Program-made: the position numbers and the translations under genes | In this document: positions 1-64,000 of the stretch, in pieces | Layout of the letters: each line of letters starts with the position of its first letter | Position numbering within the stretch: position 1 is the first letter of the stretch | IMG/VR virus record: IMGVR_UViG_3300049830_000285 | Location: 113,709-177,708 of that record | Strand: one strand, 5' to 3' | Length of the DNA: 64,000 nt | Source of the DNA: a virus | Notes under the pieces: generated by a model | The model's input: the letters and a program-made list of their open reading frames with translations, nothing else | Databases searched by the model: none | Told to the model about the DNA's origin: nothing

Positions 1-2
1 AT

Positions 3-3000
3 GACGGTAATCTCACCGAGACATTTGACAGAAGTGTCTACGTCGGCGCTGAAACTGGATTTTTTGTCAACGGATATCTTGTAAGTAATGCAATTGTAAA
101 AGGCATTTACTGGCTTCAAGGTGGCACAGACCCAAGAAAAAATAATATCATTTGGCATACAGACCATGAAGTGTATGTAACGCATACATCTGAATTAATT
201 GAAACAGATAATGCTCGATATTACAATCATCCATTAGTGTATTTCAAGCAAGCTGATATTGTTCAACTAACAGATGCTAAAGCTTCAACTACTAGCAATA
301 TCACTGATTTCGTGACTTCATGCCCATCTACTGTTGATGGCGTGGCTTTAATTGCCAATGACAGAGTATTAGTAAAAAATCAAACTAATAGTATTCAAAA
401 TGGAGTTTATACAGTTACAACTGTTGGTGCTGGTTCGAATGGACATTGGATACGCGCCACAGATATGGCGGCAGCAGTAACAGCTACAAGTGAATTCTAC
501 ATTCGAGTGACCAACGGCAATATTTTTGGTGGAAGCGCTTGGCATGTTAAAACCACTACATTAATTAACACTGATGCATTGAATTGGATAAATTTGATTT
601 TACGCCCAATTAACGATACATCTCGCACATTCAACAATTTACATCAACATGCATTTGACCCTAGTATCTATTTCGCTTTAACAGACAGCAATATTTATCG
701 TATTGATGATGTGTATGATGACGGAACTGATTCATGGACTGCGTTATCCGCATCTCAATTGATTTGGGAGGAAATGAATCAAGGAAGTCCAAGATGTATT
801 ATTTCGGACAGCACCGGAGATTTTGGAGTATTACGAGTCGGGACTAACAGGGGCATTTGGAAAAGTGCAAAAGCTGTCTGGGATAATACTGATGTTAATG
901 CGCCCTGGGTAAGAACAAGCCAACAATTCTTGACTTCACATGAACCCACTGTCTTCGTTGCAACTGATTTCTCAGACTATACAGAGTCGGTTGAATACAG
1001 CCACACACCGCCGACACCAACTTTGCAGCACAGCGTTGCTTATCAAGGATTTATTTGGGATACACCTAAACAACCTTGGGATAATTTCGTCTTTGAAAAA
1101 GATTACACAACATTTTGGGTAAATCCGTGGAATGGCGATAATGCCGATGTTGTGGTGTATATTGGAAACACCCCGAGTGATACGAACTATATTTTAACAC
1201 CAGAGCTGGGCAAAATACAATTTACATCAACTATTGGTCGCACCAATGCTCGCAAGGTCAAAATCACTATTCTTAGACCGGGCGCGTTTATTTCTGACAT
1301 TGGCACAATTCCACACGGTGAAATGCCCAATAGTTTTGTAACAAATGCCACTCAATCAACTGTTTTGAGTCAGGATTTTACTGCTCAAGATACGATTATT
1401 CATGTTGCTGATGAGGGGGCAATTCCTGTTGGAACCAATTATATCGAACTCAGAAACAGTATTAATCGCGAAAGACTTAATATTGTGGTGAATCCAAGTA
1501 CAAAAGAAATTACATTAGCTCATCCGCGCTCTGGAATTGTTACATTTCCAAAAACTACAACAAAGGTCTATGTAGTCAATGTTCAATCAGTTTTGGGTAT
1601 TGAAGATGAAATAACTAAAAAACAAACCAACGAAACATATCATTTAAATTCTCTTGGCGGCGTAAATACAATCCAGCTTTCTATTGCTGCAAAAAATCAT
1701 TACACTTCACCATCACTGTTTGACAATTATGGAAGTTATGCAAGACATGGATATAATGCTGACCGCGGCCCAAAAAATGCAATGTTTTTTGATTTTGGAA
1801 CAGACCCATATGATTCCACAAAATCCTCGTCAGCTTTTTACGTGGGCAACGACCCATTTGGTGGCATAGATTCTGCTGTAGAACCAACTTCTGTTTACTC
1901 TATTTATGGCGCTTCTCCATCAGGTGATAACATGCAGGTTGGAACCGACCAGGGCATGTGGTATTATTCATTATCAGAATCTCGATGGCTCAAATCCAGC
2001 TCATTGGGTCAGGCGCATAGAACTTATTTTATTCAAAATGTAGACTCTGTTTTGACAACTGGTACTGATTCGGGTGTTTATCAAAAAAACAACAATAGCT
2101 GGGCTTTAAACGCAACATATCCACAAACTGCTTTTGCCCAAGTTGACAATCAGCCCTGGAAAACAATTGGTGATGTCACCTATACTTATGATGCATGGGG
2201 TAAAGAAGATGGTTTGGCTTTCATTTTGCATCAAAGCGATTCATCAACTTTTGTTTCAGACCATTTTGATGCATTAGATGGAAGACGAGTTTACGGGTTG
2301 CACCATGACCAATTTATTCGCGTTAGCACAGATAGCCAGGGCAATACAACGCAAACTCTAGTAAATACATTGTATTTAGCCACAGAAGATGGATTATTTG
2401 CTGTTACCGAGGGTGGAAGAGATAGTAAATATAGTTCTGTTTTAACTGGCAGACAAATGTTTGGCGATAGCCGACCTATGATTGATGTGGCACTTCCAAG
2501 CGGCGGCACACAATCAGTTCCTGTAAAATTCTATAGCATAACAAAATCGCAAAGACCAAATAGTATTCCAATGATACTGTTCTCAAGTAATGGTGTTTAT
2601 GTTGTTCGAAATTGGAGATGGTGTGACCCAGACCCCGCAGCCGCCCCTCCTGTTCTAGATTTCTTCGCGGAATCTCACAGTTTAGCTGGAATTTCATGCT
2701 ACAGTTATCTGCAAACTTCTGAAGGCACAACACCAGTTGTCTACAAGCTCTTTGTAGCCACAGAAAAGGGTGTGTATAGAAGTTATAACGATGGTTATAC
2801 CTGGGAGCGCTGTGAGCGCATTGCAGGCGGTGATACGGCTGTTTATACTCTTGTGTCTTCTGGAACTGGTATTCTCGCAGGAACTGAACTTGGCTTTTAT
2901 TATTCCGATGACGACGGAGATACATGGTATCTTCCAGAAGATAACGGAAATGGTGTAGCTGAATTTGCCTCAGTTGTGTCAACTTCTATTGCTTTCAATG

Positions 3001-6000
3001 GTGGATATTTAGCGCAAACTTTTAAACTAGATGCAATATCTAATGATGTTACCAAAGTCGCACTCCATCTATCTCTTAAAGATTTGACGAATAACCCTGC
3101 CTATAATGCATCGTTGAACAACACCCTTCAAGTTGCAATCTACACCACTAGTGGTGGTCAGCCAAATTCTCCAATCGCGACAGTCGGGACACCTGATACA
3201 ATTTTAGCTAGCGATGTTGCTTTTAGAGGTTGGCATTATGCCAATATATCTGTTACTGGATTAACACCCGGTGCGACCTATGCTCTCGTTGTCAATGAAA
3301 ATATTGCACCGGGTGGCGTGTCTGCTTTCAAATGGCACACCTCCAAAGTGTTGAATCCCTACCCTGAGGGAAAAGCGTTTCAAGGGGCGTCTTGGACTTC
3401 TTTAACAACTCAGGATTACTACTTTAGAGTGTATCAGCCAGCACCTCCAATTGCTACTGAAACTATTGAGCCTGTTGGCTATTATGACAACACACATCCT
3501 ATCGGCTGGAGAGAAGGCGAGGGCAGGGGATGGTATGTATCAGGCGGACAATTAACTTCTAATATCAATCCATTAATTAGTTTAGTGGTAGATGACTCCC
3601 GTTCTGCAAAATGGAGTGACCCAAGTGTGACTAATCCAAGAGAAATTGCGATTAGCAATTTCTTATCCACAATCTTTCAGTTTACTGATGTTGTCCTTTC
3701 TGGAACTATATTTCCTGAGTTAGCGGGCGAAACATTTTATCCAACATTTGCTGATTTCTGGGTGTTTGGCTCTGGAATATTAGAGCGAACAAACGGTTAC
3801 ACTAATGATTTAATTGGAACTATTCAAGTTGTGGCATCAGCATTATATGAACGGGGTTCGTTAAGTGAACCTTATGATACATCAGAAATAGCTTTTGGTG
3901 CGCTTTCGCCACAGTCATTAGCCGATGCAATCGTAAAAGATAATGATGAAGATAACAACATTGAAAGAACAAAACGCATAGTTGAATATATGAATTCAAT
4001 CGGAGCTTTAAATCATGATGATATCGTTACTTATTGGAATTCATTAGCTGTCAGCGAACAAAGTGAATGGGGCACTACTGGTGGATTTTTAGATTCTAAT
4101 ATTCCATATTACTCTGACGTTAGAGGTTTTGTTCTTGGAAGATTCGGAGAATTATTCTGTCCGTTGGCAGTTGCTATTGTTGATGGTGACGGCGAGGGAA
4201 ATCCATCAGATGTAGCATTAATGTTACAAAGCGGCTGGGATGCAGACGGCATCAAGCCATTAGTTCTAGGATTGGGTTCTGGTCATCGACAGCAAGGGCT
4301 TAGAACAATGGCAACAGAAGCGCTTGGAAAACATGTTTCAATTGTAGATGGAACAGTCTCTACTGGAGATTGGGATAATACCATAATATCTATTTTACCG
4401 GGTGGCGAAAATACGGTTTATACTGCTATTTGGAATAGGATTTATGATTATGAAGAACCCACTTTCATTAGTGTAGTCGGAGCAAATTGGATTTCAACTA
4501 TCGGGTCAAGCGTAGTTCTTCAATACCGATATACCATGGATAGAGTAAATTGGTCTCCTTGGATAACACATAGTGGTGGCGGGTCTGAACTTACCATCGG
4601 TCTTAAGCTTCTGGGAATTGAATATCATGTAGAATTGCAAGAAGGTATAGACTTTGGGGAAAAATCGCTATCTAGTATTAGCTCTCTATATCACAAAGTT
4701 ATCACTCCTGGGTATAAGTATTTATTTACAAAACCGCAAGATGTTGATGGTATGGTGTTTGAGTATTTGTTATCTCAAGACACAGGAACAGATTGGCCTT
4801 CAACTGCCGATTTACAATGGGGAATCATAAGAGGCGACTCTGTTGATTTCGCTGATTTCGAACAAATGCGCAAAAACCGAAAGGGCGCTTTGCCAAATCG
4901 ACAGGCAAGCTTGCAATTTACAGAAGAAGTAAAGCAAGATAAATTAGCTACCGTTACAAGTGATTTTCATTACTATTATGTAAAGAATAGCGCTGGACAA
5001 ACAGTTACATGGTCAACTACAGACATCATTACCGTTTATGCGCTTGTGCTGGGGCAATATCGCGAAGTAGTCCCGGATGGTTCTGATGGTGATTTTGGAT
5101 TTGTGTATTTTGCAAATGCTCAACCATCAGATTTGATTATCAAAGTAACAATTGTAACACCTCAGCATTTGTACACATCTAGCGGAGAAGCCACCACTAC
5201 AAAAGATGGGCGAACTTATGTTCTGGCTAATGGTAGCTGGCCGAAAGACGCAACTGCGATAGTTATTGTTAATGGAAAAATCAAACGCGGGGGATTCTGG
5301 TTATCTCCAGATGATGGTACTGTCACTTTTTCCAAAGAAAGAGAGAGAACAGACCTCGTAACAGTATATATTGAATTTAATCATAAATTCCGCGTGGGAG
5401 TGGAAATTAAGAACTACTCTACTGTTTCAGATGTTACACCGTCGAACTTTGGTTTGTTCTATACAGCTAAGCCAGATGGAAGATTGGTTTTCTTATATGA
5501 CAATACTAATCCTCCAGCTATTGTTGACAATCTTGTTTCTATCTTACCAAATGGATATCATGAGCCAACATCGAGTCAGAGATTGCTTTTGAATTATGTG
5601 TTTTATTCTAGTGACAACAACACTGAGCGCGGCACAAAAACAACATGGTGGAGAAAAAGACCATCAGACCCGGCTACATATTCACTGCCAGAAGACCCCG
5701 ATTATCCAGGACAAAACTTCCGGCAAATGACTTATGAAAATATTGAAACAGTTGGAATGACCAATAGACACTTCCCGGAATACAACAATCGTACTGTTGA
5801 GCGAAAAGCAGATGTTAATGCGAGCGATTGGTTTAAGACTTCAGATATTATTCGAGTGAAAGTCACTCCATCTGATGGAATATCTGATGGAATTATAGTT
5901 CAATCGTCTGCGACAACTCTTACAGGTGAGCATGTTCCATATGTATCTGGTGTAACTATTTCTGCGACTGGCAAGGTTGAAGAGCCTGCATCTAGTGGTA

Positions 6001-6275
6001 AGTTTTACGTTCCTGCTGGAACCGAGCTGCGAGCTTATTATTCATACACAGACACGGACACGGGAACTGTTGTTATCAATGGCACCACCCACACTAGTTT
6101 AGTGGAATGGTTTGTTAATGACTCAACTACTGTTTATTCGACGCTGCCAGCGATTCCAGCGGGAACTATTACGGCAGGCCAATCAATTAGCTTTAGAGTT
6201 ACACCAAGAGACGGGGCTTTACCTAGCGCTCACATTGGAATTCCAGTAATGAGCGAAAATGTGGTTGTTCGTTAA
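3..6275 (+). CDS. Very large virion structural protein (tail fibre/baseplate-associated), 5'-truncated by the window edge
   Basis: The frame is open from base 3, upstream of the listed GTG at 171. It has a DRVLVKNQ..QNGVY motif typical of phage tail/structural proteins, Asp-box (BNR) repeats RSYNDGYTW and YSDDDGDTW, and a Thr/Ser/Gly-rich beta composition. Confidence 0.75.
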   Translation, partial: DGNLTETFDRSVYVGAETGFFVNGYLVSNAIVKGIYWLQGGTDPRKNNIIWHTDHEVYVTHTSELIETDNARYYNHPLVYFKQADIVQLTDAKASTTSNITDFVTSCPSTVDGVALIANDRVLVKNQTNSIQNGVYTVTTVGAGSNGHWIRATDMAAAVTATSEFYIRVTNGNIFGGSAWHVKTTTLINTDALNWINLILRPINDTSRTFNNLHQHAFDPSIYFALTDSNIYRIDDVYDDGTDSWTALSASQLIWEEMNQGSPRCIISDSTGDFGVLRVGTNRGIWKSAKAVWDNTDVNAPWVRTSQQFLTSHEPTVFVATDFSDYTESVEYSHTPPTPTLQHSVAYQGFIWDTPKQPWDNFVFEKDYTTFWVNPWNGDNADVVVYIGNTPSDTNYILTPELGKIQFTSTIGRTNARKVKITILRPGAFISDIGTIPHGEMPNSFVTNATQSTVLSQDFTAQDTIIHVADEGAIPVGTNYIELRNSINRERLNIVVNPSTKEITLAHPRSGIVTFPKTTTKVYVVNVQSVLGIEDEITKKQTNETYHLNSLGGVNTIQLSIAAKNHYTSPSLFDNYGSYARHGYNADRGPKNAMFFDFGTDPYDSTKSSSAFYVGNDPFGGIDSAVEPTSVYSIYGASPSGDNMQVGTDQGMWYYSLSESRWLKSSSLGQAHRTYFIQNVDSVLTTGTDSGVYQKNNNSWALNATYPQTAFAQVDNQPWKTIGDVTYTYDAWGKEDGLAFILHQSDSSTFVSDHFDALDGRRVYGLHHDQFIRVSTDSQGNTTQTLVNTLYLATEDGLFAVTEGGRDSKYSSVLTGRQMFGDSRPMIDVALPSGGTQSVPVKFYSITKSQRPNSIPMILFSSNGVYVVRNWRWCDPDPAAAPPVLDFFAESHSLAGISCYSYLQTSEGTTPVVYKLFVATEKGVYRSYNDGYTWERCERIAGGDTAVYTLVSSGTGILAGTELGFYYSDDDGDTWYLPEDNGNGVAEFASVVSTSIAFNGGYLAQTFKLDAISNDVTKVALHLSLKDLTNNPAYNASLNNTLQVAIYTTSGGQPNSPIATVGTPDTILASDVAFRGWHYANISVTGLTPGATYALVVNENIAPGGVSAFKWHTSKVLNPYPEGKAFQGASWTSLTTQDYYFRVYQPAPPIATETIEPVGYYDNTHPIGWREGEGRGWYVSGGQLTSNINPLISLVVDDSRSAKWSDPSVTNPREIAISNFLSTIFQFTDVVLSGTIFPELAGETFYPTFADFWVFGSGILERTNGYTNDLIGTIQVVASALYERGSLSEPYDTSEIAFGALSPQSLADAIVKDNDEDNNIERTKRIVEYMNSIGALNHDDIVTYWNSLAVSEQSEWGTTGGFLDSNIPYYSDVRGFVLGRFGELFCPLAVAIVDGDGEGNPSDVALMLQSGWDADGIKPLVLGLGSGHRQQGLRTMATEALGKHVSIVDGTVSTGDWDNTIISILPGGENTVYTAIWNRIYDYEEPTFISVVGANWISTIGSSVVLQYRYTMDRVNWSPWITHSGGGSELTIGLKLLGIEYHVELQEGIDFGEKSLSSISSLYHKVITPGYKYLFTKPQDVDGMVFEYLLSQDTGTDWPSTADLQWGIIRGDSVDFADFEQMRKNRKGALPNRQASLQFTEEVKQDKLATVTSDFHYYYVKNSAGQTVTWSTTDIITVYALVLGQYREVVPDGSDGDFGFVYFANAQPSDLIIKVTIVTPQHLYTSSGEATTTKDGRTYVLANGSWPKDATAIVIVNGKIKRGGFWLSPDDGTVTFSKERERTDLVTVYIEFNHKFRVGVEIKNYSTVSDVTPSNFGLFYTAKPDGRLVFLYDNTNPPAIVDNLVSILPNGYHEPTSSQRLLLNYVFYSSDNNTERGTKTTWWRKRPSDPATYSLPEDPDYPGQNFRQMTYENIETVGMTNRHFPEYNNRTVERKADVNASDWFKTSDIIRVKVTPSDGISDGIIVQSSATTLTGEHVPYVSGVTISATGKVEEPASSGKFYVPAGTELRAYYSYTDTDTGTVVINGTTHTSLVEWFVNDSTTVYSTLPAIPAGTITAGQSISFRVTPRDGALPSAHIGIPVMSENVVVR

Positions 6276-7057
6276 TCTAAAACGACATGTGGATATTGTG
6301 CTACATCATCAAGCAAATCTTGATTGGAAAATTGTTTTCTGTTAATAGTTCTCCAACCATTGCTTGAAAGTGTTTTGTCCGAGGGACAGATGCTTCTCGT
6401 GGTTCTTCCATGCTCACCGTAATGCAAAATTTGAGCATTGTGAATTCTGTCATGTGGATTTTTCGACCTATCAAGGCGAATAAAATCATCTTCAAGAAAT
6501 CTCTCCAATCGCACTCTAAATGCCCACATTAATTCTCCATGGCAAACAATTACAACGTTTTTGTCACCAGAATATTCACGATGTAAAGTGTCTAACACTC
6601 TATCTACGCGAAGGCAAAGATTAGAAATTGATTCTCCGTTTGGCGGAGCACCATAAAATGGGTCTTCTTGCTTGAAAGAAGAAGCGCCTGTTCTTTCAAC
6701 AAAATCGCGTAATCCGACATCTCCCCAATCTCGCTCACGAAGATATGGTTCAACTTTCCATTGGGCATCTTTAAGATTTAAAGCAGCAGCGGTTTCTTTT
6801 GCGCGAACAAAATCAGATACAAAAAAACCATCGAATTTCAGCTTGATGTTATGCCTTAAATAATCGCCAGCCACTTCAGCTTGTTGGTGACCAAGTTCGG
6901 TTAATCGCCACTTCGAACCAGTTCTGCTCAATACAGATTTGTCTAATGCATCGAATTGCCTAGTTCCTTGGCGCAATTCATGCACCAATTTGTTAAATTC
7001 TGATTCACCATGTCGAACTAAGATGATATTTTTTGGTAACACATTATATGTTACCAT
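6272..7057 (-). CDS. Histidine phosphatase (phosphoglycerate mutase) family protein
   Basis: RHGES motif, SDFVRAKET, LRER, and VCHG catalytic His. Confidence 0.9.
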   Translation of the reverse strand: MVTYNVLPKNIILVRHGESEFNKLVHELRQGTRQFDALDKSVLSRTGSKWRLTELGHQQAEVAGDYLRHNIKLKFDGFFVSDFVRAKETAAALNLKDAQWKVEPYLRERDWGDVGLRDFVERTGASSFKQEDPFYGAPPNGESISNLCLRVDRVLDTLHREYSGDKNVVIVCHGELMWAFRVRLERFLEDDFIRLDRSKNPHDRIHNAQILHYGEHGRTTRSICPSDKTLSSNGWRTINRKQFSNQDLLDDVAQYPHVVLD

Positions 7058-7065
7058 AAATATTC

Positions 7066-8400
7066 TTAAGCTGCGCTTTTAACCCAGATTTCTAGCATAT
7101 CGCCGTCAACACCATTATCAGATGCGATAGAGATAGCAGACAAGGTGATACCAGTAATCGCGGTGGCACCAATCGCAAATCGAGTACCAACAGAAGAGCC
7201 AACTGGAATAGTAACAGTCTGAAGACTGGTAGTTAAATCAGCTTTTTGCACAACAAGTGTCGCAATAATTTCATCTGTAGTGGCTGCACTACCATTTCCA
7301 ACAATTCTGACTTCAAGATTTGAATTTAATGAAATACCACACATAGTAGTTTGAGTGAAAGCTAGTGCTGTTGTGCCCATAGTAATAGCCGCGTTAGTGG
7401 ACATATAGAACTTTTTAGAGCCATTTGTTGAACCAGATGTGACATAAACTGCCATTCCATATGATACTTCGGTTGCTGATGAAGCGTCTGCATCAGTAGC
7501 TCGCACAAGCATCCAGGGTACTGATGCACTTCCGATACTGGCAACTACATATACACCATTTTGGAACGCAGAAGCTTGGTCTTTAACCAACAGTCTGTCT
7601 CCAGCAGCTAAGGTGATACCATCTTGCGCAGCCAATGCTGCGTTTCCGCCAGCAGTCAGGGTCGCGCCAACGCCAGCAGTACCATTAGCATAGGTGGGAG
7701 TGTTGGGAAGAACTCCAGTTGTTGCTGCTTTGGCATCTGTAACATCATGAACAGTGGTGAGAGTGGCAGGCCAAGCTCCGCTGGCTTTTGTAACTGTTCC
7801 TACTTTAACAATTAATTCTTCTACCATTTGGTCGCGCCACAACTTTCTAAACCCCGATGTGAAAAACGGGTCATTAACGCCAGTTGAGGTTGCGTTCCAT
7901 TTGTCTCTGAATTTCTTGCTGGAATAAGCGGCTTTAGAATATGTTTCAAGCGCTGTGCAGCAAGCTTTCATGACTGGCTGAACATCAGATGTCATTTTCT
8001 TTTCAACTGTGCGAAAAGATGATGCGAGAGCGGCGGCATTATCATATTCAGTTGACACCATGTTAGTATTTACTGTTTGTCGTGCGTTAGCGATTGTTGT
8101 AAGTGCATCAATGCCACCCGCCACCGTTCCTAACACCGATGTATAACCTGTACCCAAATCAGTTGTGATACTTAAAACTTTTGTTTTGTCGTCAAGAGCC
8201 ATAATACTTACCTCGAAGTCCATTGCCTGTACTTCGTTCTTAATAGTTTCTTCTGGAATTTCTGACAAAGCCCCTACTGACGGCTCAACCATTTTTTCTA
8301 CTGTTTTTGCAGGGCTTTCAACAGCTTTTACTTTCTTATCTTGAATAACAGGTGTAGATTCCTCGTTTTCTTCTGGTGTGATTTTCTTTTCGTCTGCCAT
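7066..8400 (-). CDS. Putative virion structural protein
   Basis: The DRLLVKDQ..QNGVYVV..RATDAD segment is homologous to the one in the large ORF at 3-6275. Confidence 0.6.
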   Translation of the reverse strand: MADEKKITPEENEESTPVIQDKKVKAVESPAKTVEKMVEPSVGALSEIPEETIKNEVQAMDFEVSIMALDDKTKVLSITTDLGTGYTSVLGTVAGGIDALTTIANARQTVNTNMVSTEYDNAAALASSFRTVEKKMTSDVQPVMKACCTALETYSKAAYSSKKFRDKWNATSTGVNDPFFTSGFRKLWRDQMVEELIVKVGTVTKASGAWPATLTTVHDVTDAKAATTGVLPNTPTYANGTAGVGATLTAGGNAALAAQDGITLAAGDRLLVKDQASAFQNGVYVVASIGSASVPWMLVRATDADASSATEVSYGMAVYVTSGSTNGSKKFYMSTNAAITMGTTALAFTQTTMCGISLNSNLEVRIVGNGSAATTDEIIATLVVQKADLTTSLQTVTIPVGSSVGTRFAIGATAITGITLSAISIASDNGVDGDMLEIWVKSAA

Positions 8401-8425
8401 GATGCCCTCAAGATATGTTTAAAAT

Positions 8426-8461
8426 AAAAAAGCCCAGGAACCTGTTGGTTCCTGGGCTTTT
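8426..8461. terminator. Bidirectional intrinsic terminator
   Basis: 11-bp stem gcccaggaacc/ggttcctgggc flanked by A and T tracts. Confidence 0.8.
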
Positions 8462-8472
8462 CTTTGTTTTTC

Positions 8473-8787
8473 TTAGTGTCCGCCGCGTCCACCTGAGCCA
8501 GCGTTTCCGCCGTTATTTCCACCAAAGCCACCATTATTTCCGCCGAAACCGCCATTGTTTCCGCTTCCAAATCCTCCACCGCCGAATCCGTTGTTGCGAT
8601 TACCCATTCGAGATAAGCTTGTTGGTTCGGGAGACATGTCAAATGTATATTTGCCAGATAAAATCATAGCAATCAATTGCGGGTCTGCGCTTCGGATGAT
8701 GATTTTTCGAGTAACCTTACCATCTTGTGCAAATGCTGATGCTGCTAAAATAGCAGATAGTGTGAGAATTGTGAAAAGTTTTTTCAT
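8473..8787 (-). CDS. Small secreted Gly/Asn-rich protein
   Basis: Sec-type signal MKKLFTILTLSAILAASAFA, followed by a GNNGGF-repeat tail. Confidence 0.7.
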   Translation of the reverse strand: MKKLFTILTLSAILAASAFAQDGKVTRKIIIRSADPQLIAMILSGKYTFDMSPEPTSLSRMGNRNNGFGGGGFGSGNNGGFGGNNGGFGGNNGGNAGSGGRGGH

Positions 8788-8825
8788 GTTATTGTTCTTT
8801 TTTACACGTGTTGTGTTGTTTTCCT

Positions 8826-9233
8826 TTAGAGTAATTTTAATTCTCCAGTGACTTCATTAATGCGGTGAGCGTAGTTTGGGCCAATAGCTAAACAAGTATA
8901 TGTTGGCACTCCATCGAATTCTGTTCTGCCAGCATCTAAAATCAAATGTACGCGCAACCCCTTTTCTTTTGCTCGTTCATAGATTTGATGCAACTCTTCT
9001 TCGCTTTCTACCCGGACGCATACTTTTGTAAATGCATCTGTTAGCCAAGCTCGTTCTTCGGAATCAAATTCGATTGTTTTAGCTTGTTTTCCGTTTTTAC
9101 GAAATCCAACTTTGTCAGATAAAAAACTCAAGCTAGCATGTGCGCCTTGGGCTACCATTTTGCCCTTACGCATATTCAGGTCATTGCGCATCACGATAAC
9201 CTGTTTAACTTCTAAACCTGGTGTTTCACCCAT
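8826..9233 (-). CDS. pth2: Peptidyl-tRNA hydrolase, Pth2 (archaeal/eukaryotic-type) family
   Basis: KQVIVMRNDLNMRKGKMVAQGAHA, KVCVRV, DAGRTEF, TCLAIGP. Confidence 0.92.
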   Translation of the reverse strand: MGETPGLEVKQVIVMRNDLNMRKGKMVAQGAHASLSFLSDKVGFRKNGKQAKTIEFDSEERAWLTDAFTKVCVRVESEEELHQIYERAKEKGLRVHLILDAGRTEFDGVPTYTCLAIGPNYAHRINEVTGELKLL

Positions 9234-9235
9234 TA

Positions 9236-9562
9236 CTATTTCCTTTTCTTTCGTTCTTTCGAATTGTTAGACGAGCCACCCTGCGGTGTGTTTTGCTCAT
9301 ATTTTCTTCCAGTGATGTGTTGCTCGCTGTCAAGCCACCCAAGCCATTGCTTAACTTGAGAATACGCCCCACTATCAAACAAATATTGAATCATCACAAC
9401 CTTTTCGTTGTATTCGGTTCGTCGCTCCTTACTCCATCGGTTGGCGTTTTCTTTTTTACTAACCGAACCAAGGGTGAAAATTTTGTTCATTTCAGCAGCG
9501 GCGAGTTTTCTATCAATTGATGCGTCGGATTGATAGTTTCCGTTTTTTGTATTTTTAGCCAT
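9236..9562 (-). CDS. Hypothetical protein
   Basis: ORF tightly packed between its neighbours. Confidence 0.55.
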   Translation of the reverse strand: MAKNTKNGNYQSDASIDRKLAAAEMNKIFTLGSVSKKENANRWSKERRTEYNEKVVMIQYLFDSGAYSQVKQWLGWLDSEQHITGRKYEQNTPQGGSSNNSKERKKRK

Positions 9563-10547
9563 AGATTAAACCGTGTAGTTGTTCTGCCTGTTCCATGATA
9601 ACATTTCCAAGCTCTAATTCTTGCAATAACAGGACTGGTAATGATTGTACACCATTTTGCGTGCCAATTAGCTGTCCTGTGATACTTCCTGTAGAATCTG
9701 AATCTCCACTGTGATTTACAGCATTAATTATCGCGTCTAAAAAGGTGTCATTTTTCAAAGCACAATAGATACTCATAGCTAGTGCTTCATCTCCAGTCCA
9801 TCCTTCTCCAATGTCGCTGAAATGCTCATGATTAAATTTGCTATCCAATGCATGTAATTCTTGAGCTAATTCCCATAATTTTATTGTTCCGCAGCTATTT
9901 TCTTCTTTCTTAATAAAATCAAAAGTGTCAGATTGTGCAATTTCAAATGTTTTATTATGATGGGTTATTAACGAAATCATTCGAGCAAGTGCCCCAGCGG
10001 GAATAAATCCATCAACATCGTGGTGGGTGACAAGAGCACACATCTTACCAGCACAATAAGCTTCATCTGGGTCATTGAGGGTTAATCCAATAGGTGCAGA
10101 ACGCATTACGCCACCACAACCTTTACTTCTATTGTTAATGGTTATTCCCGTGTCTTTTAGTTGTTTTAGCGACCCAAGGCAGGTTAGTCCCGGCGCTCTT
10201 TGTGACCAAAGTTCTTTATGTTGCATGATTTTTAAACGAGCGGCACCATCATAATCATTTTCTTGAGTTTCAAGCCAATATAAATATGCCTGTGTTAAAA
10301 TCACTTCAAATGGAATGCTTTGTCTAGATTGAAAAAATTGGCACAATGCATCAACGGTAAACATTGTCATCTGGGTGTCGTCAGTGATGGCACCTTTTCT
10401 ACCATAGGCAAAATCAAAATCTTGAATACCTTTTTCGCCATAAGCATGTTTTATGGCTCCCCATTTCATAAACTCAACCGGGGCACCCAAGGCATCTCCG
10501 ATAGCGCCGCCAGCCAAACATCCTTGAAAGCGCTCTAATGTGGTCAT
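9555..10547 (-). CDS. ADP-ribosylglycohydrolase (ARH/DraG family)
   Basis: GGAIGDALG, TDDTQM, GCGGVMRSAP, HSGDSDSTGSITG; start placed at MTTLERF. Confidence 0.92.
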   Translation of the reverse strand: MTTLERFQGCLAGGAIGDALGAPVEFMKWGAIKHAYGEKGIQDFDFAYGRKGAITDDTQMTMFTVDALCQFFQSRQSIPFEVILTQAYLYWLETQENDYDGAARLKIMQHKELWSQRAPGLTCLGSLKQLKDTGITINNRSKGCGGVMRSAPIGLTLNDPDEAYCAGKMCALVTHHDVDGFIPAGALARMISLITHHNKTFEIAQSDTFDFIKKEENSCGTIKLWELAQELHALDSKFNHEHFSDIGEGWTGDEALAMSIYCALKNDTFLDAIINAVNHSGDSDSTGSITGQLIGTQNGVQSLPVLLLQELELGNVIMEQAEQLHGLIYG

Positions 10548-10566
10548 GTGTATATTATACTCTATA

Positions 10567-11148
10567 TTAAAATCCTCTAGCTTTCCTAGCATGGTGCAGT
10601 AGACTTCTGGCTGCCTCTTCTGCTTCTTCTGGCTTTAAAGCCATCCAAGAAATGGTTTGCGAGAAATCAGTTACAACACAACCGTCTTCATGACCTATTC
10701 TCCATTTGAAATCCTGCGATGGCGCTGCTTGCTGTGTGGTTTCGGATTCATAAAATGGAACAAATTCACCGACAATAAAGGAGGATATCTTCCCGAGATT
10801 CATGTATTTTTTGTCTGCCTTCGGTAAAACAACAATAGCTAACACAGAGTCGTCTAACGGCTGAATTCTCAACGAGTGCTCTCCGCTAATGATTTCATAT
10901 TCAAAACCAGTTTCGCCAATGACTTTACTCCAATGCTGCCCGTGGCTTATGTGTAATTCACACATACCTGAAATAATTTTCACAGCAAAATTATTCATCC
11001 AATCCCATGATTGAATTTTATCAATTTTATGAAGTTCTAACACCCAATCATCAACGACGCAATGAACAGAACTCGTGCCGCATGAAATCCACTTGCCCTT
11101 TAATAGCCGTGGCATATCATTTTCCAGTTTACGCAAAGCGTTAAGCAT
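10567..11148 (-). CDS. Hypothetical protein
   Basis: Long ORF; likely start 6 nt after a TATAAT box. Confidence 0.55.
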   Translation of the reverse strand: MLNALRKLENDMPRLLKGKWISCGTSSVHCVVDDWVLELHKIDKIQSWDWMNNFAVKIISGMCELHISHGQHWSKVIGETGFEYEIISGEHSLRIQPLDDSVLAIVVLPKADKKYMNLGKISSFIVGEFVPFYESETTQQAAPSQDFKWRIGHEDGCVVTDFSQTISWMALKPEEAEEAARSLLHHARKARGF

Positions 11149-11199
11149 GATGTTATTATACTCTTTCCTCAAACTGTATATCAAATGTGGTAAGAAAAA

Positions 11200-11784
11200 A
11201 TGCTTCAAATAGGTATCACTGGCGGAATTGCATGCGGAAAAAGCACAATTCTAGAACAAATCAGCTCACTTGGATACTCCGTCTTTTCATCTGACGCCGC
11301 TTTTAAGGCTATTTTTGACACCGCAGAGGTACAAGAGTGGCTGAAAGAGCAAATAACCCAACGCAAGGGAGAAGATGGCTGGAAAGAGTATCAAGAAGTT
11401 GGTAAAACCATGATTCGATATTTGGTACTAAGCGACCCACAATTTAAAACCGATTACGAAAGTTTTGTTCACCCGATGATTCGTAAAGCAATGATTGAAG
11501 CCAATGCAGATGTTTCAGAGGTTCCGTTATTATTTGAGACTAGCGGAGAGTCATGCTTTAGGCATATTTGGGTTGTGGCGTGTGACCCGGAAACTCAAAT
11601 ATCAAGATTGATGGAGCGCATGTCTTGCAATCGAGATTATGCTCTTGCTTGGATAAACAAACAAATGTCGCTTCGAGACAAAATAGAAAGAGCAACTCGT
11701 GTCATTTACACTGATGAAACGCCCGATAAGGTTTTTGAAATAGTTAAACAATCATTGGCTGAAGATTTAACAATGGTAGGTTAA
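11200..11784 (+). CDS. coaE: Dephospho-CoA kinase
   Basis: IGITGGIACGKST P-loop, EVPLLFE, QMSLRDKIERA. Confidence 0.9.
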   Translation: MLQIGITGGIACGKSTILEQISSLGYSVFSSDAAFKAIFDTAEVQEWLKEQITQRKGEDGWKEYQEVGKTMIRYLVLSDPQFKTDYESFVHPMIRKAMIEANADVSEVPLLFETSGESCFRHIWVVACDPETQISRLMERMSCNRDYALAWINKQMSLRDKIERATRVIYTDETPDKVFEIVKQSLAEDLTMVG

Positions 11785-12273
11785 GCCAAGCTCTTTGAAA
11801 ATAACTCGATTACGTTCATGGGTTTCTGCTCTGATTTTTTCAGCATTTTTAGGATAATTTTCTCCATCATTTCTGCACTCCCACAATTCTGCATGACATC
11901 GGTCACAATTTGTTCTGCACCAGCCGCCGTTTCTCCATGTGCCCTCTAAGCCACAATCTTCGCAAATTTCACCAGACTGTTTTTCCGCATCACTAATCAA
12001 AGCACTAAATTTTTTATCTACATCAACCGCGCTCGATGCATAAAATCTCAAGGTGCCAAATTTTTCCTTTACTTGCAAAACGGAATATGTTGGGTCGAGC
12101 TTAATTAATTCAATGTGTAATCTAGCTACCAATGGTAGCCATCCATCACCTACGCCGCTCCAACATGCATCATTGCCTATGTTGGGTTCTAAAAAATGTA
12201 AAGTTTTCATGTTTGCTCTAAAATATGACAATATCCTCTGGGTGGTCAACAACGATTCCGTTATCTTCTTCAA
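11767..12273 (-). CDS. Conserved phage hypothetical protein
   Basis: QVKEKFGTLRFY motif and CEDCG..CDRC Cys pairs. Confidence 0.65.
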   Translation of the reverse strand: MKKITESLLTTQRILSYFRANMKTLHFLEPNIGNDACWSGVGDGWLPLVARLHIELIKLDPTYSVLQVKEKFGTLRFYASSAVDVDKKFSALISDAEKQSGEICEDCGLEGTWRNGGWCRTNCDRCHAELWECRNDGENYPKNAEKIRAETHERNRVIFKELGLTYHC

Positions 12274-12619
12274 TTGGAATAAAATCCTGCTCTTCTGGTT
12301 CCACTGGCTTCATCACTGCTTTGGTGCGCTTCTTGGGGGTTGGTAATAATGCCGGGTCTGGAATATATCGAATATCTGTAATAGCTGATGTTGGCATTAA
12401 ATTTGTTTTGAAACTTTTTGCAATCAACTCAGCTTGCTTAATGTCAGAAAATACACCGAGTGTTCTTCCATCCCATGTTTTCACAACGTATTTATTATCT
12501 ATTTGGCAAATCTCCAAATAGATGCCCAGCGCATTGGTGGTGGCTACCTTAGTAGCATTAGACATATTTCTTGCTGTCGCAGATGTTGCGTTCCAGCCTC
12601 TTGGATTTACTTTTCTCAT
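12218..12619 (-). CDS. Hypothetical protein
   Basis: Start reassigned to MRKVNP, directly after the stop of the upstream ORF. Confidence 0.5.
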   Translation of the reverse strand: MRKVNPRGWNATSATARNMSNATKVATTNALGIYLEICQIDNKYVVKTWDGRTLGVFSDIKQAELIAKSFKTNLMPTSAITDIRYIPDPALLPTPKKRTKAVMKPVEPEEQDFIPIEEDNGIVVDHPEDIVIF

Positions 12620-12621
12620 TA

Positions 12622-12930
12622 TTATGCCACAGTTGTAGTATTCGCCCAAGCTCCAGCAAAGAACATAGCCCCGACTCCGGTTGTTGTGCTTGCACTCACC
12701 ATTGTAATCGTCATAGATGTTGTTGTACAAGCTGTGTGAGTGACAGCGTATGTGTTGCCATTTCGCTGCGCCCATCTGTCATCTGTAATAATACCATCTT
12801 TAACAACGCGACAGTGTTCATGATTGCAATTCGGACAGTTTAAAACATGATTGCCGTTAAGCTCCATATCAATTTCGAACTGTACGTATTTATCACAATT
12901 GTGACACCAAAGCTCTTGCTTCTCATTCAT
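12622..12930 (-). CDS. Small Cys/His-rich (Zn-binding) protein
   Basis: CHNC..CPNC..HC; start 7 nt after TATACT. Confidence 0.6.
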   Translation of the reverse strand: MNEKQELWCHNCDKYVQFEIDMELNGNHVLNCPNCNHEHCRVVKDGIITDDRWAQRNGNTYAVTHTACTTTSMTITMVSASTTTGVGAMFFAGAWANTTTVA

Positions 12931-12976
12931 ACACAAAAGTATAGCACATAATGAGGAAAAACGAGTAAGCATTCGC

Positions 12977-13771
12977 TTACTCGTTTGCGGTTAGTTCATG
13001 CATTCTAGATTTACGCCTCGCGTCACAATCTATATGCCTTTCTACATTCCAGTGCTCTGGAAGATACTGCGGATTCATAACACTCACAAAATGTTCTCTC
13101 CACATTTTGGTGAACTCATTATAGTCCTGAATATTACTTACTGCTTCTTTCCAAACAGCAGCGGAATGGTATCCGCCGAATCGCTCATTTGCCAACTGTG
13201 CCACAATATCATCATTGAAGTCACCAGCATACTCTTCAATACGCAACATTAATCGCAGCGCACTGTCATCGGGAATTTTGTCAGCATATCTAATCAAAGT
13301 CTTTGCTGCTTTAATTGCTCGAATATGAGTAACATCCTCTTCTTCCATTGATGTTACATTGGTGCCGCATACTAACTTCTTTTTCAATTCGGTAGCATGT
13401 ACTTCATATAATTCGTGACAATCACGACATACCAATAAGACATCATGCGAATCATATCGCTTAAGATACGAAGGGAAGTGCTTTCGAAAACATCTGGGTA
13501 AAGCGTGATGCTTGGTTAAATCACTCTGAATTCCACAAACAACACAAACATTTTCTTTTTCAGCAAGATAGTAGTCGTCGTTGTAATTTCCTAATCCATT
13601 AGGTTCAAACAAAAGCTGAATTGTATGCGGGTCAGAGCTAACAACTTTTGCAAGCCCCCTTTCAACATACCAATCCACCCTTTTCTTGCCCATTCTGCAC
13701 ATGAAAACTCCCTCAGGAGATAACATTTTGCAATTTGAGTAAGCAGGCGTTCTCAACGTCTGTAAATGCAC
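12977..13771 (-). CDS. HNH-like nuclease domain resembling the C-terminal domain of eukaryotic EXD2
   Basis: YSNCKMLSPEG..WYVERGLA..CVVCG..LTKHHALP..SHDVLLVCRDCH. Confidence 0.7.
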   Translation of the reverse strand: MHLQTLRTPAYSNCKMLSPEGVFMCRMGKKRVDWYVERGLAKVVSSDPHTIQLLFEPNGLGNYNDDYYLAEKENVCVVCGIQSDLTKHHALPRCFRKHFPSYLKRYDSHDVLLVCRDCHELYEVHATELKKKLVCGTNVTSMEEEDVTHIRAIKAAKTLIRYADKIPDDSALRLMLRIEEYAGDFNDDIVAQLANERFGGYHSAAVWKEAVSNIQDYNEFTKMWREHFVSVMNPQYLPEHWNVERHIDCDARRKSRMHELTANE

Positions 13772-13792
13772 GATAACTCATTATATCCAAAT

Positions 13793-14440
13793 TTATTTGT
13801 TTTTTCGCTTGTTTGTTGCAGAAGCTGCTTTCTTTTTCTTTTTTATTGCGACAGAACGTGCAGATTGGGCAGAAGGAATTTTTGCTTTTATGTCTGCTTT
13901 TGTAGTTTCCAGCTTTGCTTTTTGTGCTGGAGTGGCACTTTTTCGCAATCCACTTGTTTGCTCGGGTGGGTTTTCAGCCTTGTCTTTAAACTCAGCCATT
14001 GTTTCTTTGCTGTCAGCAATGTCTTGCGCATCTTTTAATTTTCCAACCAAACTATTTGCTTCTCCAGCAAAATTGCCAATTACTTTCTTGTGAGCATCCG
14101 TTACCATTCCATGAAGCATGGCATCTCGCGTGACTTGCTTTAGTTCCTCGGAAGGCGGCTTGGCATTTCCATCACTAATCATTCGACGCGCTTCATCAGT
14201 GGACACAAAGAGTAAGCCGCTGACTTGATGACCATAAACAGGTGGTTCTGGCGGCGCAGTTGGTCGAGCGGGCATAACATCTGGTGTTTTTAGCGTTACA
14301 ACACCAGTTTCACGTGTGGCTGGAATTAAGACACTTTTTTGCGGAGCAGATTCGATGCGCATACTGCCCTGTTGTAACCAGCCGAATGACGTAATTTTAT
14401 TCAGAATTCTTTTGAATACGTTCATATTTTTCTTGTACAT
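13793..14440 (-). CDS. Hypothetical protein with basic tail
   Basis: 215-aa ORF in operon order. Confidence 0.55.
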   Translation of the reverse strand: MYKKNMNVFKRILNKITSFGWLQQGSMRIESAPQKSVLIPATRETGVVTLKTPDVMPARPTAPPEPPVYGHQVSGLLFVSTDEARRMISDGNAKPPSEELKQVTRDAMLHGMVTDAHKKVIGNFAGEANSLVGKLKDAQDIADSKETMAEFKDKAENPPEQTSGLRKSATPAQKAKLETTKADIKAKIPSAQSARSVAIKKKKKAASATNKRKNK

Positions 14441-14783
14441 TTTTTTGATAGGTTTTTCCAGTTTCGGTTAAAAAATGTAATCCAAGAAATGCCATAGTTC
14501 CAATAACAGCGGCTAAGACTAATCCCGTTCTTAATCCATTCCAAATTAAATCCGATGTACTCAACTGTCCACTCCAGCTAATAGCGGCATGATTGGTTTT
14601 ACTTGTGTCTAGTACATATTCTACTGGTACCCATCCGAGAGTGCTTCCACGCCACACATATGTCCAATTGCGAGTTTTACCTTCGCAGCAGTAACAAATA
14701 TGATTGCTGCGAAAATGGGCATTACCCATAGGACATTCTCGATAGAGAAATGGAAGAAATTTTACTTTCCAATCTTTGTTCAT
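14397..14783 (-). CDS. Hypothetical membrane protein
   Basis: One hydrophobic segment, GLVLAAVIGTMAFLGL. Confidence 0.55.
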   Translation of the reverse strand: MNKDWKVKFLPFLYRECPMGNAHFRSNHICYCCEGKTRNWTYVWRGSTLGWVPVEYVLDTSKTNHAAISWSGQLSTSDLIWNGLRTGLVLAAVIGTMAFLGLHFLTETGKTYQKNVQEKYERIQKNSE

Positions 14784-15376
14784 AAATTACACTCCTTAAG
14801 CGCAGGGTCGTTCGTTAAAAGCATGGCAATCACAAAAGCGTGACCCATTTTTTTCTTGGGATTATTCAACACGTCTCGCAGCGTATTCCCCAAATCGTTG
14901 TACATGTATCCGTCAAAATCTCGCAAAGCTATATCTTGACCGCCTTCATGGAGTAATTCCAGTTCTTTGTAAGCGGCAGTTTGTACGACGCGCTCAGCAT
15001 ATAAAGGCGCATAGATTTTCTTTCTTGCTTCGATGTAATCTAAGGGTTCACCGTCCCACCAAGAAAACAATGGCTTAGCGCCTCTGCCCATCGGATATCG
15101 GTCTGCCCATTTTTTACTCCAACCCGTTTTTGCCCATTCAAAATATTCGTCAGTTGGCATATTATTGTCATCAACTTGACTTGCATAAACTTTTGAATAT
15201 TGCCATGCATTTTCCATGTTGAGGCTAGCATAATCATCATACAATTTGCAAGGCCCAAGTTTAAATGGACTTAGAGCTTGAAATTGATTGGTTGAACGAC
15301 TTGTTGTATTAACCTCAAGCGCACCATTTGGCACTGTGTCATACATAGATAATACGTAAATCATGCTTGCTCCCAA
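14780..15376 (-). CDS. Conserved phage/giant-virus hypothetical protein
   Basis: LSPF..ENAWQYSKVY..DYIEARKKIY motif set. Confidence 0.6.
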   Translation of the reverse strand: MGASMIYVLSMYDTVPNGALEVNTTSRSTNQFQALSPFKLGPCKLYDDYASLNMENAWQYSKVYASQVDDNNMPTDEYFEWAKTGWSKKWADRYPMGRGAKPLFSWWDGEPLDYIEARKKIYAPLYAERVVQTAAYKELELLHEGGQDIALRDFDGYMYNDLGNTLRDVLNNPKKKMGHAFVIAMLLTNDPALKECNL

Positions 15377-16209
15377 TATGCATCTATGAGGTTGGATAGC
15401 AATGTCGCCACCGTCATTGGGCCAACTCCACCGGGAACTGGTGTGATGTAGCTCGCCTTGGGAAAAACTTCATCATATCGAATGTCACCCACGGCAACAT
15501 CATTAACTATGGCGTAACCACAATCAACGGCAACAACTCCATCCTTTAAATCAGCGCCTCGAATTAATCCCGGTACACCAGTCGCAGAAATAACAATATC
15601 TGCGTTAGCTAAAAGCTCTGGCATGTTTTTGGTGTACTTGTGAGTTATGGACACTGTTGCATCGCGCTCAATCATCATTAACGCCATTGGTCTACCTAAG
15701 ATAATGCTACAGCCCACGACAACAACATTAGCTCCTCGCAATGGAATGTTATAGTTGTCGAGTAAACGAATTATTCCAAGAGGCGTAGCGGCTCGATGAC
15801 CTTTCATTCGACTTGCAAGCAATCCCACTGAAAGCGGCGAAATACCATCCACGTCTTTTGAAACTTTAACAGTGGACAAAATTTGAGATTCATCTATAAA
15901 AGATGGCAATGGGTGCTGTACCAAAATACCATGAACGCCATGGTCTTCGTTTAAGCGATGCACTAATTCAAACAATTCAACCTGAGTTGTATTTTCGTTG
16001 ACAAAATAAGCTTCACTTTCAGCGCCAATTTGAGCCGCCCATTTGCGTTTCATTTTAACATAAGAAAGGCTCGGCGCATCTTGCCCTGCGACAATCACTG
16101 CTAATTTTGGCTTGACTGGCATTGTGTCAACTTGCAATTTAAGTTGTTCTAATGTCGATTTCGCGAGAGATTTTCCATCAAGTAAAGTGCATTCAGCCTG
16201 CGAGGTCAT
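15361..16209 (-). CDS. folD: Bifunctional methylenetetrahydrofolate dehydrogenase/cyclohydrolase
   Basis: YVKMK, GILVQHPLP, KDVDG, TPLG, TPVPGGVGPMT. Confidence 0.95.
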   Translation of the reverse strand: MTSQAECTLLDGKSLAKSTLEQLKLQVDTMPVKPKLAVIVAGQDAPSLSYVKMKRKWAAQIGAESEAYFVNENTTQVELFELVHRLNEDHGVHGILVQHPLPSFIDESQILSTVKVSKDVDGISPLSVGLLASRMKGHRAATPLGIIRLLDNYNIPLRGANVVVVGCSIILGRPMALMMIERDATVSITHKYTKNMPELLANADIVISATGVPGLIRGADLKDGVVAVDCGYAIVNDVAVGDIRYDEVFPKASYITPVPGGVGPMTVATLLSNLIDAYWEQA

Positions 16210-16397
16210 GAATCAAGTATACCACTAAGTTGCTTTTTTGAGGATTTTAGGAGCGACTTAATTGCGCAGCCACCAATCTAGGCCTTTATCCACTGTTTTT
16301 TTGCTGCTAGTCGCTCCTGGTTGGTGATATGGACTTAATGTCGAATATCATGTAATTGCAGCACAACGGACATTAATATTATACGTTATCTTAAGAA

Positions 16398-16628
16398 AAG
16401 GTGTTACAGTTGAGCTTGCCCGCCGTTCTGCTTTATGTCATCATTTGTCTATTGGCCCCTAAACCATCCCATTATAGTGTCACGCTCGCACTAGGGAAAT
16501 TCGGGTTGCATACATCCTCCGTGGTACAAGCGACGAATCTCCCACGTTACGTGAATATGCGGCGAAGTTTCTCACCATGTCTCATTAGATTGAGGTTAGT
16601 GCGATGACTTCTCTGACTGTAACATCTT
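16398..16628 (-). ncRNA. rnpB: Compact RNase P RNA (rnpB-like)
   Basis: P1 16616-16628/16398-16410; P2 GUCAUC/GAUGAC; P3 hairpin; P4 CU*UCGCCG/CGGCGGG with bulged U; GAGAAACUUC and AGACAAAUGA..GCAGAACGGCGGG conserved-region matches; TATAAT immediately upstream. Confidence 0.8.
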
Positions 16629-16693
16629 ATTATATCCATAAAAGAAAGGTAATGAGGAAAAACCATCAGAAATTGTAAAACAAAGGTATCGTC

Positions 16694-17266
16694 ATGCATA
16701 AAAAATTAGTTTTAGCAAATTTAGCGGCTGTTGCCAATAGACTAGATGAGCGCGGTATTCATGATGGTGCTGATGCTCTTACACAAGTAATGCAGCGCAT
16801 TTCTCAAAACGCATGGTGGCAAAACGATGCTGGCGAGCCAATGTATAGCCCAGAAGCCATTCGCTCCGAAGAAAGAGCTGATAGCGAACGCGAATATGAC
16901 CAAGACCCAGGGGATTATAATTCACGACATGATTTTGAAGAAGAAGAGCCAGCTTTAAAGTCACCATCTCCTCATTTACTTCAAGCAATTCAACAAATTA
17001 TGGGCACACCACCGGGCACTCCGTATGTGAAAGGCTATGTTTGGGGCCCGTTAACAGATGAGGTTGCATTTGAAAATCGCGAAGATTTAATGAAAGTTGT
17101 GGATTGGCTATATCAACATCAAGAATTCAACAACGAGTGGGACGGCTACCGAGAACAGCCACCGAAAATTACAATGCCAGAAGATACCGCCGATTCTGAG
17201 CATCAAATGCAGCCAGAAAGAGAGGATTTCGGGCATTTTGGTGATGAAAGATTAATGGGTGAATAA
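16694..17266 (+). CDS. Acidic hypothetical protein with conserved N-terminal module (paralog 1)
   Basis: N-terminus KKLVLANLAAVANRLDERG..ADALTQVMQRISQ. Confidence 0.7.
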   Translation: MHKKLVLANLAAVANRLDERGIHDGADALTQVMQRISQNAWWQNDAGEPMYSPEAIRSEERADSEREYDQDPGDYNSRHDFEEEEPALKSPSPHLLQAIQQIMGTPPGTPYVKGYVWGPLTDEVAFENREDLMKVVDWLYQHQEFNNEWDGYREQPPKITMPEDTADSEHQMQPEREDFGHFGDERLMGE

Positions 17267-17798
17267 TATGAATAAGAAACAAGTTTTAGCAAGTCTGGTG
17301 AAAATAGCCAATGAATTTGATAATCAAGGCGAATTTGAATTCGCAGATATTTTGACACAAGTTGGTGTGAGAATCGCACAATGGGATGACGAGGGATTCG
17401 GTGGCGGCGACCATGAGCGATATGAAGACGAACTCGGCAACCATGAAATGAATGAACTAACGCGAGACCATTGGCTTGACGACCATGATGAGCCAGAAGA
17501 GGAAGAAGGCTCTTTCTATCGTGATATAGATTCTGCTGTAAGTGATATTCATTCTCAACAAGTTGCTGGCATGAATGAAACATTTTATGTTTTTCAAAAC
17601 GACGAAGGCCTTCTCTACGCTGTACCAGATTCCACTCATACACAATCGCATGACCAGTTTGTTAAAGCAGTCCCAGCAATGACAAAAGAAGAACTTGCTG
17701 CTTATGTGGATTACCAACGGCAGCAATATGAAGACATTCCTGGAGAAACACCACTTGGTATGGAACTTGATGACCCACATGACCCAATGGATTATTAA
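17259..17798 (+). CDS. Acidic hypothetical protein with conserved N-terminal module (paralog 2)
   Basis: N-terminus KKQVLASLVKIANEFDNQG..ADILTQVGVRIAQ. Confidence 0.7.
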   Translation: MNNMNKKQVLASLVKIANEFDNQGEFEFADILTQVGVRIAQWDDEGFGGGDHERYEDELGNHEMNELTRDHWLDDHDEPEEEEGSFYRDIDSAVSDIHSQQVAGMNETFYVFQNDEGLLYAVPDSTHTQSHDQFVKAVPAMTKEELAAYVDYQRQQYEDIPGETPLGMELDDPHDPMDY

Positions 17799-17799
17799 C

Positions 17800-17826
17800 A
17801 AAAAAGCGGCTTTAAGCCGCTTTTTT
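17800..17826. terminator. Bidirectional intrinsic terminator
   Basis: aaaaagcggc-ttaa-gccgcttttt between convergent genes. Confidence 0.8.
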
Positions 17827-17827
17827 G

Positions 17828-18226
17828 TTATGCCTTGATACCTGGCAAACTCATATCTGGCTCTTTGCCAGCAAGTTTGTCTTGATATCGCTGCTCATCA
17901 ATCATGTGAATGTATCCCTCTGGACTTTGGCCAGGTGGTAAAACAACAATATTTTTAAATCCATTGTCTTCTGTGATAAGAGAATCAGATGGATGAATTG
18001 CGCCCTTGTAGGTTTCACCATAATTGCCCTCTACTTTTCCAGTAGCAGGATTGATGTCACCAAACTTTCGCTTGGTACCTTTGTCAAGAGGTTCAATGTA
18101 ATATTTATAACCAGTCTTGAAGGAGCGCACCATAAACCTTCCGGTGTGGTCTCTGTCTTCGAAGAATAGTTTGTCAAATTCCTTTCTGTCCATTTTCTTA
18201 TCCTTTTTGGGGCGTTTCCGCCCCAA
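17828..18226 (-). CDS. Hypothetical protein
   Basis: 132-aa ORF following the AlaRS-like gene. Confidence 0.6.
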   Translation of the reverse strand: MGRKRPKKDKKMDRKEFDKLFFEDRDHTGRFMVRSFKTGYKYYIEPLDKGTKRKFGDINPATGKVEGNYGETYKGAIHPSDSLITEDNGFKNIVVLPPGQSPEGYIHMIDEQRYQDKLAGKEPDMSLPGIKA

Positions 18227-18228
18227 AT

Positions 18229-19059
18229 CTATATTTCCTCAGAAAGAAATTCTTCAATCTCCTTCTGAGTCAAACCGAGAGAGCTGTGCCAATATTCGTA
18301 TGGCTTTTTGTGGAATGAATTCCTATAGCGTTCGAGAGTATACCTCTTTTGACGTATTAATTCCCGTTCCCTTTCCACCCAATATTCCACTTCTGGCTGC
18401 AATGTTTCTTCCAAGTACGGCAACATGCGTCGAATAAGGTCTTTGCAGACGTTATACCGACCTTTATTACCAGGCCTTATCTGTTGTTCCAGAAGATGTG
18501 TCACCGAGCGCACATGGTCTCGCACAATCGGATGCCAGTCTTGGTTGAAAAGAGAAGTCTCATCGACTCTACTCTTACCCTCCATAACTTGCACAAGCCG
18601 CTCAAGCCCGAATCCAACATCAACTGAGTGTTCCAAAGGATTCACAAGATTTCCAATTTCTAAGTCATTGACAAAAAGTTCGCAGCAATAGCCGCCAATC
18701 TCTCCGTCTGACCAAGTACATTCTTCATCTGGGACTGTGTTATAGCCAAAGCTATCCCATAGTTTTTTGTGATGCAATTGAGTTGGGTGAACAGTAACAT
18801 GTGTGACAGGAATGTTTAATTCACTGATAATGTTATGCCACATTTCTACAGATTTGTGATAATCGTAGTTCCCGAAAGAAAAAGAACCAAGCATCTCGAA
18901 ATACGTGAGATGAGTTCCGTCGCCCACTAAATCCACGTCAATCGTTCGCAAACATGATTGTAAGCTCGAATGATGACTATTATCTGGATTGTGGAATTTT
19001 GGCTTCACCACTTGCATTCCGCTACATGTAAATAGCGTAGTGTCGTCTGGTGGAAGCAA
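18229..19059 (-). CDS. Truncated alanyl-tRNA synthetase-like protein (catalytic N-terminal core only)
   Basis: LFTCSGMQ, QSCLRTID..VGDGTHLTYFEMLGSFSFGNY, EIGNLV, VDVGFGLERL; no editing or C-Ala domains. Confidence 0.85.
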   Translation of the reverse strand: MLPPDDTTLFTCSGMQVVKPKFHNPDNSHHSSLQSCLRTIDVDLVGDGTHLTYFEMLGSFSFGNYDYHKSVEMWHNIISELNIPVTHVTVHPTQLHHKKLWDSFGYNTVPDEECTWSDGEIGGYCCELFVNDLEIGNLVNPLEHSVDVGFGLERLVQVMEGKSRVDETSLFNQDWHPIVRDHVRSVTHLLEQQIRPGNKGRYNVCKDLIRRMLPYLEETLQPEVEYWVERERELIRQKRYTLERYRNSFHKKPYEYWHSSLGLTQKEIEEFLSEEI

Positions 19060-19203
19060 TTGTTCATTTACGTCAAGTTTGGGAAATCCAAACTCTACAA
19101 GTTGTCGATTTACTGTGTCTATTAAGCGTCCCGCGTGTTCATGTTCGTTATCCTCCTTCCTTTCATATCTTTACGATATGAAAGCTGTGCATATTGCACA
19201 AAT

Positions 19204-19428
19204 CTATTGTACCACGATTCTGTTTATTGCGTGGTCATTTATGACAGCAAATCCAACTTCTTCATATACCATCCAACCAAGTCTCAGTCTTTTAGGGTCA
19301 TCTGCTGGAAGAACAGTTAGTTTTTGTTTTATTGGTTTTACTTCAGGTGTCTTTTTGAACAAACCAAATGGAAGAAGCGCCAGTAAGAATGCGCCCGAGG
19401 TTGATTGTAGAAATTCTCGCCTGTTCAT
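19204..19428 (-). CDS. Tat-like signal fused to a capsid-protein C-terminal-like segment
   Basis: MNRREFLQ + hydrophobic stretch; ADDPKRLRLGWMVYEEVGFAVIN. Confidence 0.55.
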   Translation of the reverse strand: MNRREFLQSTSGAFLLALLPFGLFKKTPEVKPIKQKLTVLPADDPKRLRLGWMVYEEVGFAVINDHAINRIVVQ

Positions 19429-19429
19429 A

Positions 19430-19696
19430 TCAATCTCGATGTAATACGCACATTTTGCCCTGAGGAACGGCAGTAGCTACGTGAACGGTTATATCTTTAT
19501 CTCGAAAATAAGCATATATGTGCTTATCTACGATGTCTTTCCACGAAGCTTCATCTATCAAACCACTTCCGCGTAATTCTTTATAGTCTTTGGGATGGAT
19601 GACAATATCGACTCTATCTGACAATTTGTAGACGCCGTTGAAATTGACCATTTCTCCTTTTAAAATTTCTTTAACATGTTTTTTCATGATGCTCAC
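19430..19696 (-). CDS. Small protein resembling the middle segment of a capsid-like protein
   Basis: IVIHPKDY..VHVATAVPQG parallels LIIHPKTY..IHVSTHVPEN in 54754-55986. Confidence 0.5.
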   Translation of the reverse strand: MSIMKKHVKEILKGEMVNFNGVYKLSDRVDIVIHPKDYKELRGSGLIDEASWKDIVDKHIYAYFRDKDITVHVATAVPQGKMCVLHRD

Positions 19697-19962
19697 TTTT
19701 CGGTTAAAAGTTTCTTACCAACAGTGTTGTACATTAATCCGCAGACTAACGGAGCAGTCATGGCTTCAGCAAGTGCTTTTCTGCCCTCTGAAATATCAAG
19801 TGCTTTGGCTATAATAGCTTCTCTTTGAGCTTGAATCTCTTCCCTTGTTAGAGGGACGGGCTTCTTTAAAACAACAGGTTCTGGCTGCTTAAATAAACTG
19901 CTTGATATAAGGGTGCCGACAAGAGCACCGAATATGCCTTGTAAAAGTGTTCTGCGGGTCAT
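19693..19962 (-). CDS. Tat-like signal fused to a capsid-protein N-terminal-like segment
   Basis: MTRRTLLQ; IIAKALDISEGRKALAEAMTAPL parallels LIAEALSCDEGHFALAVNIAEPI in 54754-55986. Confidence 0.55.
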   Translation of the reverse strand: MTRRTLLQGIFGALVGTLISSSLFKQPEPVVLKKPVPLTREEIQAQREAIIAKALDISEGRKALAEAMTAPLVCGLMYNTVGKKLLTEK

Positions 19963-20015
19963 TAAATTATTATACTACTTTCCTCATGATATTGTCATCC
20001 GAGTATAATACAATA

Positions 20016-20306
20016 ATGTGTGAAGTGTATATTTGTGAATTGTGCTTGAGAGAAGTGTCTGAAACGACAGTCCATCATTTAATTCCGCAATCAGAGGCTA
20101 AAAGAAACAAGCTAAAGCCAATTGAGCTGCCAACGGCTAATCTATGTCGTCAATGCCATAAAAAGCTTCATTCGCTCTATTCTAACCGATTGTTGGGCGA
20201 CGAGTTAAACACTGTCGAAATCATTAGAGGGCAAGAAGCAATCCAGAAGTATCTTGTTTGGGTGAACAAGATACCTGGTACGCAAGTACATAAAGAGCGA
20301 CGTTAA
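20016..20306 (+). CDS. Small HNH endonuclease
   Basis: CELC..HHLIP..NLCRQCHKKLH; leaderless start after TATAAT. Confidence 0.75.
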   Translation: MCEVYICELCLREVSETTVHHLIPQSEAKRNKLKPIELPTANLCRQCHKKLHSLYSNRLLGDELNTVEIIRGQEAIQKYLVWVNKIPGTQVHKERR

Positions 20307-20899
20307 CCGCCGAAGTAAGAACTCTGCTTGCCGCGAAGTCCAAGAAAATGAGAATTCATTTCTTCATAAGCCACCCAGACATCTTTATCATAAAACTCTT
20401 CAATAGCTTTAAGGTGAAAACCTATTCTGTCTGAATCGACTGGTCGGTAGGCGTTTGTGTCAATGCCAATGTTGTACATATTCAACTGATATTTCCAAGC
20501 TGCATGAATATGACCGACGAGATTGAATTTATCAACAACACCCCGAGTTGGATAATGAGTAAGATAACATGGAATGTCACAAAAATCTACTTTAATGCCA
20601 TCACCCTCTTTGATAATCTGCTCAAAATAAGGAGCAAGGTCTTCATCAGTAAAAACGCGGTCATGATTCCCGCGTGTTAGAATTTTTCGCCCATTAAACC
20701 TAGCGACTTCTGGAAGAAACTCGGGAGTTTTTTGATAGCAAACATCTCCAAGCATATAAACCAAATCACCTGGAGCAACGAGCTTGTTATGATTTTCTAC
20801 TAATGTGTCAATCATTTCTCGCTGAGTAGTGAACGGTCTACCGATGAGTTCGAATCTATCTTCGCCAAGGTGCCAATCTGCGCATAGCCATGTTTTCAT
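20303..20899 (-). CDS. Calcineurin-like metallophosphoesterase
   Basis: ADWHLG, LGD, RGNHD, THYP, GHIH. Confidence 0.88.
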   Translation of the reverse strand: MKTWLCADWHLGEDRFELIGRPFTTQREMIDTLVENHNKLVAPGDLVYMLGDVCYQKTPEFLPEVARFNGRKILTRGNHDRVFTDEDLAPYFEQIIKEGDGIKVDFCDIPCYLTHYPTRGVVDKFNLVGHIHAAWKYQLNMYNIGIDTNAYRPVDSDRIGFHLKAIEEFYDKDVWVAYEEMNSHFLGLRGKQSSYFGG

Positions 20900-20938
20900 G
20901 TGATTACTTATTGTGAATCTTTTTCAGTTTGAGGAAAA

Positions 20939-21382
20939 TCAAACTGAAGACATTTCATCCCACGCTGTCGGTGTAGTTGTTTTAATTCGTTCAGCAATTT
21001 TGTGCAACAACCAGCCCTCAAGCTGTCCATGTTCATCAAAATTGTATCCAGAATCAAGACAAGCTTTGTAAAGTCGATAACCCTCCATTGGCCGGCCGAG
21101 TAAATTATCCATCATGATGTGCATTTGCTCGATGAACATGTCTTCTTGGGCGTCAATATCTGGATTTTTGCGCAATTCTTCAGCCTCTTCTTCTGTCAAC
21201 CCGAACATTGGGTCACAGACTGGATTTGGAAGCCCATCTAAATAATACGTTGGGTCGTTGCATTCAACAAGTCCAAAAACTCCAAGCTGCCACTCGTCGT
21301 ATTCCTGGGTGCTGCGCATTAAATGAAAATCAGGAACAATTTCACCGTAACTTTCTGCTTTGGTTATGCATTGTAAACACAT
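20939..21382 (-). CDS. Hypothetical protein
   Basis: 147-aa ORF. Confidence 0.6.
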   Translation of the reverse strand: MCLQCITKAESYGEIVPDFHLMRSTQEYDEWQLGVFGLVECNDPTYYLDGLPNPVCDPMFGLTEEEAEELRKNPDIDAQEDMFIEQMHIMMDNLLGRPMEGYRLYKACLDSGYNFDEHGQLEGWLLHKIAERIKTTTPTAWDEMSSV

Positions 21383-21402
21383 GCCCTATTGTAGCATATT
21401 TT

Positions 21403-21593
21403 TTTTGGGTGTAGGCTCCGGTGGCAAGAATATAAAGAGCTTGTTCACACTTTCTGCCTTGTTGTTACGTGTCTTTCACGCCCTACTCGTGTCTAATCTC
21501 TCGTTATTCCGCGATTTGTGTCTTCCAATGTCCTGACCACGCGGCGATAAGACTTCGCCAGTTTTCGCTTTGTTGTTTGTTTTCCACCCAAAA
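21403..21593 (-). ncRNA. Candidate ~190-nt non-coding RNA
   Basis: ORF-free gap, TATAAT at 21595-21600, 9-bp terminal stem UUUUGGGUG/CACCCAAAA, three AGACAC repeats. Confidence 0.45.
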
Positions 21594-21605
21594 TATTATA
21601 GCATA

Positions 21606-22085
21606 TTAAGAAGGAAGTCTTTTAACTCTTTGGTGCCAAGAATCGTCTTCATCTAAAATCTTAAATTTTGCGCCTCTTTCCATATAACGATGTAAGTCCA
21701 TCGTGGCTTTTCGAACTTGTATCATGCAATCTTGAGCAACAGCTTGTTTCTTTTGCAGAGTTTCATCAGGATTATTTGTCACTGCGTCGGATAAATCGTT
21801 ATCTACTTGAGTAACAATGCTGCGATATGTGAGCATCGCATATATTTCAAGTTGTTGTTGAAGATTCTCGTATGCCTCTGGATTTCTTGCTGGCAAAGAG
21901 CGCAAATTCTTATTAGCGCCTGCTCGTTGAAGAAAACGTTTCTTGAGTTCTTCAGCTAATTTATAGCTTTGATTAGGCATATGGGCACCGCGAATTCTTG
22001 CGTCCATATCTTCTTTAGCCAATCTAGCCAAAGAATCCGCAAATGCATCCCATGTGTCTTGGATTGATGCTGTTCGATACCACAT
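21606..22085 (-). CDS. Hypothetical protein with MWYR N-terminus
   Basis: Start reassigned to MWYRTA; same N-terminal motif as 40794-41534. Confidence 0.6.
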   Translation of the reverse strand: MWYRTASIQDTWDAFADSLARLAKEDMDARIRGAHMPNQSYKLAEELKKRFLQRAGANKNLRSLPARNPEAYENLQQQLEIYAMLTYRSIVTQVDNDLSDAVTNNPDETLQKKQAVAQDCMIQVRKATMDLHRYMERGAKFKILDEDDSWHQRVKRLPS

Positions 22086-22183
22086 GTAATTGATTTCGTA
22101 TTTGAAGTCAAACGCACCTATGTCGTGAACATTGACTTGTCTTAGTACAAGAGAATACACGTGTCTTGGTTTGAGGTATATTA

Positions 22184-22402
22184 GTGATTATGTTAAAAAA
22201 AGATAGAAAAATACGTGGAATAAAACAAAGCATTAGAAAGCAAGTCTTTGCAAAATACCCTAATTGTGCTTATTGTGGTCGCAAATCTGAAAACATTGAC
22301 CATGTTATTCCGCGCTCAGAGGGTGGTTCTAATGAACTTAAAAATCTCGTCGGTTCTTGCGTAAAATGTAATCAGCGTAAAAGAAACTGGTATCTAGGCT
22401 AG
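22184..22402 (+). CDS. Small HNH endonuclease
   Basis: CAYCG..IDHVIPRSEGG..NLVGSCVKCN. Confidence 0.85.
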   Translation: MIMLKKDRKIRGIKQSIRKQVFAKYPNCAYCGRKSENIDHVIPRSEGGSNELKNLVGSCVKCNQRKRNWYLG

Positions 22403-22422
22403 GGCCTTTCCGCCCTAGCAAA

Positions 22423-22995
22423 TCACTGACCTTTCCCTGTGGAGTCATATTCATAGGTTACTTTATATAACGCATGATTCTGACTATGGAACACCACGAT
22501 TCCTTCTGGTGAAGGGAATCCCTTGGCAGCGATAGAACCAGTTTCCTGGAGTCTGTTCATTACCTCGTCAACTTGTTCCGTTGAGAACTTGTCGATTCTA
22601 GCTAAAACAGGAACAACATAACACAGCGGCGCTTCAATACATCGGCAATCCTCTGTATCTGTGTGCCATTGGTGAGTGTTGAACAATGAAAATCTCTTTT
22701 CATTTAATCCATAACCTCTACCTAATCCTGAACCCCACCATTCACCGTAGTGAATACCGTAGCCAAGTTGAGATATAAGCTCTTTCTTGTTCTTTTCTAC
22801 CCAGTTGGCGAACCCTTTGTAATCATCTTGTGGGGTGATAAACTTGGTTCGAGATTGACAGAGAACATCTCCTTCGTCTGTTACGACTATGGCTACGTTC
22901 GCGCCGTCAATTTTTTCAGTAACGATAACTTCTCGCTTGAGGCGAGCTATTTTGGGAAATTCTTGAAATTCCAATTTGTATTGTCCTTCCACCAC
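22423..22995 (-). CDS. RNA ligase, Rnl2-like nucleotidyltransferase domain
   Basis: TEKIDGAN motif I, GEWWG, EGIVV, terminal YKV. Confidence 0.8.
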   Translation of the reverse strand: MVEGQYKLEFQEFPKIARLKREVIVTEKIDGANVAIVVTDEGDVLCQSRTKFITPQDDYKGFANWVEKNKKELISQLGYGIHYGEWWGSGLGRGYGLNEKRFSLFNTHQWHTDTEDCRCIEAPLCYVVPVLARIDKFSTEQVDEVMNRLQETGSIAAKGFPSPEGIVVFHSQNHALYKVTYEYDSTGKGQ

Positions 22996-23304
22996 TTATT
23001 CACTTTTGGAGAATAAGACCCAACATTAACGCAGTAATGTCCTGCGCTCCACTACATTATTTAACGAGAATGCAGACTCGTTTGATATTATACTATCAAA
23101 TCGTCATTTTGTGAACAATATTTCTCTTTTTTGCAAGCCATTCGTAATATTGTTTCAATTCTTCATCGGTGAGATTGTTAATTAACAGCGAATCCATTGA
23201 GAAAGCATTGCTGAATTCCCTTTTCTGTTTCGTAGCTAATACAATCTTGAAACTTTGTTGCCACCAAAGAAGCCGTGATTTAAGATTCATAGTATGTTTA
23301 TACC

Positions 23305-23568
23305 TTAATCTACGTACTTATTCGGCGCATCTGCGTCAAGAATTATCTTTTTGCCGTCTTCAGTGAGGCGATAAATCCAAGCTGTATATTGAGACTCATC
23401 ATCTCCTGTTTCTTGGAATGACAATAGTCCCTCGCTGCGACCATATTCTGCTGCTTCAATTTGAAACTGCGCACGTTTATCATCAATACGAATAAAATCA
23501 GCGTTGCCGTCTCGAAATGCTCTTACGAGACTAACTAAGAAGTTGTAGTGTGGGTCGTGTTCATACAT
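23305..23568 (-). CDS. Hypothetical protein
   Basis: ORF in operon order. Confidence 0.5.
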   Translation of the reverse strand: MYEHDPHYNFLVSLVRAFRDGNADFIRIDDKRAQFQIEAAEYGRSEGLLSFQETGDDESQYTAWIYRLTEDGKKIILDADAPNKYVD

Positions 23569-23932
23569 TGTTTTCAGTATATCCCTTTTTAGGAGTAAGT
23601 TTACTCATTAATTCAAATTTTGGTGTCTTTTTTCGAATGGCTATTTGGATAATATTCCAATCACCACTGTCGTAAAAATCTTTATTTTCTATTCCAAGCT
23701 CTAATATTTCATCCAAAATGCAATACATTCTTGTTGAAATGATTTTTTCATCTACATTGAATTCACTTAAATCACGAGTTAAAAAATTCAAATCCCAAGC
23801 AAGTTTTTGAGCTTCAGATAATTTTCGCAATTCCCAAATCAGTTTTTCTAAATGGCGTCTTTTATCCCAGGGTAAAGTTTCCATTCCAAAAGACCAAGCC
23901 ATACCTGGCGTCCAAGGCGTTTTCGGTGACAT
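23561..23932 (-). CDS. Hypothetical protein
   Basis: ORF in operon order. Confidence 0.5.
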   Translation of the reverse strand: MSPKTPWTPGMAWSFGMETLPWDKRRHLEKLIWELRKLSEAQKLAWDLNFLTRDLSEFNVDEKIISTRMYCILDEILELGIENKDFYDSGDWNIIQIAIRKKTPKFELMSKLTPKKGYTENNV

Positions 23933-23984
23933 AAATGTTTACATTACGCTTGAGCGCGTTTGAGGAAAATGGTATAATTCAAGC

Positions 23985-24395
23985 ATGTACCCACTTTACA
24001 AAGACATTCGAGAGAAACTTGGCGCTCCGTTATGGCATGATTCTCACGGCGTTCCACGCTACGCTGAGTTTCATCCAAGTCTCTTAGGAGTATACGATGA
24101 GTACGCCGTACTCTTCTTGGTGCAATGCCAATCTTGTCATCAAGTTTTTCCCTGCGCCGTTGGACATTCAAAACATGTTTTCACTAGCGAAATGAAGGTT
24201 TTGAAAGATGTGCATGAATTTATTCAAGATTATGTTGGTTGGGGCGATGCTCCACACCATGAAGATATTCCACAATGTGCTGGAACTACTATGAGTACAA
24301 GTGTAGTAAAATTGCTCAGTGTTTGGGAGAAAAATCGTCACTGGGAACAAGTTGAAATTACTCAATCTATGACCGATTTAGTAACTGATTACTAG
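23985..24395 (+). CDS. Hypothetical protein
   Basis: TTGAGC-17-TATAAT with ATG 6 nt downstream. Confidence 0.6.
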   Translation: MYPLYKDIREKLGAPLWHDSHGVPRYAEFHPSLLGVYDEYAVLFLVQCQSCHQVFPCAVGHSKHVFTSEMKVLKDVHEFIQDYVGWGDAPHHEDIPQCAGTTMSTSVVKLLSVWEKNRHWEQVEITQSMTDLVTDY

Positions 24396-24616
24396 ACTAT
24401 ACTTTCCACAAAGATGTAAGTTTCCAACCCATTTTACGAACTTTTTCTGCCGCTCGGTCGCAATATTCGCAAAATTCGATATTCACCCATTTGCCGCCAT
24501 CGACTTTGTACATGTGAATATCCCCTTGACAGGGCTGCTCGTCGCTAGACGCGCATTTTTCTTTGGTGCATGCCATAATAGTTGGATACAAAAGGAGAGC
24601 TTGTATTTGAGGAAAA

Positions 24617-24691
24617 TGGTGGGCCACGAAGGAATCGAACCTTGTCCTACACCGTGTCGAGGTATTGTACTACCATTATACGTCGCAGCCC
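24617..24691 (-). tRNA. tRNA-Val(GAC)
   Basis: Cloverleaf, loop UC-GAC-AC, encoded CCA. Confidence 0.85.
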
Positions 24692-24696
24692 GTTGT

Positions 24697-25014
24697 TTAT
24701 CGCGATTTAAAATATTTGTTTTGCGGCATATACCAGAAATCTGGACTGTTAAATTCTTCGTAATATGCCCACACTTCGCCCATAAAGATATCAGTAATAC
24801 CTTGGTCAATACATTCTTTCATAGAGTGTACGCTTAAAACATTTGATATTCTGCCTTGTGAATCAACTCCGAATGCTATCCATCGTGCTTCATCTGACGA
24901 CCTAAAGTTGTATGTCTTAATGACATCGGCTTCAAAGCCTTTTTCTTTTAGTAAAGCTGCTAATCGTGCAGTAAGTGTGTTCGGCTTTACATTCGCCACA
25001 ATCATTTTAGCCAT
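24697..25014 (-). CDS. Hypothetical protein
   Basis: 105-aa ORF. Confidence 0.5.
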   Translation of the reverse strand: MAKMIVANVKPNTLTARLAALLKEKGFEADVIKTYNFRSSDEARWIAFGVDSQGRISNVLSVHSMKECIDQGITDIFMGEVWAYYEEFNSPDFWYMPQNKYFKSR

Positions 25015-25036
25015 TGGTTGCTACTCACTCTTGATG

Positions 25037-25546
25037 TTAATATGATGATTTTAGTTCCACAACTAAATGAGGGTAAAGAATGGCGAGCGAAACGTTGTCC
25101 TCTCCATCGTGATTTCTCACTCCCAAAAACTGTGCTTGTGGCAATATAAATTGTGAATTTTCCGGGCATTCATCTGAAGTTAGAACTTCCATTCCAAGAC
25201 GATGAGCTTTGCGCTCCGACGATGGATGACTTATTAAGTATACGCAATCCATATAATTTTCTAATATACACATTGCGCGATTAATCTCAGAACTCACATT
25301 CGAAGGATTGATTTCAATAGCCTTTTGCAACATTTTAATTAAGGCAGCATCTTCATTTTCAATCTCGTCTTGCCATGTTATAAATTCCTCAGCATGTATA
25401 ACCTTCGCCTCTCCATCGCGCCAAATAACGGCACATTGTTGCTCAACACCCTCTGGTGGTTCAATACTATATCTCGTGTTACAATACAGGTCATCAAACA
25501 AAACTTTTTTGGTTAATTCATTCATGCCTTTATTATACACAATCAC
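25037..25546 (-). CDS. Capsid-like paralog fragment (C-terminal half-like)
   Basis: YLISHPS..EVLTSDECPENSQFILPQAQFLGV parallels 54754-55986. Confidence 0.4.
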   Translation of the reverse strand: MIVYNKGMNELTKKVLFDDLYCNTRYSIEPPEGVEQQCAVIWRDGEAKVIHAEEFITWQDEIENEDAALIKMLQKAIEINPSNVSSEINRAMCILENYMDCVYLISHPSSERKAHRLGMEVLTSDECPENSQFILPQAQFLGVRNHDGEDNVSLAILYPHLVVELKSSY

Positions 25547-25555
25547 TGATTATAA

Positions 25556-25631
25556 TGGTACTCAGAACAGGAGTCGAACCTGCATAAAACTCCTTGTAAC
25601 GAAGCTGTTACTGCCTTTGCACTATCTGAGC
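25556..25631 (-). tRNA. tRNA-Val(TAC)
   Basis: Cloverleaf, loop GU-UAC-AA (unusual G32), CCA. Confidence 0.75.
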
Positions 25632-25632
25632 A

Positions 25633-25953
25633 TTAATTGAAGGCTAAATCGCTGAGTATCTTGTCGTAGATACCACCCATTCCTTCTTCCTGTTGCTGAA
25701 CAAGTTTGACAATATCTCGAATAACTTCTGAAGTGTTGGAGTTGATGTCAATATGTATTCTGTTTTTTTCATTGCTTAATTCCAAAAAATAACAACCCTC
25801 GTTGCCAACTACTACCTTCCATTCTCCAACAAATGTTTGCCATCTGTCGTATCCTCGGTTAATCCGAGTCCATTTGAGTTTATTGTCACAAGTTTTCTTT
25901 TCGATTTCTTCGGCAATTTTCATTTGCTTATGGCTGTATTCTGTCATAAGCAT
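25633..25953 (-). CDS. Hypothetical protein
   Basis: ORF between tRNAs. Confidence 0.5.
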   Translation of the reverse strand: MLMTEYSHKQMKIAEEIEKKTCDNKLKWTRINRGYDRWQTFVGEWKVVVGNEGCYFLELSNEKNRIHIDINSNTSEVIRDIVKLVQQQEEGMGGIYDKILSDLAFN

Positions 25954-25969
25954 CAGTTTACCATAAAAA

Positions 25970-26055
25970 TGGTCGGCATGGCAGGACTCGAACCTACGTG
26001 AACTTTCGCTTCCATCTTATCAGGATGGCACTCTACCAATCTGAGTTACACGCCG
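25970..26055 (-). tRNA. tRNA-Ile(GAT) with long variable arm
   Basis: CCAUC-CUGAUAA-GAUGG anticodon arm; 14-nt variable region AAGCGAAAGUUCAC; CCA. Confidence 0.85.
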
Positions 26056-26058
26056 AAA

Positions 26059-26544
26059 TTATTCTGTTTTCAAGCATTGAGCTATTTGCTTGATTAAGGT
26101 GTCAGAAGTGACATAGGAGGCTAAACTGCAATAAAGAGAAGAAGACTGAAGTTCAGCAATGTAAGAATTAACCTTGGCAACAAGTTCTTCAATGGCTTTC
26201 TTCTCAGTGCTATTTTTGTATTTGTAAGCCTTAATGATATCTAGTTTTTGTGTGAAAAATTCTATGTCAAACGTAGCATCTACATTACCAATGTCAATAA
26301 GCTTTACTCCCTCAAATTGCTGGATGATATTTCGCTCATCTGGAGTCGTTGAACAAGTTACCATTGGGCCTTCAATAAAAACGTGCATGCCCATATAATC
26401 ATAAATTTGCACTTGATGCAATCGCGCAAACATGAGCGACATGTAGTCTTCATCTTCCAAAAAGATTTTGGTGTATTGGACTTCAGTTTTCTCTTCACCT
26501 AAGGTTCGAAAAGAACGACATGTGCTATGGCTAATCATAGTCAC
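26059..26544 (-). CDS. Hypothetical protein
   Basis: 161-aa ORF. Confidence 0.5.
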   Translation of the reverse strand: MTMISHSTCRSFRTLGEEKTEVQYTKIFLEDEDYMSLMFARLHQVQIYDYMGMHVFIEGPMVTCSTTPDERNIIQQFEGVKLIDIGNVDATFDIEFFTQKLDIIKAYKYKNSTEKKAIEELVAKVNSYIAELQSSSLYCSLASYVTSDTLIKQIAQCLKTE

Positions 26545-26586
26545 AGCATACCTGAAAGTTGTTGCCGTTTTTAGGCGGCAACAATC

Positions 26587-26982
26587 TCATTTTCGTCGCT
26601 CGAAGCTCACCTCAACAGAATAGTATGTATCCAGATTAGCGCACCAACGAATCACGAGTGACCCCTTGAATGTACCAATACGGTAAAACGTCCACAGCAA
26701 ATCTGAATCGTCTTCCGAAGAAGATTCATCAGCATATGCGACTGGGGCTCCGACGAGACTTTGTGGGTCTCCGCAGATATCCTCAATGTAAACGAGTTCA
26801 CAGCAATCCTGCCCGTGATACATGATGTAAGACTCCGTTTCGTCTACAGTAAACACGATTTCGTCGCGATTTACCTTGACATCACTTAATATCTTTCCAA
26901 CAAGGTCACTGAACTTTGGCGATGGTTGTCTAGTTGTTTGTATGTTTGTCATATCAATGTCGCGCAACAAACTATAGAACAA
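26587..26982 (-). CDS. Conserved phage hypothetical protein
   Basis: YHGQDCCELVYIEDICGD motif. Confidence 0.65.
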   Translation of the reverse strand: MFYSLLRDIDMTNIQTTRQPSPKFSDLVGKILSDVKVNRDEIVFTVDETESYIMYHGQDCCELVYIEDICGDPQSLVGAPVAYADESSSEDDSDLLWTFYRIGTFKGSLVIRWCANLDTYYSVEVSFERRK

Positions 26983-27080
26983 TTCTAATATACTTCAAAA
27001 ACCACCACTTATAAGCTTTTTTTGATTATTTTTTAAAAAGGCCTGAATTTCCGTGTCTCCATTGTCGTTTTATATATGTA

Positions 27081-27338
27081 ATGAAAAACTTACGTAACAT
27101 TAACCTCTCGCCAAAAACACAATCCGAAGTCTACGCTTGGATGACTTGCGCAATTCTCGCGCACACTCGAATGGGCGTTAGTTTTACTCCCAAGGGAGCG
27201 AAACTCGCAAAGGAGATTAAAATGGCTCCTGAAGCATTTTTAAAGGTAGTGGATGAGCTACAGAAAGAGAATGCGTTCGGCTTCACTGAGTTAACAAGCG
27301 AAGAAGCGGAAGAGCTTAAACGTTGGGTGAAAGAATAA
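27081..27338 (+). CDS. Hypothetical protein
   Basis: 85-aa ORF. Confidence 0.5.
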   Translation: MKNLRNINLSPKTQSEVYAWMTCAILAHTRMGVSFTPKGAKLAKEIKMAPEAFLKVVDELQKENAFGFTELTSEEAEELKRWVKE

Positions 27339-27356
27339 CATCATGTTGAAAAAATT

Positions 27357-27435
27357 TGGTGGAGGATACGGGATTCCAACCCGTCTGTTTTCTTCCTTGC
27401 AAAAGAAGCGACCACCGCCAGTAGTCCTATCCCCC
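27357..27435 (-). tRNA. tRNA-Ala(TGC)
   Basis: G3.U70 pair, loop UU-UGC-AA, T-loop UUGGAAU, CCA. Confidence 0.8.
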
Positions 27436-27792
27436 ATATTGTGACGTTGTTTCGTATGAATCATCAACGTCAAGTTTGTCATCCACTTTTGTGGATTTGT
27501 GAATGTCTCGCCACCCATAAGCGCGTGTCCTGGGATTGCACAATCCGCAATCCCAGGAACATCCAACAAATTTCTTTTTGCCCTCGTGTCTCCACTTGCC
27601 TTCGTTTCTGTAAAGGCGACGAAAGCATTTGGTGACAAATTCGTGGTTAGTTGGAACCAAGATGTAGCCTCTCTCTGGATGGCGAACATACATCTCAGTT
27701 TCCTGAGATTCTTCTGCCCACCAACTACGATTCCAAATACGTCGTTTAATTAACGCAGTTTTTGCTCTGCGTTCAGCTCTTGTGTGTTTCAT
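27427..27792 (-). CDS. Hypothetical basic protein
   Basis: 121-aa ORF with CSWDCGLC; overlaps the tRNA 5' end. Confidence 0.5.
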   Translation of the reverse strand: MKHTRAERRAKTALIKRRIWNRSWWAEESQETEMYVRHPERGYILVPTNHEFVTKCFRRLYRNEGKWRHEGKKKFVGCSWDCGLCNPRTRAYGWRDIHKSTKVDDKLDVDDSYETTSQYGG

Positions 27793-27902
27793 TATCCTGT
27801 CTTAGATGGCTATGCCGTCTAATACACAGAATGTTTTCCAAAGTATTTCATGAGTTCATTATACTACGAAATACTCACGTTGAGGAAATTTGGTGGAGGA
27901 GG

Positions 27903-28619
27903 TTATCTTAATCTCGATTTTCGACCATTGCCTTTATTTAAAATACCGTATGTTGGAGTTAACGCATGACAATTTGGGCAAATCAATTCTAGGTTTATTT
28001 CTTTAGAATCTGTTGAATCGCCGTTAATATGATTTACTTGTAACGGAATCTTTTTAGTAATAGGATGCTTTTTTGACCATCCACATTGTGAACATTGCGC
28101 TCGATATTTTTCATGTAAAAACCTTCTAATATGATTGCTTATTCCCCCGCTTTTAGTGTTTCCAGAAATTTCACCTTGCTGCCATTTCGCAATGTAATTT
28201 TCATATTGTAAATTTTTTCGATGAATAGTACAATATTTTGAACCTGTAGTTTTAACATTGCAAATACAACAATGATATGTTCGCTTAATAGCTTGTCCGT
28301 AGAAAGATGGTTTAATGTTTGGCAGCCCATCAATAGATTGCGCCTTGTCTTTACATATTCTAGAACAAAAGTGAAGTCCTGATTTGCTTCTTGAAAATTT
28401 GCTTTTTGACCGCGTTATTGTTTGATTACACCAAGCACAAAATTTTTCAATATTAGTGATTAAATTGACATGCTTTTGTCGGCACTCACGAGAGCAAAAA
28501 TGAGATGGATGTTTGTTAATCTCTTTGTTTAATTTAAGAAAAGTTTTTTCACAACCAGTACATGTGACTTCTGAAGCTGAGCGATTTTTACCGTAACTAT
28601 CTTTGATATATAGGTTCAT
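27903..28619 (-). CDS. HNH homing endonuclease with N-terminal Cys/Zn repeats
   Basis: CxxC and HFCSRxC repeats; LQVNHING..NLELICPNCH. Confidence 0.88.
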   Translation of the reverse strand: MNLYIKDSYGKNRSASEVTCTGCEKTFLKLNKEINKHPSHFCSRECRQKHVNLITNIEKFCAWCNQTITRSKSKFSRSKSGLHFCSRICKDKAQSIDGLPNIKPSFYGQAIKRTYHCCICNVKTTGSKYCTIHRKNLQYENYIAKWQQGEISGNTKSGGISNHIRRFLHEKYRAQCSQCGWSKKHPITKKIPLQVNHINGDSTDSKEINLELICPNCHALTPTYGILNKGNGRKSRLR

Positions 28620-28672
28620 AATATAGCATTTAATCCGTTGGTGGAGTATACCTTCTTTGCGCTGTGTAAAAA

Positions 28673-28748
28673 TGGTGGAGATAGCGAGATTTGAACTCGC
28701 AACCTATTCAATGCCATTGAATTGCTCTCCCAATTGAGCTATATCCCC
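28673..28748 (-). tRNA. tRNA-Ala(GGC)
   Basis: Cloverleaf, G3.U70, loop AU-GGC-AU, CCA. Confidence 0.92.
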
Positions 28749-28759
28749 AGTTGATATCT

Positions 28760-28833
28760 TGGTCGGCATACTAAGAATCGAACTTAGATAAATCGGTTAT
28801 CAGCCGAACCCTCTACCATTGAGGTATATGCCG
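28760..28833 (-). tRNA. tRNA-Ile(GAT)
   Basis: Loop CU-GAU-AA, CCA. Confidence 0.85.
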
Positions 28834-28837
28834 AGGT

Positions 28838-28911
28838 TGGTAGGCAGTGAAGGAATCAAACCTTCACTTCTCCCTAATCAGGGGAGCAGTCTATCATTAA
28901 CTTAACCGCCC
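28838..28911 (-). tRNA. tRNA-Ile(GAT), U37 variant
   Basis: CUCCC-CUGAUUA-GGGAG, CCA. Confidence 0.8.
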
Positions 28912-28926
28912 ATGTGTGGAATAAAT

Positions 28927-29005
28927 TGGTGGAGGGCACGAGACTCGAACTCGTCTGCTGTCCATATTGCAAGTATGGCAATCACACCAGGCAATTCCGC
29001 CCCCC
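28927..29005 (-). tRNA. tRNA-Ala(TGC)
   Basis: G3.U70, CCAUA-CUUGCAA-UAUGG, CCA. Confidence 0.85.
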
Positions 29006-29022
29006 ATGTGTGATTAAAATTG

Positions 29023-29097
29023 TGGTGGGCGATGAGGGATTCGAACCCCCGACCAATAGAATGTAAATCTACTGCGCTTCCGCTGCGCCAATCGCCC
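29023..29097 (-). tRNA. tRNA-Val(TAC)
   Basis: Cloverleaf, loop UU-UAC-AU, CCA; 5' end overlaps the HNH C-terminus. Confidence 0.88.
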
Positions 29098-29437
29098 TTG
29101 GTATTTCACACAATCCAGCGTGAATTTTAGCATGACAGTTTCTACATACCAAAACGCATTTATCCATTTCAGCTTGTAGTCTTTTCAGTGAAACCATCTT
29201 TCTGACCAATGTTGCTACACAATCATCTTTGTCTTTAAGATGGTGAAAATCTAAACATACGATTTCTGATTCTCCACAACAAACACAAGGATTTTTTTGC
29301 TTCCATGCGTCTACATGGGCTTTATTTCTTTCTCGCTTACCCTGTCTATGGAATTTAGCATTTTCTTTTTTTCGTGCAGCATTTACTGGATTAGCATACC
29401 AATTTTGGTGATAGATTTTTCTTTCTTCGGCGTTCAT
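29069..29437 (-). CDS. HNH endonuclease (tRNA-associated)
   Basis: CVCCG..CLDFHH..EMDKCVLVCRNCHAKIH. Confidence 0.85.
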   Translation of the reverse strand: MNAEERKIYHQNWYANPVNAARKKENAKFHRQGKRERNKAHVDAWKQKNPCVCCGESEIVCLDFHHLKDKDDCVATLVRKMVSLKRLQAEMDKCVLVCRNCHAKIHAGLCEIPRAIGAAEAQ

Positions 29438-29475
29438 AGGTGTTTATTCTTATACATATGTTTACACACCTCTTT

Positions 29476-29517
29476 TCTCCGTGTAAAAGAGTAACTCTAC
29501 CGCTGAGTTAATCGCCC
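29476..29517 (-). pseudogene. Orphan 5' fragment of a tRNA-Val(TAC)
   Basis: GGGCGAUU acceptor strand, D arm ACUC/GAGU, anticodon loop UU-UAC-AC; no T arm follows. Confidence 0.75.
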
Positions 29518-29604
29518 GTAAAAGACGGAAAGCGAAAACCATATTGCCTATCGAACCCAACTTAATGGGATTAGAAGTAATGACTTTCATAGCCGCCTAA
29601 ATCT

Positions 29605-29679
29605 TGGTATCCGCACTGAGACTTGAACTCAGAACCTTTCGCTAATCAGGCAAACGCGCTACCATTGCGCCATACGGAT
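29605..29679 (-). tRNA. tRNA-Ile(GAT), U37 variant
   Basis: UUUGC-CUGAUUA-GCGAA, CCA. Confidence 0.85.
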
Positions 29680-29697
29680 ATATCGGTGGATTAAAAT

Positions 29698-29772
29698 TGG
29701 TGGGCAGTGTGAGAATCGAACTCACTTCGTTTCCGTGTAAGAGAAACTCTATTACCAAATTGATAACCGCCC
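29698..29772 (-). tRNA. tRNA-Val(TAC)
   Basis: UUUCU-CUUACAC-GGAAA, CCA. Confidence 0.82.
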
Positions 29773-29924
29773 AGATTGACTAGTCGCCCGAGAAAGATTA
29801 AAATATATACGATTGTTCTGTCACGCAGTATTTTTGCATATATTTTAATCAAAATGCCAGATTAGAAAGTATGGTGTTTTACCCTTTTCTTGGGAAATAT
29901 GCCATGTTTTTTAATCTGAGAAAA

Positions 29925-29999
29925 TGGTACCAACGGGGGGAATCGAACCCCGCCCCCGAGAAGGTATGAACTTCTGGCCCTTTGCCCAAGGTCGTTGGC
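29925..29999 (-). tRNA. tRNA-CAT (Met or Ile2), atypical D arm
   Basis: AGAAG-UUCAUAC-CUUCU, normal T arm, CCA. Confidence 0.7.
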
Positions 30000-30057
30000 A
30001 TGTATTGATTTATCATGGGATGGAAGTTTGGGTACTTCCATCCCTCGCAATCAGCTC

Positions 30058-30077
30058 TATTCGGTTTTCAAAGTGCA
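30058..30077 (-). promoter_or_regulatory. boxA-like antitermination element
   Basis: UGCACUUUGAAAACCGAAUA between the attenuator and the first tRNA. Confidence 0.6.
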
Positions 30078-30106
30078 TTGTGAACTTTCGTTCGGTGTAT
30101 AAATCT

Positions 30107-30148
30107 AAAAAAAAAGAAGGATTCGGTCTTTCTGACCGAATCCTTCTT
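30107..30148 (-). terminator. Attenuator terminator of the Met/Val/Ile/Ala tRNA operon
   Basis: 15-bp stem AAGAAGGAUUCGGUC/GACCGAAUCCUUCUU followed by a U tract. Confidence 0.9.
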
Positions 30149-30171
30149 GCATTTCTCTTTGCTTGTGGAAC

Positions 30172-30249
30172 TTAGGTCAGAACGTCCTCTGCGATAATCG
30201 CAGCGGCTACAACAATTGCCATGACCATAATGTTTCTGTTGTATCTCAT
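30172..30249 (-). CDS. Attenuator leader peptide MRYNRNIMVMAIVVAAAIIAEDVLT (not in the ORF track)
   Basis: 14 consecutive Ile/Met/Val/Ala codons; AAGGA upstream; the stop region pairs with the terminator 5' arm. Confidence 0.85.
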   Translation of the reverse strand: MRYNRNIMVMAIVVAAAIIAEDVLT

Positions 30250-30276
30250 TTTCGTTCTTTGTTCCTTTTTAAAATC

Positions 30277-30353
30277 TGGGTGCGAGCTGCTGGAATCTAA
30301 CCAACCTACCGGGGTTTATGAGACCTCGCTCGTCAACAGTAGAGTAAGCCGCA
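30277..30353 (-). tRNA. tRNA-Met(CAT)-like, atypical
   Basis: GAGGU-CUCAUAA-ACCCC, bulged acceptor stem, T-loop UUAGAUU, CCA. Confidence 0.6.
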
Positions 30354-30358
30354 TATTC

Positions 30359-30400
30359 ATTATGCACTGTCAATATGCATTTGTCAACAACATTTGAGGA
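30359..30400 (-). promoter_or_regulatory. Sigma70-like promoter with upstream TCCTCA
   Basis: TCCTCA-7-TTGACA-17-CATAAT. Confidence 0.8.
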
Positions 30401-30421
30401 TTTTTTCAAATCTTTTTGTTT

Positions 30422-30700
30422 TTAGCCTAAAACTGGAATGTCTTCAGCTTCATAACGTGTTGTACTTGACCATCCTTCTGGCGACTGCTCTTTGCACTCA
30501 AAGGCAACACATCTGTTTCGACCAGACTGAGCAGTTTGCTGATATGGGCGATTTTTACCATTACCAGTTGTCATCATCGGCTGAAATTCCCCCAATGACT
30601 TGACATTCTCTATGCCATATTTTTCTTCAAGATAATGTCTGACTTTATATTCAGTTGTAAAATTGCCGATTCTTTGGCTTGCAAAAGTGAGTAACCACAT
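30422..30700 (-). CDS. Hypothetical protein
   Basis: 92-aa ORF. Confidence 0.5.
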   Translation of the reverse strand: MWLLTFASQRIGNFTTEYKVRHYLEEKYGIENVKSLGEFQPMMTTGNGKNRPYQQTAQSGRNRCVAFECKEQSPEGWSSTTRYEAEDIPVLG

Positions 30701-30905
30701 AACTGAATTATAGCATAGATTCAGTTAGGCGTCTTCCAATCATCATTTGAATCATTATAAGGAGACTTGCGTGGCAGATATCCAAGTGCTATTTCTGCCT
30801 GTCTCAAAGTATTCTGTCCGCGTTTCCATCCTCGAAAAGAGTCATCCTCTTCAACAGCTTCGTACAAATTCTTAAGCGCTCGTCTTAATGTATCTTCAGT
30901 TTCGT

Positions 30906-31166
30906 TCATGGCTGATTTCTATTGTACAGAGTTACTTCTTTATCGCAACCACTACAGAAATATTTCTTTTCAAAGAGTGATTTGGAAAGGATGGTGGTGA
31001 TATCGTATCCCTCTCCATTTCGCAGCACGACACAATCTATCAGCACATTGTGGATTTTACCGTCAGCATCGACCTCTTCATGCATAAACTGTGCGTCATC
31101 GCAAATTAGCATATAGGGATAGTCAGTGTGGTCGGTAACAAGTTCAGGATTTTCTGTATTGAACAT
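30906..31166 (-). CDS. Hypothetical protein
   Basis: 86-aa ORF. Confidence 0.5.
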   Translation of the reverse strand: MFNTENPELVTDHTDYPYMLICDDAQFMHEEVDADGKIHNVLIDCVVLRNGEGYDITTILSKSLFEKKYFCSGCDKEVTLYNRNQP

Positions 31167-31178
31167 GTTCTTAGTATA

Positions 31179-31541
31179 TCACAATTCATCATCTTTCATC
31201 TTAGCGTGAAGTTTAGCGTGACAATTGCGACAAATCACAATGCATTTATCCATTTCCGCCTGTAGTACGGCAATGGATACTGGTCTTTTTGCCATATCGG
31301 ATATATTGCCAGATTTGTTTCCAATATGATGAAAGTCTAAACAAACAATATCAGATTCCCCGCAAGCGCACGGATTTACCATTCTGTATTCATCTATATA
31401 CTGTTTGTTTCGGTTGCGATGAAGTTCTTTGTGAATTTTTGCAGTAGCTTTTTGCTTAGCCTGATATTCTGGCTCTGCATAGCGTTTTTTGTGATACGAG
31501 GCTTGATATGCTTTTTTATCTTCCGTTGATTTGGGTGGCAT
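31179..31541 (-). CDS. HNH endonuclease (tRNA-associated), paralog of 29069-29437
   Basis: CACG..CLDFHH..EMDKCIVICRNCHAKLH. Confidence 0.85.
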   Translation of the reverse strand: MPPKSTEDKKAYQASYHKKRYAEPEYQAKQKATAKIHKELHRNRNKQYIDEYRMVNPCACGESDIVCLDFHHIGNKSGNISDMAKRPVSIAVLQAEMDKCIVICRNCHAKLHAKMKDDEL

Positions 31542-31594
31542 ACCATATCATACCATGTATAACAAAGCCCATCCTTTAGATGGGCTTATAAAAA

Positions 31595-31670
31595 TGGTGC
31601 GGAGGCAAGATTCGAACTTGCGACCTTTGAGGTATGAACCCAACAAGCTACCAGACTGCTCTACTCCGCA
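31595..31670 (-). tRNA. tRNA-Met(CAT), initiator-like
   Basis: GAGCAGUCUGGUAGCU D arm, GGG in the anticodon stem, CAU; own TTGATA-17-TATAAT promoter. Confidence 0.85.
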
Positions 31671-31719
31671 ATATCATTATACCAACATAATCACCACTTA
31701 TCAACTATTTTGAGAAAAA

Positions 31720-32586
31720 ATGTATAAAGCTATTGAATTCGTTGATGAAACGAGTCAAAAATTGCCAAGTGATGAGCTTGGCGGAGACATTACGATGAGT
31801 AATACAAATAATTCAGCCATAGATGCTATCTATGAAGGAATGGTGGAATCCATTCACGGAATCGACATTACTACTGTTTACAGAGAAGAGCAAAAAGATT
31901 CTCTCTGGCATAGGATATGTGACTTCAAAACATATCCATTTACAGAATACTTTATGTTAGAGGGAAATACTGGCCCTATTTTCATAAGAGTTTCAGATAA
32001 ATTAATGACGGCTGGCGGATTAGCAGCAACTTACATTCCAAAAATAACTATTGCCACAAATCCAACAATCAGGTTAGAAGAACTGCGCAAAATGCATGAT
32101 TTTGAAAATCTAATACGTTTTGCCTGTCATCGTCTACATACTCAAATTGATATGGAGTTGATTAAGATTCTTCTTGAGACACACAAAGATAGTCACGAAC
32201 TTGAAGAATATACGACCATGATAATGAGCGCGGAAACATGTGAGCAGTTGATTGGTGAGCCTATTGATTGCTCGTTTCATACTCACAAAGGTTATTCATA
32301 TAAAATTCCATTAAGAGGAATGGTGCCGACATGGGTGGTGGAAGACACTGAATTCACCAAACTAAGTCTTGACAAATCTGTGGTTATAGACTTTCAACAT
32401 GATGGGAAGAAAATAATCATCAGCAATGAAATGCCACCAGACACTATCATTAAGTTAAATGACAATCCAGTTGGTATTGTTTGTTCCCGCGAGATTGTCT
32501 ATGCCATGCCCTGTCCTGAGCCAAAAAGATTAAGACTTGGAGCAGTGATTTCTGATGAAATAGGAGTAGGCGTTTACGGCTCTTGA
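31720..32586 (+). CDS. Divergent capsid-like paralog
   Basis: PTIRLEELRK and PEPKRLRLGAVISDEIGVGV match the other capsid-like ORFs in this window. Confidence 0.5.
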   Translation: MYKAIEFVDETSQKLPSDELGGDITMSNTNNSAIDAIYEGMVESIHGIDITTVYREEQKDSLWHRICDFKTYPFTEYFMLEGNTGPIFIRVSDKLMTAGGLAATYIPKITIATNPTIRLEELRKMHDFENLIRFACHRLHTQIDMELIKILLETHKDSHELEEYTTMIMSAETCEQLIGEPIDCSFHTHKGYSYKIPLRGMVPTWVVEDTEFTKLSLDKSVVIDFQHDGKKIIISNEMPPDTIIKLNDNPVGIVCSREIVYAMPCPEPKRLRLGAVISDEIGVGVYGS

Positions 32587-33161
32587 TGCTCGATGCCATA
32601 AAAAGCGTCTAGCTCTTCTGTCGGAATCTGGTCATTCCATAAACCAGAATAAGACATGATTGGGTAAAGGCGCTTTACAAATTCATCCATTTGTTCTTTG
32701 CTTAGCTTAAGGTCATCCATTTTTTGATTAGCAAAATCAAAGATGACTGTCATAAGAAGCATATTTTTGATTGGTTCTGGTAGTTCTACATGAATAGTAA
32801 TTTGCTTTTTACTCTCATTCTTTTCGAACAATGTGCCGGGAATTAATGGTTTTTGAACAACTCTCCACCAATTGTTATCGCCAACTTGAATGGCAGTCAC
32901 GAGTTTTGATTTGTCATATCTGAGTAGTGGCTTGACAGAGTTGTCATATTCCCACTTGCCCTCTTTGTAATTTTTGGCAGCTTCTACTCGCGCCTCTTCT
33001 TCGCTGCTTGCCCATCCAAAATATGTTTTACCATTAACAACAAGCTCTGCTGTCCAAGTGTTGACGCCATCGCTGCTAATTCCGCTGCGCCATAAGCGGA
33101 ATGTTCCATATTTTCCTAAAATTACATCATTTAGATGCTTCGCCTGTTTTATCGTGTTCAT
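32574..33161 (-). CDS. Hypothetical protein
   Basis: 195-aa ORF. Confidence 0.55.
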   Translation of the reverse strand: MNTIKQAKHLNDVILGKYGTFRLWRSGISSDGVNTWTAELVVNGKTYFGWASSEEEARVEAAKNYKEGKWEYDNSVKPLLRYDKSKLVTAIQVGDNNWWRVVQKPLIPGTLFEKNESKKQITIHVELPEPIKNMLLMTVIFDFANQKMDDLKLSKEQMDEFVKRLYPIMSYSGLWNDQIPTEELDAFYGIEHQEP

Positions 33162-33534
33162 GATTGAATCGCCGCAGGAACTGTTTTGCTCGATTGGTGA
33201 CGTTGGAAACCGTTTTTTCTAAGATTTGCCCAACTGTTTGCGCTGGTGTAAACCGCATGCATTCTCCGCCGCGAGCTTTGATGATTGTAACAATCCATCC
33301 CTGACTTTGATATCTTTTTACAAGAATATCACGAATTTCTTGTGAAATATTGTCACTTAGCTTGACTAAAACGGGTTCACCTTTTCGAATTGACTTCGCG
33401 CTGGATAGCATTTCAGCATCAATGATGTTTTCCAGATTTACAACTTGCAGCGTGCGATTCATGTTTGTCATCGCCTCAGGCGTAGTTGTGTCTGGTGTAC
33501 TTTGTTCGATTACTTCTTCTGGACTATATGCCAT
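33127..33534 (-). CDS. Hypothetical protein
   Basis: Start reassigned to MAYSPEE, 6 nt after TATAAT. Confidence 0.55.
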   Translation of the reverse strand: MAYSPEEVIEQSTPDTTTPEAMTNMNRTLQVVNLENIIDAEMLSSAKSIRKGEPVLVKLSDNISQEIRDILVKRYQSQGWIVTIIKARGGECMRFTPAQTVGQILEKTVSNVTNRAKQFLRRFNHEHDKTGEASK

Positions 33535-33615
33535 ACTGTGATTATAGCATAAAATGATGGTTTTGAGGATATTTGAGATTTTCCTCAAAATAGGTTCAAA
33601 GCAAGCTATGAAATC

Positions 33616-35469
33616 ATGAAAGTTTGCATGGCACAATTAGAGGTAAGAACAGGCGACCTCGACGGAAACACTCATCAAATCATCGAAACCCTTTTCGACA
33701 ACCAAGATAAGGCAGATGTTATTCTCTTTCCAGAATTTATGGTTTGCGGATACAACTGCGGTAGCTTGTTTGAATCAGAAGAATTCATTGACGATTGTCT
33801 GAATAAGATTGATACAATCAAGCACTTGGTTGGTGACAACCTTGTTATGGTGGGGTGTCCCACTTACGCAGAGCCGAAGTATGAGCCAAATGGTAATCTT
33901 CGACTTCACAACTCTGTGTTCGTTATGCACCAGGGCAAGATTATTCACGTTCACCACAAGAATTTGCTCGCAAATGATTTCCAACACGAAGACCGAAAGT
34001 ATTTCATTCCTGGCGAGACTGTTGAGCCATTCCAATATAGGGGCAAGTGGTATGGCGTTCTTACTTGCGAGGATTGTTGGAGAGGCGACCACACACGAGA
34101 TTTGGTGGGTGAGCTTAAGGAACAACAGCCGAGCATTGAATCCATATTCTGCTTGAACTATTCTTACTTCACTTACTCCAAGGCTGACTTCCGAGCCAAC
34201 TTGCTTTCAGGTTTGTCAAAGGAACACGAAGTTTTCATTTTCTACGTCAACGCAGTTGGTATTGGAGATATCGTAAAGAATTACATTTCTTACGACGGTC
34301 GTTCTTTGGTATATACGCCAAAGGGAGAGCTGCTTTGCGAAATGGCATCGTTTGCCAAGGATGTTCACATCGTTGATACTGATTATATGGACGGTAAGGT
34401 GATGAAGACTCAACATTCCCCAAAGAATATGATTAACTTTGCACCCTCAAGAAAGGGTAAGGGAAGTTCAAAGATTACGCCAGCGCCACTTTGTGCTGTA
34501 GAATATTCAACAAGCCTTCGCGACCATAAGTGGACTAAGTATTCTCGAATTTGGAGTTCCATGCTTTATGTTCAAAAGGAACTATTTGCGCAATGTGGAA
34601 TCAAGAAGGCTCAAGTACACGTTTCTGGTGGAGTTGATAGTGCGGTTAATGCTGTTCTTTGCGCCAAGGCGATGGGAGAAGAAAATTGTGTATTCGTCAC
34701 AAACCCAAGTCAGCACAACGGAGATTTCACAAAGAGTAACGCGCAGTCTATTTGTGATAAGTTGGGTGTACCGCTTTATTGGGTGCCAATCCAGACAATC
34801 GTTGATGCATCACTTGAGGCTTGCGATAAGGGTATTGGTCAAAAGCTTTCCGCCGTTCCATTTGTTGTTGGTACATCCGAAGCCACTGTGAGAAGCACCG
34901 TAGGCTTGACAATGGCAAACTTCTTCAATAGTGGTATCGTTTCTACTGGAAATCACACAGAAAACGTACTTGGTTGGTTTTCGTTCCACGACGTTGGCAG
35001 CATTGGCGTCTATCAGCCAATCGGTGACTTAACTAAGCTTGAACTCTTTGACCTCTGTGGATTCGTTAACAATCTTTACGGCGAGGAGCTTATCCCGAGA
35101 GAGCTATGGGACGAAGAAGTGCGAACACAACCTGCCGCAGAACTTGCTGACTCCACCGACGACCCATTCGATTATCAAATCTATTCTGGAATCTGCGCTG
35201 AAATGATTCGAGCGAGAAAGCTTCCAAGAGACTTGATTCGAGACTTTGACATGAGAAATCTGAATGAAGACGCTTTTCCTCCAACGAAGCACTATGATTA
35301 CTACGCCGACAGAGAGAAGTTCGAGAATGCTGTAAACGACGCTTACAAGCGAAGCAAGAGAAGTGTTTATAAGTGTGCTCAATCTGCGCCAGTGCTAATC
35401 ATGTCGCCACGGTCAAGAGGATTCAGTTCGCGAGAAACGATTCTTAACTTCTACGACGCGACTGTTTAG
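33616..35469 (+). CDS. nadE: Glutamine-dependent NAD+ synthetase (nitrilase + synthetase domains)
   Basis: LFPE, K..L, TCED nitrilase triad; VSGGVDSAV, TGNHTE, PIGDLTK, PAAEL. Confidence 0.92.
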   Translation: MKVCMAQLEVRTGDLDGNTHQIIETLFDNQDKADVILFPEFMVCGYNCGSLFESEEFIDDCLNKIDTIKHLVGDNLVMVGCPTYAEPKYEPNGNLRLHNSVFVMHQGKIIHVHHKNLLANDFQHEDRKYFIPGETVEPFQYRGKWYGVLTCEDCWRGDHTRDLVGELKEQQPSIESIFCLNYSYFTYSKADFRANLLSGLSKEHEVFIFYVNAVGIGDIVKNYISYDGRSLVYTPKGELLCEMASFAKDVHIVDTDYMDGKVMKTQHSPKNMINFAPSRKGKGSSKITPAPLCAVEYSTSLRDHKWTKYSRIWSSMLYVQKELFAQCGIKKAQVHVSGGVDSAVNAVLCAKAMGEENCVFVTNPSQHNGDFTKSNAQSICDKLGVPLYWVPIQTIVDASLEACDKGIGQKLSAVPFVVGTSEATVRSTVGLTMANFFNSGIVSTGNHTENVLGWFSFHDVGSIGVYQPIGDLTKLELFDLCGFVNNLYGEELIPRELWDEEVRTQPAAELADSTDDPFDYQIYSGICAEMIRARKLPRDLIRDFDMRNLNEDAFPPTKHYDYYADREKFENAVNDAYKRSKRSVYKCAQSAPVLIMSPRSRGFSSRETILNFYDATV

Positions 35470-35486
35470 GTCAGTTAACTAATCGG

Positions 35487-35523
35487 ATTGAGGGCTATCT
35501 TTTGATTGAAGATAGCCCTCAAT
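35487..35523. terminator. Strong hairpin/terminator after nadE
   Basis: 15-bp stem attgagggctatctt/aagatagccctcaat. Confidence 0.65.
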
Positions 35524-35683
35524 CAATTTAGCCGCTAGATGCACATTAAATGCTGCTTGTCCGTGAGATGTTCTTACGCAATCTTTCTGAATTTGTTTAG
35601 CAAGCTCTATCGCTTGATTATCAATTGGTGTGTCTTTTTGCTTCTTCCATGATTGCATCTAAAGATTATAGCACAATCTGAAG

Positions 35684-36040
35684 CTAGAAATACGGAAGGT
35701 CATCTGGAAAATCCTCGGCAATCTTACCAGTTTCTTCGATTTCGTAAGCCATTTCTTCGGCAAGCTCTGCGATTTGTTGAACTATACACGCTCTGTCGAA
35801 AAGCGCCTTGTCGCTAATGAGCCCTAGTGTGTTCACAAGCTCTTGTCTGGCACAACCGCGTGCCTTGCTGTCTTGTATTGCATTGAGTGCTTCAGCGAGT
35901 GCTGGAATGTCTTCTGGCTCCAGATATGCCACCATCTTGCCATCAACGACGAGATGATGCATACGCACCCTTCCACCGTAAGTGCAAATGATTTGCATAC
36001 GTCCGAAGTCATGTAAGATTTCTACCTTGTAATCGTCCAT
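35684..36040 (-). CDS. Hypothetical protein (tandem paralog)
   Basis: DGKMV..EDIPALAEAL..DSKARG shared with the next ORF. Confidence 0.6.
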   Translation of the reverse strand: MDDYKVEILHDFGRMQIICTYGGRVRMHHLVVDGKMVAYLEPEDIPALAEALNAIQDSKARGCARQELVNTLGLISDKALFDRACIVQQIAELAEEMAYEIEETGKIAEDFPDDLPYF

Positions 36041-36339
36041 TAGAAGAATGGAAGCTCGTCAGTGACAGGCTCGGCAATCAATGGAATAGGCGAAGGCTCT
36101 GGTTTGCGACCGTCTCTAAACCCTTGTGCGCGAGAATCAGACACAATACGCTCCAATGATTGAACAAGCTGTGGAATGTCTTCAAATGGTATTTCTGATA
36201 CCATTTTTCCATTAATTTCAATATGATATTGATTGACTGGCACTTTCCATTTATGCGGTGTGTTAGTCTTATCTGCTAATGCTACAGTCTGAACGATTTG
36301 CAGCCATTTGTAATCATATAGGATTTTAGGTTTAGACAT
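36040..36339 (-). CDS. Hypothetical protein (tandem paralog)
   Basis: NGKMV..EDIPQLVQSL..DSRAQG; both end in LP(Y/F)F. Confidence 0.6.
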   Translation of the reverse strand: MSKPKILYDYKWLQIVQTVALADKTNTPHKWKVPVNQYHIEINGKMVSEIPFEDIPQLVQSLERIVSDSRAQGFRDGRKPEPSPIPLIAEPVTDELPFF

Positions 36340-36633
36340 TATTGACGCTTCTCTTATGATATGTGAGAAAGCACATTCATTGAGGAATTATATCACATTT
36401 GACACTGCGTTTAGTCTTTCTGGGGTTTCTGCATGTTGTTTCCAGCAGCTTCAAAGCAGCCCTCTGGAGCATTCTTGATAAAATGCTTAGCTTTCAATGC
36501 AGAGTAGAATTTTTTAATGTTACCAATCTCATGCTGAACACCACCATGGTTGCATTTCTTAATGCACTTTACATAAAAAACTTTACGACTAATACCCACG
36601 TTAAATTGTACGCGGATATTAGTCGTAAATCCT

Positions 36634-37338
36634 TTAGTGTTTGACGGGATATTCGTTGGCGTACTTCACCAATCCAACTTCACTTGTCGTCACCCGGCAA
36701 TATTTAGGAGTCTTGCCTTTGAAATCATAGACGCCAGTGCGCACATATACTAAGCCAGCATCGGTGCCAGAGATATCCACTACACCAGGAAACATGAATT
36801 CATAGTTATCATCAAACACTTCAAATAAGATGCGAGACAATCTTGGTCTAGTTTTATCACTACGTCTAAGCGTATATTCGAAAAGCACACCTGATTGGTC
36901 AAGAACGGCTTTTGTTTGTCCTGTTGGAGTAACCAAATCCATTCTGAAATTTATGCCTCTAACTTCCCATCCACCATCAATGCTCTTCCAGTTAATGAAA
37001 TCATCAATTGGAGTGAGATTCAGAGCCTTAATTTTAGCTTCTTCTTTGTTTTTCTGTTCTGCGATTAATTGTTCTTTTTGTGCAACGGCTCGTTGATACT
37101 CGGCGCTTTTCTTAGCATCGTTCATTATTGCGTTATCACGAATAGCTTGGGCGCGAATTGCCGCCTGAGCCTCGCCACGCGCTTGAGCTTGTGCCAAGAT
37201 ATATTCTTTTGAATTTTCTTTAATAGCTGGTGGAGCGAAATATCGCCCAACATCAAAGACTATCATGACTGCGGCAAATATAAGTGTAGAATAGACAAAT
37301 GGTAGACGTGATTTCTGTTTCTTTTCGTAAATAGACAT
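36634..37338 (-). CDS. Membrane-anchored coiled-coil protein
   Basis: N-terminal TM segment followed by Ala/Gln-rich helix. Confidence 0.6.
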   Translation of the reverse strand: MSIYEKKQKSRLPFVYSTLIFAAVMIVFDVGRYFAPPAIKENSKEYILAQAQARGEAQAAIRAQAIRDNAIMNDAKKSAEYQRAVAQKEQLIAEQKNKEEAKIKALNLTPIDDFINWKSIDGGWEVRGINFRMDLVTPTGQTKAVLDQSGVLFEYTLRRSDKTRPRLSRILFEVFDDNYEFMFPGVVDISGTDAGLVYVRTGVYDFKGKTPKYCRVTTSEVGLVKYANEYPVKH

Positions 37339-37339
37339 A

Positions 37340-38710
37340 TTATTCTTGCACTGGCTTTACATAGGGGAACCAGCTCACCTGTCGAATGTGACTTGCGTCA
37401 GAGAGTGCCATAGCTAATCGGTCAATGCCAATGCCGACGCCAAAAGCTGGCGGCATTCCACAAGCTAAGGCGTATACAAAGTCGTGGTCGATTTGATTAC
37501 CAAGAGCATCAAATTGTGATTGAAATGCCGCGAGTTGAACTTGCGGGTCGTTTTGCTCACAGAATCCATTTGCAATTTCCATACCACTGATATATGCTTC
37601 AAATCTCTCTGCATACTTTCCATCTTGACTTCTAGCTAATGGCGAAATACAAGATGGGTGATGTGTGATAATTGTCGGAGACAAAAGCTTGGGCTCAACA
37701 AAAGACTTCATGCATTCTTCTAGCATTTCTAATGTTTCTGGCTTCGAGAAATCCCACTCATCAATATCATGACCAGCGTGTTCATAGATGGCTTCACGCA
37801 TTGTCATTGTTGTCCAATCGCTTTCATTAATCTTAACTTCAAAATGTTGTGAGGCCGCTTGTACGATTACCTTGAATCGCTCAATTCCTTGTGTGAAGTT
37901 ATCATACGCAGTGTAATACTCCAGAAGAGTAAACTCTGGATTGTGATGTGCGCTGATACCTTCGTTTCGGTATACAGTGCCAATTTCATACACGCGCTCA
38001 AAACCGCCACATAAAAGCTTCTTAAGCTGAATTTCCAATGAAATGCGCAGCTTTACGTCCGCTTCATATGCGTTGTAATGTGTATCGAATGTCTTTGCCT
38101 CTGCTCCGCCCGGAATTTGAAGTAACGTTGGAGTTTGAACTTCGATGAACGATGCAGTGTTGAGAGTTTCGCGAATATTTGTAATCATTCGCGAGCGTTC
38201 AACAAGTCGTTGTCGCAAATCATCATCAATGAGCATCGCCAAGTGTCTATGACGCATTAGAATTTCTGCATCACGCACTTGATTGAATGCTTCACCATCC
38301 TTTTCTTGACCATAAGGAACTGTCACCAGAGCCTTGCTCAAAATATGGAAATTCGATACAAAGATTGACTTTTCTCCAGCAACCGTTGCCTTGTAAACAC
38401 CCTCGAAGTGAACTAAGTCACCTGAGTGAATGTGCTTAACAATCTGCTTCCAGCCCTCGGCGGTAAAGCCTTGTTGAAAAACAACCTGGATGCGTGATAG
38501 CTGTGTTGCATTTGGAGTTTCTGAATACAAAATTGTGGCAAATGTCATACTCCCCATACGTCGAATAGTTAAAATTCGGCCGACGAGTGAAACACTAGTT
38601 CCCTCTTGATAACCACCACGTGGTATCCAGATGTATGGAGTATCCTGTAAATATGGGCGCTGTCCTAACTGGCGCAATTGTTCTAAACTGTCTATTCTAT
38701 CTGTTTGCAT
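37340..38710 (-). CDS. lysS: Lysyl-tRNA synthetase, class II
   Basis: OB-fold GRILTIRRMG, FIEVQTP, YEIGTVYRNEGISAHHNPEFT, ERFE..EIANG, GIGIDRL. Confidence 0.92.
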   Translation of the reverse strand: MQTDRIDSLEQLRQLGQRPYLQDTPYIWIPRGGYQEGTSVSLVGRILTIRRMGSMTFATILYSETPNATQLSRIQVVFQQGFTAEGWKQIVKHIHSGDLVHFEGVYKATVAGEKSIFVSNFHILSKALVTVPYGQEKDGEAFNQVRDAEILMRHRHLAMLIDDDLRQRLVERSRMITNIRETLNTASFIEVQTPTLLQIPGGAEAKTFDTHYNAYEADVKLRISLEIQLKKLLCGGFERVYEIGTVYRNEGISAHHNPEFTLLEYYTAYDNFTQGIERFKVIVQAASQHFEVKINESDWTTMTMREAIYEHAGHDIDEWDFSKPETLEMLEECMKSFVEPKLLSPTIITHHPSCISPLARSQDGKYAERFEAYISGMEIANGFCEQNDPQVQLAAFQSQFDALGNQIDHDFVYALACGMPPAFGVGIGIDRLAMALSDASHIRQVSWFPYVKPVQE

Positions 38711-38713
38711 TAT

Positions 38714-39034
38714 TTATCTAAACCTATAAGTGTCAAGTGATGATTGCACTTCTTTTTTCCAATCACCATCTACGTCAAGCTTGCCAATATAAGCAAGTGC
38801 TTTTGCGAGAGCTTTCGCACGTTTATCGCGTTTCTCAGTCTCTGTAGGTGCCTTTGAACACTCTTGCTCGACTCTTATTTGCATAAAATTGGGAATGAAT
38901 GCAACCTTTCTGCCGCACTTAAACTCGCGAATTTCAAATCCGTGTCCATTACAATGTCTGTGACGGATTGATTCTGCGATAATGTCAGCTCCACAATGTG
39001 CGCATTGCGTTTCGGTAATTTCTACTAGTTGCAT
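38714..39034 (-). CDS. Hypothetical Cys-rich protein
   Basis: Leaderless start 6 nt after TATAAT. Confidence 0.55.
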   Translation of the reverse strand: MQLVEITETQCAHCGADIIAESIRHRHCNGHGFEIREFKCGRKVAFIPNFMQIRVEQECSKAPTETEKRDKRAKALAKALAYIGKLDVDGDWKKEVQSSLDTYRFR

Positions 39035-39054
39035 TGCTCAATTATAGCAGATTG

Positions 39055-39378
39055 TTACCCTTTTGAGGAAAAAGATTCATGTAATGAGCCGCCAATATCA
39101 CAATATTCAGAAGCATCGAATGGTCGGTGCCAATTTTCGCCTTGACTTTGATTGTATTCCATATCTTCTGGATGCGGATATGGAATGAGTGCAATTCTGG
39201 GAATATCTATGCATCCACCGTCTAGCGACACAAGAATCGAAAAAGCTAAACCATCCAGAGCTTCTTCTTTACTATCTGTTTCAACTCTAGCCCAATATTT
39301 AACCAAGTGCTTGATGTGATTAAGAAAAATTTCTCTTGTTTCTTCTGCTGTTTGTTCTCTAGGCTCTGACATTTTCAA
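39055..39378 (-). CDS. Conserved phage hypothetical protein
   Basis: LDGLAFSILVSLDG..GSLHE motif. Confidence 0.55.
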   Translation of the reverse strand: MKMSEPREQTAEETREIFLNHIKHLVKYWARVETDSKEEALDGLAFSILVSLDGGCIDIPRIALIPYPHPEDMEYNQSQGENWHRPFDASEYCDIGGSLHESFSSKG

Positions 39379-39621
39379 TTTCCTTTTTTGTTTGTATCAA
39401 TAAGTCATATAGATTGTCGATGGGTGTATTTGATACTACTTCAAGGCTTTGCGTAAAGCAGCCATCTTTGTCAGTACCGCACCTTCGAATAGGTGTGCCT
39501 TCATGATTAAACAAAACGGCCTGGCCGACATCTTCGCAGTGCAACCAATATCCATGTGGACACGGGATTTCATAACATTTCTTAAAGCGAGATTTCAACT
39601 CGTTCATCATATTACTCATTG

Positions 39622-40041
39622 TTAATCTCCTGGGTGTTCATCTGGTCGCTTGACTTTCAAATTGCCACCGTATATTGATGGAGTTGTGCGTCTGCCGCTT
39701 TCATCTCTTTCACCAAAATAAAGTTCATAGCTCTCGCGCATTGCTTGAGCATACGTGCCACCGCGCCATGGGTCAGCCGGGTCTGACCAACCACTGTTTG
39801 CGCTATATCCTTCTGGATTGGCTTCTAGTATTTCTTGCCAGTCGATATCTGGATTGAGAGATTCTTGATATTCAAAATCTTCTACGATTTTTCGCACAGT
39901 ATCCTTGGCGGCATCAGAAGTAGTTGTTTCTCTCTTCACCGAGATACATGCGCCGCCTTTCATTTCCACCCATCCTTGTTCTCTGAGAAGTCGATGTTCG
40001 CTTTTAAAAAGACATCGACTAAGGATGCTTTCTAAATCCAT
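39622..40041 (-). CDS. Hypothetical protein
   Basis: 139-aa ORF. Confidence 0.5.
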   Translation of the reverse strand: MDLESILSRCLFKSEHRLLREQGWVEMKGGACISVKRETTTSDAAKDTVRKIVEDFEYQESLNPDIDWQEILEANPEGYSANSGWSDPADPWRGGTYAQAMRESYELYFGERDESGRRTTPSIYGGNLKVKRPDEHPGD

Positions 40042-40328
40042 ATGACAACAATAACCACAGGGATAAAAATGTCCTTCTGGAGAAACAAAGCCAAGTCTAG
40101 CTGACGGAAGTTGTGGCGTGGGCGCATATTCTTCATCTAAGGCGTCATCTGCTGCCTCGATGGACTTGTTTTAATCAACATAAGGAAATTCTCTTACAAT
40201 CTTGTAATTTTCGGGTATCCATGTGCATCTGGTGATACCAGCGCCAGTGCATCTTTCCTTCATATAAGCCAACAAGAATGGGACGCGCAGTATCTGGCTC
40301 GTCTTTACCTATTATCCATAGCAGTTTT

Positions 40329-40718
40329 TCAAACTCTCTCATGTAACTCCTTTTCGAGCCGTTCGTTTAATGTTGTCATGTCGTCAATTTTCAAACCAAG
40401 AGGTGCTTCAATTCGCTCAAGTTGAATATTGTCATCATAATCAATGTGAACACCTAAAAAGAAATGCTCGCCATTTCTCATAATAAAGCTGTATGCTATG
40501 TGGTCTTTATGTTTAAAACCGTGCCATCCGCCACCAAATTCAGCAACTTCTTTCGGTGTAGTTGTCTTGAGTGTAATCTCAACATCTTCTTGCGTTCCAT
40601 TTTCCCAAGTTATGCGTAATTTTTCACCATCAACAAGTAAATATCCGTCGAGACTATCATGCGAACATGTATCTAACGCATCATTGTAGATGTAATAAAA
40701 ACTACGTATTTTGCCCAT
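40329..40718 (-). CDS. Hypothetical protein
   Basis: 129-aa ORF with an upstream TTCCTCA motif. Confidence 0.5.
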   Translation of the reverse strand: MGKIRSFYYIYNDALDTCSHDSLDGYLLVDGEKLRITWENGTQEDVEITLKTTTPKEVAEFGGGWHGFKHKDHIAYSFIMRNGEHFFLGVHIDYDDNIQLERIEAPLGLKIDDMTTLNERLEKELHERV

Positions 40719-40793
40719 GTGTTTATTCTACCCTTTTGAAAATATGGTTTTGAGGAAATAGGATAAATCAGCTTCAATGCAGCATTTTATAAT

Positions 40794-41534
40794 ATGTGGT
40801 ATAGACTGGCGCACATTAGAGGGGAGTATTGGCTAAATGAAAATGGCCCAGTACATGCTGATGGCGACCTTGGCGACGACAATCATGAAATGATTGCCGA
40901 AACACATATGCTCAATGAGCTTAGAAACGATATTGAGTCTCCAGAATATTGGGGCGCACAAACATACAACAATGCGCGATTATTATTCATGGAAGCTCAA
41001 GAGCATCCAGGTGCATATATGGGTCAAATGCCTGAATTTATCAAAGATTTGCAAGCTCAATATGGAAATGAATGGTGGGATTACGCTGACTATGACAGCT
41101 ATTTGATTTGGTTAAATACAAGACATTTCAAAGATGAGGCTGTTAAAAAAAGACAACAAGAATGGACTGAAAGAGAAATTCGGGGATTTAAAGACCCTCG
41201 AACACATGCTTCAAAATATTATGATTGGGTGAGAGTGCATGGCACAAATATCGAAGTTTGGGAAATGAACAATCTTACACGCAAGCGCATCGAACGTCAA
41301 ATTGAAGACATCTACCATGATGAAAATGAATATTCAGACGACGATTCGTGGAAAGATTCGCCCAAATTCAATCTTAGTATTCTTTCCACCAACAAATATG
41401 TTGGTGGACTTACTTACAACCAATTAATATCAGGTGGAGAAGTCGAACATCTTAATACACCAAATCACGTTGAAGTTGGTACTCGTGGTACAGTGCCGAC
41501 TAGCGTCCCTGGATATCAATATCAAGGCGGTTAA
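40794..41534 (+). CDS. Hypothetical protein with MWYR N-terminus
   Basis: MWYRLA start directly after TATAAT. Confidence 0.65.
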   Translation: MWYRLAHIRGEYWLNENGPVHADGDLGDDNHEMIAETHMLNELRNDIESPEYWGAQTYNNARLLFMEAQEHPGAYMGQMPEFIKDLQAQYGNEWWDYADYDSYLIWLNTRHFKDEAVKKRQQEWTEREIRGFKDPRTHASKYYDWVRVHGTNIEVWEMNNLTRKRIERQIEDIYHDENEYSDDDSWKDSPKFNLSILSTNKYVGGLTYNQLISGGEVEHLNTPNHVEVGTRGTVPTSVPGYQYQGG

Positions 41535-41935
41535 GAATATTCTTGAATCGTAAAAATAGAAATTAATTGTGTAGCACCGATATTATGCAATTGATTTTGA
41601 GTGTGTTTCCATTCCACACCGTCAATGGGAATACTTATTTCAGCACATTGACCGCCATCATCTTTACTGACCTCACGACCAATAACCATGTCTTCTAAAA
41701 TCCACTCTGTGCTGTGTTGCGTTGGATATGCTTCTAAATCATGTTGCGACAACATATGGCGCAAGTCTTTGGCATCATATTCGACGCCATTCAAAATATA
41801 TTTTGTATCTTTGAACGGCACTTCGTAAGGCTCACCAGTGTCAGAATTATACTTTGTGTACGACGATGCAATTGTTTTTGCTTCAATGATTTGGTCTGCT
41901 TTGACACCAATAACTAATAATGCGCTGTATCCCAT
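41531..41935 (-). CDS. Hypothetical protein
   Basis: 134-aa ORF. Confidence 0.55.
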   Translation of the reverse strand: MGYSALLVIGVKADQIIEAKTIASSYTKYNSDTGEPYEVPFKDTKYILNGVEYDAKDLRHMLSQHDLEAYPTQHSTEWILEDMVIGREVSKDDGGQCAEISIPIDGVEWKHTQNQLHNIGATQLISIFTIQEYS

Positions 41936-41938
41936 AAT

Positions 41939-42667
41939 TTAATCCTTAAATAACCTCAGTTTATTGTAAACACATCTATCTAATCCAATCGCAATCTCAA
42001 AATTTATTAAGTCTTTTTCCACTGACTTGAATCGGGCTTGAAAAGGAACATCTTTACGAAGCGACAAACTCACGACTTCCATCCATTTATCGTCATTCAA
42101 AACTTCTACGTCCATCGTTTTGACGCTGTAATCTGGAAGCCTGTCGCTTGGAATCAATCTAGTCTCTAAGCCGACATGTAAATGAATCATTTGTTCGATG
42201 ATTGGTGCTATAGCTTCGAAATAATCATTCTTTGTATCAGCGGTAAAGATGCATTGGAACTCTTGCTGATAGAACTCTTTCAAACGCATGTTTTTGCTCA
42301 CCTGGTCTTGTTCTTTTCGGAAGCTTTTAGCAGTCTGCCAAACAACTAGAGGCGGTAACGTTAATTGATTATGCAACAAATGTTCCGCGTAGGCATAACT
42401 TGCTGGCGTAGTCTCAGGGCGTAACACAAGTTCTCGCTCGTCTGGTTTTGGTAGTAAATGAAAAACATCTTCAGTGGTGTATTCTTTGCTAATCAAGTCT
42501 TTCGGAATAAGCGAAGGCGCTTCAATTTGATGGAAGCACCAAGCTTTATTAGTGTCCAACAAAGCCTCTTGGATATCTTGTGCAAAAGTGGTGCTAAGCT
42601 GCTGTCGCATCAAAATCTCTTTGCTATTCCAGAATGGAACACCATTTAGATTGTAAATGTTTTTCAT
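41939..42667 (-). CDS. Truncated class II aaRS core, GlyRS (alpha2-type)-like, lacking the anticodon-binding domain
   Basis: LRPETT, WQTAKSFRKE..RLKEFYQQEFQ, LPDYS..TMDVEV, EIAIGLDR, then stop. Confidence 0.75.
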   Translation of the reverse strand: MKNIYNLNGVPFWNSKEILMRQQLSTTFAQDIQEALLDTNKAWCFHQIEAPSLIPKDLISKEYTTEDVFHLLPKPDERELVLRPETTPASYAYAEHLLHNQLTLPPLVVWQTAKSFRKEQDQVSKNMRLKEFYQQEFQCIFTADTKNDYFEAIAPIIEQMIHLHVGLETRLIPSDRLPDYSVKTMDVEVLNDDKWMEVVSLSLRKDVPFQARFKSVEKDLINFEIAIGLDRCVYNKLRLFKD

Positions 42668-43023
42668 TCTTGCTCACTCTCTTTATTGCAGAAAGCAAGT
42701 AAAACGTCAATCGCAGCAATGGATTCTTGGTCTAATCCATCTTTCCATCTTTCTTCTGTTCCTGGTGTGCAAGTAAAGTTTCGAGTTGTCGCCATGCACT
42801 TGCGTAATAAAGGTGCGACATCCCAATGCATAGCATTAGTTATAGTTAGCATTGCTGAAAAACCAACAGTCAATTTTTCAACATTATCTCTAAATGATTC
42901 CGCGCTATTATGAGACATAACAACGCCCACCATTAATACCTGTAATCCTCTTGGAATAATTTTACGTACTTCGATTGGAGTTGGAATGTCACAATTTGGA
43001 ATGACGGCAATATGCGTGCTCAT
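42664..43023 (-). CDS. Hypothetical protein
   Basis: 119-aa ORF. Confidence 0.5.
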   Translation of the reverse strand: MSTHIAVIPNCDIPTPIEVRKIIPRGLQVLMVGVVMSHNSAESFRDNVEKLTVGFSAMLTITNAMHWDVAPLLRKCMATTRNFTCTPGTEERWKDGLDQESIAAIDVLLAFCNKESEQE

Positions 43024-43060
43024 TCATTCATATTACCACAACGAACACATATGAGGAAAA

Positions 43061-43137
43061 TGGAGCCCGGTGCAAGATTCGAACTTGCGATTATCGTTTT
43101 GCAGACGAGCACGTTAGGCCAGCTTCGTCAACCGGGC
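43061..43137 (-). tRNA. tRNA-Cys(GCA)
   Basis: Loop CU-GCA-AA, U73, CCA. Confidence 0.85.
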
Positions 43138-43325
43138 TTAACTATTTTACCTTACTTTTTCTTTTTTGGTGCTGGGGCTGGTTTGCCCTTAGGAGCCTGC
43201 GGAGCTGTCTTTGCTTGTTTCTTCTGTTTGTCTTTGCCTTTTGCCATAGTAATAAATCATACTCTATGCGAAATGCTACTTCCTACATAAATCCTCAATA
43301 AATATATGTGTGATATAATATAAGT

Positions 43326-43697
43326 GTGAAAGAAAATCTTGAACAACGAATGCGAGACACACTTGATGCCGACTTCCCTGAATGGGTGTGGCAACTAAAA
43401 CCAGGAAACCGTATTGCGGTTTGTTCATATCAGGGAAGCTGGAGCCCACAAGGAACTCGTTATTGGTATGCAAAAATCTTTGTCTGCATATCTGGTAAAT
43501 CAGTTTATTATTACGACCTCGATGACACCATGCGTTGGAATGACCTAAATGATGCTCAGAAATTAATCTTTAGAGGCGGAATAAATTGCACACATTACTC
43601 ACAGTCTCTTAAGCCGATTGAAGAACTTGCTGCAATAGATGCTGAAATTGACGCATATCAGGCTGCTCATCCAGATTGGCGCACTCAAGGTATGTAA
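43326..43697 (+). CDS. Hypothetical protein
   Basis: TCCTCA-16-TATAAT upstream. Confidence 0.55.
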   Translation: MKENLEQRMRDTLDADFPEWVWQLKPGNRIAVCSYQGSWSPQGTRYWYAKIFVCISGKSVYYYDLDDTMRWNDLNDAQKLIFRGGINCTHYSQSLKPIEELAAIDAEIDAYQAAHPDWRTQGM

Positions 43698-43991
43698 TCA
43701 GTCTGTTAACAAAACAAAATCATAGCATGAACAGTATTTGCATCCAACGTGCAAATTGTCTTCATATCCGTCAAAATGGCGATAGTAAGGATGCCCACAT
43801 TCGCACATCTTGCTGTCGCCATAATCAGCTCTGTAGACTTTTTCAGGGTGAGCTTCTACATAGCTTTTGACGAATTCAATAAATTCATCCATTCCCTTAT
43901 TGCCAATAAACTCAGCCATCATTTGCATTTTCAATGTATCGTCCCCGTATGGAACTCCAGCTTGTTGAAAAGCACGCATTAAATCATTCAT
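43698..43991 (-). CDS. Hypothetical protein with CECGH..C..CSC Zn motif
   Basis: Cys pattern. Confidence 0.55.
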   Translation of the reverse strand: MNDLMRAFQQAGVPYGDDTLKMQMMAEFIGNKGMDEFIEFVKSYVEAHPEKVYRADYGDSKMCECGHPYYRHFDGYEDNLHVGCKYCSCYDFVLLTD

Positions 43992-44004
43992 GGCTCATTA
44001 TACC

Positions 44005-44874
44005 TCAGACGCCTCGCGTGATATAATCCCAAAGCATTTCTCTGTTAATGTCAACAGCAATCAAATCGCCGTCTTCACACAGTTCTGTTCCCCATTTACC
44101 TTTTTGATAGATTAATTTTCCTCTTAACCAAGTTGCGCATTCTGGGTGTAAATGACATACGGCAGCCGTTGGGTCGTGAAACATTTTGACAGGCTGATGC
44201 TCTAAATATAAATCCATATGTTCATGGAAGACTTCCATTGCACGATTAGTTGGAGCATGTTTCTTAACACTGGCGTGGATATCTTTGTCATAAACAATGG
44301 TGTGGCAAAGATGCTTACCAACAAAGGAACGCTCAGCAACATTTAGGTTCAAAAATGCGTGAGCCCCGATTTGAGAGCCACCTAAATTAAAGGTGTTTTC
44401 GAACAGTTTATTTTCAAATTTCTCTAAACGAACAACATCTAAATTGTGAATTTCATAACCCATAAAACCGCCTTGCATTGTCGCTCTGCCCAATTTACCA
44501 CCGGATAGTAAATAAGGGCCGACGCTGTGTAAAGGCCCACAAACAAAAAGTTCTGCGTCGGGATGTTTTATCATAGCCTCAGCAATGATATTTTCTCCCA
44601 CACCATCGGGTTCACATTCAAGTGGATAGTTGTATTGCTTAAGGAAGTCTAAATGCCTACCGCCAACAGATGATTTATCTCGATTAGGTTTCCCGCTGCC
44701 AACAGGACAATCAACGCCACATTCTTTAAGCAGCCCTTTGGCGACAGCAATCTGGTCTTTATCTCCCGGACTAACAGTAACAGCGACAATCTCAACGCCA
44801 GCGCTAATTAAATAACACAAAGCAAAAAAATCATCAGCATCGCGCCCGATATCGGTTTCAACAATAAGTTTCAT
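44005..44874 (-). CDS. Nucleoside hydrolase (IU-NH family)
   Basis: ETDIGRDADD, MQGG, NTFN, FHDP. Confidence 0.82.
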   Translation of the reverse strand: MKLIVETDIGRDADDFFALCYLISAGVEIVAVTVSPGDKDQIAVAKGLLKECGVDCPVGSGKPNRDKSSVGGRHLDFLKQYNYPLECEPDGVGENIIAEAMIKHPDAELFVCGPLHSVGPYLLSGGKLGRATMQGGFMGYEIHNLDVVRLEKFENKLFENTFNLGGSQIGAHAFLNLNVAERSFVGKHLCHTIVYDKDIHASVKKHAPTNRAMEVFHEHMDLYLEHQPVKMFHDPTAAVCHLHPECATWLRGKLIYQKGKWGTELCEDGDLIAVDINREMLWDYITRGV

Positions 44875-45422
44875 GTGCTTATTGTACCTGAACTGAATAG
44901 TGTGAATGTGGACAAATAGTGCGAGTTAATCTACCAATTTCTTGGCTGATTCTATCAAAATTTGTAAAGGCGTACCCTTGTATTTGTGCTGCCACAAATG
45001 TGGGTCATAAGGTGCTGTGGCGATTGCCCATTCAATTCGCTCTTTCTCAAAACCTTCTGCGACTGGAGTCATTACGCGAATGGTTCTTGGGCTGGATATC
45101 CCACAGATGAACTCGTTTTTTAGTGGCATGATATTTATTCTACCACGCCTGCGTGTGGGTCGAAGTCTTTATTCAACGCATCTTCAAGTTTGTCTGGAAA
45201 ACCATCGCCGCTATATTCCCAAGCAGCATCGTGCATATTCACTTCTACAACTTCGCAATCTTTGTAAAGCTCAATGATTCTCTTAGGTTCCATGCGTTCC
45301 CATTTGTCTTGCTGGTAGTCAACTAACTCACCATTCTTGTAATATCCCTCTCCCCACTCAACTCTAACGACTGTAAGCACTGTTTGTGACATACTGTTAT
45401 TATACATGAAATTGGACTTAGA

Positions 45423-45761
45423 TTATTCAATGGTGTCTTGTAATATGCGTTCCCATGCGTCCCAGTATTCAGACGGGCCTGTAGGAAAAGTAGATGTGCC
45501 ATTTCGACGGAGATTGCACTCCTCTAAAGCCGCCTCTTCGCTTGCATAATGTTCATGAAAAGCTGGTGTACCTCCAGCATTAAAAACCAAGGCCCATATT
45601 CTGACACCTGTTTTGTTAGCAGGGAAACATTCGACTGTTGCATCAGATAATCGTCGCGCAGCATCAGCTACGCCCTCTGCATGTTTTCGACTGTAATATC
45701 CAGAATGGTAACTTTCCCCGCGACATGTGCCACGCACTTCATAAAGTTCAATTCGTTCCAC
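45423..45761 (-). CDS. Hypothetical protein
   Basis: 112-aa ORF. Confidence 0.5.
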   Translation of the reverse strand: MERIELYEVRGTCRGESYHSGYYSRKHAEGVADAARRLSDATVECFPANKTGVRIWALVFNAGGTPAFHEHYASEEAALEECNLRRNGTSTFPTGPSEYWDAWERILQDTIE

Positions 45762-45905
45762 TGATTTATTATAGCATAAATTGGAGTGCAGGTGCCAGTC
45801 TTTATTTGCACATCCGTCATATGTTCGGTGCTAGACGCTCCACGTATCCTGCTTTAAACCAGTCGTCATCTGGCTATGCATACATATTATACCACAACTT
45901 AAAGA

Positions 45906-46005
45906 TGGAGCGCTCGATGGGATTTGAACGTGCATTTGCATCCTTTACCTTACTCAACCTTCGCAAAGTTGGCGGTTACATGCAAAGTACCTCGATTACG
46001 AGCGC
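45906..46005 (-). tRNA. Atypical tRNA-Arg(GCG)-like RNA (100 nt)
   Basis: Acceptor GCGCUCG/CGAGCGC-U-CCA; arm CAACU-UUGCGAA-GGUUG with an extra flanking helix; weak T stem. Confidence 0.5.
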
Positions 46006-46503
46006 ATGTTTGGTGCTTTCTTGTATATTGTTCACGTGACTAATTTACAAGAAGAAGAAGTAATGCTATATATAGCTGGGTTTTGTGCGCATGTGTTTTT
46101 ACACCTTGAATTAACTCCTAAGTGCAAAACAATGCTTGCAACACTTCGTGAAGATAATAAGTTAAAAGCAGCTTTTAACAAAACTCTTGATGAGATGGGC
46201 GAGGTTAACACTTTGACGCCAGACGGTGTTGTTAAAATTAAAGATTTTATCAACAATTAGGTAAGGGTATAGACTCTTCGCTCCATTCTTGATGTAAGCG
46301 TTTTCTCGTGTCTTCTGCATCTTTCTCACTGATAACAGCAGCGTCCCAATATGGAGTTCTACAAATATCAGTGCATATCGTACAGAAGAAAGTGATGATA
46401 TCGTTGTTTTTGGTAGCTTTCTGATAAATCAGTCCACTTTCTCCACGTAAAAACCAACGAGGGTATTTTTTGTCTTCTTTCATTAGTTCCTTGAGATATA
46501 AAT

Positions 46504-46579
46504 TGGTGCCCCAGGCGAGACTCGAACTCGCGGCTTTCACGTTCGAAGCGTGAATCTCTATCCACTGAGTTACCGGGGC
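46504..46579 (-). tRNA. tRNA-Arg(TCG)
   Basis: Canonical cloverleaf UCACG-CUUCGAA-CGUGA, CCA. Confidence 0.92.
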
Positions 46580-46594
46580 ATGGTTGATTAAAAT

Positions 46595-46683
46595 TGGAGC
46601 GCACGACAGGATTCGAACCTGCATTTGAGATTATCTCACTCCTTTAACTAATATAGTTTCGAAGACTACTGGTGTACGTGCGC
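46595..46683 (-). tRNA. Atypical D-armless tRNA-Arg(TCG)-like RNA
   Basis: Acceptor GCGCACG/CGUGCGC-U-CCA; GUAGU-CUUCGAA-ACUAU only 7 nt after the acceptor strand; ~30-nt variable region; normal T arm. Confidence 0.55.
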
Positions 46684-46697
46684 GTTTTTAAGAAAGT

Positions 46698-46772
46698 TGG
46701 AGCATGAGCAGAGAATCGAACTCTGTCCCCTGATTTTGCAGACCAGTACCTAAACCATTTGGCTTCTCATGC
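46698..46772 (-). tRNA. tRNA-Cys(GCA)
   Basis: CUGGU-CUGCAAA-AUCAG, U73, CCA. Confidence 0.88.
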
Positions 46773-46788
46773 ATTTGTTGATTAAATT

Positions 46789-46864
46789 TGGTCTCCTTGA
46801 CTGGACTCGAACCAGCGGTCTCAGCCTTCGCAGGGCTGTGTTTTATCCTCTAAACTACAAGGAG
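46789..46864 (-). tRNA. tRNA-Arg(GCG)
   Basis: CAGCC-CUGCGAA-GGCUG, CCA. Confidence 0.9.
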
Positions 46865-46867
46865 ATA

Positions 46868-46942
46868 TGGCTGAAGAGACTAGATTCGAACTAGTATCCA
46901 AATTGTTCAAAGCAATTTATCCTACCTTTAGACGACTCTTCA
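46868..46942 (-). tRNA. tRNA-Gln(TTG)
   Basis: U1-A72, G73, AAUUG-CUUUGAA-CAAUU. Confidence 0.88.
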
Positions 46943-46951
46943 ATATTTTTT

Positions 46952-47025
46952 TGGCTGAGGAAGCTAGATTCGAACTAACATTTTTCGGGTCAGAGCCGAT
47001 TTTCCTACCTTTAGAAGATTCCTCA
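46952..47025 (-). tRNA. tRNA-Gln(CTG)
   Basis: U1-A72, G73, loop CU-CUG-AC. Confidence 0.88.
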
Positions 47026-47040
47026 GTATTTCTTTCACAC

Positions 47041-47059
47041 TATTCAATTTTCAATGTAC
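47041..47059 (-). promoter_or_regulatory. boxA-like antitermination element
   Basis: GUACAUUGAAAAUUGAAUA in the spacer after the first tRNA. Confidence 0.55.
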
Positions 47060-47072
47060 GTTTTTAAAGTTT

Positions 47073-47148
47073 TGGCTGAAGAGGTTAGACTCGAACTAAC
47101 ATTTCACAAATTCAAAGTTTGGGTTCCTACCAATTAGAAGACTCTTCA
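47073..47148 (-). tRNA. tRNA-Gln(TTG)
   Basis: U1-A72, G73, loop CU-UUG-AA. Confidence 0.82.
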
Positions 47149-47280
47149 GTATGGTTCCAGGCAGTAATGAAATGTTACTAATAGCACTAAGCTGGAATGT
47201 GAGTTATGAAACGGTCACACTCGCTTAGTGGCGAGACTGATTTATGGAGTTAATAAGCAACTATTAGTGTCAGTCCCGAC

Positions 47281-47391
47281 TTAGCGAGTACGCCGACAAC
47301 GTTGCTGGAAAAAGCATCGAGCGCAAGCAACACGAGCAGTGTTCTTGATTTTTGCGCTGTAGTTAGTGATTGTGTTCATGATGCTATTCAT
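47281..47391 (-). CDS. Leader peptide MNSIMNTITNYSAKIKNTARVACARCFFQQRCRRTR (not in the ORF track)
   Basis: 3' half enriched in CGN-Arg, Cys and Gln codons; lies between the promoter and the Gln/Arg/Cys tRNAs. Confidence 0.75.
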   Translation of the reverse strand: MNSIMNTITNYSAKIKNTARVACARCFFQQRCRRTR

Positions 47392-47445
47392 TTTCGTCTC
47401 TCCGAATGCTAAGCCTGGATTATGGGCGGCTTTCCCTTACGTTTT

Positions 47446-47489
47446 ATTATGTCGTGTTCATCTAGCTTTTGTCAACTAGATTTTGAGGA
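47446..47489 (-). promoter_or_regulatory. Sigma70-like promoter with upstream TCCTCA
   Basis: TCCTCA-8-TTGACA-18-CATAAT. Confidence 0.75.
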
Positions 47490-47646
47490 TTTTTTGTTTA
47501 AATCGTCTTTTGAAGCTTCATTAAGTTCAATATCTCGCTGAGTATATGTTCTGAAAGTTCTACTTATGCGTTTACCGCTAAGAGCTTGACGGCTATGAAG
47601 TCTTCGATAGTCGTAGACTTTCATCATAAACCAAATGTAGAAATTC

Positions 47647-48597
47647 TTAAACATTGCTTAATTCTCTTGGTGTATGCACCATTGGGAGTCCATTACCAAT
47701 AGTTTTCTTTGCGAACTTAGTGTTGTTGCGCATCCATTCTTGAACGTACCAAAGCTGCCCACAGCCACCACCGATGTCGTCTTGTCCTGCTGGGTCAAAA
47801 CATCTGGTGCTGAAACCAAGATTCATAAGCTTGGACATAAAGTTTTGCGCAAGCTCTCGTTGTCGTTGATTGGCAGCAGCGATTGATTCGTCTCGTTCGC
47901 AAATAACAGAAATAGTTGCTTGCCAAATACGAGGGTCGAACAAATCAGCAAGGCGTTGAGCGTCTGCATCGCTTGTGTTGTCGGCGTGAGCGCAATAGTT
48001 GTAGAAAGGTTGTCGTCCAGTTCGCTCGAAGAATTCAACTCCGCGCTCTGCAATCTGCGCAAGTGTGAGCTTTTTCTTGAAAGGAATCAATTTATCACGA
48101 TTTTCGTCAGTTGATTCATGAACTGAAAATTGTAATCCGATGGTTGGGATTTGCTCAGCGGCTTCGAAGAGAGGATTGTAGTCAACATCTGGCGCTGATG
48201 TGCTAATGAGAAGGGCTGCCCGTGGATGTTGTTCGTAAAGCGTGTGCATAGCTGGAATGAGCGCTTTGAGATTAAGAAGAGGTTCACCCATACTCATAAA
48301 CATGATTTGGAGCCGCTGGACATCTTTTGTGTCGATTCCCATGTCTTCAAACAAATGATTTGGTTGAGCAACGATTTCATCACTTGTAAGAGAACGAACG
48401 AAATAGTCTCCAGCTCCACAGAAACGGCAACCAATAGGGCAACCAGACATCGTAGAACAACAAACTACTGTGCGTTCATTGTAGGTTGGGTATTTGTAGA
48501 GAACTGATTCTGCGACAGCATTGTCAGTTGTGAAAACATACTTGAGTACATTCTCGTCCGAAGAAGCGATTCGTTTAACGTCAGACCAATTAGGCAT
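47647..48597 (-). CDS. RlmN/Cfr-family radical SAM RNA methyltransferase
   Basis: CSTMSGCPIGCRFC, MSMGEPLLN, SVH, GQDDIGGGCGQL. Confidence 0.88.
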   Translation of the reverse strand: MPNWSDVKRIASSDENVLKYVFTTDNAVAESVLYKYPTYNERTVVCCSTMSGCPIGCRFCGAGDYFVRSLTSDEIVAQPNHLFEDMGIDTKDVQRLQIMFMSMGEPLLNLKALIPAMHTLYEQHPRAALLISTSAPDVDYNPLFEAAEQIPTIGLQFSVHESTDENRDKLIPFKKKLTLAQIAERGVEFFERTGRQPFYNYCAHADNTSDADAQRLADLFDPRIWQATISVICERDESIAAANQRQRELAQNFMSKLMNLGFSTRCFDPAGQDDIGGGCGQLWYVQEWMRNNTKFAKKTIGNGLPMVHTPRELSNV

Positions 48598-48603
48598 TCC
48601 CTA

Positions 48604-48906
48604 TTATGGCACAGTATTCGAGTTTTGAGGAATATATAGTGATGGTCTATCGAGGCATGGGAATAACAATTCTCTTAATTTGTCTTGCAAGATATTTTCA
48701 TAGACTGCATCTAGCCATTGATGCCTTGTTGTCATTGAAGCTGGTTTGCAATGTTGCTTGCCCTCAAAATAAACAGCGTATACTTCACCTTCATCTAAGT
48801 CATCAGTTTTATTGGCTGGAAAATAAGTGGTTGCATATTCTTTTCGAACGGCAAATCCATATGATTGGATAATCTTAATTTTATCTTGCGTAGTGACGTA
48901 AAGCAC
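48604..48906 (-). CDS. Hypothetical protein
   Basis: 100-aa ORF. Confidence 0.5.
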   Translation of the reverse strand: MLYVTTQDKIKIIQSYGFAVRKEYATTYFPANKTDDLDEGEVYAVYFEGKQHCKPASMTTRHQWLDAVYENILQDKLRELLFPCLDRPSLYIPQNSNTVP

Positions 48907-48921
48907 AAGTGAATTATACCA

Positions 48922-49653
48922 CTATTCGTCAATCGCCTCATTTTCTGAGGCGATTATGGCTCTTAATCGCCTCACTCTAGCTCTGGCTAATTCTTCAATA
49001 GCGCCTTTCTTAACTGCAAGGGCACGTTTTGAAGGAATCAAGTCGTAATGATGTGTGCGTTTATCTTGGAACCAACACCATTTAGTTTTATTTTTTGTGA
49101 GGGCAATATCCATACAATCCCAAAGACATGTTGCAATTGTGGCAGAGCACTCGGTAGCCTTCTGGATATTCATTTTTTCTGAGCCAATAATAGAATGAAT
49201 GTCCTCCTTTATTTTTTCCGAACAACTCTCTTCTGTGCTTTCCTCCTCCTCCGTTGATGTGGTCAATACACAAAAATTCTTTAGTGGTTTCTCCACAACA
49301 TTGACATTGGTTTCCGTATGCTTTAAGGGCGGTTGCTCTGTAATCGGCTTGTCTTTGTTTGGTTTGTGATAAAAGTGCGCATCGGTTGTCTTGATAGTAA
49401 TTGCTGTTAAATTCTTTGACACAAGTTTTGCATTTTTGTCCAGCGATTCTTGCTCCACCGCATTTTGAGCATATTGGTTTGTGTAGCGCCATTGCTTACA
49501 TATTGTACATGCAAGTGGTGTTTTTAGCCCAATTAAATCAGCCATAGCGTGCAATTCTTCATCAGAATCGGCTGTCATATGACACCAAACCTTCCATCTC
49601 AGTTTAGTGTCATATGTGCGAAGCTCGTCAACATAAACGCTCATAATTAACAA
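48922..49653 (-). CDS. DUF4031-like protein interrupted by a 441-nt in-frame insertion
   Basis: VYVD..WCHMTAD..ELHAMADLIGLK [147-codon insert] WCWFQ..HYDL..RALAVKKGA. Confidence 0.7.
   Translation of the reverse strand: MLIMSVYVDELRTYDTKLRWKVWCHMTADSDEELHAMADLIGLKTPLACTICKQWRYTNQYAQNAVEQESLDKNAKLVSKNLTAITIKTTDAHFYHKPNKDKPITEQPPLKHTETNVNVVEKPLKNFCVLTTSTEEEESTEESCSEKIKEDIHSIIGSEKMNIQKATECSATIATCLWDCMDIALTKNKTKWCWFQDKRTHHYDLIPSKRALAVKKGAIEELARARVRRLRAIIASENEAIDE
49088..49492 (-). CDS. HNH-like endonuclease nested in another frame inside the DUF4031-like gene
   Basis: YGNQCQCCGE..LCIDHING..LCHNCN. Confidence 0.85.
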   Translation of the reverse strand: MALHKPICSKCGGARIAGQKCKTCVKEFNSNYYQDNRCALLSQTKQRQADYRATALKAYGNQCQCCGETTKEFLCIDHINGGGGKHRRELFGKNKGGHSFYYWLRKNEYPEGYRVLCHNCNMSLGLYGYCPHKK

Positions 49654-50324
49654 TACGTTTCTGTTGTGTTCTCGTAACTCTTAATAGAGTCGTGAACTCG
49701 AACAATACCGAAGTCACTTGATTTCACTTTCACCATTCGACCATCTGGGTGGTGCCAAACGACACCCTCGATATTCTCTTTGGTAAGCTCCTCGCGAATC
49801 TCATCGAAAGTTCTTGGAAAGCTCATAAACGAAATATCACCGTGACTTCGCAAAATGTGGTCTGCTAAGTTCTCGGGATTTTTACCAGCACGAGTTCCAA
49901 TTTTAGGGCCACACAACTCGTATGTACCATTTGGATACATACCTGGATTAGCCTCATAAATACCTAAGACAAGTTTGTCATCTGGCAATTTACATGGAAC
50001 CCAGCCAGGTAAGTGACCTGTAATTGGGTCGAAGTCCTGGAGTTGAATAAAGCCCTCTGGTGGTTTACGGTTGTGAACACGCTTTTCACCAGTTTTATTG
50101 TCGATGGTGAATGCTTTAGCGTCATAGCGCTTAAACAATTGTCCATCTTGAATCATGATGGCAATGCCATCCCATTTACGAGTTGCCGTTCCTTCGCCGT
50201 TCTGCACCCACTCAGTACCAGGCGTCACCTGGTTAATCACTAAGCCGTCGTTGCTGTAATCACGCACGAAGAGAGTTGGAATTTTCTTCATTTTACCTTG
50301 TTGTGAATGAAGTACAGCATTCAC
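49647..50324 (-). CDS. Putative ATP-dependent RNA ligase (RLIG1/C12orf29-like family)
   Basis: MKKIPTLF, ATRKWDG motif I, TYELCG, EGVVW..GRMVKVK. Confidence 0.7.
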   Translation of the reverse strand: MNAVLHSQQGKMKKIPTLFVRDYSNDGLVINQVTPGTEWVQNGEGTATRKWDGIAIMIQDGQLFKRYDAKAFTIDNKTGEKRVHNRKPPEGFIQLQDFDPITGHLPGWVPCKLPDDKLVLGIYEANPGMYPNGTYELCGPKIGTRAGKNPENLADHILRSHGDISFMSFPRTFDEIREELTKENIEGVVWHHPDGRMVKVKSSDFGIVRVHDSIKSYENTTETYC

Positions 50325-50361
50325 TCTGTTCGAATCCCGCCTGCACCAAGGTAATTAGTAT

Positions 50362-50448
50362 ACCCTTCAACGGGAGTGTCCTGCCGTTAGACGACTGAAG
50401 CTTGCGCTAAAGCTGGGAATCGAACCCAGGTTACTCCCTCTGAAGAGT
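50362..50448 (-). ncRNA. Circularly permuted tRNA-like RNA (YrlA-like) module 2
   Basis: Order T arm, acceptor-like hairpin capped by GCAA, D arm; ends close as CUCUUCAG-A-GGGAG/CUCCC-G-UUGAAGGG. Confidence 0.65.
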
Positions 50449-50452
50449 TTCT

Positions 50453-50541
50453 ATCCTATAACGGGCTGCTCTAACCACTGAGCTACACCGCCGCGAACGA
50501 CGATGGTTGGATTTGAACCAACGACATACCCTCTATAGGAC
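50453..50541 (-). ncRNA. Circularly permuted tRNA-like RNA (YrlA-like) module 1
   Basis: T arm GUUGG-UUCAAAU-CCAAC, acceptor CAUCGUC/GGCGGUG capped by G-UUCG-C, D arm GCUC/GAGC, closing stem GUCCUAUAG/UUAUAGGAU. Confidence 0.75.
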
Positions 50542-50593
50542 TTCTTTATTCTTCCTCAACTCTATTGTTTTGTCAACCGATTTTGAGGAAAAA

Positions 50594-50689
50594 TGAATAA
50601 CATAGTCCTTCCAAATTAGACGAGTCAGCAGGTTGAATCGCAATGCTCAACGCCATTTAGTGAGAATCGAACTCACATTATGTTATCCA
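50594..50689 (-). ncRNA. Circularly permuted tRNA-like RNA module 3 (more degenerate)
   Basis: T arm GUGAG-UUCGAUU-CUCAC, central hairpin, D arm GUCU/GGAC, 11-bp closing stem. Confidence 0.55.
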
Positions 50690-50726
50690 GTTATGTACGA
50701 TGACGAATAAGGATTTTGAGGAAAAG

Positions 50727-51074
50727 TTATTTAAGCTGTAAACCGTGTCTATCGCACCAATCTTTTAGATATTGTTGGCACAATTCAATGCCATTGTCAA
50801 AGAGAATGTTCTTGGCTAAATAGCGTTCATCTTCGTCAACATCTATCATATGTCTAACAGTTTTACCGTTTGAATCTTCCTTAAATGGTGCGCGAAATTC
50901 AATATCGTAAAGCAATGGAATATCAGTGGAATATACTGCATCGACTTCACCGCAGCCAACTGGATAGCGAGTTTGAACTTGTGGGAAAAGGGTGAATGCA
51001 AGGATTGCCGTATCAGCTAGATAAACATGATGTGGCTCTGGATAGCCAATCATACGGTAGATGTCGCCACTCAC
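50727..51074 (-). CDS. Hypothetical protein
   Basis: 115-aa ORF. Confidence 0.5.
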   Translation of the reverse strand: MSGDIYRMIGYPEPHHVYLADTAILAFTLFPQVQTRYPVGCGEVDAVYSTDIPLLYDIEFRAPFKEDSNGKTVRHMIDVDEDERYLAKNILFDNGIELCQQYLKDWCDRHGLQLK

Positions 51075-51553
51075 GAAAGAATGTCTCCGAGTCTTACTCT
51101 GCCGTCTGGAGTGGCAAGTAGTCCATACTCTTCTTTGGTCATTTCTTGTGGAGATTGTAGAGCAGATATCCCAATTTCAAAGATTTCGCCGCAGTTGCAT
51201 TCCCATCCAATTTTCAATGCTGCTAAATCATCGTGCTGCCAGAAACGTTTCATTTTGCAAGAATGCGTTTGCATGGCGCGTTTGAGAGACAAAAAAGAGT
51301 CATATCCCATGATGATTTAGTTATACACTTGTTTAGATTTCAAATGATTCAATTAATTCTTATGTTAACTGACAATATCTCCTTATTTGGATATAATGAA
51401 TTGGATTCACAGGCGAACCATTAAGTCATTGGCGACTCAACGTAAATAAGGAGGAGCTAAATGGTTAAGAAAATTGAAGAGTTAATGAATCACATTGTGG
51501 CGTTAATACTGCCACCCGACATGAGATAATCAATCAATCCCCAACGTCGTGGA

Positions 51554-51877
51554 TTAAACAAACATATAAAGCGCGTCATCGTGAGGACATACACCGCACT
51601 TGAGTAGTTCTTTTACTTGCTCGTCAGTAATAATTTCATTTAACTCGTCTGTGTCGATGTCTAAATAAATACCATAATGGTCGGTGCCTGATACTATATC
51701 GCTTTTATCTGGCATAATCGAATCCAATAACATAAAAGCATGTAAATCTCTCCTGTTACTGTGCTTATTTTCAATGGATTGAAAACTATCAATGCTATCG
51801 CATTCATCGCGGAATTTGTCAAATCGCTCGCCTAATGTCATTTTCTTTCCTTTGGCATTACACAAAAAACACACCAA
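51554..51877 (-). CDS. Hypothetical protein
   Basis: HSNRRDLHAFMLLD motif ORF. Confidence 0.55.
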   Translation of the reverse strand: MVCFLCNAKGKKMTLGERFDKFRDECDSIDSFQSIENKHSNRRDLHAFMLLDSIMPDKSDIVSGTDHYGIYLDIDTDELNEIITDEQVKELLKCGVCPHDDALYMFV

Positions 51878-52206
51878 TCATCTGACTCTCCATTAAAGTC
51901 ATGGCTGTCGGGTAATTTGTACAATTCTCCACCCAATAGTTGAACGCAGCCATCTTTTGAATGATAATGACAGACGCCATCTGGAGATATTTTGCAACGC
52001 CATCCTCGATGCTGTCCGCATTTAATACACCTTGCGCCCTCACTCATCCATTCGTCTTCAAGCTCTTCTTTGGTAAGTGGCTCAAACTCACAGTTGCAAT
52101 GATGCATAAGCTCAAATAAAGCTTTATATGCCTCTGCAAGCGTCATGCCTGCTTCTTCTAGGGAATTTAAGAGCTTCTTAGCCTCTTCGCTGATATTAAA
52201 TGACAT
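51838..52206 (-). CDS. Cys-rich hypothetical protein
   Basis: Multiple CxxC/CxC motifs. Confidence 0.55.
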   Translation of the reverse strand: MSFNISEEAKKLLNSLEEAGMTLAEAYKALFELMHHCNCEFEPLTKEELEDEWMSEGARCIKCGQHRGWRCKISPDGVCHYHSKDGCVQLLGGELYKLPDSHDFNGESDDWCVFCVMPKERK

Positions 52207-52891
52207 AAGGTGGCTTTGGTGTCCTAACGGTATAATCGTCGTCGTATTTTCCGTTGTAATCTTCTTGTCTTAAAAATTCATGAACATATTTCTCGTTAGC
52301 TTCAATTTTCATTTTCTTTGCCCGAATTTCAGCTTCTCGTTCTTGATTGGAAATTTTAAGTGCTTGTACAGCAGCTTCTTGATATTCTGGCAGGTTGGCT
52401 AATTCTCGCTCAAGTTCTTTTTTGTTATTGATGGCAGCGCTTTGCTCAAGTTTGTCCATCATAACCTTAGCAAGTCTTTCAGCTTTATTGACCTCAATGT
52501 TAGCTTCTCGCTCGTGCTGGTCTGCGATAGCTTTTGCGGCATCAATTTCAACTTGATGTGGCAGGGCGAGACGAGTTCTCTCTAATTCGATTTCTTTATC
52601 TAACAAAGCAATTCTTTCTGCCTCTGCTTCAAGCTTTTTCTTAGCAGCGTCAATTTCAACATCAAATGGAATTCTCGCTCTTTGTCTTTCAAGTTCGACT
52701 GTTTCTCGCAGCACTTCAAGATTGCTTCGTTCTTGCATTACGGAATCTTGAATAATAGCTAAATTATGTCGCGCTTGTTTATCTTCTATTCGATTATCGA
52801 AATATGCAGCCCATCGTTGTCGATTAACAAAAATGAACAAGAATACTCCTGCCGTCCAAACAGCAATAAAGTTTTGCCAAAAATCAGTCAT
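52196..52891 (-). CDS. Membrane-anchored coiled-coil protein
   Basis: N-terminal TM; internal repeat ELERQRARIPFDVEIDAAK / ELERTRLALPHQVEIDAAK. Confidence 0.65.
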   Translation of the reverse strand: MTDFWQNFIAVWTAGVFLFIFVNRQRWAAYFDNRIEDKQARHNLAIIQDSVMQERSNLEVLRETVELERQRARIPFDVEIDAAKKKLEAEAERIALLDKEIELERTRLALPHQVEIDAAKAIADQHEREANIEVNKAERLAKVMMDKLEQSAAINNKKELERELANLPEYQEAAVQALKISNQEREAEIRAKKMKIEANEKYVHEFLRQEDYNGKYDDDYTVRTPKPPYVI

Positions 52892-52897
52892 GCTTCA

Positions 52898-53602
52898 CTA
52901 TACCTGAATTATGCCTCTATTAATCAAGTGTCCGCGAATATCACGGATGGTGTTATCTTCATCGCTGACAACCAATTCCGCTTCCCAGCCAGCATTACGG
53001 GCGGCATCAACATTTGCTTGAACATCGTCAAAGTACAAAATATTTCTTGGCGAACGAGCAAATGACATCTCTTCAAAAGCTTTAAATGCTTTAATATCTG
53101 GCTTATTGAATCCAATTTCAAATGACAAAGCATTGTGTTGCATCAAAGCAATCGCGGAATATTCTTCGTTGTCTTTCAAAATATCCCAATGAAGTTGACT
53201 TGTGTTCGACAAGCAACCTGTCGTGATACTATTTTTCAACAAAGCTAAAAGTGTGAGAAAAGCGCCTGGATACTGTCTTCCGAGAATATGCGTATGTATT
53301 AACTCAGCGCATTCTAAACATTCTTCAATGGTGAAATTGTCGTCATTTGACCCAAACAAATAATCTTGCAGCACTAATAAATGTTTTTCTTTGCTTATTT
53401 TGCCAGCCTGATATAAGTCAAAAGTTGAACAATCAGATAAATCGGCATTTTGAGTGTGTTTCAATAATTTAGGCCATCGACCACGGTATGTATATACGGA
53501 TTCATTTTGAGCGTGAAACGCTGCTGCGCCCCAAGTTTTATTCACGTGGACTAAGGTTCCACCGAGGTCGAAACAGACGATTTTCGTTGTGACATTTATC
53601 AT
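52898..53602 (-). CDS. HAD-superfamily phosphatase
   Basis: FDLGGTL, LSNT, KPD, YFDD..NV. Confidence 0.88.
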   Translation of the reverse strand: MINVTTKIVCFDLGGTLVHVNKTWGAAAFHAQNESVYTYRGRWPKLLKHTQNADLSDCSTFDLYQAGKISKEKHLLVLQDYLFGSNDDNFTIEECLECAELIHTHILGRQYPGAFLTLLALLKNSITTGCLSNTSQLHWDILKDNEEYSAIALMQHNALSFEIGFNKPDIKAFKAFEEMSFARSPRNILYFDDVQANVDAARNAGWEAELVVSDEDNTIRDIRGHLINRGIIQV

Positions 53603-54117
53603 TAATATTGCTCCCGGTAGAATAGTGAAAACATATTAAGAATTTCATACATTCGCATAACTGAAATCTTAGCATTTTCGCCGTGTTCTGGTTCTACTGG
53701 CATTTCTCGGCTCCAAGGCTTGCTGCTTACCATAACAGAAAGATTTAACCCGTCAGATGGACAAACATAATGCCAGCCATTGGGATTTTCCATGCAGTAT
53801 TCGCTACCAGCTTTTAGAATCACTTTACAAGCTTCTGGCGGCGCTTCCAATCCCTCACCGTATCCAATTCCCATTTCATATCCGCCATGAACTACGCGGA
53901 TGCCAGATACCCAAGGATGCGGATGATATAGACAGTCAATCTGTGAAGCTGGATGAATCACATGAAGGCTAATTCGATAATCACCCCATTGTCGCCAAAC
54001 GCGCTCAACTCTCGGTTCATGATAGAGAACGTCAATGCCGTTCCATCCGTCTAAATCATGGAGTAATTCAGGAAGATATACTTCCGCTTGATGTAACTTT
54101 TCTAACATGAGGTTCAT
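53602..54117 (-). CDS. Cupin-like hypothetical protein
   Basis: YHPHPW..GYE..WHYV. Confidence 0.5.
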   Translation of the reverse strand: MNLMLEKLHQAEVYLPELLHDLDGWNGIDVLYHEPRVERVWRQWGDYRISLHVIHPASQIDCLYHPHPWVSGIRVVHGGYEMGIGYGEGLEAPPEACKVILKAGSEYCMENPNGWHYVCPSDGLNLSVMVSSKPWSREMPVEPEHGENAKISVMRMYEILNMFSLFYREQY

Positions 54118-54320
54118 AATGTTTCACTTCTCGGTCGTCATCTTCCCAGCCATCATCTAGCTCGCCATCTTTCATTTTTATTATGGCGTTTCCAATATGA
54201 ACGCCAGCTATAGAAATGTCGATGATTAAATTTTGAATGTTATTTTTGTAATCAACATCCACAATTTCTGCGCCGACTGTTAAGTTCGATGCCAGATATT
54301 CAACGTCTAAATCCACGCTT

Positions 54321-54677
54321 TCATATCTTATTGACAGGCTGTTTTGAGGAAATAAATCCCTGAACGAGCTTCATCTTTTCTAATGCTGTCTCGTGGTCGG
54401 GTACTAAATCCAAAATTTTTGTGAGCGTTGCCTCTGAGTCTTTGTACTGACTAAGATGAAAATAACACATTCCAATGTTCATGTTAATTTCAACCCAATG
54501 TCTGGTGTGTGGCAGAATCCAGTCTCGATATTTCTTGAACAAGAAAAGTGCTTGACGATAATCTCCGTTTAAAGCTGCGAGTTCAGCTAAGGTTGCCAAT
54601 TCCCACGGGCGCTTAATGGAACGAATATCCTTTTTAGATACAACTGGGCGTCTTCCTAATCGCAATATATTACTCAC
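54321..54677 (-). CDS. TPR-containing protein
   Basis: NIGMCYFHLSQYKDS..LDLVPDH. Confidence 0.7.
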   Translation of the reverse strand: MSNILRLGRRPVVSKKDIRSIKRPWELATLAELAALNGDYRQALFLFKKYRDWILPHTRHWVEINMNIGMCYFHLSQYKDSEATLTKILDLVPDHETALEKMKLVQGFISSKQPVNKI

Positions 54678-54753
54678 GCGATTATTTTACCACATTTGTG
54701 TATAAACAAATTGTCGAGTATAAGCCTAGAGTTTTACTGCGACAGGACAGAAA

Positions 54754-55986
54754 ATGCCAATATCTCCTAAAGAAATCGCTGATAAGCGTATCGAAAACAC
54801 CGTCACAAAGCTTTGTGACCTCATCGACAGAAAGCTTCAAGAATCAGAAGACACTCCTTTTGAATTCACATTCCTAGCTAACACAAGCCCTGAAGCTCAA
54901 AATTCCATTGTAGACATCTACCGTAAAATCGGATGGAGCGCTGCGCTCATCAAGAAAAGTGAAGGAGTGCTATCAACTTTAGTTTTACAACACCCAAATG
55001 ATGCTCTTAAGCAAGCACTTGAGGCTGAAACACCTAAATCAAATTTACTAAGTCCACCAAGCTCAGTTGTTTCATTCATAAATGACCGCCCAGCTCAGTC
55101 GATTAAAGGTAGAGAGGCAAAAGATAGACTCAAGAATCAGTCTATGACAGGCAACGAGGTAAAAGATAAACTCATTGCAGAAGCTTTAAGCTGCGATGAA
55201 GGGCATTTTGCACTGGCAGTAAATATTGCAGAACCAATAAATCATCGGCTAGCAGCAACATCTCCTATGCGAAAATTATTTATAGTAGACAATTTACCAA
55301 ACGATGCAAAGCCTACTTATGACACCAGATTTGACACACATCCCATCTATCATTCTAAGGATGGAACTATAAAAAGTTATGATGAAAATGATGAAAACTG
55401 TCTTGAAGACATTACCGAATTAAAGGCACATGTTGAAATACCAAATGAACGATTGCTTAAAAGACAATTTTATGTCGTAGATGATGCTCAGTGCAGACTA
55501 AGCGATTCACTCGAAAGTCAAGAGGCTTGTGTAATGATGAAACTGTTACAAGCGGCAGCAGTATTTGACCAAACAATTTACACATATGGTGAAACCACTC
55601 AAAGAGCTATTCTGGATTCGATAGGTGAAATTGAATCAGGTGATATGATTGCAGCAAAATTGATTATTCATCCCAAGACATACAGACGAGTTATGTTTCA
55701 TAAGATGTACAGCGGCGATATGGAAGAGGCAACCATGAGAGATGTACTAATGACAGGACTTTATGGACATATATACACATTAGATATTCATGTTAGCACT
55801 CATGTACCTGAAAATGAAATGTTCATTACGCCAATGGCATCATTTCTTGGAGCATATGCATTGCCGAGTAATGTTGAGGTGTTGCCATGTAAAGCAAAGG
55901 ATAAATTGGGATTTCTTGCAAAAATACAATGTTTTCCCGTGATTATGAATCCTCAGTCTGTTCGCAAGATTGTGATTCGATGGTGA
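54754..55986 (+). CDS. Capsid-like paralog with N-terminal extension
   Basis: LIAEAL..EG..ALA..EPI..RKLFIVDNLP..YD; RQFYVVDDAQ; GHIYTLDIHVSTHVPEN resemble a huge-phage major capsid protein (recognised from memory, not searched). Confidence 0.55.
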   Translation: MPISPKEIADKRIENTVTKLCDLIDRKLQESEDTPFEFTFLANTSPEAQNSIVDIYRKIGWSAALIKKSEGVLSTLVLQHPNDALKQALEAETPKSNLLSPPSSVVSFINDRPAQSIKGREAKDRLKNQSMTGNEVKDKLIAEALSCDEGHFALAVNIAEPINHRLAATSPMRKLFIVDNLPNDAKPTYDTRFDTHPIYHSKDGTIKSYDENDENCLEDITELKAHVEIPNERLLKRQFYVVDDAQCRLSDSLESQEACVMMKLLQAAAVFDQTIYTYGETTQRAILDSIGEIESGDMIAAKLIIHPKTYRRVMFHKMYSGDMEEATMRDVLMTGLYGHIYTLDIHVSTHVPENEMFITPMASFLGAYALPSNVEVLPCKAKDKLGFLAKIQCFPVIMNPQSVRKIVIRW

Positions 55987-55987
55987 T

Positions 55988-56464
55988 TTAGAAAATCTCG
56001 TCTCGAACTCGCATAATCGCCTCGCCCAGCCAATTTGTCCCTTTCCATTTGGCTGGGTCACAAACGTCTTTATGGCTGTCCATCATTCCAATGCCCCAAA
56101 TATTGTCGTCGCGGCTTGCTTCAACAATATGAGTTTTGCCAGTTGCAAATAAGCGAGACTTCAACATATCATGTTGAGTAAATTTAGCGAGATTGGCGCG
56201 ATAGACAATTTCGCGACAGTTTGCATCCCAAACAGCTTTATCAAAACCCTTTACCATGCGTCCTAAGCTCTTTTGAGTGCTTGGGTCACTGACAGCCATA
56301 ATGCGCTCCCAAATGTCGTCATCCTTAAATAAACGAGCTTTCTCTGCCATCATGTATTGTTCATTGCAATTGTAAGTTACTCCGTCGATGACAATAGGAT
56401 ACATAGCCCATTGAGAAAAAGGGCCAGACCAGAAGAAAGTAAAATCGCGTCGTGATTGTTTCAT
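55988..56464 (-). CDS. NADAR (YbiA/DUF1768) family protein
   Basis: FSQW, EQYMMAEKARLF, QKSLGR, KFTQH, EASRDDNIWGIG, NWLGEAIM. Confidence 0.92.
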   Translation of the reverse strand: MKQSRRDFTFFWSGPFSQWAMYPIVIDGVTYNCNEQYMMAEKARLFKDDDIWERIMAVSDPSTQKSLGRMVKGFDKAVWDANCREIVYRANLAKFTQHDMLKSRLFATGKTHIVEASRDDNIWGIGMMDSHKDVCDPAKWKGTNWLGEAIMRVRDEIF

Positions 56465-56477
56465 AGAAGCATTATAC

Positions 56478-56831
56478 CTAAAAATGAATATGCTCTTTCA
56501 AATCTACCACCATTTCATTTATCAGTTGAATGGCAGCATCTTTGTCTCCGTGAACAGCCTTTGATAGCAAAGATGCGTCAAGTGCATCTTTTTCTTCACT
56601 AATCACCCTTTCAACATATGGTACCAGGCCGTTTTCGTTCACTTGATACCCAAACGCTTTCAAGGCTAGATTTCTGGCTCTTAGTATATCTAAAAGAACT
56701 TGAAGAGTTACTCTTTTGTCACCCGTCTTTGTCATTTCAATGGCAACGCGACTCATAAAAGCAGCGCGTATATGCGTTGCTGCTCCCAAGCGTTCTTTGT
56801 TAGTGAGATTTTCCGCAACATCCATCAGCAC
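56478..56831 (-). CDS. Hypothetical protein
   Basis: 117-aa ORF. Confidence 0.5.
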   Translation of the reverse strand: MLMDVAENLTNKERLGAATHIRAAFMSRVAIEMTKTGDKRVTLQVLLDILRARNLALKAFGYQVNENGLVPYVERVISEEKDALDASLLSKAVHGDKDAAIQLINEMVVDLKEHIHF

Positions 56832-57293
56832 ACTCCAATCGTTAAAGTTTGGTTACCACCGCGACTAAAGCTGATATCATTGTGTAGCAATGATATCTTA
56901 TGCATAGCCTCGTAGATAATATACTTGAAGTAATCATCTTTTTTATCTCTTTGATAGTCGCAATATTCTTGTTCCCACGGCATGCGAATTTCAACCTTAG
57001 CGAGAAACAGCACAATCTCTTTGCGTAAGTCAATTTCGTTGTCTGCTTCAATGGTGTATTTCATATGCTCCGTAAAGCTTCCAATTGGAGTTATCATATG
57101 GAAATCCATATCTGAGTCGATTTCAATAAATGCTTTCATTATTTTCCTTAATATAATCTGACAATATACATGCAGCTATCATTTTTCCAGTTTCACGGCA
57201 TGCTATTTCTATCTCTTCTTTTGAAGCCGTCGAAATATCTTTGCCGAAGTTTTCCCTAAGATAACGGTGTACTAGGTCGTCAATCATAATTTT

Positions 57294-57851
57294 TCAAGCT
57301 GGTAGACTGTGTTCAATGTTGATTAAAATATGGTGAGCCTTATACCAAAATTCAGTTTCTGTCGTTTCAAGTGGAGTATGTCCGTCAAGCATGGAATGCG
57401 GCTGATTCATAAACTTTTCTGCGGCTTCTTCACTCCCAAGTGTTGAAACAGCCCTCGCTTTCAGTGCCTCAAATCGCTCTGCATTGACAGATTCAGTAGT
57501 TGGCATTACTTCTACAAATAGCATCGCAATGGCTTCTGTGAGAGTTGCTGTAACGTCAATATCTTCGTAGTAATATGATTCAAGACGAATAGATGCATTT
57601 TCAGCTTTAACAAGATAATTGCTGCCATAGTTACTTTGGTAAGAATGAATCTCAACATTAATGCAACGAGCTTCCATTCGCTGAATTAAATCAAGTAATG
57701 CCAACGGATATTCTTTTTGTTCAGAATCATCCAAATACATTTTCGCATTATCTTTGGTAAGCCAAGCGAGAATGTTGCCATCTCCGTGTCGCTGGACATA
57801 AACGCCTTTGTCTAATCGTTCGGCTATCTTTTCTAGAAGTTCAAGTTTCAT
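57294..57851 (-). CDS. Protein with C-terminal MbcA/ParS/Xre antitoxin-like (DUF2384) domain
   Basis: AVSTLGSEEAAEKFMNQPHSMLDGHTPLE..ILINIEHSLPA. Confidence 0.7.
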   Translation of the reverse strand: MKLELLEKIAERLDKGVYVQRHGDGNILAWLTKDNAKMYLDDSEQKEYPLALLDLIQRMEARCINVEIHSYQSNYGSNYLVKAENASIRLESYYYEDIDVTATLTEAIAMLFVEVMPTTESVNAERFEALKARAVSTLGSEEAAEKFMNQPHSMLDGHTPLETTETEFWYKAHHILINIEHSLPA

Positions 57852-58647
57852 GGTGTTAGTCTACCTTGTTGTGTGCCTTCAAATAAAAACCATCATCTCT
57901 TAGGGGCACTAATTCGTTTGTCATAGGGTCAATTTCAAATCCCATGAGACTCAAAGCCCATCCTTGTTCAGACATATAAGTCAATCCTTTTATGAAAGAT
58001 TCAGATTGCACTCTTTCATGCTCTATGGCTTTGTCAAACACTTCGCGGGTATTTTTCGCTATTCTTGTTCGCACCTGTTCATCAAGTTTAAAGAATGGAT
58101 TCGAGGAATATTTTTCTTGATTATTCATGGTGTTAGTATACCAGGGATTTTGGTGTCACGGACAGGTGTAAACAGCTCATGTGCGATTGCAAATAGGGAA
58201 TATCAACACCTGTTTCCTAAGGTTGTTCTGCTCAATGTGGCAAAATTAGTATACCATTCTCAAGCGATTATGAGGAAAAAATGCTATACTATGCTAATGC
58301 AAATTAAAACACCTCCTGGTAAATATAGATTGATGATGATGTTTGACGACACATGGTGCGATGTTGCTATTTATGACACCAATGAAATGGCTATCGAGCA
58401 AGCCCTCGCCTTGTTGTCACAAAATCCAAGTCATGTATCAATTTATCACATTAATCATGCGAACAAAGATTTAGAATTAACTCGCTATAAAGTAGTGAGC
58501 TTGGATGTTTCAGAAACGGGTAAGCCTGGTAAGGGATTGAAACAGTACGATTATGTAGTTTATCCTAAACTAATACCATTCTCTCTGCGAAATATGTTTA
58601 GTAAATGGTTCACGAAATAATGAAATTTGGCCGGTATTTGGCCGGAT

Positions 58648-59022
58648 TCATATATTCCAAACCATTATTTCGTCCACAACACCAGCATCTGGATGAAATG
58701 CTCGAAGTGTTCGATTAATAGCCTGTTCGTTATTGATATTGGCTGGTACAAATGAAAACCCAAGGTCTGGGTGATGAAATATCAATTTTGGAGATTCATC
58801 ATACTGAACAGTATTTTGCGCTTCTTCCATTGCCTCTTCTTTCGTTTTAAACCATCTTGGTTGAAAACGAGCGCAATCTTCTTTAAATCCCCATTGAGTC
58901 ATTCCAGCCGTTTTTGTGTAATATGGACAATCAAAAACGCTTTTTTCCTCTCTGTGTGGAATTTCTACCTTAACTTTGACGCCTTTCTTAGTGGGCTTAA
59001 CAGTAACTTTAGTTTCACTCAT
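58648..59022 (-). CDS. Hypothetical protein
   Basis: 124-aa ORF. Confidence 0.5.
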   Translation of the reverse strand: MSETKVTVKPTKKGVKVKVEIPHREEKSVFDCPYYTKTAGMTQWGFKEDCARFQPRWFKTKEEAMEEAQNTVQYDESPKLIFHHPDLGFSFVPANINNEQAINRTLRAFHPDAGVVDEIMVWNI

Positions 59023-59444
59023 GTCTTACTATACCTGATTAAAAATCTGGAGCATCAAAATCATCCCACCAATGTAGTTTCAGCTTCAGCTTGTGCTGCT
59101 TCAGCTTCTTTAAGCTGCTCTTGAGCCAATCGTCTGCATTCAGCCACGCCCTCGGCAAGATGCCCGTAGCGCTCTCTCCAAATAGTTGTGGAAGAATCAC
59201 AAATTTTTACACGATATTCGTGCTCAAGCTTTTCCATTGTTTTGATAAGTTTTTTGAGTTCTTGCATGATTATTCACCGCTAAATGCCGACCATCCAGCA
59301 TGATATAAGTCTGAAACACATTTTTCATGAAGAAAATCTTTTTGAGCTTGCGTTAATGTGCTTCTCTTTAGGCGACTTTTGATAGCTGATTCTACATCAA
59401 GCATGATTTCATCCCATAATTCGCCAGCATCGAAATATTCTTCT

Positions 59445-59819
59445 TCAGTCATTTTTTTCCTCAGGTAGATGAGTTGCAACAAAATCACCAGCATAAACTT
59501 TCTCACCTGGTAGCGGTAAATCACGTAAACATACTGCCCAAAATCCCCAGTCGCCAGTACCTGCGATGTGGACAGAATATGCTGGATTCTTGAATTTGCT
59601 TTTCTTCATTAATTTCTTAACACATTTGATTATTGTGTCTTTCTTAACTTGAGAATTATCAATAATATCCCAAGAATCAAATGTGTTTTCAGAAGTGCTG
59701 GCATAATGATAAGAAGCTTTGCTGACGCCATTCCATGGTGTGTATGGAATCTTTAATTCATTCTCGATGAACTTCAAATAGTTCTGAAAATGATTTTCGT
59801 AAAAAGCTGCATCTCTCAT
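59445..59819 (-). CDS. Hypothetical protein
   Basis: 124-aa ORF. Confidence 0.5.
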   Translation of the reverse strand: MRDAAFYENHFQNYLKFIENELKIPYTPWNGVSKASYHYASTSENTFDSWDIIDNSQVKKDTIIKCVKKLMKKSKFKNPAYSVHIAGTGDWGFWAVCLRDLPLPGEKVYAGDFVATHLPEEKND

Positions 59820-59907
59820 GCTTATATTCTACCATAAATAGTGTATAACATTTTCACCAACCGTGGCTGCGAGGCGTGAAGGAAGGTAACATTTAAGGAG
59901 AAACGCC

Positions 59908-60348
59908 ATGTTACATAAAACTCGCTGCAAATTCTACGTTTCAGCACAAAACATTTCGTCAACGCAACCAAGTGACTTATATCAGCATCATTTGAACGCG
60001 ACAATTAAGCTTAATGCAGCTTATAGCCCAGACCCAAGTACAGAGAATTACTCTTTCTGGAATGCAACGCCGTCAGGCAGCGCAACTATTAACTTGTACG
60101 GCGAAGAGCAAATCAAACCATACGCTCCGGGAAGTTTCTGGTATATCGACATTTGGGAAGACGCCGAAGGCGATTGGAAAATCACTAAACTTGACACTCA
60201 TGAATACAACATTAATGTTGAGCTAACTGATGGCTCAGCGTGGCAAGGAGATAAAATCGAACTCGCCATCACAAACAAAAATGCTTGGGAAATCTTTGAA
60301 AAAGGAAAGAAATACAAAGCTGAGTTCATCCCCGCTGTGAAAAGCTAA
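59908..60348 (+). CDS. Conserved phage hypothetical protein
   Basis: RCKFYV..ENYSFWNATPSG motif; AAGGAG SD. Confidence 0.65.
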   Translation: MLHKTRCKFYVSAQNISSTQPSDLYQHHLNATIKLNAAYSPDPSTENYSFWNATPSGSATINLYGEEQIKPYAPGSFWYIDIWEDAEGDWKITKLDTHEYNINVELTDGSAWQGDKIELAITNKNAWEIFEKGKKYKAEFIPAVKS

Positions 60349-60358
60349 GCTACTGAAA

Positions 60359-60478
60359 TGTCGCGATAGGTGTTTTTTGTTAATAAATTGACGCCTATTG
60401 CGACATTTATCGCGACATTTGTCGCGATAGAACTAAATTGAGTATCTAAAAAGTGCTATTGCGACACCAATCGCGCCA
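60359..60478. repeat. Array of 10-bp TGTCGCRATA motifs in both orientations
   Basis: Copies at 60359, 60396, 60408, 60420, 60457, plus a degenerate one near 60469. Confidence 0.75.
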
Positions 60479-60871
60479 AAAATACGCGCAAGAATTTATA
60501 TGTATAGGAAATACGCACTTTCTATACATATTTTCTCAACGTGTATACAAAACAGTCATTTCCTATGCATATGAACGACTGGCTTCAATGTATGCCACGG
60601 CGTCATCCTTAGCCAGTTGCTCTATGTTTGCCTTTGTTCCCGCACATGCAATAATCGAGCCGATTCTGCCAAAGATACATAGCCCTTCGTATTTGTTACT
60701 GTCAAATGTTTCATTCACCTGAAGAACAAAGCCATAAATATGTGATTCATCTTCAATGCAATCCATCGTCGTTTGAAGATATGGGTCGATAGTGGGATTG
60801 ATTAAACGGAAGTTCATGACTTGTTAGACACTCGAAGATACTTTTTGAGGATATTCCTCAAACGTTGATGT

Positions 60872-61213
60872 GTGCAACATAGGATTATTATGACATTTTC
60901 ATGGACAACAAAATCAGGTACTGGTACATATCAGTTGTTAAAAATCCCAGACATTTATCCAGAAGATGAGTTCGCTTTAGCGTATGTGATTCCAATGACG
61001 CGCAGAGGCAGGGATGGCAACGAGTGTTATAATTTTCACATCAATGTTGATGACCCAGATAGCACAGTTCCTATTAACGGCGCTAATCCAAAGAATTTAA
61101 AAACTCTTGGCGACAAAGATAGATTTAGAGATGCGATTGATTTTGTTACAGCATATGCCGAATCTCTAGGGCACACAGTAACAACATATCGCCCGAGAGA
61201 TTATTACTGGTGA
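60872..61213 (+). CDS. Hypothetical protein
   Basis: 113-aa ORF. Confidence 0.5.
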   Translation: MQHRIIMTFSWTTKSGTGTYQLLKIPDIYPEDEFALAYVIPMTRRGRDGNECYNFHINVDDPDSTVPINGANPKNLKTLGDKDRFRDAIDFVTAYAESLGHTVTTYRPRDYYW

Positions 61214-61282
61214 TGATAGTGCGCTGTCAGATTTTACTCTGAGTTCCCGATTTCACGCGGACACCTACTCTCTCGGGCTGGG

Positions 61283-61735
61283 CTAACGGTGTCGTGGCTT
61301 TGCGGCCCAGTTTTCAGCGCACGATTTATTATAGCACATTGTTTTATTGGATAAGTCTAAAGACGCAAAATCTTGTTGCTTTAATCTAAAATGTGGTTTA
61401 TTATAAGGTTGTAGATATGGAATATAAACATATCCCAACTCTATCGCTGCTGCCAGTCGATGATGTCCGTCGCAATGCACTTTTACGTCGTCAGAAGCAT
61501 ATAAATAAGACAGTGGCATATTAAACCCATGGTCTTTTATGAACTTCAATACTTTAGCATATCTTTTGTGACTTCGTTTTCGAGCAAGCAACTTTTGCCA
61601 TTGAATATTGGTAAGTGGCTTGGTGTTGTCCACGTAAATACAACTGCTATCACAACTCGCCCATGCATTAAAAATTTCATCAATGTGAATAAATTCAATG
61701 TCTTCCATCGTAATGATGCGATTTTCAACTTCCAT
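61283..61735 (-). CDS. ParB/Srx-like N-terminal domain protein
   Basis: DGHHRLAAAIELG..IP. Confidence 0.65.
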   Translation of the reverse strand: MEVENRIITMEDIEFIHIDEIFNAWASCDSSCIYVDNTKPLTNIQWQKLLARKRSHKRYAKVLKFIKDHGFNMPLSYLYASDDVKVHCDGHHRLAAAIELGYVYIPYLQPYNKPHFRLKQQDFASLDLSNKTMCYNKSCAENWAAKPRHR

Positions 61736-61781
61736 TTCTCATTCTACCACAAACGGTGTATAACAAAAATACGTCTTATAG

Positions 61782-62390
61782 GTGCAAAAAATGGGTAGCA
61801 AATTATTTTATCGTTTCAAGAGATATTCGTATCTCGCGGATAGTTTTAGTGAAAATTCAGAAACATCAAAATTAATCGTACCGATTTTAGCAGGAGGGGC
61901 GATTCATCATGGGCGCTCATTGGCTAATGTGGCACTGAACACTCCAGATACGTCTATTTATGTTCGAGTAAATAGCGAATGTGCTAATGTAACTGTTAAT
62001 ACTCCGCCTGAAAACATAACCAGACACTCTGGTAGAAATCATGAATCAGATTACACGAAGGGCGAAAACAAAGCAATCAGAGAAGCAAAGTTATTTGATT
62101 TTAGAGTTAATATAGGTGGAATTTATACATATGTACTCGCATTGGGGATTGATGCCAAAAAAGAAGGCGATAATATCATCTGCAAAGGCGAAGTGAGTTT
62201 AGCTGCCCCAAGTCAAGATGAATTAAAGGAAGTCTTTGAGTTTGAAGTTTGGGATTCTATTCATCAACGATGGCGACCATTTTTTAATAACACAAAACTT
62301 GTATCTTTTGAATGGGTTGAATTAGATGATTATATTAATGAAAATTCTTATCTTTGTAGATTTAACGCTGTGCTAAAGAAAAGAAAATAA
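61782..62390 (+). CDS. Hypothetical protein
   Basis: 202-aa ORF. Confidence 0.55.
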   Translation: MQKMGSKLFYRFKRYSYLADSFSENSETSKLIVPILAGGAIHHGRSLANVALNTPDTSIYVRVNSECANVTVNTPPENITRHSGRNHESDYTKGENKAIREAKLFDFRVNIGGIYTYVLALGIDAKKEGDNIICKGEVSLAAPSQDELKEVFEFEVWDSIHQRWRPFFNNTKLVSFEWVELDDYINENSYLCRFNAVLKKRK

Positions 62391-63248
62391 TTAAGCTGGC
62401 AAGCTATATTCGATATTATGTAAAATGCGCTCAACATCTTCCTGTTTACCTTTCTGAATGGCCTGGTGTGGCGTTAATCCATCCAGCATCGAATGTTCTT
62501 GATGCATAAACTTATCGGCTGATTCGCCTAAAACTTGCTGAGCGAGTGCGGTAATGGATTCAAGAATATAAGCTCGTTCCCATTTACGGATAGCATTATC
62601 GCTAACGTTATATTGTCTACCAACAGCCGAATATGATGTCTCTTTTATCATTCGTTTAAGTTCAGTGTAAGATGGACGAATCAGCACCTTTCTAAATTTA
62701 CCTTTTGCATATTGTTTCGGACGACATGCTTTCGAACAAATTGTTTTTTTAGTTACACCAGGGTCAAATGTTTTGTTGCATACAGTGCATTGAATAAGGC
62801 GTTGCAATATCTTGATTTTTGTTTTACCTTTTTGTCTATTGGTTTCACTTTCTTCAAGCGCATAAATATGTAAACCAATCTTTAATTCTTCGTGATATTT
62901 TGTTAACACATCGGAATGAAAACCTGAATGACACTCTCTATGGCATCTGCAACATAGTAGAATACATTTATCTAATTCTGCTTTAATTTGTTCCCAAGAG
63001 CGCGTGTTGCCCGATTTACTTAGCCCGAAATCTTTTTTATTGGGGTCTAAATGATGAAAATCTAAAGCTCCAACGCACAAATCGTATGAGCAAACATAGC
63101 ATTTGCCACCTTTATAGCGAATAGATAATGCCTTTAAATCTTTTCTGCGTCTATCAACATTAAATTTTGATTTACACTTATGGCTACAGAATCTACCACC
63201 TTTGTTAACAGGCAAATTGCATAAATGATATTCACAAATCGAACTCAT
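62391..63248 (-). CDS. HNH endonuclease fused to HTH-like and MbcA/ParS (DUF2384)-like C-terminus
   Basis: LDFHH..ELDKCILLCCRCH; YSAVGRQYNVSDNAIRKW; DKFMHQEHSMLDGLTP..NIEYSLPA. Confidence 0.8.
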   Translation of the reverse strand: MSSICEYHLCNLPVNKGGRFCSHKCKSKFNVDRRRKDLKALSIRYKGGKCYVCSYDLCVGALDFHHLDPNKKDFGLSKSGNTRSWEQIKAELDKCILLCCRCHRECHSGFHSDVLTKYHEELKIGLHIYALEESETNRQKGKTKIKILQRLIQCTVCNKTFDPGVTKKTICSKACRPKQYAKGKFRKVLIRPSYTELKRMIKETSYSAVGRQYNVSDNAIRKWERAYILESITALAQQVLGESADKFMHQEHSMLDGLTPHQAIQKGKQEDVERILHNIEYSLPA

Positions 63249-63288
63249 TTATATCTTATACAAGAAGTTACATTCTCGTTAATTAATT

Positions 63289-63364
63289 TGGAGCGGGGTG
63301 TGGGAATCGAACCCACTTAGTTTTGCTTAACAGGCAAACGCAATTCCAAACATGCCAACCCCGC
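63289..63364 (-). tRNA. tRNA-Asn(GTT), non-canonical acceptor (G1-C72, U73)
   Basis: UUUGC-CUGUUAA-GCAAA, CCA. Confidence 0.85.
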
Positions 63365-63386
63365 TTAATTTTATCGTTGTTTAAAA

Positions 63387-63462
63387 TGGAGGGTCGCCTG
63401 GGTTCTGACCCCAGCCCTCTCCGCTTAACAGGCGTCCGCAACTACCAGCTCGCTCACGACCC
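63387..63462 (-). tRNA. tRNA-Asn(GTT), non-canonical (U73, T-loop GUCAGAA)
   Basis: Loop CU-GUU-AA, acceptor GGGUCGU/GCGACCC. Confidence 0.7.
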
Positions 63463-63477
63463 ACTTAAAAACTTTGA

Positions 63478-63553
63478 TGGCTCCCCCACCAGGATTCAAA
63501 CCTGGAATCTCTCGGGTAACAGCCGAGCGCGATATCAGTTACGCCACAGAGGA
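63478..63553 (-). tRNA. tRNA-Asn(GTT)
   Basis: U1-A72, G73, CUCGG-CUGUUAC-CCGAG. Confidence 0.88.
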
Positions 63554-63555
63554 AT

Positions 63556-63597
63556 AAAAAAAGAAGAACTACCAGCTTCTCCTGGTAGTTCTTCTTT
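63556..63597 (-). terminator. Attenuator terminator of the Asn tRNA operon
   Basis: 16-bp stem AAAGAAGAACUACCAG/CUGGUAGUUCUUCUUU plus U tract, 3 nt before tRNA-Asn. Confidence 0.9.
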
Positions 63598-63627
63598 AAG
63601 TTTCCTTTTTTTGAAGTGGCGCTTGTG

Positions 63628-63696
63628 TTACTCAGCGCTTCTACCAGTGGCTGGTGAAGTATTAGCGTTATTATTATTGCTGAGAGTGTAAAGCAT
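63628..63696 (-). CDS. Attenuator leader peptide MLYTLSNNNNANTSPATGRSAE (not in the ORF track)
   Basis: 5 Asn codons within 6 positions; contains CUGGUAG complementary to the terminator 5' arm. Confidence 0.85.
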   Translation of the reverse strand: MLYTLSNNNNANTSPATGRSAE

Positions 63697-63717
63697 GATT
63701 GCGTTTCCTATTGACTT

Positions 63718-63760
63718 ATTGTATCCTCTGTGTTATCTTGTTGTCAACTGTTTTTGAGGA
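63718..63760 (-). promoter_or_regulatory. Sigma70-like promoter with upstream TCCTCA
   Basis: TCCTCA-7-TTGACA-18-TACAAT. Confidence 0.75.
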
Positions 63761-64000
63761 AAAAACAGCATTTAGATTAAAAGCGACTATTTTTCCGATT
63801 TTCCAGAAGCAATGTCTGCATTTTTTCTTCTATTTCTAATGCCGTCTCGAATGACTGTTATTTTTTGTCTTGTGTCTTTGAAGATTTCTGCTGTGATGTT
63901 GTAATATACTTTTGAAATTGATGGAGAGTTTGTAAGAGCTGCCATTTTGTGTCCTATAATTACAATTATTATTGTACTCTGATTCTACCTCTTTTAAATC

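Follow-up and report, generated by a model that had tools for sequence, protein, structure and literature searches.

Organization of a Gln/Arg/Cys tRNA unit in a phage genome

The source record is an IMG/VR phage sequence of 177.7 kb with 40% G+C, estimated to be about half complete; the window, meaning the whole stretch of DNA analyzed here, is its last 64 kb. The tRNA genes of the window are all on the minus strand, and the features described below are likewise on that strand and in window coordinates unless another source is named. At the locus of interest, a TCCTCA element (47484–47489) sits 7–8 nt upstream of the -35 hexamer of a sigma-70-type promoter, TTGACA-18-CATAAT (47446–47475), which matches the consensus at 11 of 12 positions and has the top score between 42500 and 49000. 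The promoter is followed by a 48-nt untranslated leader, a leader ORF of 36 codons plus UAA (47281–47391), a 132-nt spacer and a tRNA array. A GGAG ribosome-binding site, read from the sequence, lies at 47400–47403, 8 nt 5' of the AUG at 47391. The array (46504–47148) comprises Gln(UUG), Gln(CUG), Gln(UUG), Arg(GCG), Cys(GCA), an aberrant UCG-anticodon tRNA-like element and Arg(UCG), in keeping with a preliminary description that had placed tRNA-Arg(GCG/UCG), tRNA-Cys(GCA) and tRNA-Gln(CUG/UUG) downstream of the leader. The aberrant element (46598–46683) scores 37.3 bits against the Rfam tRNA model and was missed by ARAGORN; a 4-nt stub replaces its D arm, and it carries a 27-nt insertion 5' of the T arm.

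Directly upstream of the leader promoter lies an RlmN/Cfr-like radical-SAM gene (47647–48597), to whose relatives some sources give the name 23S rRNA adenine-2503 methyltransferase. It has thousands of relatives and is widespread in giant phages, with a neighborhood that is not conserved. Further upstream, a DUF4031-like gene (48922–49653) has 243 codons, compared with 87–95 in two of the related contigs introduced below (L313 and L315); both of its ends match the short forms, and it seemingly contains an insertion of ~150 codons with several Cys pairs. Elsewhere in the window, an additional tRNA at 24621–24690 is detected by Rfam only (41.8 bits), with no ARAGORN call.

The leader codons match the downstream tRNAs

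The leader ORF is rich in codons for exactly the amino acids carried by the tRNAs behind it. Its Arg codons are CGU (codon 20), CGA (25), CGU (31), CGG (33), CGU (34) and CGC (36), with no AGR; its Cys codons are UGC (23), UGC (26) and UGU (32), and its Gln codons CAG (29) and CAA (30). The earlier count of six CGN Arg codons, three Cys codons and CAG CAA is exact. AGR codons (AGA/AGG) account for 41% of Arg codons in the phage's ORFs, and the chance of drawing six CGN codons is ~0.04; CGN is also the sole kind of Arg codon read by the phage's GCG and UCG anticodons. The whole record contains 1,956 ATG ORFs of 12–60 codons; a density of 11 Arg/Cys/Gln in 18 residues is reached by only two of them, one being the leader.

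The match is concentrated in codons 24–36 (47284–47322), hereafter the regulatory block, which holds CGA, CGU, CGG, CGC, UGC, UGU, CAG and CAA. By standard wobble rules, these eight types are every codon that the five anticodon species downstream would read. Translated by hand, the other two frames of the block give no Arg/Cys/Gln reading. The C terminus of the predicted peptide is strongly basic. A Phe-Phe pair in the leader is replaced by Tyr-Phe in all four orthologues described below, indicating that Phe is not a sensed position.

Three tRNA units of the phage share a promoter class

The arrangement TCCTCA-N7/8-TTGACA occurs at four sites in the 177.7-kb record, three of them 5' of leader-tRNA units and one 5' of a Y-RNA-like RNA. 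One sister unit (63556–63760) has the same promoter type, a leader ORF (63696–63628) in which five of six codons are Asn, a 16-pair terminator with a U-tract, and two tRNA-Asn genes. The other (30096–30400), again with this promoter type, has a leader ORF (30249–30172) with fourteen consecutive Ile/Met/Val/Ala codons, a 15-pair terminator followed by U9, and a Val/Ile/Ala tRNA array. Each of these two leaders is the unique genome-wide top scorer for its own amino-acid set. Their terminators, of 15–16 pairs with U7–U9, have 5' arms that pair with the end of the leader ORF; shuffled sequences do as well in 4 of 1,000 cases for the Asn unit and in 25 of 1,000 for the Val/Ile/Ala/Met unit. By its TCCTCA-N7/8-TTGACA promoter and codon-matched leader, the Gln/Arg/Cys unit is a member of the phage's own three-unit family.

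As a control for specificity, we scanned ~150 gaps upstream of tRNA genes in nine related phage records. This returned two further clear leaders, one matching Pro/Asn/Ser (in L109/L121) and one matching Ser (in L085/L122); two more gaps were flagged and judged weak. That so few clear leaders appear in ~150 gaps indicates that the match between leader and tRNAs is specific and that the phenomenon is sporadic among relatives.

The leader frame and its regulatory block are conserved in orthologous units

A search of the INPHARED phage collection returned no close relative of the phage. Orthologues were reached in a larger assembly collection through protein look-ups of relatives of the flanking radical-SAM and nucleoside-hydrolase genes (~80% identity). 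Orthologous units were found in metagenome contigs, with promoters at position 9694 of L313, 2798 of L315, 5414 of L321 (identical to L324) and 3399 of L322. All four are 77–82% identical to window 47391–47154, have the same promoter type, and carry Gln, Arg(GCG) and Cys tRNAs behind the leader. The full TCCTCA hexamer is matched in L313 and L315; L321 and L322 show that hexamer in their promoters as well, and a search with the looser CCTCA likewise matched L321, L322 and L324. Together with the window, the orthologues give a comparison set of five sequences representing four distinct lineages.

The leader frame is kept in all four orthologues. L313 has lost the first AUG and kept the second (codon 5), and it carries a 6-nt CAGCAA insertion that is in frame and adds two Gln codons. 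The regulatory block is the best-conserved stretch, with 4 of 39 columns variable among the five sequences, against 26 of 72 in the remainder of the ORF (codons 1–23 and the stop) and 42 of 87 spacer columns. In the N-terminal half of the leader the amino acids change freely, as expected for a leader peptide with no function of its own. Variable ORF columns are spread over the three codon positions as 9/10/11; with no third-position bias, conservation of the block could be at the RNA level alone. In the orthologues the ORF is separated from the promoter by a tRNA-like module and has no Shine-Dalgarno sequence before it. The earlier proposal that this is a codon-matched leader is supported by the sister units, by the common promoter class, and by the four orthologues that keep both the frame and the regulatory codons.

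Other routes to relatives gave none. Synteny around the radical-SAM gene, followed through 80 IMG/VR and 80 metagenome loci, revealed no downstream leader or tRNAs even at 81% protein identity, and six contigs with radical-SAM relatives (L314 and L316–L320) contained no orthologue. Scanning IMG/VR with the promoter motif produced 90 random-looking matches and no leader-tRNA unit, and an exact-pattern scan of IMG/VR with the 3' end of the leader produced no match. In L315, an HNH endonuclease gene (3598–4383) interrupts the tRNA array, separating the Gln tRNAs from tRNA-Arg(GCG).

The unit lacks an intrinsic terminator

A consensus scan of this strand detected no intrinsic terminator from the stop codon up to the tRNA, and U runs in the spacer are all shorter than four. 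The preliminary description had reported the lack of a U-tract terminator, and this is borne out in the window and extends to all four orthologues. The tail 3' of the strongest hairpin lies at the 83rd–86th percentile of random positions, with the phage's real terminators far above it. We considered whether the competing hairpin described below (H2) might serve as a weak terminator: it has a positive d'Aubenton-Carafa-type score, but ~1,400 sites per strand equal it, which makes the score meaningless in this AT-rich genome, and its tail is unremarkable. The presence of the terminator-less design in all four orthologues argues that it is conserved and is not the product of recent decay.

With respect to Rho, C exceeds G throughout the spacer, with a C/G ratio of 1.2–1.75 in 78-nt windows, a value that ranks no higher than the 93rd percentile for the phage's own strand. 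An Rfam scan of 42000–49000, taken to E values of up to 1, returned only tRNAs and noise, with no T-box or other cis-regulatory family.

Two alternative RNA folds share one strand

The region from the end of the leader ORF to the first tRNA-like element can form two folds that exclude each other. In one, strand A (47279–47295), consisting of codons 33–36, the stop codon and 2 nt, pairs with a strand A' in the spacer; the RNAalifold consensus of the five sequences gives 16 pairs (47295–47279/47229–47212) that enclose a hairpin, H1. In the other, the same spacer strand, which we also call D (D/A', 47212–47230), contributes 47230–47215 to a 15-pair hairpin, H2, whose 3' arm is strand E (47185–47202). 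Because D/A' can take either A or E as its partner, the two pairings cannot coexist. H1 (47232–47278) has a 9-pair stem (47278–47270/47240–47232) and a variable loop with a conserved GUUGC.

These folds extend the helices originally noticed. The stop region ACUCGCUAAG (47289–47280) had been described as pairing at 9 of 10 positions with CUAAGCGAGU (47228–47219); this helix is real and longer than noted, forming part of the 16-pair A:A'. Its proposed competition with the hairpin between CACUAAGC (47230–47223) and GCUUAGUG (47192–47185) also holds, since the two use a common strand, lie close in energy and are each retained despite sequence change. The helix between GGGACUGA (47277–47270) and UCAGUCUC (47240–47233) lies in the stem of H1. 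By contrast, a helix between ACUAAUAGU (47268–47260) and GCUAUUAGU (47185–47177) is found in this phage only, its relatives keeping just a GUUGC:GYAAC core. That core, a possible pseudoknot between the H1 loop GUUGC and a GYAAC 3' of H2, is recognizable by eye in each of the five sequences; it is misplaced in the alignment, and compensatory changes are absent.

Both folds are maintained across the five sequences. A:A' has one compensatory change, C-G to U-A in L313. H1 is paired in 100% of cases, with one compensatory and two one-sided changes, and H2 is paired in 98.7% of cells, with three one-sided changes that all preserve the pair; one H2 position changes from G-U to A-U in one lineage and from G-U to G-C in another. 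Shuffle controls of covariation in the five sequences were not significant. In the window, A:A' with H1 folds at -30.5 kcal/mol and H1 with H2 at -27.6 kcal/mol, and the gap between the two states is 3–8 kcal/mol in all five sequences. The A:D duplex has an energy of -20.1 kcal/mol, equaled by 23 of 1,000 shuffles, compared with 74 of 1,000 for the short 10-nt pairing of A. In equilibrium folding with ribosome masks, H2 formed at every ribosome position when just the short A was used. Together, these data are suggestive of two conserved, mutually exclusive folds, with the end of the ORF contributing to one strand, while falling short of proof.

One elaboration was rejected. A three-state model, in which codons 26–32 also pair with E as drawn by RNAalifold, has a duplex of only -7.5 kcal/mol, and 599 of 1,000 shuffles are as good. 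A hairpin-stabilized pause after H1, which we do not propose, would fit a G-10/Y-1/G+1 match in the window; the match is not preserved in the orthologues, which have 1–2-nt insertions.

The competing hairpin includes the 5' strand of a tRNA-like element

The spacer has no second copy in the genome and matches no tRNA model, and we rejected an origin from a repeat or a different tRNA. The element that strand E opens is a truncated tRNA-Gln-like remnant of 45 nt (47152–47196), made up of a 5' acceptor strand and a D-arm-like part and ending in ACCA. It aligns with tRNA-Gln cloverleaves of 87–88 nt that ARAGORN calls in L315 (3154–3240), L321 (5765–5852) and L322 (3751–3838). These cloverleaves are atypical, with a 16-nt variable region, and do not reach an Rfam E value of 0.001. 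In all three contigs strand E corresponds to the first 11–12 nt of the cloverleaf, that is, the acceptor 5' strand and D stem. L313 has the same short form as the window, and strand E is intact in both.

E is thus the 5' strand of the first tRNA-like element, and H2 pairs the spacer with that strand even where the tRNA body is missing. Since the 3' arm of the competing hairpin is an acceptor/D-arm strand, the arrangement points to precursor folding or processing rather than to termination. The truncation of this first element here and in L313 means that its own tRNA yield cannot be the output in this phage.

A candidate ribosome-read switch and its alternatives

We propose, at a probability of about 0.5, that the leader is a translated sensor of charged tRNA-Arg (the CGN readers), tRNA-Cys and tRNA-Gln, and that it belongs to a two-state switch gating the folding or processing of the tRNA precursor. 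More generally, the phage probably senses tRNA supply with the ribosome and without the usual transcription stop signal. We infer from the features above that the ORF is translated, and likewise the polarity and output of the switch. A and D are transcribed before E, and A:A' should therefore form first during transcription. If cognate charged tRNAs were plentiful, ribosomes would reach the stop codon and melt A:A', and D would switch to E; H2 lies outside the ORF and for that reason would persist instead of being reopened, and in this replete state it would lock the precursor head in a fold other than that of a tRNA. If Arg-, Cys- or Gln-tRNA were scarce, the first hungry codon would hold the ribosome upstream, A:A' would persist and E would stay free. 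Four of the five tRNA species have their first hungry codon at position 25 (CGA), 26 (UGC), 29 (CAG) or 30 (CAA), and with a ribosome held there no fewer than 12 of A's 17 nt would remain free. As neither the phage nor its relatives have a U-tract, the output cannot be intrinsic termination, unlike in the two sister units; the output we favor would be gating of the precursor-head fold and hence of processing.

In a more specific form, which we regard as possible though doubtful, leader codons and the 5' acceptor strand of the first tRNA would compete for one anti-sequence, and stalling would decide whether the precursor head takes up a tRNA fold and is processed, a form of post-transcriptional control. 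Counting against the mechanism, sequestering the 5' strand of one tRNA leaves the sensing of Arg and Cys unexplained; their inclusion suggests an effect on the whole operon. Also against it, codons 31–36 are on strand A, and a ribosome stalled there would favor H2, the opposite polarity.

An operon-wide effect would follow if the same leader and switch acted through Rho-dependent termination in the 132-nt spacer, which would account for Arg and Cys sensing besides that of Gln. Such switches are established in enterobacteria, in the mgtA, corA and tna leaders. On this account the 3' half of H2 (~47218–47193), a C-rich and G-poor strand, would be a loading site open in one fold and hidden in the other, and both the lack of an intrinsic terminator in all five sequences and the excess of C over G throughout the spacer, up to a ratio of 1.75, agree with it. 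We nonetheless consider the Rho version unlikely: that ratio reaches only the 93rd percentile, A:A' would leave ~25–35 nt exposed, short for Rho, and, if A:A' is the starvation state and exposes the site, the operon would shut down just when tRNA is scarce, and the switch would have to be read the opposite way.

The reading as a sensor that gates precursor folding also has to be weighed against accounts in which nothing is sensed. The unit might be a decayed attenuator that lost its U-tract and is read through constitutively, with the ORF and helices as leftovers; both sister units in the same phage do have canonical terminators, and the first tRNA-like element is truncated here. Decay would not be expected to preserve what the four orthologues, equally devoid of a U-tract, have kept, namely the frame, the codon block (4 of 39 columns variable) and both helices with pair-preserving changes, and L313 has even added two Gln codons in frame, so we hold decay to be improbable. 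It is more improbable still that the frame is untranslated, with the block serving as one strand of a processing stalk and its Arg/Cys/Gln content arising from base composition, or that it encodes a small basic peptide that has its own function. Substitutions without third-position bias, orthologues without a Shine-Dalgarno sequence, the pairing of the block with strand D and the strongly basic C terminus would all fit such a view, but Arg/Cys/Gln appear in only one frame, the open one, which has an AUG (and, in the window, GGAG) and in which the 6-nt indel is in frame. Moreover, the phage has two other, unrelated leaders whose fit to their own tRNA sets is just as good, and the N-terminal half varies freely in amino acids, unlike a functional peptide.

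Comparison with known leader-controlled systems

The closest parallels are the classical multivalent leader-peptide attenuators of enterobacteria (thr, ilvGMEDA, ilvBN, trp, his and pheA; for the pheL leader, see PMC3082878), which likewise have a short promoter-proximal ORF with regulatory codons for multiple amino acids clustered near its 3' end. In these systems too, the end of the ORF is one strand of a set of mutually exclusive helices, and the ribosome reads supply. The phage leader differs from them in preceding tRNA genes, so that the sensed product would be the tRNA itself, and in lacking the 3:4 terminator with its U-tract; in addition, a 47-nt hairpin stands between regions 1 and 2, and a tRNA-like element supplies region 3 with its 5' strand. 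Of the features that define a leader-peptide attenuator, the unit has the promoter and ORF, the cognate codons and the exclusive helices, and it has no intrinsic terminator. It resembles its two sister units in promoter type, codon-tRNA matching and position at the head of a tRNA array, and differs from them in that they carry terminators of 15–16 pairs with U7–U9, whereas the Gln/Arg/Cys unit and its four orthologues carry none.

Leader ORFs with alternative stem-loops and no intrinsic terminator are known from tnaC-tnaA of E. coli and from the mgtL-mgtA and corA leaders of Salmonella, all of which are Rho-dependent. The phage unit is like these switches in having no intrinsic terminator and in a design where ribosome position would decide the fold; it is unlike them in that no clear rut site was found and in that the genes regulated are tRNAs. 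T-box riboswitches similarly report charged-tRNA supply to genes of the translation apparatus, but they bind uncharged tRNA directly and have no ORF. Full-text literature searches yielded no published case of leader-peptide control of tRNA genes. We also looked for an attenuator-like leader at the tRNA-Phe genes pheU and pheV of E. coli and rejected it, as their promoters abut the tRNA and leave no ORF.

Why phages carry tRNA genes, and when these are used, is an open question on which the leader bears. The reasons proposed include codon-usage mismatch, loss of host tRNA during infection and escape from tRNA-cutting defenses. A leader that tests the codons of its own tRNAs would provide direct feedback, the tRNA set being made only when ribosomes are short of it. 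Conservation of the sensor in at least five phages without a terminator, and its wiring to the 5' strand of a tRNA-like element, raise the prospect that ribosome sensing may couple to an output other than intrinsic termination.

Further leaders and RNA elements in the phage and related records

The two additional leaders from the control scan differ in design. A related giant phage (record G005) has one of them in L109 (minus strand, 1210–1400), the same as L121 (minus strand, ~14512–14712). This leader is rich in Asn, Ser and Pro codons; behind it come a GC-rich terminator ending in a U-tract and tRNAs for Pro, Asn, Pro, Asn and Ser. In L085 (minus strand, 1753–1800), the same as L122 (minus strand, 11907–11954; record G001), a 15-codon ORF has nine Ser codons drawn from both codon families. 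It ends 22 nt 5' of tRNA-Ser(UGA) and tRNA-Ser(GCU), with a strong hairpin across the stop codon, and its first residues resemble those of the Asn leader in the window; it has neither a U-tract nor a ribosome-binding site.

The fourth promoter of the family (TCCTCA-N7-TTGACA) drives a Y-RNA-like RNA with a tRNA-like module at window 50437–50589. This RNA matches Rfam YrlA at 35.7 bits (E 2.4e-6), below the gathering score of 69. A weak tRNA match (50405–50492) overlaps it, and a gene with a KxDG ligase-like motif follows (50324–49647). A module similar to the Y-RNA-like RNA lies between the promoter and the Arg/Cys/Gln leader, on the same transcript, in L313, L315, L321 and L322, and these copies receive no Rfam call at an E value of 0.001.

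In the Val/Ile/Ala/Met unit, a tRNA-like sequence (30040–29925) lies between the attenuator and the first tRNA-Val. It has a CAU anticodon-like loop, a GGTTCGATTCC T-loop and a CCA end, and is called by neither ARAGORN nor Rfam. The first RNA after the leader is thus an aberrant tRNA-like element in both the Val/Ile/Ala/Met and the Gln/Arg/Cys units.

Follow-up and report, generated by a model that had tools for sequence, protein, structure and literature searches.

The DNA analyzed here (hereafter, the window) covers the final 64 kb of a linear IMG/VR virus record of 177,708 bp with a G+C content of 40% and an estimated completeness of ~47% (CheckV). Its minus strand carries a compact unit (hereafter, the Asn unit) made up of a promoter, a short leader open reading frame (ORF), an intrinsic terminator, two tRNA-Asn(GUU) genes, a tRNA-like RNA and an HNH endonuclease ORF. 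The Asn unit comes from the partial genome of an uncultured giant phage. Its TerL has no close match among isolated phages (best matches <26% identity), and within IMG/VR it matched two short fragments (~80% identity), one 104-kb fragment (50% identity), and two complete phages, i.e., G004 (441 kb, 46%) and G005 (IMGVR_UViG_3300044957_000763; 479 kb, 43%). These two phages have 22 and 62 tRNA genes, respectively, isotype-sorted in both.

The promoter of the Asn unit (63718-63760, minus strand, as are all features of the unit) is near-consensus sigma-70, with 11 of the 12 consensus positions matched. A TCCTCA element (63760-63755) precedes the -35 box TTGACA (63747-63742), and an 18-nt spacer separates the latter from the -10 box TACAAT (63723-63718). 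A consensus scan of the minus strand from 63760 to 63289 identified it as the sole strong promoter, with no further match between 63718 and 63289. Twenty nucleotides downstream of its end lies the leader ORF (63628-63696), which starts with AUG at 63696 and has 22 codons followed by UAA. A weak Shine-Dalgarno sequence, AGGA (63706-63709), read from the sequence, is placed 9 nt before the AUG. The leader ORF is absent from the gene calls made on a second assembly covering the same region, in which a 539-nt gap was left empty.

Codons 7-12 of the leader (63661-63678; hereafter, control codons) are AAU AAU AAU AAC GCU AAU, thus including five Asn codons, all of which are read by the anticodon GUU. 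Only two windows of six codons with five or more Asn codons exist across all six frames of the entire record (177,708 bp), one of them being this leader. To evaluate the enrichment for cognate codons, short ORFs located up to 500 nt upstream of a tRNA cluster were scanned for the highest-scoring window of cognate amino acids among them, which was compared with those of 600 random regions. For the Asn unit, the empirical p value was 0.0017 versus random 500-nt regions.

Folding of the leader RNA predicted alternative pairings. Region 1 (63651-63659; CUUCACCAG), the 5' strand of hairpin 1:2, pairs with region 2 (63638-63647; CUGGUAGAAG) around a CCA loop with -8.0 kcal/mol, or -13.8 kcal/mol when an outer CUCAGC/GCUGAG helix is included. 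Region 2 is 8-17 nt upstream of the stop codon, i.e., within the footprint of a terminating ribosome, and may alternatively pair with the 5' arm of the terminator, as its CUGGUAG (63647-63641) and the CUACCAG of that arm (63588-63582) are exactly complementary. The resulting 2:3 duplex of 7 perfect base pairs has -12.1 kcal/mol, in comparison with a mean of -6.3 kcal/mol for shuffled sequences (p = 0.012, 1000 dinucleotide shuffles), and the 7-bp complement taken alone has a p value of only ~0.01. Both the 1:2 and the 2:3 helices of the Asn unit are fold predictions only.

The intrinsic terminator (63560-63597) has a 16-bp stem of -24.2 kcal/mol, formed according to folding by a 5' arm (63597-63582), a loop (63581-63576) and a 3' arm (63575-63560). 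It is followed by a U tract (63554-63562) with seven U at 63562-63556, then A and U. The fold of the leader plus terminator RNA is more stable than those of 200 shuffled sequences (z = -5.1), and the predicted antiterminator covers the loop-proximal, G+C-rich pairs that are the nucleation site of the terminator hairpin. The original prediction had placed a promoter at 63718-63760, a leader at 63696-63628 with AAT AAT AAT AAC GCT AAT, a CCAG-CCA-CUGG hairpin, exact complementarity between CUGGUAG and CUACCAG, and a 16-bp U-tailed terminator (63556-63597), and each of these elements was recovered as described.

The first tRNA-Asn(GUU) gene (63478-63553) was called by ARAGORN, matched the Rfam tRNA model with 53.7 bits, and has an encoded CCA and G73. 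Its start at 63553 is 2 nt past the U run, and not 3 nt as the original prediction had it. That prediction also counted two more tRNA-Asn genes, of which one, at 63289-63364, is a canonical tRNA-Asn(GUU) (ARAGORN; Rfam, 56.1 bits; U73 and encoded CCA). The other, at 63387-63462, turned out to be a non-canonical tRNA-like RNA with a GUU anticodon, a GUCAGAA T loop and an encoded CCA, which was not called by ARAGORN and had no Rfam match even at E ≤ 1. It folds into a cloverleaf, and its consensus with a homologue in G005 includes two compensatory pair changes.

Directly downstream of the Asn tRNAs is the HNH endonuclease ORF (62391-63248; phrog_2255, E = 7e-26). No convincing terminator was found in the consensus scan between the second tRNA-Asn and this ORF, which is thus probably co-transcribed with the tRNAs. 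An internal tRNA promoter downstream of the hairpin, which would have spoken against attenuation according to the original prediction, was looked for and rejected, given that the 2 nt between the U run and the tRNA leave no space for it and include no consensus match. As no other promoter match was found from 63718 to 63289, every tRNA transcript must cross the terminator.

Searches for close relatives that could provide covariation found none. In a blastn search against isolated phages, the HNH gene was the only match, and an exact 23-mer of the tRNA-like RNA (63462-63387) searched in IMG/VR was found in G005 only. Metagenome contigs scanned with a 20-mer yielded one unrelated transposase contig and nothing else, and a 20-mer from the T arm of the first tRNA-Asn matched only unrelated tRNA-Arg(TCT) genes. 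A neighboring 150-aa protein had no relative in IMG/VR and one identical Logan contig (SRR35533450), and a 52-aa protein encoded upstream had zero homologues among 5.8 billion proteins. Since no close relatives of the Asn unit were found, its helices are without covariation support.

For folds with a ribosome on the leader, the transcript was taken up to the terminator loop, and the masked footprint extended 12 nt upstream and 15 nt downstream of the first P-site base. When the A site was placed on any codon from 3 to 13, a range including all the Asn codons, the minimum-energy fold had the CUGGUAG:CUACCAG antiterminator, and 11 of the 16 nt of the terminator 5' arm were paired upstream. From codon 15 to the stop codon, the antiterminator was lost because region 2 was within the footprint, and only 4 of the 16 nt were paired upstream. 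Up to a length of 131 nt, the growing transcript without a ribosome kept hairpin 1:2 and its outer helices, at -18.9 to -21.1 kcal/mol. The antiterminator was favored in the untranslated transcript, by ~2 kcal/mol, at 135-139 nt only, and from 143 nt on the terminator was within the minimum-energy fold. As modeled, the three folded states (stalled, terminating and untranslated) are those of a classical attenuator. Placing a stalled ribosome on the full-length RNA did not abolish its equilibrium preference for the terminator (-35.7 to -39.8 kcal/mol, versus -20.7 kcal/mol if the 3' arm was blocked), which means that the switch has to operate kinetically, like textbook attenuators.

All sequence-level features of a trp/his-type attenuator are present and correctly placed in the Asn unit. 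Based on sequence, folding and comparison only, we consider it fairly likely that the Asn unit works as an Asn-responsive ribosome-mediated (leader-peptide) transcription attenuator, and that the phage probably makes its Asn tRNAs only while ribosomes read Asn codons slowly. We infer that the leader is translated, that read-through depends on stalling, and what the biological trigger could be. The attenuator envisaged in the original prediction is supported by the sequence, the folds and the recurrence documented below, and is to be modified in one respect: the proposed masking of region 1 by the ribosome is complete at the last Asn codon only and partial at the fourth, while a ribosome at the first three Asn codons opens the outer helix only.

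In the proposed mechanism, transcription would start at the sigma-70-type promoter and a ribosome would translate the 22-codon leader. When Asn codons are decoded fast, the ribosome would reach the UAA codon and cover region 2, and the terminator would then fold and end transcription 2 nt short of the first tRNA. When charged tRNA-Asn is scarce, the ribosome would stall on the Asn run, opening the outer helix and, at the last Asn codons, covering region 1. This would release CUGGUAG for pairing with CUACCAG ahead of 3' arm synthesis, leading to read-through into the tRNA genes. Without translation, hairpin 1:2 would hold region 2 and the terminator would form. The operon gated in this way would include the two tRNA-Asn(GUU) genes, the tRNA-Asn-like RNA and probably the HNH gene, and the net result would be a feedback loop by which phage tRNA-Asn is supplied on demand.

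The Asn unit is not the only one of its kind in the window. The motif TCCTCA-N6-9-TTGACA has four copies in the window (0.02 expected), and three of these four promoters head tRNA leader units, with the fourth heading a Y-RNA-like/tRNA-like RNA. The sister unit for Ile/Met/Val/Ala (30105-30400, minus strand) has the same promoter class, followed by a CAU tRNA-like RNA, a leader and a terminator. The 14-codon core of its leader (30249-30172) has codons for Ile, Met, Val and Ala only, and behind the strong terminator (30148-30114) is a Val/Ile/Ala tRNA cluster (codon enrichment, p = 0.005; sensor-terminator complementarity, p = 0.027). The sister unit for Gln/Arg/Cys (47149-47489, minus strand), also with this promoter class, has a leader (47391-47281) with Cys, Arg and Gln codons at its end, every Arg codon being CGN. 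Three tRNA-Gln, tRNA-Arg(GCG), tRNA-Cys and tRNA-Arg(UCG) are encoded behind it (enrichment p = 0.005), and no U-tract terminator was found in this unit. The tRNA-Met gene at 31670 is ungated, being 6 nt behind its own promoter without a leader.

Several further RNA features were observed in and around these units. The non-canonical CAU tRNA-like RNA (30281-30353, minus strand) follows the promoter and precedes both the Ile/Met/Val/Ala leader and the attenuator, and had only a weak Rfam match to tRNA-Sec (21.7 bits). Another uncalled tRNA-like RNA is at ~29925-29999. Within the Val/Ile/Ala tRNA cluster, a Cys/His-rich ORF (29120-29540, minus strand), HNH-like by eye, appears to split a tRNA-Val-like sequence (at ~29540-29480 / 29100). 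The unit of the fourth promoter (50405-50589, minus strand) had a sub-threshold match to YrlA (Y RNA-like; 35.7 bits, E = 7e-6), overlapped by a tRNA-like module with 28.2 bits, just below the cut-off. A proposed minimal RNase P RNA (16400-16626, searched in 16250-16750) had no Rfam match even at E ≤ 1, and no RNase P was detected within the window at the Rfam gathering threshold.

The tRNA clusters of the distant phages G004 and G005 have the same layout of sigma-70-type promoter, short ORF and terminator upstream. In these phages, a leader with YPYHPYPYHP precedes His/Tyr/Pro tRNAs, one with QQQQQ precedes three tRNA-Gln, and a Leu-rich leader precedes three tRNA-Leu. In G005, an Asn/His/Tyr-rich leader and a terminator are followed by the homologue of the Asn tRNA-like RNA and by Asn/His/Tyr tRNAs. 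A total of 9 of the 19 multi-tRNA clusters of the three phages had a cognate-rich short ORF upstream at p < 0.05, where ~1 was expected (binomial tail ~1e-7). Across units and phages, the leaders have composition rules in common and no sequence.

The Asn/His/Tyr cluster of G005 (L038:2288-1760, minus strand) also contains mini-ORFs with their own AGGA/AGA-rich ribosome sites directly preceding individual tRNAs. Asn codons precede the Asn tRNA-like RNA, Tyr/Asn codons precede tRNA-Tyr, and a mini-ORF containing three His codons extends into a His tRNA-like RNA. These mini-ORFs may be a second sensor layer inside the operon. A TROVE/Ro60-like ORF appears, by eye, downstream of this cluster.

If the leader and terminator of the Asn unit were a constitutive dampener or insulator that just reduced or stopped transcription arriving from upstream, with a fortuitous or irrelevant ORF, tRNA output would be indifferent to Asn decoding. 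This would agree with the weak AGGA Shine-Dalgarno sequence and with a terminator so strong (-24.2 kcal/mol) that it wins at equilibrium in every state. However, the unit has a strong promoter of its own 20 nt before the ORF, its Asn run is rare genome-wide, and codon-matched ORFs recur before tRNA clusters in three phages. The complementarity is also significant beyond the Asn unit: when the stretch that separates the control codons from the stop region was compared with the terminator 5' arm, p was ≤0.027 in five of the seven units having a terminator, i.e., here and in four others (Fisher combined p over the seven values ~1e-5, calculated by hand). We thus regard a dampener as unlikely.

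Slowing of the ribosome anywhere before codon 14 yields the antiterminator in the masked folds, as would be expected if the leader were a general sensor of translation capacity (ribosome or ternary-complex availability) and not Asn-specific. Yet that would leave unexplained why, across the units, leader composition tracks which tRNA isotypes are encoded downstream. Leaders matched with their actual tRNA sets scored better than all 200,000 permutations, in a matrix that is partly circular given that leaders were chosen partly by match; the random-region enrichment test is free of this problem. A general sensor is, in our judgment, improbable.

Four codon-matched leaders, i.e., that of the Gln/Arg/Cys unit in the window and those of Lys, Gln and Lys units in the relatives, have no U-tract terminator, and the mini-ORFs of G005 with His/Tyr codons run into individual tRNAs. 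Both would suit another route, in which leader translation acts via Rho access, RNase processing, or the stability or maturation of tRNA precursors, with the hairpins being incidental. The Asn unit itself, however, combines an intrinsic terminator of the textbook type with a positioned antiterminator, which makes this route quite improbable here. A function of the 22-residue peptide itself, with the terminator merely ending its gene, would suit an ORF with its own promoter, start codon and terminator, but is very improbable, as leaders from unit to unit and from phage to phage are alike in composition rules and not in sequence, and as no promoter would remain for the tRNAs past the terminator.

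Other genes of the phage are related to tRNA charging and repair. A class IIb synthetase (37340-38710, minus strand) was considered as a phage-encoded AsnRS and rejected, as it is LysRS-like, with lysine-tRNA ligase models as the best matches (E = 6e-113, under curated cut-offs). A T4 Rnl1-like RNA ligase is encoded at L002:6449-7618 (G000 66449-67618, minus strand; phrog_562, E = 2e-27). In T4, Rnl1 repairs tRNA cut by the anticodon nuclease, and the Rnl1-like ligase fits a phage facing tRNA attack. Outside the window, ARAGORN called a tRNA with a CUA anticodon, of amber suppressor type, at G000 43328-43402 (plus strand); the call overlaps a 330-aa ORF and may be spurious. CUA-anticodon tRNAs were also detected in G004 and G005, one of them within a Lys cluster.

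The role of tRNAs carried by phages is a long-standing question, and these tRNAs reportedly rescue infection from tRNA-cleaving defenses in several recent studies. Such rescue has been described in PMC10264068, which deals with phage tRNAs and tRNA-targeting defenses and mentions neither attenuators nor leaders. We give an even chance to a wider reading, in which giant phages have a regulon of codon-matched attenuators that gauge the decoding speed of each codon family and switch on each tRNA block when its tRNAs are short. The Asn unit would then be an alarm for the loss of tRNA-Asn, answered by three sequence-divergent Asn tRNAs, and cleavage by a host anticodon nuclease or host tRNA decay could be its triggers. 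If so, the product regulated would be the sensed tRNA itself, in a viral element, and a sensor of decoding speed would deploy phage tRNAs on demand. Leader composition would in that case be a readable label of the tRNAs that a phage treats as at risk. The Asn unit, being short and having control codons for a single amino acid, is the member easiest to test.

Known leader-peptide attenuators control amino-acid biosynthesis and a few synthetase operons. Like hisL, pheL and trpL, the Asn unit combines a short ORF close to its promoter, in which codons for a single amino acid are clustered, with alternative 1:2, 2:3 and 3:4 helices, an intrinsic terminator, and a stop codon that puts the terminating ribosome over region 2, and in all of them the untranslated leader is predicted to terminate. 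Unlike these leaders of biosynthetic enzymes, it is phage-borne and would regulate tRNA genes and sense Asn, and its terminator abuts the first tRNA (2 nt away). To our knowledge, there is no classical Asn attenuator. Among the Rfam leader families, only a sub-threshold match to Thr_leader was obtained (23.7 bits versus a cut-off of 55), and it covered the terminator alone.

The pheST operon, with its leader pheM, is similar in that an attenuator sensing charged tRNA controls a translation component for the same amino acid. It is a protein-coding synthetase operon of the bacterial chromosome, whereas the product of the Asn unit would be the sensed tRNA itself, making the feedback direct. T-boxes have the same logic, in that too little charged tRNA results in an antiterminator and in read-through into genes that restore aminoacyl-tRNA. 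However, a T-box binds uncharged tRNA directly via a specifier loop and the T-box motif and has no translated ORF, whereas the Asn unit has a leader ORF, and no T-box match was found in the window or the Asn unit at the Rfam gathering threshold or at E ≤ 1. The Asn unit thus belongs to no curated leader family and is not a T-box. Full-text literature searches found no such attenuator control of tRNA genes. Compared with the described cases that we know of or found, what sets the Asn unit apart is the product predicted to be regulated, i.e., phage tRNA genes.
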